Part shown: positions 1 to 16,738 of the stretch, one piece after another | Position numbering within the stretch: position 1 is the stretch's first letter | Layout: each line of letters starts with the position of its first letter | Notes under the pieces: model-generated | The model's input: only the letters and a program-made list of their open reading frames with translations | Databases searched by the model: none | What the model was told of the DNA's origin: nothing | Program-made: the position numbers and the translations under genes | Virus record (IMG/VR): IMGVR_UViG_3300045988_116319 | Length of the DNA: 16,738 nt | Reading direction: 5' to 3' (one strand) | Source: a virus

Positions 1-76
1 AAATATAAATATAGTCCGTCCCACGCGGACATTTTCCCAATTTTGTCCGCGTACGGCGGACAGCACAATGCACAAC

Positions 77-111
77 AAAAGCGGTGTCTTTCCCACGCGG
101 ACACCGCTTTT
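77..111 (-). terminator. ITR hairpin, candidate outward-facing intrinsic terminator (mirror copy at 16628-16662 on +)
   Basis: A perfect 12-bp stem aaaagcggtgtc (77-88) / gacaccgctttt (100-111) encloses an 11-nt loop tttcccacgcg. On the minus strand the stem is followed by ttttgttgtg, so it could stop late transcripts running out of the tail-fibre gene towards the left end. On the plus strand only 4 T follow. Confidence 0.45.
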
Positions 112-192
112 GCAAACTATTACATTGCATTTATTCACTTTTCAATACTTTTTCAAACACATAAACCCGAAATTTTTATGCATTTTTCCAAC

Positions 193-221
193 TTGACAAA
201 TACACTTTACCCGACTAAAGT
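193..221 (+). promoter_or_regulatory. Sigma-A-like promoter inside the ITR, pointing inward (mirror copy 16518-16546 on minus strand)
   Basis: TTGACA (193-198), a 17-nt spacer, then TAAAGT (216-221). The right-end copy faces the minus-strand gene array. The left-end copy would run antisense into the tail-fibre gene. Confidence 0.4.
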
Positions 222-472
222 GTTAGTCACGCCTAATTGTCTATACAATTCATCAAATATTCACGGTTTCCGACCGATTCACACACAATTCTTCCGTAAT
301 ACTTACTCATTTTTCCCGGAAAGTGGACAAAACCGCCCGTTTGTCCGCGGGTCGCGGACACATCGGAGACGGGGACTCACTTTAGTCTGCTAAAGTGTCC
401 GCGGGAGACGGACACGGCGCGGCGTGAATATGTGTGTAACTTTTGTTACTTAGTTATTTCATTCATATTTAG

Positions 473-2809
473 TTAAGTAACAACATTTCCAAGTAAGTCT
501 TTCCAAGAAACACCATCATAGATAAGAAGTTTATGTAAGTCAGTATCGTAATATTGTTCCATGTAATTTGGTGCATATGTTTTTCGTAGTGAACTTGTTC
601 CACCTGGAGCATGTGTTAAATTAATAGTTTTAAAATTATGACCACTACCATCTTCCCAGAATTTAGCACCAACTCGTCCGCCAGATGTACCATCAGATGG
701 ATGATACATAATAATACCACAGAAAGTTCCCGGGGTTACTTCTTTTGCTAATTTTGTGAAGTGCTCTGTGTTAAAATCAATAAAGGTTATTCCTTGTAAT
801 TTTTTATCTTTTGTGGTGTCATAATTAGGGTCAAGTGATCCACAATATGAGAAAATCGGACCCTGATATGACTGTTCATCACAACAATTAATAAGTGTTG
901 TTGGATGGTCGAACGCACCGAAATTAACTTCATTGTGATATTCACCAAATGTGTAACCACAATAATTGTGTCTAGAGCGTAATGAATTACAAATTAAATG
1001 CTCAGCACCTAATTGAAAAGCAACACGGCAACCCCACACGGATATGTTATCGAATCTTGTTGTATCACCATAAGTCCATCCAGCAAATGATCGAATACCA
1101 ACTAATCCGTCAATTGGTGATGTATTTGAATAATCATTTGGCATGTATTCAGCATTATTTAAAGACGCATCACCAAAAGCAGTAAGTTTCAAATTTTTTT
1201 CTTCTCCACATCCACAATGATCTAAATTAATCATAATAGCTTTTCGTTTCCAATCTGGAAGAATAATTGCTAAATCTTGTATATCAACTCTCCAGTGTGT
1301 GTTATTTGGTGCTAAAACATTTATGACACATGGTTGTTCTTCTTCTTTAACGCTATTAAATGCATTTTGAGTTACATGGATATTTGTACCGTTAAAGTAA
1401 TGTGAAACACCTTTTATAGAGACGCCCCTCATGCGCTTTCCAGTAATTGGTAGCACTGCAATAGCAGTTTTTGCATATCCAGAATGTGATTCAAATTTAT
1501 CTATATAATAGTCTCCACCTAATAAATAAACAGTTCCACATTCTCCAATATCTGATAAAGCATTATTTATTTCTACTTCGTCATTTACGCCATCACAGAT
1601 ATATTTTGCTATTTTTTTATCAGTATTAGTTGAATTATTAGCCGCAATATATATAATATTTTTTGACACGGGATCTTGCATTTCATATAAAGATAATAAA
1701 TATGGTACTTTACTTTCCGTGTAGCACCACAAAATGTAATCTCCATCGTTATCTAATGTGAAATTAATATAGTCTTCACCTATTTGGTTAATATTTCGCA
1801 TAGCTTTAATAGTTGTGTCATCAGCTGTTGATATACCAAAAGTTTTATCACTACTTTGAAGTGAGTATAATGATAATCTGTAATACCCTGCTTTAATTTT
1901 TAGATGTCTTTTTTCTGTAACTTTTAATGGGTTAATCATGTATTTTGTAACATATTGTTCTGGTAGTTTATCAAACATATTTTCTGTGTAATCCATGTTA
2001 GTAATATCCCATACATGCAACATTAATACTTCATTTAATGGGAAGTCGTCTGTTACCCAAATAAATGAGTTACTGTATTCTTTTTCATTTGTATTAATAA
2101 TAACTACTTCATTTGTTTTTATGCGTTCATATAAATCAATTCTATCGTCAAAATTATTCCATGAACCGAATGTAATGTTATAGTTTGAAGAAGGCAATAC
2201 TAATCCACTTTTAAATGTTACTTTTAAAGCATATTTATGATTTGGTTTTAATACTTGAAAATAAAGATTGAAAGAAATTTTTTGAATGTCAAACATAATT
2301 ACTTGTACTTTTATGTTTTCTTGACTTTTAATAATTTCTTTTACATTTAAATTTAAATTATTAATTTTATCTCCCGTAACTTTAGCATCAGCGGCAGCAT
2401 TTTCTACCGACAAAGATTTATCAATCGGCGGATTGGACGGATTCGTGATATTAGCTGTCAACCATGCTGATACTTCGTTGTTTACAGTTGGTTTTAGCAG
2501 ATTAAGCAGTTCTCCGCTTTTTTTCATTTCTTCGATTTTCTTGTTTACTTCGTTCTGTAAGTCGAGTTTTGAAAAATACTGATTGATAAAATCATGTAAC
2601 GCTTTGTAACTTTTTACAAGTTCGTCCTGTGCGTCAAACATTTCTTTCACCGTCTTAAACAGCACAACAAATTTATTTTCCAGACTCAACGTCCCGTTGA
2701 AATCATACGGAATCCCCCGTACACTTGCGACAACTTCACAAGCCTGCGTAATCATCTGACCGAAATCTGGTAACGTAGGAAAATCTGGAATCGTTGGTTT
2801 CCCTGCCAT
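473..2809 (-). CDS. Tail fibre / pre-neck appendage-like receptor-binding protein (778 aa)
   Basis: This is the last and largest gene of the structural block, directly after the lower collar as gp12 is in phi29. SD taaggaggtagtataATG. The N-terminal ~140 aa are helical and have genome-typical GC. The rest is rich in Asn/Gly/Thr/Cys with repetitive beta-like segments (possible beta-helix depolymerase, inferred) and much lower GC. Confidence 0.7.
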   Translation of the reverse strand: MAGKPTIPDFPTLPDFGQMITQACEVVASVRGIPYDFNGTLSLENKFVVLFKTVKEMFDAQDELVKSYKALHDFINQYFSKLDLQNEVNKKIEEMKKSGELLNLLKPTVNNEVSAWLTANITNPSNPPIDKSLSVENAAADAKVTGDKINNLNLNVKEIIKSQENIKVQVIMFDIQKISFNLYFQVLKPNHKYALKVTFKSGLVLPSSNYNITFGSWNNFDDRIDLYERIKTNEVVIINTNEKEYSNSFIWVTDDFPLNEVLMLHVWDITNMDYTENMFDKLPEQYVTKYMINPLKVTEKRHLKIKAGYYRLSLYSLQSSDKTFGISTADDTTIKAMRNINQIGEDYINFTLDNDGDYILWCYTESKVPYLLSLYEMQDPVSKNIIYIAANNSTNTDKKIAKYICDGVNDEVEINNALSDIGECGTVYLLGGDYYIDKFESHSGYAKTAIAVLPITGKRMRGVSIKGVSHYFNGTNIHVTQNAFNSVKEEEQPCVINVLAPNNTHWRVDIQDLAIILPDWKRKAIMINLDHCGCGEEKNLKLTAFGDASLNNAEYMPNDYSNTSPIDGLVGIRSFAGWTYGDTTRFDNISVWGCRVAFQLGAEHLICNSLRSRHNYCGYTFGEYHNEVNFGAFDHPTTLINCCDEQSYQGPIFSYCGSLDPNYDTTKDKKLQGITFIDFNTEHFTKLAKEVTPGTFCGIIMYHPSDGTSGGRVGAKFWEDGSGHNFKTINLTHAPGGTSSLRKTYAPNYMEQYYDTDLHKLLIYDGVSWKDLLGNVVT

Positions 2810-2821
2810 TATACTACCTCC

Positions 2822-3580
2822 TTAATAAAATTGATAGAATAATTCTCTGCAATCATCGCAGATACGCTTGTTAAGATTAATTATGCTATCTCGGAATCTC
2901 TGAATTTCTAAAGAGTAACTACCGTCGAATCCCTCATCTTCAATCGTATCATTATTATCTGCATGGTAAGTATCATTACTGTTCGTTTTTGTTGTATTTT
3001 CGCCGTTACTTACAGCGCTGTTATGAATCGTATTCTGTCCCCGATCCATCGTAGATGCATAATTCGTTCCGGCAAAATTAATCTGCGGGTTGTCTGAATG
3101 GATACTTTGGGTATTGTTATTTGTATCGGCTGTCGTTGTGTTTTTCGCTGTGCTGTCTCCCGAGATCACACCCGTTCGCGTATCGTCTTTTGTACTCTGT
3201 ATTTTCCGCGTAATCTTATGAGTAATCAGCGGGTTATACTCAAAAGTAATACTCCGGTACAACTGCTCATAGTATGGCATATTGAGTGTGAGAATCTTTT
3301 TTAGATGATACTGAAATTCTCCGATCGTTTCTAACCCGATCTGTTCCCGAAAATACTGTAAACAGAATGTTTTTTCGAACGTAAGTTTTGCGGTTGCATA
3401 TTCGGGAGCGGATGCATTGACATAAAATGGAAAGTCAAAATTGAATATTAGTTCAACTGCCTTTTCAATCATTCCATCAACGTTCTGTTTTTCAAGTGGA
3501 TGAATCGCGTTGTCTGCAATAACTAACTGTTCGATCGTATTCGTTAGCGTTTTCGTTTCGTAGTGATAACTAAGAAACAT
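2822..3580 (-). CDS. Lower collar protein (phi29 gp11-like), 252 aa
   Basis: Lies immediately downstream of the portal, with the start ATG sharing one nt with the portal TAA (taATG). Contains FCLQYFREQIGLETIGEF, which resembles the REIG.ET motif I recall for gp11-family lower collar proteins. Has a central low-complexity Asn/Thr/Ser-rich region. Confidence 0.7.
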   Translation of the reverse strand: MFLSYHYETKTLTNTIEQLVIADNAIHPLEKQNVDGMIEKAVELIFNFDFPFYVNASAPEYATAKLTFEKTFCLQYFREQIGLETIGEFQYHLKKILTLNMPYYEQLYRSITFEYNPLITHKITRKIQSTKDDTRTGVISGDSTAKNTTTADTNNNTQSIHSDNPQINFAGTNYASTMDRGQNTIHNSAVSNGENTTKTNSNDTYHADNNDTIEDEGFDGSYSLEIQRFRDSIINLNKRICDDCRELFYQFY

Positions 3581-4524
3581 TATTCCACCTCACCTTCCGT
3601 TGTTTTCTTTTGTGTCGGTTTCAGCATTGTAGTGTCGAAAACATCCGGTCGGTTAATCGGTGTTACCATTTTAGAATTAAAACGTACACGGATATTCAAA
3701 CCATACATTTCATTGATCGCGTCTAGTCCTCTCTGAATGGTTGACAGATTTCCGTTTCTTGTCAACTCGATTTCTCCATCGTTGTAACTTGTTTCTGCGG
3801 AAACCAGCCGTTCCGGTTTTTCCACACCGCTTGCTTCGATTCCGAGATCAGCCAGACATTCTGCTACTTCTCTCTGTGCGGCGGTGTCAAGTTCGTTAAA
3901 GATTGGCTGTACTTTCAAGTCAATGGTATCAATTTGAATCTGTTTTCGCAGATCGTTTTTTGCTTTGATGAAAGGAATATTTTTTACCCACTTTTGAATA
4001 AAGTTTTCAACGGTTAACTTCTGCGTAGAATCCCCGCTTATAATAACTGGCGTTCTCTGCTGAATGACGTTTACCCTTGTCGACGCTTTTTTCTCTGCTA
4101 GACTCTGCGAATGAAGAATAATACTGAGAATTTCCGGTACAGCAAAAGGTCTTGCGAAAATCAGCGCGCTTTCTTCCTTGTCGGTCTGTTCATAATACTG
4201 TCCATTCATGGCGTATGCAATCCAATCGGTCGGGATACCATAAATATCAGGCTCACCTACCAGATTCACGCCGAAAACACCATACAGTCCGGTGATTGGT
4301 TCTTTTTTGAACAGACACATACCATTCCATAACAAATAGGAGTTGAGCATCCGTGGTGGAATCTCATCCGGTAAACCGTCATACTCATACCGAGATAACG
4401 CTAGATTGACAAACTTACCAAAAAAGTGTCGGAAATACATTTTTTCTTCCGGTGACGTATTCGGGTTATTTTCCCAGCATCCCCAAACTTCTTTGTTGCT
4501 CACCCGATACGGGTTAGTGTACAT
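3580..4524 (-). CDS. Portal / upper collar connector protein (phi29 gp10-like), 314 aa
   Basis: Size and position match gp10 (309 aa). The C-terminal segment AINEMYGLNIRVRFN matches the phi29 gp10 segment KINELYGLNVKVKF as I recall it. The EKPERLVSAETSYNDGEIE region parallels gp10 EKKERMVTDEVSSNDEQIE. SD ttaaggaggtgatatcATG. Confidence 0.88.
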   Translation of the reverse strand: MYTNPYRVSNKEVWGCWENNPNTSPEEKMYFRHFFGKFVNLALSRYEYDGLPDEIPPRMLNSYLLWNGMCLFKKEPITGLYGVFGVNLVGEPDIYGIPTDWIAYAMNGQYYEQTDKEESALIFARPFAVPEILSIILHSQSLAEKKASTRVNVIQQRTPVIISGDSTQKLTVENFIQKWVKNIPFIKAKNDLRKQIQIDTIDLKVQPIFNELDTAAQREVAECLADLGIEASGVEKPERLVSAETSYNDGEIELTRNGNLSTIQRGLDAINEMYGLNIRVRFNSKMVTPINRPDVFDTTMLKPTQKKTTEGEVE

Positions 4525-4536
4525 GATATCACCTCC

Positions 4537-6114
4537 TTAATTATTGGAAAGACCATAGTTTCCAACATCGTCCGTGTGCCAGAACGTAACGCCGCGGTTA
4601 AACATAGCCTGCAAAAAGTTAATATCATCGGTAACACATGAACCGTGTAAACCGCAATTTACAGTTTTGACAAAATTCCAGTTTGACCGCCCTGTGATAT
4701 TAGGGACTTTGATTTTGTGTGTAGCATATCCATACATGGTAAAATAATCGTCGATCGTTTTCGCCATCTGAGCGGTTACACTCATCACATGGCAGTAAAC
4801 TTGGCTGCCGAACAATGCAGCGGCAACATAACTTCCTGATGAATTTCCTTTTGCTGTTGGCGGTATCAGATCATGGCTTTCTTTCTGCGCATTGATATTT
4901 TCATTCAGCAAAAAAGTGCTAGTTGCCGCGTTAAAAATACTTTCTGCGCCTGCGGATAAATTACCACTTAATGCTCCGACCAATCCGCCCGTGAGATTTC
5001 CAATCTGAGAAATAGCATTCTGCTTTTTAGAATAGTCCCATAAAGGCGCGGTCTGCGCGAGAAAAGCTTGATAGCTGTCATTTGTCCACGCGCACTGTGG
5101 AAAATTGTTGAGGACAAAACCATAAGGGGATCTTTGTCCACCTGTATTTTTGTATTCGCGTGGGGCAATGAAAATTGATGGTATATTAAGCTGTACCCCG
5201 TATACTTGCATGGTTAATGCTCCATTTTTACCGTATTCGAAATTATAGGTATGCTGGACTCCCGAACCGTCATTTACCAAACAATAACAATACGGATATT
5301 GGAACAATTTATTGTTTTTTGGTTTATATCCATCTATAGTAACAGGTTGAATTGTTTTTTGTACATATACGCTAGTATCTGTCTTGAAACACGCTTCTGG
5401 AGCTTGATATACATTTACGATAGCATCTCCGTTTCCGCTTTTAACATACTTTTGGATAACAGTAATTAAATCGGTATAGGATTGTTTTCGCGTAAATGTC
5501 AAACCGGACAGAATACCTTGTATGGACACTGGAATAATATTAGTGCCATTTTCATCTGCGCTCGCAGATAAACAATATTGCATTTTTCCAAGATAAAGTA
5601 ACTGTTGTTCTGCCGGGTTATCCACGTACTCTCCCGTTTCAAGATTTTCCGGCACAAGATTAATTCCGACAAGATCAGCTTTTTTGTCAATGTGTTCTCT
5701 TTCCACATAGCACGGCTGTAAAACCACATCATAAAAACTGTTCTGGAATCTGTCGGGTTCGAAATAAATTTTGAAACTTCTGTCACTCAACCATTCTACG
5801 CGCGTTACAAACCCGAAATACCACTCTTCCGTATACGGCTTATTCTGGAAAGCAATGTAGTTACATTTCAGAAATTCACTCTCATTTCCTTTCCCTTTAT
5901 ATGTCAATTCTCCCCATCTCACGGGCGCGGACTGCTTGAAAATATGGATTGCCTTTTCCCTTACATGAGCAAGGCAGCCGTCTTTTCCGTTTTCGTAGTA
6001 TCGTACATGCTCATAATCGTTTCCCCACTCAATCCCACTTGCTAAAATTACCTCCGTCTGCGGGGAAACCGCCGCCACATTTTCTTGCGGCGGCATCGGA
6101 ATGAAATTATCCAT
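4537..6114 (-). CDS. Tail knob / distal tube protein (phi29 gp9-like), 525 aa
   Basis: The N-terminal IAFQNKPYTEEWYFGFVTRVEW parallels phi29 gp9 IMFQNADYGNKWFYAFVTELEF. The C-terminus YFTMYGYATHKIKVPNITGRSNWNFVKT...FNRGVTFWHTDDVGNY parallels gp9 [28 protein letters not shown]...FDNGITLWHTDNIGNY (recalled from memory). Lies between the capsid and portal genes as in phi29. Confidence 0.88.
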   Translation of the reverse strand: MDNFIPMPPQENVAAVSPQTEVILASGIEWGNDYEHVRYYENGKDGCLAHVREKAIHIFKQSAPVRWGELTYKGKGNESEFLKCNYIAFQNKPYTEEWYFGFVTRVEWLSDRSFKIYFEPDRFQNSFYDVVLQPCYVEREHIDKKADLVGINLVPENLETGEYVDNPAEQQLLYLGKMQYCLSASADENGTNIIPVSIQGILSGLTFTRKQSYTDLITVIQKYVKSGNGDAIVNVYQAPEACFKTDTSVYVQKTIQPVTIDGYKPKNNKLFQYPYCYCLVNDGSGVQHTYNFEYGKNGALTMQVYGVQLNIPSIFIAPREYKNTGGQRSPYGFVLNNFPQCAWTNDSYQAFLAQTAPLWDYSKKQNAISQIGNLTGGLVGALSGNLSAGAESIFNAATSTFLLNENINAQKESHDLIPPTAKGNSSGSYVAAALFGSQVYCHVMSVTAQMAKTIDDYFTMYGYATHKIKVPNITGRSNWNFVKTVNCGLHGSCVTDDINFLQAMFNRGVTFWHTDDVGNYGLSNN

Positions 6115-6130
6115 GTTTCCACCCTCTTAC

Positions 6131-7441
6131 TTAATCGGTCGTAAAGTAAATAGTTGCATTTTTGTTAGAATCGAATCGGCTTGTAACCACAACCCGCACA
6201 CTTTCTGTTTTGTTTCCTTTCTGCTTCAGATTCTTTTCGTCTTTTGCGATTCTAAGAATTGTTGTTCCCGGGAGCACAAACGTATCAGTAGAAGAGTTAC
6301 CTTCTACTTTTACGTCTACTGCTTTATCCGCTACGCCAGTAGAAGTAACCGAAAACTTTGTACCAAAGTCGACATCTGTTCCAGCTTTTACCATTCCTAC
6401 ATCGCTTACTTCGATGCTCGAAACAAGAACTGGCTCTGTCGTAAACACAATAATTGGATAGAACAGGGAATAAGAGAACATCTCTTTCACCGTGTACGTG
6501 CTGTTCCATCTCAATCCACGGTTGACGTTATCCTGTACCATCATTCGGTACTGTTCACGGATTTTGAAAAACCGCTTGTCAACCAGTACAGCCACAATTT
6601 TATCCACATCGTTAAAGTTATCAATTAACACCTGTTGTGCTTTCGGGATCATACGGTCGAGATTGTATGCACTTGCATAGCTGTCAACGTTCATCGCGGC
6701 TTTGGTATCTGGATCGACAAACAGAAGAATGGTATCTTCTTTTGCAGCAGATGTCGCGCCAGCGAAATTGTACAGCGGGTTCGGGAATTGAATCTTGTCG
6801 ATGTAACTCTGAATTTGTTTTGCAAGTGCGTTCGCGGATGCCTGATCCTTAACCGCATCCACATGAACCGGGTAAATCTGACCAGCGCGCTTTGCAGACG
6901 CAATCAGTTCTTTTGCAGTTGTGAACTCATCCCAATTACAAGCGGAAACGACACTTTCCACTTTTGCCTGAACGAGACTGCGCAAACCGTAATCATCGAG
7001 AAACGCGCCGCGCATATCTTCAAACCAGATGGTCACAGGATAATCGTTGTTGAAATTGATCTTGTGATACAGTGCCATGATGTAGCTGTCATAAATTGCA
7101 GTAGCATCTTCGATGCTGATGTTGGCATCGTGTGCGTATCCCTGTGCAAAGTTTACGTAAACTTCCTGTTCTCCATTACCAAACGGCATGGCGTTACTGT
7201 TCAGCACTCTCAGCGGATTTCGAAACGCTTCCGTGCTGATTGACTGGCTGGCAATCAGATTAACCAACGCCGGAACAAGTTCATTCCGCGCCATCGGATT
7301 GTAAGGATCGGTTAATGTTTTTGCAATATCTGCAATATTTTCACGAGTTGCCACCGGAACTCTGTCACGGTAGTCAACGCTCATAGTCTGCCGAACGGCG
7401 TTCAGCATGTTAATATTTGTCATATCAAGTTTTTCTGACAT
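6131..7441 (-). CDS. Major capsid protein (phi29 gp8-like, HK97 fold with C-terminal Ig-like/BIG2-type domain), 436 aa
   Basis: AVLVDKRFFKIREQYRMMVQDNVNRGLRWNSTY aligns with phi29 gp8 [33 protein letters not shown] (from memory). The C-terminal ~90 aa (VSSIEVSDVG...VTSTGVADKAVDVKVEG...) look like an Ig-like decoration domain, as in gp8. SD ggagagtgaaacaATG, directly after the scaffold gene. Confidence 0.9.
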   Translation of the reverse strand: MSEKLDMTNINMLNAVRQTMSVDYRDRVPVATRENIADIAKTLTDPYNPMARNELVPALVNLIASQSISTEAFRNPLRVLNSNAMPFGNGEQEVYVNFAQGYAHDANISIEDATAIYDSYIMALYHKINFNNDYPVTIWFEDMRGAFLDDYGLRSLVQAKVESVVSACNWDEFTTAKELIASAKRAGQIYPVHVDAVKDQASANALAKQIQSYIDKIQFPNPLYNFAGATSAAKEDTILLFVDPDTKAAMNVDSYASAYNLDRMIPKAQQVLIDNFNDVDKIVAVLVDKRFFKIREQYRMMVQDNVNRGLRWNSTYTVKEMFSYSLFYPIIVFTTEPVLVSSIEVSDVGMVKAGTDVDFGTKFSVTSTGVADKAVDVKVEGNSSTDTFVLPGTTILRIAKDEKNLKQKGNKTESVRVVVTSRFDSNKNATIYFTTD

Positions 7442-7445
7442 TGTT

Positions 7446-7784
7446 TCACTCTCCTTTTCCGCTTAAAATAAGCTGAGACATATCAAGATCGTTGATACTT
7501 GTTGCGGGTGTTTCCGGCGCTTTTCCGCCAAACTCGGTTACTTTTGTGATACTTCCTCCATGGGAAAGATCAGACCAGCGGCTTTTGATTTCTGCGACTG
7601 CCGCATCATACTTTCCTTTCAGTTCGTCCCGTTCTGCGGTCAGTGCGTCAAGCTCTGCCATCTGTGCGCCGATGTCGGTATCTTCTGTCTTGATTTTTTC
7701 ACTGATGGCGGAGATTGCGTCACCGTGCGTTTCGATGTTTCCAATGTCTGCTACAATTTCTGCCCAATACTCTTCAAGTGTCAT
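7446..7784 (-). CDS. Scaffolding protein (phi29 gp7-like), 112 aa
   Basis: A small, acidic, Ala/Glu/Leu-rich protein with coiled-coil character (AQMAELDALTAERDELKGKYDAAVAEIKSR), immediately upstream of the capsid gene. Its ATG overlaps the upstream TGA (ATGA). Confidence 0.65.
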   Translation of the reverse strand: MTLEEYWAEIVADIGNIETHGDAISAISEKIKTEDTDIGAQMAELDALTAERDELKGKYDAAVAEIKSRWSDLSHGGSITKVTEFGGKAPETPATSINDLDMSQLILSGKGE

Positions 7785-8839
7785 GTTAAAACCTCCTTTA
7801 AATTGGGATATAACCAGATTGGCATTTTATGCCGTTTTGGTTTCACGGGTTGTGGCGGCTCGGGTGGCTCGGGTTGCTCTCCTTTTGCTAAGTACCGATA
7901 TACCATGACCGCGTTGTTCAATCTTTCAGAATCGGATAGATAGCGGTTTCCTACGATCCATCCGGTAATTGTCGTATCTTTTGCGTGTTCGGAAATATAG
8001 TTAAAGCACGTATGCGCTTTTTCCTGCCGGAACGCAAGTGTTCCATCGTCACTGATTCCCTCCCACCCTTTCATGTAGGAGGCAGTCAATGCGTTCAAAT
8101 CCGTGCTGTCACTGTGCAAAAATGCTTGCAGATTTTCGTAAGTACTGGCGACTCCGACGGAATACCAGACATTTTCATAAAGCAGATATTCCAACTGCGC
8201 GTTTCCATCTTCCCGGCTGTACCCGTTCGCATCTAGCCAGTTAAATAATTGTGTCCGGCGGTTGGTGGAGGCGTTATCTGTCCACTGTCCCAAACCATAG
8301 CCGGGCGCTCCTACAACCGTTCCCTCCCATAATCCAGGATTTACGGTGGATTCCTGCCAGAAATTGCCGCAGATGGCGGAAATCACATACTGGCTGATAC
8401 CGCTTTGTACCTCAACCGGATATCGGTACAGATACGTCCAAGCACTATAGGGGCTCACAAACGTATTGATGGATACCTGTCTTTCGAGCGGGTAACTATC
8501 GGTGTGCGCCCCCATCGTATACCCGCCGCCGTCTGCCGGATCATGCACCATTTCTGTATGACCGGAACGCCACAAGATATCACCTTTCTTCCATGGCTGA
8601 TTGGCGGTACCTTTTTGAAATCCGGCACCGATCAGATACCCGTCCATGCTCCGCGTGGTAAACCATGGGTTAGATGCTAAAAACCCGCCGACCGTACAAC
8701 AGTAACTCATGAGAGAGGAGCAATCATAGTAGGTAATACCTCCTACGGTCTGCCCCTCACGATACGTTTGAGAATACCCAACGTTTGGATCGTTGCAGAT
8801 TTCAATGCAAGTGTTATACGCAAGTGTCAGATCAGCCAC
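7781..8839 (-). CDS. Bifunctional virion-associated (tail) peptidoglycan hydrolase: N-terminal Amidase_5/NlpC-P60-clan domain + C-terminal phage tail lysozyme-like domain, 352 aa
   Basis: The N-terminus has GYSQ...YYDCSS...KKGDILWRSGHTEMV, the Cys/His pattern of Pal-type Amidase_5. The C-terminus has ICGNFWQESTVNPG...GYGLGQWTD...RRTQLFNWL...AQLEYLL, typical of the phage tail lysozyme family (PF18013-like). Has a Pro-rich tail PEPPEPPQPVKP. No signal peptide or SH3 domain. Confidence 0.7.
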   Translation of the reverse strand: MADLTLAYNTCIEICNDPNVGYSQTYREGQTVGGITYYDCSSLMSYCCTVGGFLASNPWFTTRSMDGYLIGAGFQKGTANQPWKKGDILWRSGHTEMVHDPADGGGYTMGAHTDSYPLERQVSINTFVSPYSAWTYLYRYPVEVQSGISQYVISAICGNFWQESTVNPGLWEGTVVGAPGYGLGQWTDNASTNRRTQLFNWLDANGYSREDGNAQLEYLLYENVWYSVGVASTYENLQAFLHSDSTDLNALTASYMKGWEGISDDGTLAFRQEKAHTCFNYISEHAKDTTITGWIVGNRYLSDSERLNNAVMVYRYLAKGEQPEPPEPPQPVKPKRHKMPIWLYPNLKEVLT

Positions 8840-9524
8840 GGGTCAGTCCCTCTTTCGCAACGTAACCAGTATAGACGATTCCATTGACAACCGCTTTTAC
8901 AAGATACCACTCATTTGTATAATACCCATAGTTTCTAACACTGGTTCCGGCTGGCAACGTTAAAAGGACCGTTTTATCCATTCCCGCCCCAACGCGTAAA
9001 TTATAGCGATCATTGGTATGATACGCTCCGGCGATTCTCCGGTCAAAACTACGTGCGGATTCGGTTTTGATGGAGTGCTCCATCACTTTCGGTGGTTTGT
9101 CTTTTTTTCCCGTATACCGATAATGAACGGTATTACCATACGGTAGATCGTAGTAAGACCGAACACAAATTTCCTTTCCGGTCTGATCCCCTGTCTCTCC
9201 ATCAATGCCGCCGTTTTCGGACTGGCTGGCGTGAACAATATTGGACGCGTCAACCGACATCGTTACATGATGCCCAGCCGCAAGGTGGATATCACCGCGT
9301 TTCCACGGTTTACCACATTTCACAAAACCGGCTTTTTCCAACTGATCCGCAAGATTTCTGGTTGTGCTGTAGATGCTGACCGGAAAACCAGCGTTCGCAA
9401 GTGCCGTTCCGACAAATGACGAACAATCATAATCAGGACTGTTCCGGTGTACCTGTGAGTAGCCGTGCCGATCATCGGCGGCGATCTTTTCCGCCCACGC
9501 AACTGCGTTTTCGATTTTATTCAT
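8832..9524 (-). CDS. Endolysin: Amidase_5 (Pal-like N-acetylmuramoyl-L-alanine amidase, NlpC/P60 clan) + C-terminal SH3b cell-wall-binding domain, 230 aa
   Basis: The pattern HGYSQVHRNSPDYDCSSFV...KRGDIHLAAGHHVTM resembles the Dp-1 Pal amidase pattern. The C-terminal YNLRVGAGMDKTVLLTLPAGTSV...EWYLVKAVVNGIVYTGYVAKEGL is SH3b-like. The ORF track starts at GTG 9533, but GGAGG (9534-9538) abuts that codon. ATG 9524 has 9-nt spacing and overlaps the holin stop, so it is preferred. Confidence 0.8.
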   Translation of the reverse strand: MNKIENAVAWAEKIAADDRHGYSQVHRNSPDYDCSSFVGTALANAGFPVSIYSTTRNLADQLEKAGFVKCGKPWKRGDIHLAAGHHVTMSVDASNIVHASQSENGGIDGETGDQTGKEICVRSYYDLPYGNTVHYRYTGKKDKPPKVMEHSIKTESARSFDRRIAGAYHTNDRYNLRVGAGMDKTVLLTLPAGTSVRNYGYYTNEWYLVKAVVNGIVYTGYVAKEGLTRG

Positions 9525-9714
9525 TCTTTCCACCTCCTAAGTGCTGGCAAAGTGAATTAATTGCAGTTGTGTTTGCTTCTACACTTTTCCGCAGTTCTTC
9601 CATCTCTGCCTTGTGTGCGTCTTTTTCTTTCACCAGATACCAGAAAAGCGCACCGCAAGAAACAATTGGAAAACCGAGACTTCCAACTAACTGCGTTACC
9701 ATAGTTACATCCAT
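9517..9714 (-). CDS. Holin-like protein, BhlA/UviB-type (single N-terminal TM + charged coiled-coil tail), 65 aa
   Basis: A hydrophobic stretch VTQLVGSLGFPIVSCGALFWYLV is followed by KEKDAHKAEMEELRKSVE. Lies immediately upstream of and overlapping the endolysin. Strong SD aaggaggttgaaacATG. Confidence 0.6.
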   Translation of the reverse strand: MDVTMVTQLVGSLGFPIVSCGALFWYLVKEKDAHKAEMEELRKSVEANTTAINSLCQHLGGGKNE

Positions 9715-9995
9715 GTTTCAACCTCCTTATCCTGCCATTTTAACCAGTCCTCAATTTCACTTAATTTATCACACATGATAAAGTTATGAATGAATCGGAC
9801 TGGCGATTTACAATTATACGCGTTACCATCCATAAAAAAGAAATCCCACAAATACCGGATATGAGACTCATAATTTTCATGTGGGACAAAGATCAACGTG
9901 TCTTTTTCGTCCCCTTTATAGCGTACCGTATAAGCAAGATAATCATTTTCTTTTTTCATCATTCCTACAATCATATTTAAAACGATACTTGACAT
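9705..9995 (-). CDS. Hypothetical protein, 96 aa (first gene after the structured leader)
   Basis: An ATG ORF with SD gaaaggagcaaagATG, overlapping the holin start by 10 nt. I recognise no family. Confidence 0.55.
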   Translation of the reverse strand: MSSIVLNMIVGMMKKENDYLAYTVRYKGDEKDTLIFVPHENYESHIRYLWDFFFMDGNAYNCKSPVRFIHNFIMCDKLSEIEDWLKWQDKEVETWM

Positions 9996-10010
9996 CTTTG
10001 CTCCTTTCTT

Positions 10011-10099
10011 CCCGTCCTTTGAAAAAACAAGGAAACCTTTTGACCTGCCAAGGACGGGGCGGTTTACTCAACCGTGGCAACCCCTCTAAAAAGGTTTCC
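10011..10099 (-). ncRNA. Structured leader / terminator-like element (interleaved 11-bp and 9-bp helices plus U-tract)
   Basis: On the minus-strand RNA, ggaaacctttt (10099-10089) pairs with aaaaggtttcc (10041-10031) and is followed by ttgtttttt (10030-10022). A second perfect 9-bp helix pairs cccgtcctt (10058-10050) with aaggacggg (10019-10011). Its arms interleave with the first helix and end 5 nt before the SD of the 96-aa ORF. Type is uncertain: attenuator, small RNA or simply a terminator. Confidence 0.45.
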
Positions 10100-10109
10100 C
10101 CGTATTTTC

Positions 10110-10138
10110 ATGATACATCTATTATGTCAGTATGTCAA
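10110..10138 (-). promoter_or_regulatory. Sigma-A-like promoter (candidate promoter of the lysis/structural block)
   Basis: On the minus strand: TTGACA (10138-10133), a 17-nt spacer, then TATCAT (10115-10110). Located 25 nt downstream of the ATPase stop. Confidence 0.5.
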
Positions 10139-10162
10139 GTACATTTGTCCGTTCTACACAAA

Positions 10163-11329
10163 CTATTTGTAAAGATCAATCCCCAGCAACTCAACCGCCA
10201 TATTCTTACTGTCCAGATCGTCAAAACGCAAGTATGCTTTCCGGTACGCGTCAACCAGATTTTCAAACAAATAATCATAGTGTTCCAACATAACCGTGTT
10301 TTGGGTGTGGTCGCCATCCCGAAAAACAGCAACAAAATTACAAGACGGGTTATAGTTGTGCGTGATATAGATGTACCCCTCTTCGTAATACTCATATACC
10401 CCATAGCTTTTTCCGCTGTGTTCGATCGTAAACAGATACCGCGACCGTCCGGTCGGCTTCTGGACAAACACACCATCGTCAATCAACATCTGATCCCCGA
10501 CACTCATACTCTGCATATAATGCCCGCCGCGGAATGCTTTCAAAGCGGTGTTCTCCCACATTGCCTTATTTGCGCTGTCATTGTGTGTAAATTCACAAAC
10601 AAACCCACTTCCATGCATCATTTTTGTTTCTTTCTGATATCTCTTATGGATACCAAAAAATACAAAATAAGGATTGAGCAACGAGATATTATTGGATGCC
10701 ATAACTAATTTAAACCATCTGGATTGGCTTCCGTTTCCACGGCTGATCGTCAATAACAACGATTGCAGTTTTTCGGATTCCCCTTTTACGTATTGCCCGC
10801 TTTCCATGCTAAACTCATCAAAAAACAAAAAGTAGATATCCCGAAAATACGGTGACAGCTTTTTTACGCTGTCCATCTTACTTCCAAAACTAAACGCGCA
10901 ACCGAACGGCACACCGTCCAGAAAATAGCGCACGACATTTCCGTTTTTGTCCAGATTTTTATAAGTAACCACACTTCCTAATTTTGGATACATGCTAAGC
11001 ATATCTTCATACATTGCCGCCGCTCCCGTCATTTCCCCTTTTGTACGAAAGATCCATCCGGTCTGCAATCCATACTCTTTGCACAAAATACAACTAGCCG
11101 CGGCGAACGCACTTGTCTTTCCGGCACTACGGTTGGAACATGTAATTGCCACGCCAGCGAAATCCCCGTCCACGTCTGGTTCCGTAAATAGTCGGATCGG
11201 GTTATAATACTCTATCGGATTTCCTTTATCGTCTACCCCCCAAAATTTTACATCATAAGCAGCAAAAAGTTTTTCCCATTGAATATCGTTCCAAAAAATC
11301 ATTGTTTCACGTGAAACATTTTGTTTCAC
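10163..11329 (-). CDS. DNA encapsidation (packaging) ATPase, phi29 gp16-like, 388 aa as tracked
   Basis: Walker A-like CSNRSAGKTSAF and Walker B-like IYFLFFDEF. The size class and presence in a phi29-type gene set fit. The start is uncertain: GTG 11329 lies 1 nt after GGAGGA (too close), and the next in-frame ATG is at 11302 (379 aa). Confidence 0.8.
   Translation of the reverse strand: MKQNVSRETMIFWNDIQWEKLFAAYDVKFWGVDDKGNPIEYYNPIRLFTEPDVDGDFAGVAITCSNRSAGKTSAFAAASCILCKEYGLQTGWIFRTKGEMTGAAAMYEDMLSMYPKLGSVVTYKNLDKNGNVVRYFLDGVPFGCAFSFGSKMDSVKKLSPYFRDIYFLFFDEFSMESGQYVKGESEKLQSLLLTISRGNGSQSRWFKLVMASNNISLLNPYFVFFGIHKRYQKETKMMHGSGFVCEFTHNDSANKAMWENTALKAFRGGHYMQSMSVGDQMLIDDGVFVQKPTGRSRYLFTIEHSGKSYGVYEYYEEGYIYITHNYNPSCNFVAVFRDGDHTQNTVMLEHYDYLFENLVDAYRKAYLRFDDLDSKNMAVELLGIDLYK
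11303..11318. promoter_or_regulatory. parS site 1 (perfect 16-bp ParB/Spo0J consensus palindrome), plus adjacent half-site 11322-11331
   Basis: An exact TGTTTCACGTGAAACA, matching the Bacillus/bacterial parS consensus TGTTNCACGTGAAACA. TGTTTCACGT is repeated 3 nt further on (11322-11331). Confidence 0.75.
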
Positions 11330-11401
11330 GTCCTCCTTTCTATCGTTTTCTAAAACCCCGCTCCGCGTCCCTGCAATTTCCCGCCAGTCTCTCTGCAGGT
11401 A

Positions 11402-11434
11402 ATCTCACGTTTATCGCACGATGATCGCACGTTT
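11402..11434. repeat. Three tandem 11-bp direct repeats (consensus ATCGCACGTTT)
   Basis: The units are atctcacgttt (11402-11412), atcgcacgatg (11413-11423) and atcgcacgttt (11424-11434). One unit per helical turn, in the non-coding gap upstream of the ATPase gene. Confidence 0.6.
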
Positions 11435-11465
11435 GCTTGCAGTTGGACGGCAGATCTTTGCTGGG

Positions 11466-11500
11466 TATAAAAAGAGCTACGCTGGAAAACGTAGCTCTTT
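11466..11500 (-). terminator. Rho-independent terminator ending the replication-gene transcription unit
   Basis: On the minus strand, the stem gagctacg (with loop ttttccag) pairs with cgtagctc and is followed by tttttat. The stem extends to 11 bp with A-U pairs (11471-11481 / 11490-11500). Located 113 nt downstream of the SSB-like gene stop. Confidence 0.75.
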
Positions 11501-11612
11501 CACACGTATGGAGTTTTCAAATACACAAGATATAGTAACAATCAACTACAGGTAACTTATCATACTCATAGGTACATTCCACCATTCGGAGTGCGTATTG
11601 CCGTCCTATGGA

Positions 11613-12032
11613 TTAAGCGAACGGGTTATACTTTTCTGTATCCCCGAACTTGTGAACGTTTACCGCGGAAAGGTAAGCGGTAAATCCCTTGTCACGGCGG
11701 AATTTGCTTTCGCCGATCGTGATGAAGAGGTCGACTACTGCGCCTTTGCCGAGTTCGTTGACACTGGAAACTACGTCGCTCTCCATACCGTCCTCATAAA
11801 AGTTAACGTGGTAATTGGTAATCGCTTTCACGTAAAGTCCAGATTCGTAACTTTCTTTCGCAGGAATCCACTTTGCTTCTGCAGCGGCATCCTCTCCGAA
11901 CGTCTCTATAATTTCTGCGAAAATTGCTTTCTGCTGATCTGCTGTGATCAAAGCAGAAAGAACGCTTTTGCCGTCCTCCTCTTTTGCGTATTTTACGGTA
12001 ACGTTCATAAGTTTCATTCTAGCTTTGTTCAT
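11613..12032 (-). CDS. Candidate ssDNA-binding protein (T7 gp2.5 / DUF2815-like), 139 aa
   Basis: Strong SD aaaaaggagaaaaatcATG. The sequence pattern (N-terminal beta strand MNVTVKYAK, helical QQKAIFAEIIETF, and C-terminal GKGAVVDLFITIGES...GFTAYLSAVNVHKF) resembles my recollection of DUF2815 SSBs. Lies in the replication module. Homology is not verified. Confidence 0.45.
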   Translation of the reverse strand: MNKARMKLMNVTVKYAKEEDGKSVLSALITADQQKAIFAEIIETFGEDAAAEAKWIPAKESYESGLYVKAITNYHVNFYEDGMESDVVSSVNELGKGAVVDLFITIGESKFRRDKGFTAYLSAVNVHKFGDTEKYNPFA

Positions 12033-12139
12033 GATTTTTCTCCTTTTTGATTAAGTTGTTTTGTTATACAGAACCGCGGCGCTTTGCTTTGATCGTTTCC
12101 GTCTTATCTGGTCACTTCCAGACAGCGGCTGTGCGCTGA

Positions 12140-12376
12140 TTAGTCGTCTAGTCTCTTTGCTTCGGCAAAGAACTGTTCATCTGACATCTCGTAGCGGGCG
12201 GATACGGTATCGGTTAAGACACAGATAGATTCCTCCGGAAAACCTGCGGCAGCAACAGCGGCGGTTTTTGCTTTCCTCGATTTCAGTTCTTCTGTATTCT
12301 CAAAAGAACCGATCACCTGTTTTGTGTTTCTGTCAATGACAGAGTAGATAAATGTTTCGATTTTTGTTCTAACCAT
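12140..12376 (-). CDS. Hypothetical early protein, 78 aa
   Basis: An ATG with SD aagaaaaggagaacaataATG, directly downstream of a strong promoter. Acidic C-terminus. No recognisable family. Confidence 0.6.
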   Translation of the reverse strand: MVRTKIETFIYSVIDRNTKQVIGSFENTEELKSRKAKTAAVAAAGFPEESICVLTDTVSARYEMSDEQFFAEAKRLDD

Positions 12377-12421
12377 TATTGTTCTCCTTTTCTTATGTGG
12401 TTGTGATTTCTTACAAGTATT

Positions 12422-12450
12422 ATAATAGCACTATTCTAACAAAAAGTCAA
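12422..12450 (-). promoter_or_regulatory. Sigma-A promoter with extended -10
   Basis: On the minus strand: TTGACT (12450-12445), a 17-nt spacer, then TGcTATTAT (-10 at 12427-12422, preceded by TG). A TATAAT hexamer sits 3 nt further downstream. Lies in an AT-rich gap upstream of the 78-aa ORF. Confidence 0.6.
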
Positions 12451-12454
12451 TACT

Positions 12455-12577
12455 TTAAATAAGAAAAAGAAATAAAATATCTAATATGATAAGTAAGATA
12501 GTAAAATCAAATTCTTCTTTATCAATAGCAAAAATAGTTATTAACAATAATAGCATAAAAAATACAAAATATCTCAT
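12455..12577 (-). CDS. Unannotated 40-codon hydrophobic peptide (MRYFVFFMLLLLITIFAIDKEEFDFTILLIILDILFLFLI)
   Basis: Hand-translated from the minus strand and below the ORF-track size cut-off. The SD AGGAGA overlaps the polymerase TAG stop (gaaTAGGAGAcaatATG). Has two hydrophobic segments separated by DKEEFD. Caveat: AT-rich DNA readily yields Phe/Ile/Leu-rich pseudo-ORFs. Confidence 0.35.
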   Translation of the reverse strand: MRYFVFFMLLLLITIFAIDKEEFDFTILLIILDILFLFLI

Positions 12578-12585
12578 ATTGTCTC

Positions 12586-14754
12586 CTATTCTGGTAAAAC
12601 TCCGTCTTGAGAGTTTAACAATACTTCGTAGTATTCATTCGTTACACCTAAAGTATAAGTGGTATCAAGGATTCCAATGTTACTAGCCGTTAAAATTTCT
12701 TCCCCGTTTACTTTGATGTAATGGGGTTTCGAGTTGTTAAAGCAACTGATTGTCCGTCCGACATTTTCCATCCGGCGGCAAAGCCGGAAATTATTACAGC
12801 ATTTTAAGTTTTCCGCGCCAAGTTTCTTATTCATTCCAGCGACCGTAGACGTAAAACGCACGGGATCTTTGCCAGATTGTGTTGCTTTTTCGTCCCATTC
12901 CACGCCGCAGTATTTTTTCGCGCCAAGGGTTTTAAACTGAAAATAGAGGTCATCCATATCCCAAACGCCGAGAATGTAACGGTTCTCTCCAACGTCACAA
13001 AACGCCGGAATGTCGTTTTCGATTGCACGTTTGGCAAGTATTTTGTTTTTAGCTTCAAATTCCGGAATGTGTATATCCGGACGCAGAAATTTGATACTGT
13101 CAGTATCGCAGTACACAACATCCATTCCAACCACGTCAAGCATATCTTGTAACTGTTTTCTTGCGTGAGCAGTAACATAGATTCCCCATTGATAGTGCAA
13201 AAAGCTGTTTTTTCCATCATAGTACGTGTTCAGTGCTTTTTCCGCATCTGCTTTTTCCCGATGCCATTCACCCGTAACAGCATCCATTGCCCATTCGTCT
13301 TGCAACAGATCGGTTACGCACATCCCGAATGTACTGTTTAACTTATTTTTAGACTTCATGTATTCGTACACTTTATCGGGGTTTCCTTTCAACTTGCTCT
13401 TTGCGATAAAAAATGACATCATCGTTTTCCGCATACTATCCGGTAACTTTCCGCGCGCGGCTACGTAGCATTCTGACACGGTAAAGAAATCATAGTCATA
13501 TTGATTTTTTATAATCGACAAGTCAATTTCCGTCATTGCTATTTCACAGCAATTCATAGACAATACGCGTCCATTATCAATCACACAATCTTTCCCGTAC
13601 TTCTGACACTTTGACATCGGGATATAAGGGACGGGGATGTTTTCTTTGATACGCAAGTTGTCAAATTGTACCCGCATAATAACACAGCTGGTAGCACACA
13701 AGTTGTCAAACTGTTCCTGCGTTGTGATCTCAACCGCCCGGAACGCACTCATTGGATAATACTCCGTTGCGATCTGCGCCGGATAACTACTCGAGATATC
13801 CATACTACTCATAACGATCGCAGATTCACCTTTTTTCGCCGTGATCGTGTGACCAGCGTGGATGCGGTTAGCGTGCGTATTACCGCCGCGGAACGCATCT
13901 TTGCAGAGTTGGTATTGTGGTAACGTTAAAGCCAGATCGGCAAATACTCCCGGATAATAACCGCTATCTGCCTGCATGGCGCGGCGAAATTCGCGGCGGA
14001 CGTAGCCAGTAGAGGTAAGGGGGATTTCTGCAAGGTTGTCATCTTTTCGTAAGGCGCGGATGCATTCGCACAAACCGCGAACATCATTGTAGCAATATCC
14101 CTGTTCAACGTCCGTTAAAGGTGTTTTTGGTGTACGTAGTTTTTTATAGTCATACGTATCAACCAGTTTATAGTGGGTTACGCCCTCACTGTTTTCACAA
14201 AATTTTGAAAGACTCATGTTGCTTAAAAAATACGAGCATCGAAACTCAATCCCGTATTTATACGCATAACATTTCATAACTTTATGTGCATCCCGCGCAA
14301 AGATTTCATCTAATTCTATGAAATCTTTCATGAACTGAAATTCATACGACAGATTGTGAACGTAGACTACAGCGCGTTTCGTATCAGAAGTGTTCAAATA
14401 CAAATGTAAACCCTCACAGAAAGTAAGAAATTCATTCCAGTTACGTCCGAAACATACAGTATCTTTCAAACAGAACTGCCAGTGGTACATGAAAGCTTCA
14501 CCTTTTACTACTTTTACCCCTGTTTTGTTATAGCGTTCATAATCGAGTTTTTCCAACGTAGTTGTTTCGATGTCAAACGCCATTTCCACGTCATAATAGA
14601 TGATAGGTTTTTTCTTTCTTCCGCGTTTGCGGCATTCTCGCAACGTCTGGTAATCTGAAAAAGGAAAGTCTACAACGGAATATACTGTTTCACGTGAAAC
14701 ATCTTCGATTCCGTTTATGATAACAGGAACATTTAATTCATACATGATATACAC
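12586..14754 (-). CDS. Family-B, protein-primed DNA polymerase (phi29 gp2-like), 722 aa
   Basis: Exo I is FDIETT, Exo II is HNLSYEFQF and Exo III is YCYNDVRGL. Motif A is MDISSSYPAQ, motif B is KLNSTFGMC and motif C is YCDTDSIKF. The KxY motif is LGAKKYCG. Start is GTG 14754 (tracked) or ATG 14745. Confidence 0.93.
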   Translation of the reverse strand: MYIMYELNVPVIINGIEDVSRETVYSVVDFPFSDYQTLRECRKRGRKKKPIIYYDVEMAFDIETTTLEKLDYERYNKTGVKVVKGEAFMYHWQFCLKDTVCFGRNWNEFLTFCEGLHLYLNTSDTKRAVVYVHNLSYEFQFMKDFIELDEIFARDAHKVMKCYAYKYGIEFRCSYFLSNMSLSKFCENSEGVTHYKLVDTYDYKKLRTPKTPLTDVEQGYCYNDVRGLCECIRALRKDDNLAEIPLTSTGYVRREFRRAMQADSGYYPGVFADLALTLPQYQLCKDAFRGGNTHANRIHAGHTITAKKGESAIVMSSMDISSSYPAQIATEYYPMSAFRAVEITTQEQFDNLCATSCVIMRVQFDNLRIKENIPVPYIPMSKCQKYGKDCVIDNGRVLSMNCCEIAMTEIDLSIIKNQYDYDFFTVSECYVAARGKLPDSMRKTMMSFFIAKSKLKGNPDKVYEYMKSKNKLNSTFGMCVTDLLQDEWAMDAVTGEWHREKADAEKALNTYYDGKNSFLHYQWGIYVTAHARKQLQDMLDVVGMDVVYCDTDSIKFLRPDIHIPEFEAKNKILAKRAIENDIPAFCDVGENRYILGVWDMDDLYFQFKTLGAKKYCGVEWDEKATQSGKDPVRFTSTVAGMNKKLGAENLKCCNNFRLCRRMENVGRTISCFNNSKPHYIKVNGEEILTASNIGILDTTYTLGVTNEYYEVLLNSQDGVLPE
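14686..14701. promoter_or_regulatory. parS site 2 (perfect 16-bp ParB/Spo0J consensus palindrome)
   Basis: An exact TGTTTCACGTGAAACA within codons 18-23 of the polymerase gene. It encodes VSRET, the same pentapeptide as at site 1 in the long ATPase reading frame. Confidence 0.75.
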
Positions 14755-15333
14755 TCACTTTAATTTTGTTCTCTTTTTCGCAAATAATTCTTCTTCTGTT
14801 ATATATCCATCGAGAAAATCCTGATATTCGTCAAGAATATCTTCTAACTCAATTCCTCGATCATCTAATTTCGATATAAAATCGTCAATGATCTGATCGG
14901 ATGCCACCTGCTTTCGCAGATTCTTTTTGTATAAATTGGATGTTAGAAAACGATACACGTCTTTATAGTTATCTTCTGTTACTTCTTCCGTAATTTTATT
15001 CTTAGACTTGTCAAAACGTCTCTGCATTTCTGCGATCCGGTATCCCTCCAGTGTGGTTTCTGGAGAATTCAAAAACGCAATCATGGTATCCCATTCCTGC
15101 CGGATGGATGCATCCGAACGTTTAATACCTTTCAAGAAACGATTTTTTTCTCGTCCTTGTGACGCGAAAAACTCCTTTACACGTCCGTATCCCCATTGGT
15201 CGCGTGCGTGTACTTTTTCCAGTTTGGCAAGGCGGCTATTTGCCGCCTGCGCCACACGTGGAAGTTCGCGTTTGATCTGGTCAAGGGATAGGTCGAGTTC
15301 TTGATAGATACTATAGTCTTTTGAGTTCGGCAC
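14755..15333 (-). CDS. Candidate terminal protein (replication primer), 192 aa
   Basis: Assigned by position only. Lies immediately upstream of and abutting the protein-primed polymerase, as gp3 precedes gp2 in phi29. Highly charged and helical, with a basic C-terminus KKRTKLK. GTG start with SD aagggggtgtgaataGTG. Terminal proteins are too divergent for me to recognise by eye. Confidence 0.4.
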   Translation of the reverse strand: MPNSKDYSIYQELDLSLDQIKRELPRVAQAANSRLAKLEKVHARDQWGYGRVKEFFASQGREKNRFLKGIKRSDASIRQEWDTMIAFLNSPETTLEGYRIAEMQRRFDKSKNKITEEVTEDNYKDVYRFLTSNLYKKNLRKQVASDQIIDDFISKLDDRGIELEDILDEYQDFLDGYITEEELFAKKRTKLK

Positions 15334-15346
15334 TATTCACACCCCC

Positions 15347-15694
15347 TTAATAATAACACTCTTCGTTTCCCTCTTTTGAGTACAACGGACACAACGTACA
15401 GTTATCGTTCGCAGAACAGATAACGGAATGTTTGATTTCAATGTAATAAGTTATGTAAGCATAACGAGTGCTTGTGGAATTGTTGGATTTTACAGTAAAT
15501 CCAACGCCAAAACGCCCTTTATATGGTTGTGGATGATATACTGCGTTTTTACGGATGTATCCATTTGTCATTGATGAATGATGATATGCATACACTTTAA
15601 ACTCCGCTCCTACTTTTCTTGTCACATAAAAAGGAAGTTCAGCAACGCTATTCTTCATTTTAATAAATTCTTCATAATTCATTTTTTGATTCAT
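15347..15694 (-). CDS. Hypothetical early protein with C-terminal Cys cluster (115 aa from ATG 15694; track gives 129 aa from TTG 15736)
   Basis: AGAGGA (15710-15705) lies 10 nt upstream of ATG 15694. There is no SD before TTG 15736. The C-terminal CSANDNCTLCPLYSKEGNEEC suggests a small zinc-binding module. Confidence 0.55.
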   Translation of the reverse strand: MNQKMNYEEFIKMKNSVAELPFYVTRKVGAEFKVYAYHHSSMTNGYIRKNAVYHPQPYKGRFGVGFTVKSNNSTSTRYAYITYYIEIKHSVICSANDNCTLCPLYSKEGNEECYY

Positions 15695-15749
15695 TCTTAT
15701 GTTATCCTCTTTTCTCCCGTATTGCCGATAGGTCAACAGATGTTAAGTA

Positions 15750-15938
15750 TTAAATGGAACTGTACAGCGGCGATTCCTTATATAACTCTCTAAAAAGATC
15801 GTCATATGTTACCCACTTAGTAAGAGCTTTTTCCACTGGCACGCTCTTTTGTCCGTATGCTTGCTCCATTCTGTTGAGCATCTCCCAAGAATCATTGCAT
15901 TTTTCATTTAATACGGTTTTAATTTCTTCTGCTGTCAT
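15750..15938 (-). CDS. Hypothetical early protein, 62 aa
   Basis: First gene after the early promoter. SD aaaggaggaaaattaaATG. Small, helical and mildly acidic. Confidence 0.55.
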   Translation of the reverse strand: MTAEEIKTVLNEKCNDSWEMLNRMEQAYGQKSVPVEKALTKWVTYDDLFRELYKESPLYSSI

Positions 15939-15987
15939 TTAATTTTCCTCCTTTTTTGTATTATTGGTTTTCCTTGTTTCTGATATT

Positions 15988-16017
15988 ACAATACCATTTT
16001 TTCTAGAAAAAGTCAAT
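15988..16017 (-). promoter_or_regulatory. Candidate early promoter
   Basis: On the minus strand: TTGACT (16017-16012), an 18-nt spacer, then TATTGT (15993-15988), about 50 nt upstream of the first early ORF. The spacer and upstream flank carry TTCTAGAA palindromes (16001-16008, 16024-16031, 16035-16042). Confidence 0.45.
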
Positions 16018-16049
16018 GCTTTTTTCTAGAAATTTTCTAGAACATATCA

Positions 16050-16738
16050 TTACACACATATTCACGCCGCGCCGTGTCCGTCTCCCGGAAAGCTACAGCC
16101 TCCGACTGTCATCGGCAGACAACCGCGGAGCGTTCGCGCAGCGGATGCAAAGCGCCGTGTCCGTCTCCCGGAAAGCTACATCCTCCAGCTGTCATCGGCA
16201 GACAACCGCGGAGCGTTCGCGGAACGGATGCAAAGCGCCGTGTCCTCACCCGCGGAGAGCTACAGCCTCCAGCTGTCATCGACAGACAACCGCGGAGCGG
16301 ATGCGGAGCGGATGCAAAGCGCCGTGTCCGTCACCCGCGGACACTTTAGCAGACTAAAGTGAGTCCCCGTCTCCGATGTGTCCGCGACCCGCGGACAAAC
16401 GGGCGGTTTTGTCCACTTTCCGGGAAAAATGAGTAAGTATTACGGAAGAATTGTGTGTGAATCGGTCGGAAACCGTGAATATTTGATGAATTGTATAGAC
16501 AATTAGGCGTGACTAACACTTTAGTCGGGTAAAGTGTATTTGTCAAGTTGGAAAAATGCATAAAAATTTCGGGTTTATGTGTTTGAAAAAGTATTGAAAA
16601 GTGAATAAATGCAATGTAATAGTTTGCAAAAGCGGTGTCCGCGTGGGAAAGACACCGCTTTTGTTGTGCATTGTGCTGTCCGCCGTACGCGGACAAAATT
16701 GGGAAAATGTCCGCGTGGGACGGACTATATTTATATTT
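16050..16738. repeat. Right inverted terminal repeat (ITR-R), 689 bp including a 250-bp tandem-repeat expansion
   Basis: 16319-16738 is the reverse complement of 1-420 (one mismatch). 16050-16087 is the reverse complement of 402-439. The intervening sequence is the tandem array, which is absent from ITR-L. Confidence 0.95.
16069..16341. repeat. Tandem direct repeats, 3 full units (83, 83, 84 bp) plus a partial fourth
   Basis: Units start with gcgccgtgtcc at 16069, 16152, 16235 and 16319. Units 1 and 2 are near-identical. Unit 3 diverges at both ends (gtcctcacccgcggagagc, and ggagcggatgcggagcggatgc). The left ITR has only the single junction copy. Confidence 0.9.

Follow-up and report, generated by a model that had tools for sequence, protein, structure and literature searches.

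What is the role of the short motif that crowds both ends of this phage genome? The stretch of DNA that we analysed, hereafter the window, is 16,738 bp long and corresponds to the complete linear genome of a phi29-like podovirus. A preliminary description of its letters had found the inverted terminal repeats (ITRs) saturated with GTCCGCG and its complement CGCGGAC. It had proposed that the copies pair up as hairpins and together form an array of binding sites for a protein acting at origins or termini. What is known of how protein-primed phages recognise their origins comes almost entirely from phi29.

The genome and its relatives

Judged by its gene content, the window belongs to the phi29-like replicons with protein priming. 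Its 17 plausible genes are all encoded on the minus strand. They include matches to Pfam families PF05352, PF25622, PF20934 and PF05894, i.e. the phi29-type connector, capsid, tail knob and gp16 packaging ATPase, and Pfam and PHROG scans also placed a lower collar and a major capsid protein among them. A family-B DNA polymerase of the protein-primed type (722 aa) matched PHROG 1907 (E = 5e-51), and the sole PDB match of a profile built from nine polymerases was the phi29 DNA polymerase (1XHX, E = 2.8e-13). The 192-aa ORF directly upstream of the polymerase is our candidate for the terminal protein (TP). Its AF2 model is all-helical (pLDDT 71), and it is homologous to the ORFs preceding the polymerase in other lineages and in Clostridium phage HM2 (hhalign, 98%); searches of Pfam, PHROG and PDB, and of PDB folds with AF2 and Foldseek, returned no match for it. 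The genome tip reads AAA in the window and in most ends of its lineage (lineage A), which provides the reiterated terminal nucleotides allowing sliding-back, and GCG or GGG in some other lineages.

IMG/VR contains about 160 close relatives with polymerases 87-97% identical to that of the window, and a near-identical strain is present in another JGI sample. Two of the contigs found via the connector protein come from IMG samples numbered 7000000xxx, which we take to be Human Microbiome Project samples. Among cultured phages HM2 is the nearest relative, its polymerase being 46% identical to that of the window. Searches of GenBank phages by megablast and blastn with the genome and with the first 120 bp of the ITR gave no match, nor did a tblastn search of plasmids with the polymerase. 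Among relatives in GenBank (Amedibacillus AD70P3, human fecal MT83xxxx records and Salmonella astrithr), the ends are either missing or carry other motifs.

The repeated unit is a 19-bp dyad

The counts of the preliminary description were reproduced: GTCCGCG starts at 45, 343 and 397, CGCGGAC at 24, 96 and 353, the 5-mer core GTCCG/CGGAC occurs nine times, and a 13-bp direct repeat, TCCCACGCGGACA, is found at 19 and 91. The single further copy of the 7-mer outside the ITRs is a CGCGGAC at 5926. We compared these numbers with 5000 shuffles of the ITR's own sequence that preserved its dinucleotide content. The six 7-mers compare with 0.07 expected, and none of the shuffles reached six. Since no shuffle attains the observed counts, the enrichment is not explained by the local richness in G+C. 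It is therefore real, but the 7-mer is not the unit. A repeat finder identified this unit as a 19-bp dyad, TGTCCG-N7-CGGACA, with a constant 7-nt spacer, of which the 7-mer is only a part. The shorter form GTCCG-N7-CGGAC is present four times in the ITR (0.001 expected), again a count that no shuffle reached. When the whole window was scanned for the full dyad with up to two mismatches, we found 10 matches, all in the ITRs, against 0.41 expected. Hence, each ITR has five dyads and the 15.6-kb genome body has none.

The left ITR spans positions 1-420 and is the reverse complement of the right ITR at 16319-16738, with one mismatch at 406. The length of 439 bp given earlier was approximate: the homology is interrupted and resumes (left positions 411-449) past a tandem insertion in the right arm. 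The ITR starts with a 12-nt segment, AAATATAAATAT (1-12), which begins with AAA. Its sequence varies by lineage, and its length before the first site is always 12 nt. Site 1 (AGTCCG-TCCCACG-CGGACA, 13-31) stands at the same offset in all lineages. It is followed by a linker, TTTTCCCAATTT (32-43), with a conserved T-T-C-C-C(C) core, and by site 2 (TGTCCG-CGTACGG-CGGACA, 44-62), on which the repeat finder, a motif scan and the alignment agree. Site 3 (TGTCTT-TCCCACG-CGGACA, 85-103), detected by the repeat finder, has one degenerate half and is enclosed in a larger palindrome, CAAAAGCGGTGTC / GACACCGCTTTTG (76-112). This palindrome resembles a terminator, with its perfect 13-bp stem and its A4 and T4 flanks, and was not called by a terminator scan because its loop has 11 nt and its T-run only four T. 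Site 4, TGTCCGCG-GGT-CGCGGACA (342-360), was found by the repeat finder and by alignment, and site 5 (TGTCCG-CGGGAGA-CGGACA, 396-414) lies at the inner boundary of the ITR; in several relatives it is duplicated at +24 nt.

Between the two clusters of sites, the centre of the ITR is AT-rich. It contains an inward-facing match to a sigma-70-like promoter (TTGACA-17-TAAAGT, 193-221, plus strand), as indicated by a promoter scan. The repeat finder also revealed a second family of dyads. One copy (CACTTTA-CCCGAC-TAAAGTG) is at 203-222, and the other (CACTTTA-GTCTGC-TAAAGTG) is at 378-397, where it overlaps site 5 by 2 nt. Terminal arrays made of this second family, CACTTTA-N6-TAAAGTG, are found in other lineages.

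The right ITR mirrors the left one, with dyads 5', 4' and 3' at 16325-16343, 16379-16397 and 16636-16654, and dyads 2' and 1' at 16677-16695 and 16708-16726. The insertion in this arm is an array of 3.2 tandem copies of an 83-bp unit (16069-16337), the number of which differs in the near-identical strain. A TGTCCG half-site opens two of the units (16075 and 16158), the third unit being degenerate; the tandem units carry single half-sites only. The earlier claim that every unit carries GTGTCCGTC holds for two of the three, the third match to this 9-mer being site 5 of the ITR itself. An ORF at 43-393, within the ITR, was rejected as coding: relatives carry a 10-nt insertion and 1-nt indels there. 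A scan of the whole window against Rfam gave no covariance-model match in the ITRs at E <= 1, and neither a pRNA nor another RNA family was found.

Half-sites and their layout are conserved

For the window's lineage, we built an alignment of 31 ITR ends that are complete or nearly so and share 84-90% identity. Across sites 1, 2, 4 and 5, the 48 columns that make up the half-sites are 90% invariant, with a mean entropy of 0.03. The 28 spacer columns, with an entropy of 0.30, are at least as variable as the remainder of the ITR (0.24), and the length of the spacer is constant at 7 throughout. Not one of 20000 permutations produced a random set of columns as conserved as the half-sites. By this comparison, the dyad half-sites evolve under sequence-specific purifying selection.

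We then scanned IMG/VR for pairs of dyads 6-36 nt apart. This recovered the window's own lineage and at least eight further lineages with the motif, all of them linear phi29-like contigs of 13-14 kb with ITRs. Their polymerases share 31-54% identity with that of the window and 32-80% among themselves. By tblastn, their structural genes escape detection or give only fragmentary matches, with the exception of the closest lineage (L260), and their ITRs are otherwise unrelated in sequence to those of the window. The longest independent contig ends from at least eight lineages all have exactly 12 nt before the first dyad. The common layout consists of these 12 nt, a dyad at 13, a linker of 12-13 nt and a dyad at 44 or 45, usually followed by further dyads at about 78, 111 and 144. 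Of 25 non-redundant ends from other lineages, 24 show TTCCCC within the linker. In 51 of 66 intervals, the distance from one site to the next is 31-34 bp, i.e. about three helical turns.

The consensus of 66 sites is TGTCCGY-N5-RCGGACA, whose outer TGT and ACA are essentially invariant. The dyads are restricted to the termini: across ten complete genomes, 64 sites fall no farther than 500 nt from an end, and the 130 kb contain a single one elsewhere. More than 100 independent contigs from several samples have the same sites. These comparisons show that the dyads are conserved in position and phasing across a phage group of the breadth of a family. They strongly support the earlier proposal of a binding-site array at origins or termini, given that half-sites are invariant while spacers drift, that the length of the spacer, the offset of 12 nt and the spacing of about three turns are kept, and that the pattern persists between polymerases with 31-54% identity. 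It is important to highlight that the motif is not strictly required in the wider group, because HM2 has only degenerate sites at the corresponding places (TGTGCA-N7-AGGACA and TGTCTT-N7-AATACA). Yet the HM2 polymerase is closer to that of the window than those of most motif-bearing lineages, and L260, the sister lineage of HM2, has canonical sites.

A proposed duplex array for a dimeric protein at the origins

From the sequences compared here, we consider it probable that the ITRs carry an array of 19-bp, two-fold-symmetric duplex sites at which a dimeric, sequence-specific protein binds and organises the origins of protein-primed replication. This protein would recognise TGTCCGY-N5-RCGGACA on double-stranded DNA. 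The outer module (12 nt, site 1, the TTCCC(C) linker and site 2), together with the sites that follow at intervals of about three turns, would put several dimers on one face of the helix, right beside each TP-capped end. The resulting nucleoprotein complex would mark and activate the origins of protein-primed replication, by recruiting or positioning the complex of TP and polymerase, by assisting the opening of the end, or in both ways. A further possible task is control of the ITR's inward-facing promoter. We infer protein binding, dimer stoichiometry and origin function from the arrangement of the sites: an origin-organising nucleoprotein complex is suggested by the fact that they keep a fixed offset of 12 nt, form identical arrays at the two ends, are phased along the helix and adjoin an AT-rich core.

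More tentatively, the 62-bp terminal module may be universal, and be the sequence-specific core origin of a human-associated, family-level clade of phi29-like phages, read in all lineages by one and the same dimeric factor, most plausibly a host protein. We regard this extension as possible, if on the unlikely side.

Alternative functions of the array

At 340-414 bp from the end, sites 4 and 5 are remote for a function restricted to the origin. Transcription control could even be the main role of the array, because promoter-like elements follow it in many lineages. The two roles need not exclude each other, as p6 of phi29 fulfils both. A stronger version of this idea, in which the sites are operators for a transcription factor acting at ITR promoters and have no direct role in replication, seems to us unlikely. 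Dimeric regulators typically use dyad operators of about 19 bp, the promoter match of the window lies between its two clusters of sites, the HM2 ITR contains a strong inward promoter at its inner end, and an element resembling a promoter (at most one mismatch) occurs within 110 nt past the last dyad in 8 of 25 ends of other lineages. Yet no such element was found in 15 of these 25 ends, and the distance between sites and promoter-like elements is variable, whereas the distance between sites and genome end is fixed at 12 nt. Four relatives have an A10 insertion in the spacer of the promoter, even though both hexamers are conserved. At the left end, the promoter copy would point antisense into a late tail gene. 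Finally, the real early promoter lies outside the ITR and has operators of its own (TTCTAGAA).

The preliminary description had viewed the motifs as hairpin-forming pairs. Under this explanation, the palindromes would act as single-stranded hairpins or cruciforms on the displaced strand or at the 3' end of the template, serving for example in re-initiation, in panhandle formation or in recognition by a structure-specific protein. All sites are indeed self-complementary and mutually complementary. The region 1-120 is predicted to fold, as single-stranded DNA, with -32.8 kcal/mol, compared with -12.7 for shuffles (z = -7.6), and the individual dyads with -5 to -9.5 kcal/mol. Folding predictions thus make hairpins on single strands physically plausible, but stems of the minimal 6 bp are weak (-5 to -9 kcal/mol). 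The pattern of substitutions speaks against pairing as the selected feature. Among 102 distinct sites we counted 112 departures from the consensus in the arms, of which 110 are uncompensated and only two keep complementarity; in the long stem of site 3, one relative (L007) shows a compensated exception, a double change from G:C to A:T. The covariation that conserved hairpins predict was thus practically not seen. As arm departures are almost never compensated, selection appears to act on the sequence and not on hairpin pairing. At the inner sites, it is often only one half that is well preserved, together with the outer ACA, and many of them have a single half-site. The loop is fixed at 7 nt, though hairpins tolerate variation in length. 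The identical arm sequence is used at all sites and in all lineages, down to 31% polymerase identity, which structure alone would not require. Uncompensated changes, one-half inner sites and uniform arms are the pattern expected of a dimeric protein reading the duplex. We consider a selected role for hairpins somewhat less likely still than a purely regulatory one.

The palindromes nevertheless left traces of pairing. The 11-nt loop of site 3 is TTTCCCACGCG-like in the window and in relatives L005 and L037, and it is the reverse complement (CGCGTGAGAAA-like) in the other 28 aligned ITRs. The three minority loops are each closest to a different majority variant, and the three genomes are not mutual nearest neighbours in the rest of the ITR, which implies at least two independent inversions of the loop. 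The central triplet of site 4 is found as GGA and as TCC among relatives. The presence of both orientations at sites 3 and 4 is what intrastrand template switching at a hairpin yields, and counts in favour of hairpins. In lineage C, most genomes have pyrimidine-rich spacers at sites 1 and 2 and two (L206 and L226) have purine-rich ones, and some spacers of site 5 are identical to those of site 2 or site 3. In our reading, these loop inversions and spacer swaps arose neutrally, through intrastrand template switching and through exchange from site to site. To judge from the aligned ITRs, the inversions show that the palindromes can pair in vivo; hairpin formation on displaced strands is possible and explains the inversions, but as a by-product, a mutational side effect and not what is selected.

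The sites might also serve packaging, end protection, or tethering and segregation at the genome ends. They are exclusively terminal and identical at both ends, and there is a precedent in phi29, which uses host Spo0J/parS sites near its ends. Yet nothing specific supports such a function, and the motif is unlike the consensus sequences of parS, NBS and the Spo0A box, so we deem it improbable. That the pattern arises from chance, composition or assembly is hardly conceivable: G+C and CpG are more frequent in the ITR than in the genome body, and metagenome assemblers can collapse or copy ITRs, but neither accounts for the failure of all composition-matched shuffles or for the recurrence of the sites in independent contigs.

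Which protein could bind the sites

We searched for a binder of the proposed duplex array among the phage genes. Pfam and PHROG scans of the small early ORFs gave no match, and revealed neither a recognisable DNA-binding domain nor a p6 homologue. The sole basic protein among them (116 aa from the ATG, pI 9.2) is beta-rich and has an invariant C-terminal cluster of four cysteines (Cys4); Foldseek gave no PDB fold match for its AF2 model (pLDDT 81). Members of its family, and of that of the 62-aa protein, occur only in the lineage of the window and in near cousins. The small early proteins that the preliminary description had suggested as binders are thus restricted to this lineage, unlike the motif. 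When we clustered the ORFs around the polymerase from 74 loci and compared the clusters by profile-profile alignment, only the polymerase, the packaging ATPase and the TP-candidate ORF were common to the lineages. Among early-gene clusters of all lineages, hhalign related only the TP candidates to each other and found no shared small protein that could be the common binder. Consequently, a host factor is weakly favoured.

The TP or the polymerase are less likely as specific readers, since the motif does not track their similarity: HM2 and L338, which resemble the window more closely in both proteins, have no canonical sites, while far more distant lineages do. These distributions agree with a factor whose divergence is not coupled to that of the phage, the simplest candidate being a host protein. 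We would thus rank a host factor first, a conserved phage protein (TP or polymerase) second, and non-homologous, lineage-specific early proteins third.

Similarity to the tail receptor-binding protein of the window was detected in 8 of 16 representatives with TGTCCG-type ends and in none of the eight with TAAAGTG-type ends, a weak correlation given as raw counts uncorrected for phylogeny. In search of the host, we also scanned 185,579 bacterial and archaeal genomes for the site-linker-site pattern, and retrieved only unrelated repeats in GC-rich metagenome-assembled genomes. A literature search for the half-sites as a known operator returned nothing relevant, no description of the motif was found in the literature available to us, and a review of phi29-like phages does not discuss ITR motifs.

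Implications and comparison with known systems

A sequence-specific, positionally fixed and helically phased array that persists while polymerases diverge to about 31% identity would represent an origin of a different kind, closer in logic to that of adenovirus. If the 62-bp module were indeed read by one factor across lineages, it would be a bacterial counterpart of the NFI/Oct-1 auxiliary origin, and the type of end site (TGTCCG or CACTTTA-N6-TAAAGTG) would report the host factor, and hence the host, on which a phage depends. In practice, the array offers a concrete 19-bp probe for finding the binder, and perhaps the hosts of an abundant group of gut phages. The layout of the dyads is a simple signature of complete genome ends in metagenomic contigs, and the array is relevant to the construction of minimal protein-primed replicons.

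The auxiliary origin of adenovirus consists of a dyad bound by the host protein NFI (TTGGC-N5-GCCAA) and a site for Oct-1, beside the core origin bound by pTP-pol. The likeness lies in a protein-primed linear genome with a short terminal segment and, at a fixed distance, a dyad for a dimeric protein. It may extend to the nature of the binder, possibly a host factor here too, as no phage protein tracks the motif. In contrast with adenovirus, the consensus here is neither that of NFI nor the Oct-1 octamer, the sites come in three to five phased copies instead of one, and the host is bacterial. Furthermore, conservation in adenovirus is highest in the core origin (9-18); in these phages it is found in the dyads, and the first 12 nt are variable.

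In phi29, the ITRs have 6 bp, and protein p6 binds DNA by its bendability, with a 24-bp period and independently of sequence; it activates protein-primed initiation and regulates the early promoter close to the end. The arrangement we propose also involves helix-phased, multimeric protein binding near both ends of phi29-like genomes. It differs in that we found no p6 homologue and in that the dyads are sequence-specific and spaced 31-34 bp apart.

The O-some of phage lambda assembles on four 19-bp dyad iterons beside an AT-rich region, and the ITRs studied here likewise have a short phased array of 19-bp dyads beside AT-rich DNA. Unlike lambda, the window has no gene for an O-like initiator, and priming is by a protein at the ends instead of at an internal theta-type origin. 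Separately, we observed arrays of GTCCGG-N5-CCGGAC inside an ORF of unrelated GC-rich phage contigs, an arrangement that resembles the lambda O-some; the ORF has a weak, sub-threshold match to a winged-helix domain (TrmB).

The two orientations of a palindrome loop in the terminal repeat recall the flip and flop forms of parvoviruses and AAV. Here, however, the palindromes lie inside the ITR instead of at its extreme end, a protein presumably caps the ends, selection does not maintain the pairing, and the two orientations were seen in comparisons between genomes. Proteins that recognise internal ITR or telomere sequences of protein-primed replicons are also found in linear plasmids (the terminal-repeat binding factors, such as TRF1 of pGKL) and in Streptomyces (Tap). 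Their sequences and hosts are unrelated to those described here, and the Streptomyces palindromes are folded 3' single strands, whereas the pattern in these phages argues for recognition of the duplex. By analogy, the array would thus work like the adenovirus auxiliary origin, the phi29 p6 complex and the iteron origins, while being a member of none of these classes.

Variation at the ITR ends and inner boundary

The two ITR arms differ at their inner edge, since an 83-bp tandem array (16069-16337) is present in the right arm only. In L407, a near-identical strain, this array (398-790) has one more unit than in the window, the two being otherwise 99.8% identical. Other relatives carry at this place either different G+C-rich repeats or additional copies of site 5, the innermost 19-bp TGTCCG-N7-CGGACA dyad (396-414), at +24 nt. 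The inner boundary of the ITR is a hotspot of expansion.

The outer ends have to be read with more care. Some IMG/VR contigs (L032, L253 and L263) start with a Nextera adapter (..AGATGTGTATAAGAGACAG) fused straight to ITR sequence, and two others (L063 and L075) carry 12-24 surplus nucleotides ahead of the AAA terminus. Both are assembly artefacts, and any definition of the true genome ends must allow for adapter-fused and over-extended contig starts.

Within the ITR, a promoter-like element (193-221) contains an insert of exactly ten A between its -35 and -10 matches in four relatives (L046, L048, L062 and L160). The insertion abolishes the promoter spacing but moves the two clusters of dyad sites one helical turn further apart. 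An ORF of 116 aa with a TTG start lies wholly within the ITR on the plus strand (43-393). Relatives have 10-nt and 1-nt indels there, so that it was rejected as a gene with near certainty.

Early region and non-coding gaps

A strong early promoter (TTGACT-17-TGgTATTGT; 15988-16043, minus strand) lies immediately inward of the right ITR. It is surrounded by three TTCTAGAA palindromes, one of which sits in the promoter spacer. The octamer has no copy elsewhere in the window, and it is found 5' of the early genes, in two to three copies, in 67 of 80 related loci. These palindromes look like an operator set of their own.

The product of the second early gene (15347-15694, minus strand) is a 116-aa basic protein, rich in tyrosine and of beta-sheet type, in which a cluster near the C-terminus, Cys-x5-Cys-x2-Cys-x10-Cys, is invariant. 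A search of the PDB with its model, predicted with confidence (pLDDT 81), matched no fold. An early protein of another lineage (67-105 aa) has a similar Cys motif; hhalign detected no homology between the two.

There are two non-coding gaps, of 283 nt (11330-11612) and 209 nt (12377-12585). Most of the latter is spanned by a 200-nt composition window (12401-12600) with a G+C content of only about 20%. Rfam gave no match to a phi29-type pRNA in the entire window, despite the presence of a phi29-type connector and packaging ATPase.

Other dyad families and likeness to known systems

Each ITR also holds two dyads of a second family, CACTTTA-N6-TAAAGTG, which lie at 203-222 and 378-397 in the left arm and have their mirror copies at 16517-16536 and 16342-16361 in the right. 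In other phi29-like lineages (L299 and L311-L368), the repeated element near the end is of this TAAAGTG type and not of the TGTCCG type. These include a group of 16.4-16.9 kb starting with AAATATCTGGGATCACCG, four contigs of 13-14 kb (L331, L338, L354 and L367) and GenBank MT836125.

Unrelated phage contigs (L171, L178, L198, L240, L224, L225, L238 and L241; about 70% G+C, several of about 50-55 kb) have internal arrays of (T)GTCCGG-N5-CCGGAC(A), with 3-8 copies spaced by 23-36 nt. In the G+C-rich Acetobacteraceae MAG CAXSEF01 (L282-L293), at least ten contigs carry a dispersed repeat that fits the site-linker-site pattern; this repeat probably represents a REP-like element with no relation to the phage. 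The array of phage contig L178 (4401-4650) falls within an ORF whose N-terminal part matches the TrmB winged-helix family weakly and below threshold, an arrangement like that of the lambda O gene, which contains its iterons.

The palindrome around site 3 (13-bp stem; 76-112 and 16627-16663) has an 11-nt loop that is found in either orientation among the 31 related ITRs (L001-L162), in 3 versus 28 cases. The alignment indicates that these inversions arose independently, at least twice. The central triplet of site 4 (342-360) is GGA or TCC, depending on the ITR. The loop and the triplet resemble flip/flop, which here takes the form of a difference between genomes.

Follow-up and report, generated by a model that had tools for sequence, protein, structure and literature searches.

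Does the short region between the packaging ATPase gene and the late operon of this gut phage encode a packaging RNA, or does it serve only the operon behind it? Prohead RNA (pRNA) is, to our knowledge, the only RNA essential to a viral DNA-packaging motor, and RNA nanotechnology makes heavy use of it. According to a 2024 review, the phages known to have it are confined to phi29 and its Bacillus relatives (PMC11476376), which raises the question of how the ATPase is docked onto the portal in the many other phages that share the short gp16 type. The RNA described here is a candidate for the packaging RNA that has never been found outside Bacillus phages.

The window, meaning the whole 16,738-nt stretch analysed (IMG/VR record IMGVR_UViG_3300045988_116319), is the complete 16.7-kb genome of a phi29-like podovirus of the gut, with 420-bp inverted terminal repeats. 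It carries a phi29-type gene set comprising the gp16 ATPase, the gp10 connector (PF05352, E=1.8e-30), a phi29 capsid protein (Phi29_MCP, E=1.3e-65), the gp9 tail knob and a protein-primed-type polymerase. The ATPase gene, with its TAG stop at 10165-10163 on the minus strand, lies immediately upstream of the RNA element. Downstream, the 96-aa gene that opens the late operon is followed by genes for a holin, an endolysin, a tail lysozyme, the phi29-type capsid protein, the tail knob, the connector and a collar protein. The element is the sole route from a promoter into this operon, and the first Shine-Dalgarno sequence stands directly behind it. A megablast search of the whole genome against 50,697 phage records returned no match; judged by the ATPase protein, Clostridium phage HM2 (42%) comes nearest among cultured phages. 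Neither ARAGORN nor the Rfam tRNA model detected a tRNA or tmRNA in the window. In phi29, a basic RKR-type tail at the N-terminus of the connector binds the pRNA; the N-terminus of the window's connector was inspected for such a tail as a hint of RNA binding, and none was found.

The first-pass annotation of this region had described a near-consensus promoter, an 11-bp helix closed by a U-run in the manner of a terminator, and a 9-bp helix interleaved with the first, and all of these proved exact in their coordinates (Table 1). The -35 element begins 25 nt past the ATPase stop, and no other site on that strand of the window scores as high as the promoter (11/12). Among 75 distinct relatives the -35 hexamer is conserved at 100%, the -10 at 98% and the spacer at 87%, and the arrangement TTGACA-17-TATCAT/TAAGAT/TATTAT is also retained in the 70-75% clades.

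Table 1. Features of the RNA locus and its flanking genes, in window coordinates.
Feature	Coordinates	Strand	Remarks
gp16-type DNA-encapsidation (packaging) ATPase gene	10163..11329	-	Pfam PF05894 Podovirus_Gp16, E=3.6e-26; PHROG 2150 terminase, E=6.9e-42
Sigma-A type promoter: -35 TTGACA (10138-10133), 17-nt spacer, -10 TATCAT (10115-10110)	10110..10138	-	Predicted start near A10103
Helix 1 (A-helix-like) 5' arm, ACGG-GGAAACCUUUU	10089..10103	-	Starts at the predicted RNA 5' end; pairs with 10041-10027
Variable junction, UAGA	10085..10088	-	Relatives have AAAAA, UCAGA or UCAUG; conservation 73%, the lowest in the RNA
GGGG, 5' strand of short C-like helix	10081..10084	-	Complementary to CCCC 10059-10056
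UUGCCA, CE-loop-like strand (6-nt bulge)	10075..10080	-	In the MFE fold, 5' side of a nested helix
E-like hairpin, CGGUU-GAGUA-AACCG	10060..10074	-	GNRA-like pentaloop, fourth base varies; double changes in 2/5 pairs
CCCC, 3' strand of C-like helix	10056..10059	-	Also within the helix 2 5' arm
Helix 2 5' arm, CCCGUCCUU	10050..10058	-	Perfect 9 bp with 10019-10011
D-like hairpin, GUCC-[UUGGCA]-GGUC	10042..10055	-	One U-U mismatch; loop complementary to CE strand
Closing helix 3' arm, AAAAGGUUUCC-UUGU	10027..10041	-	Pairing and compensatory changes
U-run, UUGUUUUUU	10022..10030	-	With helix 1 resembles an intrinsic terminator
Helix 2 3' arm, AAGGACGGG	10011..10019	-	Downstream of the U-run, directly upstream of the Shine-Dalgarno
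Shine-Dalgarno GAAAGGAG (10008-10001) and ATG (9995-9993) of first late ORF	9993..10008	-	Unpaired in predicted folds
First late-operon gene, 96 aa	9705..9995	-	Without family match

The closing helix (helix 1) has a core of 11 perfect base pairs, GGAAACCUUUU (10099-10089) with AAAAGGUUUCC (10041-10031), and G-U, C-G and A-U pairs lengthen it to 10103/10027. Across 78 aligned sequences both sides have changed in nine of its 15 pairs, and 99.6% of the cells remain paired. In every clade, 0-4 nt separate the start of the helix from the predicted 5' end. Its G+C-containing stem (GGGGAAACC/GGUUUCC) runs directly into UUGUUUUUU, and at least five U residues occupy the 9 nt past the last G-C pair in 75 of the 78 relatives; the run is weak in L083 and L213 (4 U of 9) and deleted in L038 (2 U). 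A consensus terminator scan left helix 1 and its U-run uncalled because the structured loop measures 47 nt.

That loop is 98% conserved, above the flanking coding sequence, and the element itself recurs in roughly 100 contigs of related gut phages. Motif scans, run on viral, metagenome and genome collections, found it confined to gut phage contigs of ~15-17 kb. In 185,579 bacterial and archaeal genomes the core motif was absent save for five chance hits without the flanking helices; all motif hits beyond the phage clade (L094, L123, L164, L182, L191, L198, L207-L211 and L300) lack these helices and were rejected as chance. Searches with Rfam at gathering and E-value thresholds, covering the window, the local region and 16 relatives, matched the element to no family. 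Relatives were recovered productively by alignment-seeded scans, the single-protein seeds P0010 and P0024 having given almost nothing. For the divergent members a model-based alignment (A5) was used, as helix 1 was out of register in the MAFFT alignment (A3).

When the 167-nt intergenic sequence was shuffled 2000 times, a perfect stem of at least 11 bp arose three times and one of at least 9 bp 58 times, and the two together never. The z-score of the folding MFE is only -2.1, and the case thus stands on comparative evidence and not on folding energy. In the 78 sequences, 14 pairs have changed on both sides, as against 4.4 +/- 1.3 in shuffles and at most five in slid controls. These compensatory changes fall in three helices, namely the closing helix, an inner E-like hairpin and the interleaved helix 2, so that both helices of the original annotation are upheld by covariation. 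A covariance model of the window clade (R1) scores 138 bits on the minus strand and 28 on the plus strand; together with the G-U pairs, this fixes the strand of the RNA as minus, the gene strand. The comparison thereby establishes a conserved structured RNA of the gene strand, its first and last ~15 nt paired, which the conserved near-consensus promoter is predicted to drive.

The two-helix description captured both of the helices that it named and overlooked the anatomy between them, where the GGGG:CCCC pairing, the CGGUU-GAGUA-AACCG hairpin and the UGCCA:UGGCA complementarity are set out as in pRNA. GGGG:CCCC is invariant or G-U within the window clade and has counterparts in UGGG:CCCA (L214) and GCGG:CCGC (L084). 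UGCCA is complementary to the loop sequence UGGCA at 10050-10046, with 98.7% of pairs kept, and corresponds to UGCC:GGCG in L214 and CGAC:GUCG in L084. The complementarity fits an ordinary nested helix just as well, and the MFE takes that form; sequence does not distinguish an intramolecular from an intermolecular pairing. The double changes of the E-like hairpin are GC/UA/AU and UA/CG/UG; its loop reads GAGUA, GAGCA or GAGAA, and becomes a GAGA tetraloop in the 48% clades. At no more than 3-4 bp the C and D helices are short, and they hardly vary in the window clade, for which reason their support is a single covarying pair, C10052-G10045 of the D stem (C-G in 72 sequences, U-A in four, U-G in two). 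L214 and L084 have GC-rich 4-bp equivalents of the D hairpin. Over the alignment, 96.3% of cells are paired in the pRNA-like fold, which is calculated at -29.6 kcal/mol before a loop-loop duplex of -7.0, against -32.1 for the nested fold, placing it within 2.5 kcal/mol of the MFE without the loop-loop pairing. The same five-part layout, in different sequences and as aligned by eye, occurs in L214 and L084, which belong to the 48-49% ATPase clades. Model R1 misses these RNAs and those of the HM2 class described below, and the correspondence with both was drawn by manual parsing and checked by script.

Helix 2 shows the best covariation within the window clade. At pair 10056/10013 the sequences have U-A (61), C-G (ten), U-G (four) or G-U (one), and at pair 10054/10015 they have U-A (56) or U-G (21). 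In L082 (CGCCCUGU:ACAGGGCG), L212 (CGCCCU:AGGGCG) and L083 (CCCUGUCU:AGACAGGG) the helix is shifted in register with complementarity kept, and in the natural variants L025, L038, L058, L079 and L103 it is down to about 5 bp. The order of arms, 1-2-1'-2', creates either a pseudoknot or a competing fold, as had been proposed from the window alone. Because CCCC (10059-10056) overlaps the 5' arm of helix 2 (10058-10050), the C-like helix and helix 2 are mutually exclusive; the same arm also takes in the 5' half of the D stem. Masking of the Shine-Dalgarno sequence by these structures was rejected, since it and the AUG are unpaired in every predicted fold.

Other clades of phi29-like phages carry RNAs at the same place. 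The clade comparison was made among the matches listed, 80 per scan, from 500+ gp16 loci in IMG/VR. Among these matches, an RNA of ~95 nt lies directly past the ATPase stop in L217, L219-L223, L227, L229 and L308, and likewise in the cultured Clostridium phage HM2, having its own promoter and a strong terminator, with a separate late promoter behind. It is predicted to fold as a three-way junction, and the complementarity between its bulge and a loop covaries (UGACU:AGUCA, AGACA:UGUCU, AACUA:UAGUU, GUAGUCU:AGACUAC). This HM2-class RNA bears no annotation in the records, and no description of it was found in the literature searched. In L214, L218 and L084 a tRNA-like element (Rfam tRNA, 56 bits) lies downstream of the RNA and would allow its release by tRNA-processing enzymes. 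In one gut clade (L313 and others) there is no gap behind the ATPase gene. By eye, the cultured phages CS229P1-3 may carry a related RNA.

The reading preferred here, tentatively and at somewhat less than an even chance, is that the element is a miniature equivalent of prohead RNA fused to the late leader. The RNA of ~80 nt would be the packaging RNA of the phage, encoded beside the ATPase that it would serve. The closing helix and U-run would stop a share of the transcripts and so free the small RNA, and the lysis and structural genes would be expressed solely from the transcripts that read through. In the read-through mRNA the 9-bp helix would refold the leader by unfolding the C and D helices, and the leader would therefore not act as packaging RNA. 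The UGCCA:UGGCA pairing may form within one molecule or between molecules, as a ring of the phi29 kind. A compact prohead-RNA analogue beside the ATPase gene was one of three roles that the first-pass annotation had named with none preferred, and it is the option best supported by synteny and architecture; in its favour, too, Rfam searches of the window brought up no other pRNA candidate. The preferred reading is weakened by the absence of a match to the pRNA family RF00044 and by the covariation of helix 2, which ties the RNA to the mRNA leader and fits a cis-acting role. Also against it are the small size of the RNA, the shortness of its C and D helices, the nested alternative for UGCCA:UGGCA, the weak or deleted U-run of L083, L213 and L038, the connector lacking a basic tail, and the gut clade with no gap behind its ATPase gene. 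A wider proposal, which we hold more loosely, is that small phi29-like phages of gut and clostridial Firmicutes use an unrecognised, fast-evolving packaging RNA adjacent to gp16. The window would hold its most reduced form, a three-way-junction RNA of ~80 nt in which the closing helix, as a leaky terminator, yields pRNA from terminated transcripts and late mRNA from read-through, and the competing helix switches the leader out of the pRNA fold.

The strongest alternative, possible though on balance unlikely, is a purely cis-acting leader of the late operon, in which helix 1 and the U-run would be an attenuator holding back the lysis and structural genes behind a strong promoter until a phage factor that reads the conserved loops brings about antitermination. 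Instead of this, or on top of it, the helix at the 5' terminus and the pseudoknot may lend stability to the mRNA or adjust how the operon's first gene is translated. The position of the element as the sole promoter route into the operon, directly before its Shine-Dalgarno sequence, agrees with such a role, as does the U-run kept in all but three relatives, and helix 2 joins the core to Shine-Dalgarno-proximal sequence with C-G/U-A/G-U covariation. In Firmicutes, mRNA 5' stabilisers have a helix at or near the 5' end, which is the geometry of helix 1 in every clade, and the GAG(N)A pentaloop resembles the boxB-type RNA loops that bind protein. However, an attenuation or antitermination switch, as originally suggested, calls for an alternative pairing before the terminator, and the 3' arm of helix 2 (10019-10011) is made only after the U-run; it therefore cannot decide termination or serve as a classical antiterminator of the transcript to which it belongs. 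With the U-run weak or deleted in L083, L213 and L038, pure attenuation is not the conserved core of the element. Also against the leader reading are the unpaired Shine-Dalgarno and AUG and the shrinking of helix 2 to about 5 bp in the five variants named above. Nor does leader function explain the sister clades, where the RNA either forms a gene apart, ended by a terminator of its own and followed by a separate late promoter, or is set off by a tRNA-like element.

That the RNA acts in trans in some other capacity, regulating mRNAs of the host or the phage, say, or serving as an anti-defence decoy, and lies beside the ATPase gene incidentally, is improbable. It has a strong promoter of its own and a terminator-like end, stand-alone small-RNA genes occupy the same place in other clades, and a published catalogue (PMC10690425) gives a highly expressed 86-nt candidate of Lachnospiraceae phages, DNAVirus_6258, from gut small-RNA data, which may or may not be the window element. 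Against this, no target or partner has been identified, and the conserved features are helices and an internal loop-bulge complementarity, without a single-stranded seed. The linkage to gp16 moreover lasts across clades whose RNA sequences are unrelated, which suggests that what the RNA does is connected with the packaging module.

A metabolite- or ion-sensing riboswitch controlling the late operon through its pseudoknot would suit a leader with highly conserved unpaired nucleotides directly before a Shine-Dalgarno sequence, yet it is very improbable: the element matches no Rfam family even at E<=10, its core motif is missing from cellular genomes apart from the five chance hits, its carriers are only gut phage contigs, the Shine-Dalgarno sequence is not sequestered, and helix 2 cannot influence the terminator. 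Scarcely credible, finally, is a plain terminator of the ATPase unit beside the late promoter with chance complementarities, for while a hairpin and U-run at a gene end is the commonest explanation of such a sequence and the z-score is modest, the comparative data contradict it, with the promoter upstream and not downstream of the hairpin, a loop conserved above coding sequence, three covarying helices and no shuffle that combined both stems.

A conserved gp16-linked RNA gene in several clades would make the question of ATPase docking directly testable, and one of the RNA-bearing clades includes the cultured phage HM2. If the preferred packaging-RNA reading is true, the element would provide new and much smaller self-assembling RNA scaffolds, and the fusion of pRNA and late leader through mutually exclusive pairings would be a new coupling of pRNA supply to late expression. 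Should it prove a leader only, abundant human-gut phages would still have yielded a pseudoknotted regulatory RNA that is both new and well supported.

Four known systems serve for comparison. In the PR'-tR'-Q arrangement of phage lambda, a terminator stands behind a strong promoter and an antitermination factor relieves it. The window is similar in having a strong promoter, a terminator-like hairpin ~80 nt on, and lysis genes followed by structural genes in one operon. It differs in that no Q- or N-like protein or binding site has been identified in it, the "loop" of its terminator is a conserved folded RNA, and the U-run is not in all relatives. The leader of T4 gene 32, a pseudoknotted translational operator presented in section 2.6 of PMC10690425, likewise places a pseudoknot upstream of an unstructured Shine-Dalgarno sequence at the 5' end of a phage mRNA; in the window, however, there is no sign that the 96-aa protein binds RNA, and the RNA of sister clades is uncoupled from the gene.

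The ~95-nt RNA of HM2 (LT600745) shares with the window RNA its position relative to gp16, an own promoter, a closing helix joining end to end, a bulge complementary to a hairpin loop and, if the pRNA-like layout of the window RNA holds, a three-way junction. Unlike the window RNA, it is a separate gene with a canonical strong terminator and a separate late promoter, and it has longer C and D helices and no sequence similarity.

From phi29 pRNA (RF00044) the window RNA differs in several ways. The RF00044 model gave no match in the window at the gathering score, at E<=10 or at E<=5, whereas the phi29 control scored 145.4 bits. The window RNA is 77-82 nt long (10103 to 10027-10022), as against 117-174 nt in known pRNAs, and its C and D helices have 3-4 bp where those of phi29 have 8-10. 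It adjoins gene 16 and is fused to the late-operon leader, whereas the phi29 pRNA gene lies at the genome end and yields a separate early transcript, and only the window RNA possesses a further pairing downstream, helix 2, in competition with the C and D helices. There are also likenesses. Both RNAs belong to genomes with a gp16 ATPase, a gp10 connector, a phi29 capsid protein and terminal repeats, both have a sigma-A promoter of their own, and both pair their 5' and 3' ends in a long closing helix. In the pRNA-like layout proposed for the window RNA, the parts follow in the order A, C, 5'-side CE bulge, E hairpin, C', D hairpin, A', identical to that of the Rfam pRNA consensus as placed on phi29, and GGGG ... 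UUGAGU ... CCC surrounds the E hairpin in both. In phi29, pairing of the CE bulge with the D loop between molecules forms the pRNA ring, and in the window RNA, too, the bulge is complementary to the D loop.

The 16,738 bases of the window represent a complete linear genome, as they are bounded by perfect 420-bp inverted terminal repeats (1-420 and 16319-16738), and the minus strand carries all of its genes. An inward-reading 116-aa ORF is present in each repeat (43-393, plus; 16346-16696, minus). The gene content is that of a phi29-like podovirus, with no DNA-level relatives among 50,697 phage records. By ATPase, the nearest cultured relative is Clostridium phage HM2 (42%), the next being phages of Clostridium symbiosum, and the relatives compared here come almost entirely from human-gut metagenomes. 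The last structural gene of one 72% relative, contig L082 (13817-15880, 687 aa), occupies the position of the window's 778-aa tail protein and carries Anti-Pycsar Apyc1 / metallo-beta-lactamase domains by precomputed Pfam assignment.

Coordinates of features in the window and of tRNA-like elements in related contigs
Feature	Position (nt)	Strand	Basis or context
B-family, protein-primed-type DNA polymerase	12586-14754	minus	profile search
gp16-type encapsidation ATPase	10163-11329	minus	PF05894, E=3.6e-26
ATPase stop codon	10165-10163	minus	sequence check
-35, TTGACA	10138-10133	minus	sequence check
-10, TATCAT	10115-10110 (17-nt spacer after -35)	minus	sequence check
Helix 1, GGAAACCUUUU with AAAAGGUUUCC	10099-10089 with 10041-10031	minus	sequence check
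U-run, UUGUUUUUU	10030-10022	minus	sequence check
Helix 2, CCCGUCCUU with AAGGACGGG	10058-10050 with 10019-10011	minus	sequence check
Shine-Dalgarno	10008-10001 (ATG at 9995)	minus	sequence check
96-aa ORF, holin, endolysin, tail lysozyme (after element)		minus	profile searches
phi29-type major capsid protein		minus	profile search, E=1.3e-65
gp9 tail knob, gp10 connector, lower collar		minus	profile searches
GTCCG-N7-CGGAC	14-30, 45-61, 343-359, 397-413; mirror copies at 16326-16725
tRNA-like element, contig L218	3731-3808 (identical in L214, ~4640-4720)		before first late gene's Shine-Dalgarno
tRNA-like element, contig L084	~6605-6665		before first late gene's Shine-Dalgarno

The first-pass annotation had placed a promoter, two interleaved helices and a U-run between the ATPase stop and the late genes, and every one of its coordinates proved right on the minus strand. 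The promoter, TTGACA-17-TATCAT, is the top match on its strand within the window. The element occurs in 80 of 80 IMG/VR contigs among the matches listed, in which the ATPase is 91-97% and the intergenic DNA 84-94% identical. Conservation is complete at the -35 and 98% at the -10, as against about 87% for the promoter spacer and the stretch upstream; the RNA core reaches 98%, above the adjoining coding sequence, and a 4-nt junction 73%. Distant members were retrieved via ATPase homologues at 86 (L081), 75 (L212), 72 (L082/L156) and 70% (L083/L213) identity. In these, both arms of helix 1 have new sequences that compensate fully (GGGGAGAGACGUA/UACGUCUUUCCUC; GGGGAGAGCGUUA/UAACGCACUCCUC, with one A-A mismatch; GGGGAGAACCGGA/UCCGGUUUUCCUC), the inner hairpin stem CGGUU/AACCG becomes CGUUU/AAACG, CGAUU/AAUCG or CGGCU/AGCCG, and helix 2 shifts in register with its pairing kept (CGCCCUGU:ACAGGGCG, CGCCCU:AGGGCG, CCCUGUCU:AGACAGGG). 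A covariance model from the close clade detects all of these distant contigs at 70-83 bits; the window itself gets 138 bits when read on the minus strand, against 28 on the plus. Within a 78-sequence alignment, 14 pairs are changed on both sides, compared with 4.4 +/- 1.3 in shuffles and at most 5 in slid controls; they comprise 9 of the 15 pairs of the extended helix 1, 2 of 5 in the hairpin and 3 of 8 in helix 2, which was left out of the covariance model behind the alignment. Because covariation exceeds the controls and numerous G-U pairs are present only when read on the minus strand, the element can be taken, on comparative grounds, as a real RNA transcribed in the gene direction.

Inside the arms of helix 1, the order is UAGA (variable), GGGG, UUGCCA, the hairpin CGGUU-GAGUA-AACCG, CCCC, GUCC, UUGGCA and GGUC. 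The hairpin loop behaves as GNRA-like, since its fourth base alone varies (GAGUA, GAGCA, GAGAA) and a GAGA tetraloop replaces the pentaloop in distant clades. The MFE fold contains a nested UUGCCA:UGGCAG helix, with CCCCGUCCU bulged out. An equally possible alternative pairs GGGG with CCCC and GUCC with GGUC (one U-U mismatch), leaving the bulge UUGCCA complementary to the loop UUGGCA; it lies 2.5 kcal/mol above the MFE before the -7.0 kcal/mol of the bulge-loop duplex is added. In the 70-72% clades, G10045->A is coupled with C10052->U: a C-G pair of the short hairpin stem turns into U-A, U-G intermediates also occurring, and in the nested fold an A-A mismatch results. The alternative fold explains this change; the nested fold does not. 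The same five-part layout was recovered, with script-checked pairings, in clades at 48-49% ATPase identity: UGGG:CCCA, bulge AUUGCCA, CUUUC-GAGA-GAAAG and GCGC-[AAGGCG]-GCGC in L214, and GCGG:CCGC, AGCGACA, UUCCU-GAGA-AGGAA and GCGU-[AAGUCG]-GCGC in L084. Bulge-loop complementarity is retained in both (UGCC:GGCG and CGAC:GUCG, respectively), the correspondence to the window RNA being a hand-made cross-clade alignment and the weakest link in the comparison.

Helix 2 excludes this pRNA-like fold, as it engages CCCC together with the 5' strand of the short hairpin. Since its 3' arm is made after the U-run, it can form only in read-through RNA, and a role as antiterminator is thereby ruled out. 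Its covariation is good: one pair occurs as U-A, C-G, G-U or U-G, a second as U-A or U-G. In several natural variants the helix is down to about 5 bp. Of 78 sequences, 75 keep five or more U among the 9 nt of the U-run; in L083 and L213 the run is weak, and from L038 it is deleted. The Shine-Dalgarno is unpaired in every predicted fold. Both competing pairings of C10052 are kept by compensation in L083, as U-A with 10045 and U-A with 10017, which suggests that two RNA states are under selection.

The promoter, the RNA, its helices, their competing pairings and the synteny are shown by these comparisons. The reading of them that we tentatively prefer, at somewhat under even confidence, is that the element encodes a prohead-RNA equivalent in miniature. 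A fraction of transcripts would stop at the U-run to yield an ~80-nt RNA, with helix 1 and the U-run as the release device of the window clade, and the remaining transcripts would be the sole late mRNA, its leader refolded by helix 2. Contrary to the pRNA part of this reading, the RNA lacks profile similarity and is half the size of pRNA, its C and D helices are very short with scant within-clade covariation, and the connector N-terminus is non-basic. The main rival, itself rather unlikely, dispenses with pRNA: the element would be a purely cis-acting leader, namely an attenuator working with a putative antitermination factor and/or a 5' stabiliser. A trans-acting small RNA in another role seems improbable. 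A widespread riboswitch is unlikely because the conserved core motif is confined to 15-17 kb gut-phage contigs; matches in bacterial genomes and elsewhere came without the flanking helices and were rejected. No Rfam family matched the element even at E<=10, and no tRNA or tmRNA was found within the window. Chance is also unlikely. Of 2000 shuffles of the 167-nt spacer, 3 produced a perfect stem of 11 bp or more, 58 one of 9 bp or more and none the two jointly; the folding z-score is by itself modest (-2.1).

Other clades of gp16-encoding small podophages also have a structured RNA, closed by its own two ends, directly after the ATPase stop. In the HM2 class (contigs L217, L219-L223, L227, L229 and L308, and cultured HM2), the promoter has its -35 inside the last ATPase codons, and an RNA of ~95 nt is followed by a strong canonical terminator and a separate late promoter. 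This RNA folds as a three-way junction: a bulge of 5-7 nt lies ahead of the first hairpin and the second has a loop of 6-9 nt, bulge and loop being complementary and covarying (UGACU:AGUCA, AGACA:UGUCU, AACUA:UAGUU, GACUA:UAGUC, GUAGUCU:AGACUAC). The embedded -35 (TTGACT or TTGACC) lies within the conserved C-terminal codons ...(V/I)DLYK* in L219-L223, L227, L229 and L298 (HM2); in HM2-type clades, the ATPase end and the promoter are therefore under mutual constraint. In L214, L218 and L084, a tRNA-like element stands between the RNA and the late-gene Shine-Dalgarno. This element scores 56 bits against the Rfam tRNA model and has a 16-nt anticodon loop, and ARAGORN calls nothing; it resembles a tRNA-type punctuation mark in the transcript, and the upstream RNA could be released by tRNA-processing enzymes. 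Further, different closing-helix RNAs were read by eye at the same place in L309-L311, L228 and the C. symbiosum phage clade (CS229P1; L352-L356), and a gut clade, L313 among its members, leaves no space 3' of the ATPase gene. Among these clades, a gp16-adjacent RNA arranged for release as a discrete molecule thus recurs.

Additional features were observed among these phages. The gut clade without a post-ATPase RNA has a tRNA directly 5' of the ATPase gene (1098-1170 in both L323 and L338, ~1105-1175 in L313), a suppressor with anticodon UUA in L323 and tRNA-Gln(UUG) in L338, a hint that some of these small podophages recode a stop codon. Two phi29-like contigs have type II hammerhead ribozymes in their early regions (L084, 986-1051; L223, 1238-1304; 39.5 and 39.2 bits versus a gathering score of 37), with none in the window. 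GTCCG-N7-CGGAC, perhaps a protein site or else a 3'-end hairpin, has four copies per terminal repeat (8 matches versus 0.02 expected). A G-U-wobble version, GUUUG-N7-CGGAC, begins at the G of the ATPase stop (10163-10147, minus), ~8 nt 5' of the late -35. The site reads GUCCG, GUUCG or GUUUG among relatives, so that an RNA hairpin is kept and not a DNA palindrome. The perfect 16-bp palindrome TGTTTCACGTGAAACA, probably an operator or shared hairpin, occurs twice (0.01 expected), over the ATPase gene start (11303-11318) and near the polymerase gene start (14686-14701). In relatives it turns up again 3' of the ATPase stop (CS229P1, L356), within the L220-L222 terminator hairpins and ahead of the L313 tRNA-like element. 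Since a clean intrinsic terminator, AAAGAGCUACG-UUUUCCA-GCGUAGCUCUUUUUA (~11467-11497, minus), separates the 139-aa gene from the ATPase gene, and no obvious promoter precedes the latter in the window, the ATPase gene may be a separately controlled unit.

To current knowledge, pRNA is restricted to phi29 and related Bacillus phages (2024 review, PMC11476376), and a paper on C. perfringens podoviruses names it only as the gp16 partner, reporting none (PMC3362512). Entries in a 2023 catalogue of candidate phage RNAs include six motifs 'upstream of Podovirus_gp16' and an 86-nt motif of Lachnospiraceae phages with high expression (PMC10690425). The Rfam pRNA model (RF00044) scores phi29 itself at 145 bits. 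The phi29 consensus runs A helix, C helix, 9-nt 5'-side bulge (CE), E hairpin, C', UUU, D hairpin and A', and the part order of the alternative fold of the window RNA is exactly the same. Both RNAs have GGGG ... UUGAGU ... CCC around the E hairpin, a likeness that may be coincidental because L214 and L084 are without UUGAGU. In phi29, the CE and D loops are described as pairing between molecules to form a ring on the prohead (PMC4201828).

Follow-up and report, generated by a model that had tools for sequence, protein, structure and literature searches.

Why would a small lytic phage that encodes no ParB carry perfect copies of parS, the chromosomal site bound by bacterial ParB/Spo0J? The question is raised by two identical 16-mers in the genome of IMG/VR virus record IMGVR_UViG_3300045988_116319, a DNA stretch of 16,738 nt that is referred to as a whole as the window. 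The window ends in 420-bp terminal inverted repeats and is therefore considered the complete linear 16.7-kb genome of a phi29-like podovirus, with all of its genes located on the minus strand. Pfam matches were obtained for the Gp16 ATPase, connector, tail knob and Phi29_MCP, and PHROGs matches for the DNA polymerase and lower collar; this gene set and the terminal inverted repeats are those of a phi29-like podovirus with protein-primed replication. The DNA polymerase exhibits 45.6% identity to the polymerase of Clostridium phage HM2, the nearest relative in culture. No lysogeny genes were seen in the window, and the phage is of the strictly lytic type. Several small ORFs in the window are without annotation, and an Rfam scan of the window (E ≤ 1) identified no pRNA and no other credible RNA family. 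No GenBank phage was matched by the whole window in megablast, and no relative of the major capsid protein was found among 185,579 species genomes. Alignment of the endolysin provided three lysins only (36–39% identity), all from Oscillospiraceae/Clostridia MAGs and too weak to name the host, which is probably a clostridial gut bacterium. The features discussed below are listed in Table 1.

Table 1. Positions of the parS sites and associated features in the window.
Feature	Position	Strand	Description
Left terminal inverted repeat	1..420		420 nt, 100% complementary to 16319-16738
Packaging ATPase (Gp16 family)	10163..11302	-	PF05894, E = 3.6e-26; start revised to ATG 11302
parS-1	11303..11318		Exact TGTTTCACGTGAAACA; in the 5'UTR of the packaging-ATPase gene, abutting the ATG
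Predicted 10-bp RNA hairpin	11309..11331	-	ACGUGAAACA-AAA-UGUUUCACGU; half-site and parS-1 left half as arms
Half-site	11322..11331		TGTTTCACGT (minus strand ACGTGAAACA); 5' arm of the predicted mRNA hairpin
Shine-Dalgarno sequence of the ATPase gene	11332..11341	-	AGAAAGGAGG; near-invariant among relatives
Protein-primed family-B DNA polymerase	12586..14745	-	719 aa; phrog_1907, E = 5.5e-51
parS-2	14686..14701		Exact TGTTTCACGTGAAACA; in the DNA polymerase gene, last base of codon 15 and codons 16-20 (V-S-R-E-T)
Right terminal inverted repeat	16319..16738		Pairs with 1..420

A consensus for chromosomal parS was reportedly given by Livny et al. in 2007. Both copies of TGTTTCACGTGAAACA satisfy the 16-bp palindromic consensus TGTTNCACGTGAAACA and represent the idealised chromosomal parS, a form that has been published as such (PMC7383237) and whose consensus was also used to locate parS in gut Clostridia (PMC10197239). 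The palindrome is identical to the chromosomal parS of Bacillota and most other bacteria (PMC7383237, PMC10197239); unlike chromosomal parS, it resides on a 16.7-kb viral genome with no origin cluster and no adjacent parAB operon. Exact copies are expected 3.9e-6 times per genome analytically (5.7e-6 when composition is considered), and the probability of two or more is approximately 8e-12. Apart from the two exact copies, the window contains no site within three mismatches of TGTTTCACGTGAAACA; at the same threshold, shuffled sequence gave a mean of 0.12 matches, and none of 200 shuffles reached two. The distances of the two copies to the right end of the genome are 2.0 and 5.4 kb. Repeat analysis of the window showed that their similarity is confined to the palindrome, with no repeated DNA beyond it, and an origin by segmental duplication was ruled out because the likeness ends there.

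No ORF in the window exhibited a Pfam or PHROGs match to ParA or ParB, and each ORF of a size possible for ParB has been assigned a structural or replication role or position. A parABS cassette of the plasmid or prophage kind, with parA and parB beside their own parS, was likewise not found in the window. Such cassettes are carried by the plasmid-prophages P1 and N15 and by extrachromosomal mycobacteriophages (PMC7157519). The present phage resembles these in having centromere-like segregation sites on a phage genome; unlike these temperate phages, which encode their own ParA/ParB and carry cognate sites, it has no par genes and its sites are of host specificity. The initial annotation had reported the two exact copies, a chance expectation of about 4e-6, identity with the chromosomal consensus and the lack of a phage ParA or ParB, all of which agree with the results given here.

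Conservation was assessed in close relatives of the phage. At least one exact parS is present in 64 of the 80 relatives and none in the remaining 16; with up to one mismatch allowed, at least one site is found in 75, the two positions being unchanged. Altogether, 1.03 Mb of close-relative sequence contains 128 parS sites, where roughly 0.01 per Mb would be expected (49 / 4^16, from the 49 sequences that differ from parS by no more than one base). parS-1 is exact in 57 of 79 aligned genomes. The commonest 16-mer at parS-1 is shared by 72% of the genomes compared to a gene median of 36%, and that at parS-2 by 62% compared to a median of 35%, a value equalled by 5 of the 300 windows within the first 300 nt. 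Third-codon-position conservation is 0.92 within parS-2 (gene mean 0.70) and 0.95 within the other site (gene mean 0.72), placing both in the top 4% of five-codon windows by this measure, and the 16-mers rank in the top 7–8% of their genes, which is good but not extreme. Point changes in the DNA polymerase site are mostly non-synonymous, and one subclade encodes TTAIET for VSRET and is without parS at this position. The VSRET peptide is, as far as the alignment indicates, dispensable in the DNA polymerase. The parS sequence appears, with moderate confidence, to be held by selection at the DNA level; the sites themselves are dispensable to judge from the 16 relatives without an exact copy and the 11 of 79 without parS-1. 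Free synonymous divergence of the VSRET-coding sequence, which the initial annotation had named as evidence against such selection, was not seen in some 80 relatives, where the synonymous positions of the sites outconserve most of the gene. Of the parS positions that it had proposed to survey in related phages, at least one is occupied in the 75 relatives counted above.

The setting of parS-1 differs from the first description of this locus. parS-1 separates the Shine-Dalgarno sequence of the ATPase gene from the ATG (11302-11300, minus strand), and this ATG is assigned as the start because relatives have 1–2 nt indels between an upstream GTG (11329) and the ATG. Initiation at GTG 11329 was ruled out by these frame-breaking indels and by the gap of only 2 nt that it would leave after the Shine-Dalgarno sequence. 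parS-1 had been placed within the coding sequence, and the indels put it in the 5'UTR instead; by the same token, VSRET is encoded by the DNA polymerase copy (codons 16–20 of 719) and not by the ATPase copy. The half-site next to parS-1 is present as reported and is a direct repeat of the parS-1 right half. Rather than an extra ParB site, it would be one arm of a predicted mRNA hairpin whose other arm is the parS-1 left half. The hairpin has a minimum free energy of -12.2 kcal/mol and a z-score of -2.5. Its loop varies among relatives from AAA to AAAAA, and the 8 bp at the core of the stem are retained; because the 3' arm is part of the fixed parS, no compensatory changes could show up. A plus-strand terminator called at 11309-11331 is the same stem and was rejected as a terminator, every gene being on the minus strand.

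With this hairpin folded, the Shine-Dalgarno sequence and the ATG, which are 29 nt apart, would be separated by an effective distance of about 6 nt. parS-1 would be folded away from the gap, and the ATPase would still be translated; the odds that the hairpin serves such a compensating role are judged to be even. Hairpin-bridged pairs of Shine-Dalgarno sequence and start codon exist, for example in T4 gene 38. The 29-nt gap with a stable predicted hairpin is of this type, and it differs in that the hairpin is built from a DNA protein-binding site and a duplicated half-site and has a putative function. In 11 of the 79 relatives, a deletion of approximately 21 nt between two ACGTGAAAC repeats leaves only SD-ACGTGAAACA-ATG, with normal spacing from Shine-Dalgarno sequence to ATG. 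The deletion recurs across scattered lineages, and parS-1 persists in most genomes. A triple repeat resembling CGTGCGAT is also found upstream of the ATPase gene and is not enriched elsewhere in the window.

Beyond the close relatives, at least 27 IMG/VR contigs among the 120 exact-16-mer matches listed are phi29-like, three of these being close relatives. The remaining phi29-like contigs among the matches listed are 20–45% identical to the proteins of the window and carry one to four parS sites each at non-homologous, mostly intergenic positions, often as pairs 25–34 nt apart. In many of these distant phages among the matches listed, parS is immediately 5' of a Shine-Dalgarno sequence; sites fall near Shine-Dalgarno sequences because intergenic spacers are short in compact genomes. 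parS is present in 10 of 17 cultured phages of endospore formers (phi29, Nf, HM2, CH17P1, CS229P1, CI55P1, CI130P1, phiCPV4, CPQ7 and Harambe), absent from the other seven, and present in none of 10 phages of non-sporeformers, with the sporulation status of hosts taken from general knowledge. The Fisher p value for this set is 0.003, or 0.007–0.019 at one phage per lineage, with kinship otherwise ignored. The parS-bearing cultured relatives all infect sporeformers, Amedibacillus being uncertain in this respect. Among the Bacillus phages scanned, phi29 has four one-mismatch sites, Nf has two and GA-1 has none. In the Hungatella-phage clade, parS occurs in 28 of 30 members, and in the Bifidobacterium-phage clade in none of 80 contigs. 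parS recurs across phi29-like clades and is restricted to some of them. The tie to sporulating hosts that had been suspected from the window is backed by both the cultured-phage and the clade comparisons.

The best overall reading, and a fairly probable one, is that the parS sites are host ParB/Spo0J sites used as in phi29. That phage reportedly has five parS sites, and Spo0J helps to carry its genome into the prespore; the parS sites of phi29 and of Nf are targets of host Spo0J (Meijer et al. 2005, via PMC2731898). The precedent invoked by the initial annotation is supported by this source and by the four one-mismatch sites found in the scan. ParB and the parS consensus are near-universal in Bacillota, gut Clostridia included (PMC10197239), and it is very likely that the two candidate sites would be bound by the ParB of the host. 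Consensus identity, the absence of phage par genes and conservation in relatives are consistent with the proposed recruitment of host ParB.

The phage is a further member of the known phi29-type parS carriers. As in phi29 and Nf, a phi29-like podovirus with protein-primed replication has host-type parS and no phage ParB, which is the arrangement of the phi29 strategy; as in phi29, a site lies near the ATPase gene, one phi29 site being directly 3' of its ATPase gene. Unlike phi29, which has TGTTTCACGTGGAACA sites, the phage has two sites of exact idealised consensus, one of which is placed between a Shine-Dalgarno sequence and a start codon with a putative compensating hairpin. It also differs in its one-strand gene layout, its 420-bp inverted terminal repeats and the lack of Spo0A-box enrichment. 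In the phi29 strategy, the lytic cycle is suppressed through Spo0A boxes at the early and late promoters; a scan of the window for the consensus box gave no sign of them: TGTCGAA occurs once in the window compared to 3.3 expected and TGNCGAA nine times compared to 11.9, and the intergenic promoter region (11342-11612) contains none. Under the phi29-type reading, infection would be followed by nucleation of host ParB/Spo0J dimers at the two parS sites and by their spreading along the 16.7-kb linear phage DNA. As part of the ParB/origin segregation complex, the phage genome would then be taken along with the origin region to the forespore or a daughter cell and so escape loss. That such carriage into spores or daughter cells is the benefit of the sites is put at an equal chance of being right or wrong.

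A different benefit, regarded as unlikely, would be that of a ParB sponge. The sites would again be real ParB sites, and hundreds of replicating phage genomes with high-affinity sites would titrate ParB/Spo0J off the host origin, freeing Soj/ParA, blocking entry into sporulation and disturbing segregation, so that the cell is kept as a productive lytic host. The effect on sporulation is argued by analogy with spo0J mutants of B. subtilis. Titration also predicts perfect-consensus sites, multiple or paired sites and a restriction to phages of sporeformers, and it fits the absence of the Spo0A boxes needed for a pause of the lytic cycle. One or two sites per genome are a modest sink, however, and the role reported for Spo0J in phi29 is prespore carriage (PMC2731898).

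Other uses of ParB are more improbable still. ParB could recruit SMC-ScpAB, which would compact phage genomes or keep them individual, or its clamps could coat the DNA and shield it from host nucleases; as a variant, late-gene expression might be damped by ParB at parS-1, a site downstream of the late promoter. In Bacillota, SMC is loaded at ParB-parS (PMC4536313). A terminator-like hairpin precedes parS-1, which belongs to the leader of the ATPase/late operon. ParB-parS-SMC is also employed by Staphylococcus, Streptococcus, Bifidobacterium and Actinobacteria, yet parS was found in none of 10 cultured phages and none of 80 contigs from such hosts, which argues against a generic SMC or protective role.

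An element acting at the RNA level, in which the palindrome forms an mRNA hairpin that controls the downstream gene through translation or stability and resembles parS incidentally, has very little probability. It draws on the minimum-free-energy hairpin of parS-1 and the half-site in the gap from Shine-Dalgarno sequence to ATG, and on the sites immediately 5' of Shine-Dalgarno sequences in many of the distant phages listed. Against it, parS is one of 65,536 possible 16-nt palindromes and is nevertheless shared exactly by distant clades, so that the conserved thing is the sequence itself. An ORF location without any half-site partner is seen for parS-2 and for several sites in other phages, shuffled sequence folds as well as the surroundings of parS-2 do (z = -0.73), and relatives that lack parS-1 retain the normal spacing noted above. 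An operator for a phage-encoded regulator, or a functionless chance or hitch-hiking sequence, is the least credible explanation, for despite the unannotated small ORFs and the loss of sites in some relatives, the identical 16-mer occurs in phages with 20–45% protein identity and differing small ORFs, equals the host consensus at an expected ~4e-6 per genome, and is accompanied by no repeated DNA past the palindrome.

The spore ride of phi29 via Spo0J/parS has so far been treated as a Bacillus-specific curiosity, and the comparative data point to something broader. The highest-affinity form of parS appears to be common in uncultured phi29-like phages of the human gut. parS occurs likewise in phages of Clostridium perfringens, C. 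innocuum, Hungatella and C. symbiosum, and is absent in the sampled phages of non-sporeformers. It is conceivable, though rather doubtful, that hijacking through perfect-consensus parS is a clade-wide and repeatedly re-invented trait of strictly lytic phi29-like phages of endospore-forming gut Clostridia. In that case, bacterial spores would serve many "virulent" gut phages as a means of persisting and of passing from one human host to another; alternatively, such phages would use parS as a ParB sponge and stop host sporulation. Should the sites function as expected, the hitch-hiking of lytic gut phages in endospores is directly testable, and several parS-bearing phages already have cultured hosts. 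The outcome matters for how phages persist, for their transmission together with spore-forming commensals and pathogens, and for phage therapy against C. perfringens.

The closest parallels among cultured phages are clostridial. Like the phage described here, phiCPV4, CPQ7, CI55P1, CI130P1, CH17P1, CS229P1 and HM2 are phi29-like and carry exact consensus parS. With up to one mismatch, seven sites are found in each of the C. perfringens phages phiCPV4 and CPQ7 and one in each of the other five; the paper describing phiCPV4 does not mention parS sites. Unlike those of the window, the sites of these clostridial phages are at non-homologous positions, and in phiCPV4 they form intergenic pairs 25 nt apart.

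Two exact copies of the palindrome TGTTTCACGTGAAACA, parS-1 and parS-2, are located in the window, and a whole-window scan identified no further match, even at up to three mismatches. Both copies had been reported in the initial annotation. Its chance expectation of about 4e-6 agrees with the computed 4-6e-6 exact copies per genome; the probability of two or more is approximately 8e-12, and chance is an unlikely explanation. The sequence is the idealised parS as published, TGTTTCAC-GTGAAACA (PMC7383237), and parS in gut Bacillota, among them C. innocuum and Enterocloster, has been located with the same string (PMC10197239). The two sites are very probably functional ParB sites.

Coordinates of the parS sites and other features of the window
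Feature	Position	Strand	Description
Inverted terminal repeats	1-420, 16319-16738		420 bp, perfect; repeat analysis
parS-1	11303-11318		exact copy
Half-site	11322-11331		TGTTTCACGT
ATPase leader	11342-11612	minus	270-nt intergenic
CGTG(C/A)GAT repeats	11402-11432		three, closely spaced, in ATPase leader
Terminator-like hairpin	about 11467-11502		14 bp, in ATPase leader
Family-B DNA polymerase	12586-14745	minus	phrog_1907 match
parS-2	14686-14701		polymerase codon 15 last base and codons 16-20 (V-S-R-E-T)
83-nt tandem unit	16069-16318		three copies, just inside right terminal repeat

Both exact sites are present in 40 of the 80 close relatives from IMG/VR and one exact site in a further 24, with at least one site at up to one mismatch in 75. 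Free synonymous divergence within the sites, raised in the initial annotation as evidence against selection on the palindrome, is not observed, and conservation is above the gene mean. Column conservation is 0.92 at parS-2 versus 0.80 in its flanks, and 0.92 versus 0.79 at parS-1. Third-position conservation over five codons is 0.92 at parS-2 (gene mean 0.70), with 28 of 716 five-codon windows equally or more conserved; the parS-1 values, 0.95 versus 0.72 and 17 of 385 windows, use the rejected upstream GTG frame, and those positions are non-coding. The commonest 16-mer is carried by 62% of genomes at parS-2 (gene median 35%) and 72% at parS-1 (36%), and the 16-nt windows equally or more conserved number 175 of 2145 (5 in the first 300) and 79 of 1152, respectively. 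These values suggest selection at the DNA level, with a signal that is clear but moderate and sites that can be lost.

Most genomes keep the parS-2 16-mer unchanged, while its flanking codons vary freely, both synonymously and non-synonymously. Single changes within the 16-mer are mostly non-synonymous (V to I, R to S, S to L, T to K). A subclade of approximately 11 genomes encodes TTAIET in place of the parS-2 peptide and lacks parS, indicating that the peptide is not required by the polymerase.

On the coding (minus) strand, the order at parS-1 is AGAAAGGAGG-ACGTGAAACA-AAA-TGTTTCACGTGAAACA-ATG, and the GTG start of the listed ATPase ORF falls just 2 nt past the Shine-Dalgarno sequence. Among the 79 aligned relatives, the A-run between the half-site and parS-1 differs by 1-2 nt, which breaks the GTG frame, and ATGATTTTTTGG is invariant; the true ATPase start is thus the ATG at 11302. 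These indels rule out the GTG at 11329; the ATPase is 9 codons too long in the public annotation (388 aa, GTG start) as well as in the mechanically derived list of ORFs. The parS-1 site, initially placed at the 5' end of the gene, therefore lies in the 5'UTR, between the Shine-Dalgarno sequence and the ATPase ATG.

With parS-1 in place, the gap from the Shine-Dalgarno sequence to the ATG is 29 nt. In RNA folding, the half-site pairs with the left half of parS-1 over 10 bp; this hairpin is the minimum-free-energy structure (-12.2 kcal/mol, z = -2.5) and, when folded, would reduce the spacer to 6 nt, GAAACA. The half-site noted in the initial annotation is present, but a role as an additional ParB half-site is less plausible than that of a hairpin arm, and it may represent the cost of lodging parS in a translation-initiation region. 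A deletion of approximately 21 nt between direct repeats ACGTGAAAC in 11 of the 79 genomes (L004, L009, L012, L017, L022, L028, L043, L044, L064, L078, L079) leaves SD-ACGTGAAACA-ATG with ordinary spacing. By the adjacent ATPase gene, the nearest neighbour of nine of these 11 is a parS-bearing genome, so the loss is recurrent or spread by recombination. The site persists in most genomes despite the deletion alleles. The two leader types co-circulate among otherwise very similar genomes, which suggests that slippage at the direct repeats has recurred and that ParB binding may trade off against translation.

The leader upstream is highly conserved among the 79 genomes and, together with its terminator-like hairpin, indicates that parS-1 heads the ATPase/structural operon. 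CTGCA(A)G inverted motifs lie on either side of the CGTG(C/A)GAT repeats. This leader may contain a late promoter, an operator or a packaging RNA; no Rfam match to pRNA was found anywhere in the window.

Sites at up to one mismatch were scanned for in 28 cultured phi29-like genomes. They are present in phi29 (four), Nf (two), Clostridium phage HM2, CH17P1 (Hungatella), CS229P1 (C. symbiosum), CI55P1 and CI130P1 (C. innocuum group), phiCPV4 and CPQ7 (C. perfringens, seven each) and Harambe, in which the mismatch is central. None was found at this threshold in GA-1, SRT01hs, PumA2, DLc1, QCM11, phi24R or CpV1, nor in the ten phages of non-sporeformers (Staphylococcus P68, Streptococcus Cp-1, and Eggerthella, Curtobacterium, Salmonella, Actinomyces, Arthrobacter, Weissella and two Bifidobacterium phages). 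With host sporulation status assigned from general knowledge, parS occurs in 10 of 17 sporeformer phages versus 0 of 10 (Fisher p = 0.003, without phylogenetic correction; p = 0.007-0.019 with one phage per lineage). In IMG/VR, sites occur in 28 of 30 contigs of the CH17P1-like Hungatella-phage clade, and none of the 80 contigs (1.29 Mb) of the Bifidobacterium-phage clade has one. A sister group of gut phi29-like contigs (L264-L313; MCP 58-61% identical to CH17P1) has sites in 3 of 50 and would make a useful natural contrast to the CH17P1-like group. Most of these non-sporeformer hosts also use ParB, parS and SMC, and the absence of parS from their phages argues against generic SMC loading or DNA coating and for a link to sporulation.

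At least 120 IMG/VR contigs carry the exact 16-mer, and among those listed 27 are phi29-like; three of these 27 are close relatives and the remainder share 20-45% protein identity with the window. Among the matches listed, the distant contigs carry 1-4 exact sites each at non-homologous positions, mostly intergenic and often directly 5' of a Shine-Dalgarno sequence (probably because the intergenic spacers are very short), frequently paired 25-34 nt apart, and in some cases within polymerase genes. Exact pairs in gut contigs L086 (6545/6579), L100 (5614/5648), L186 (5687/5721) and L093 (5525/5551) are spaced at a constant 34 nt or 26 nt, and a Shine-Dalgarno-like sequence lies between the two sites or follows them; the spacing may reflect cooperative ParB loading. 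The sites of phiCPV4 (L207; 4812-4853, 7846-7886, 9949, 11824-11864) and CPQ7 (L217) are mostly intergenic pairs 25-26 nt apart, one pair immediately preceding the terminase gene; the seven phiCPV4 sites go unmentioned in the paper on that phage.

The phi29 precedent invoked in the initial annotation is in the literature: the passage of PMC2731898 citing Meijer et al. 2005 describes five parS sites and involvement of Spo0J in genome segregation into the prespore. In the best-supported model, host Spo0J/ParB would likewise act at the phage sites to segregate the genome into the prespore, and the odds that the phage gains by being carried into spores or daughter cells are roughly even. The window shows no enrichment of Spo0A boxes and none occurs in the leader region, which argues against a full phi29-style strategy. 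The main rival, titration of ParB to block sporulation, fits the host pattern equally well. A role in RNA only is unlikely; a hairpin is predicted at parS-1, and the sequence around parS-2 folds no better than its shuffled versions (z = -0.73). A phage-encoded binder is also unlikely. Profile searches of the window ORFs gave no ParA or ParB, as initially annotated, so the sites could work only through the host protein. For phi29 and Nf, the parS principle has been known since 2005. No report was found in the searchable literature that the trait extends over clostridial and uncultured gut phi29-like phages or is missing from relatives that infect non-sporeformers, or that a parS sits between a Shine-Dalgarno sequence and ATG beside a hairpin that would compensate for it.

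The window is a complete linear genome of a phi29-like podovirus (16,738 bp) with all large genes on the minus strand, including, by profile matches, the Gp16 packaging ATPase, two lysins, a Phi29-type major capsid protein (MCP), tail knob, connector, lower collar and a tail protein of 778 aa. GenBank phages searched at the DNA level include no close relative. The nearest cultured relative is HM2 (45.6% polymerase identity), an identical genome was also assembled from a JGI metagenome, and IMG/VR holds more than 160 relatives. At 420 bp, the terminal repeats far exceed those annotated in the records of phi29 (6 bp), C. perfringens phages (25-41 bp) and Cp-1 (236 bp), and hold several GTGTCCGCG...CGCGGACAC-type palindromes and ACACTTTAG...CTAAAGTG inverted motifs. 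Relative to the first copy of the 83-nt unit, the later two show 94% and 75% identity, and the first 19-38 nt of the unit also match the complement of 402-439, at the inner edge of the left terminal repeat.
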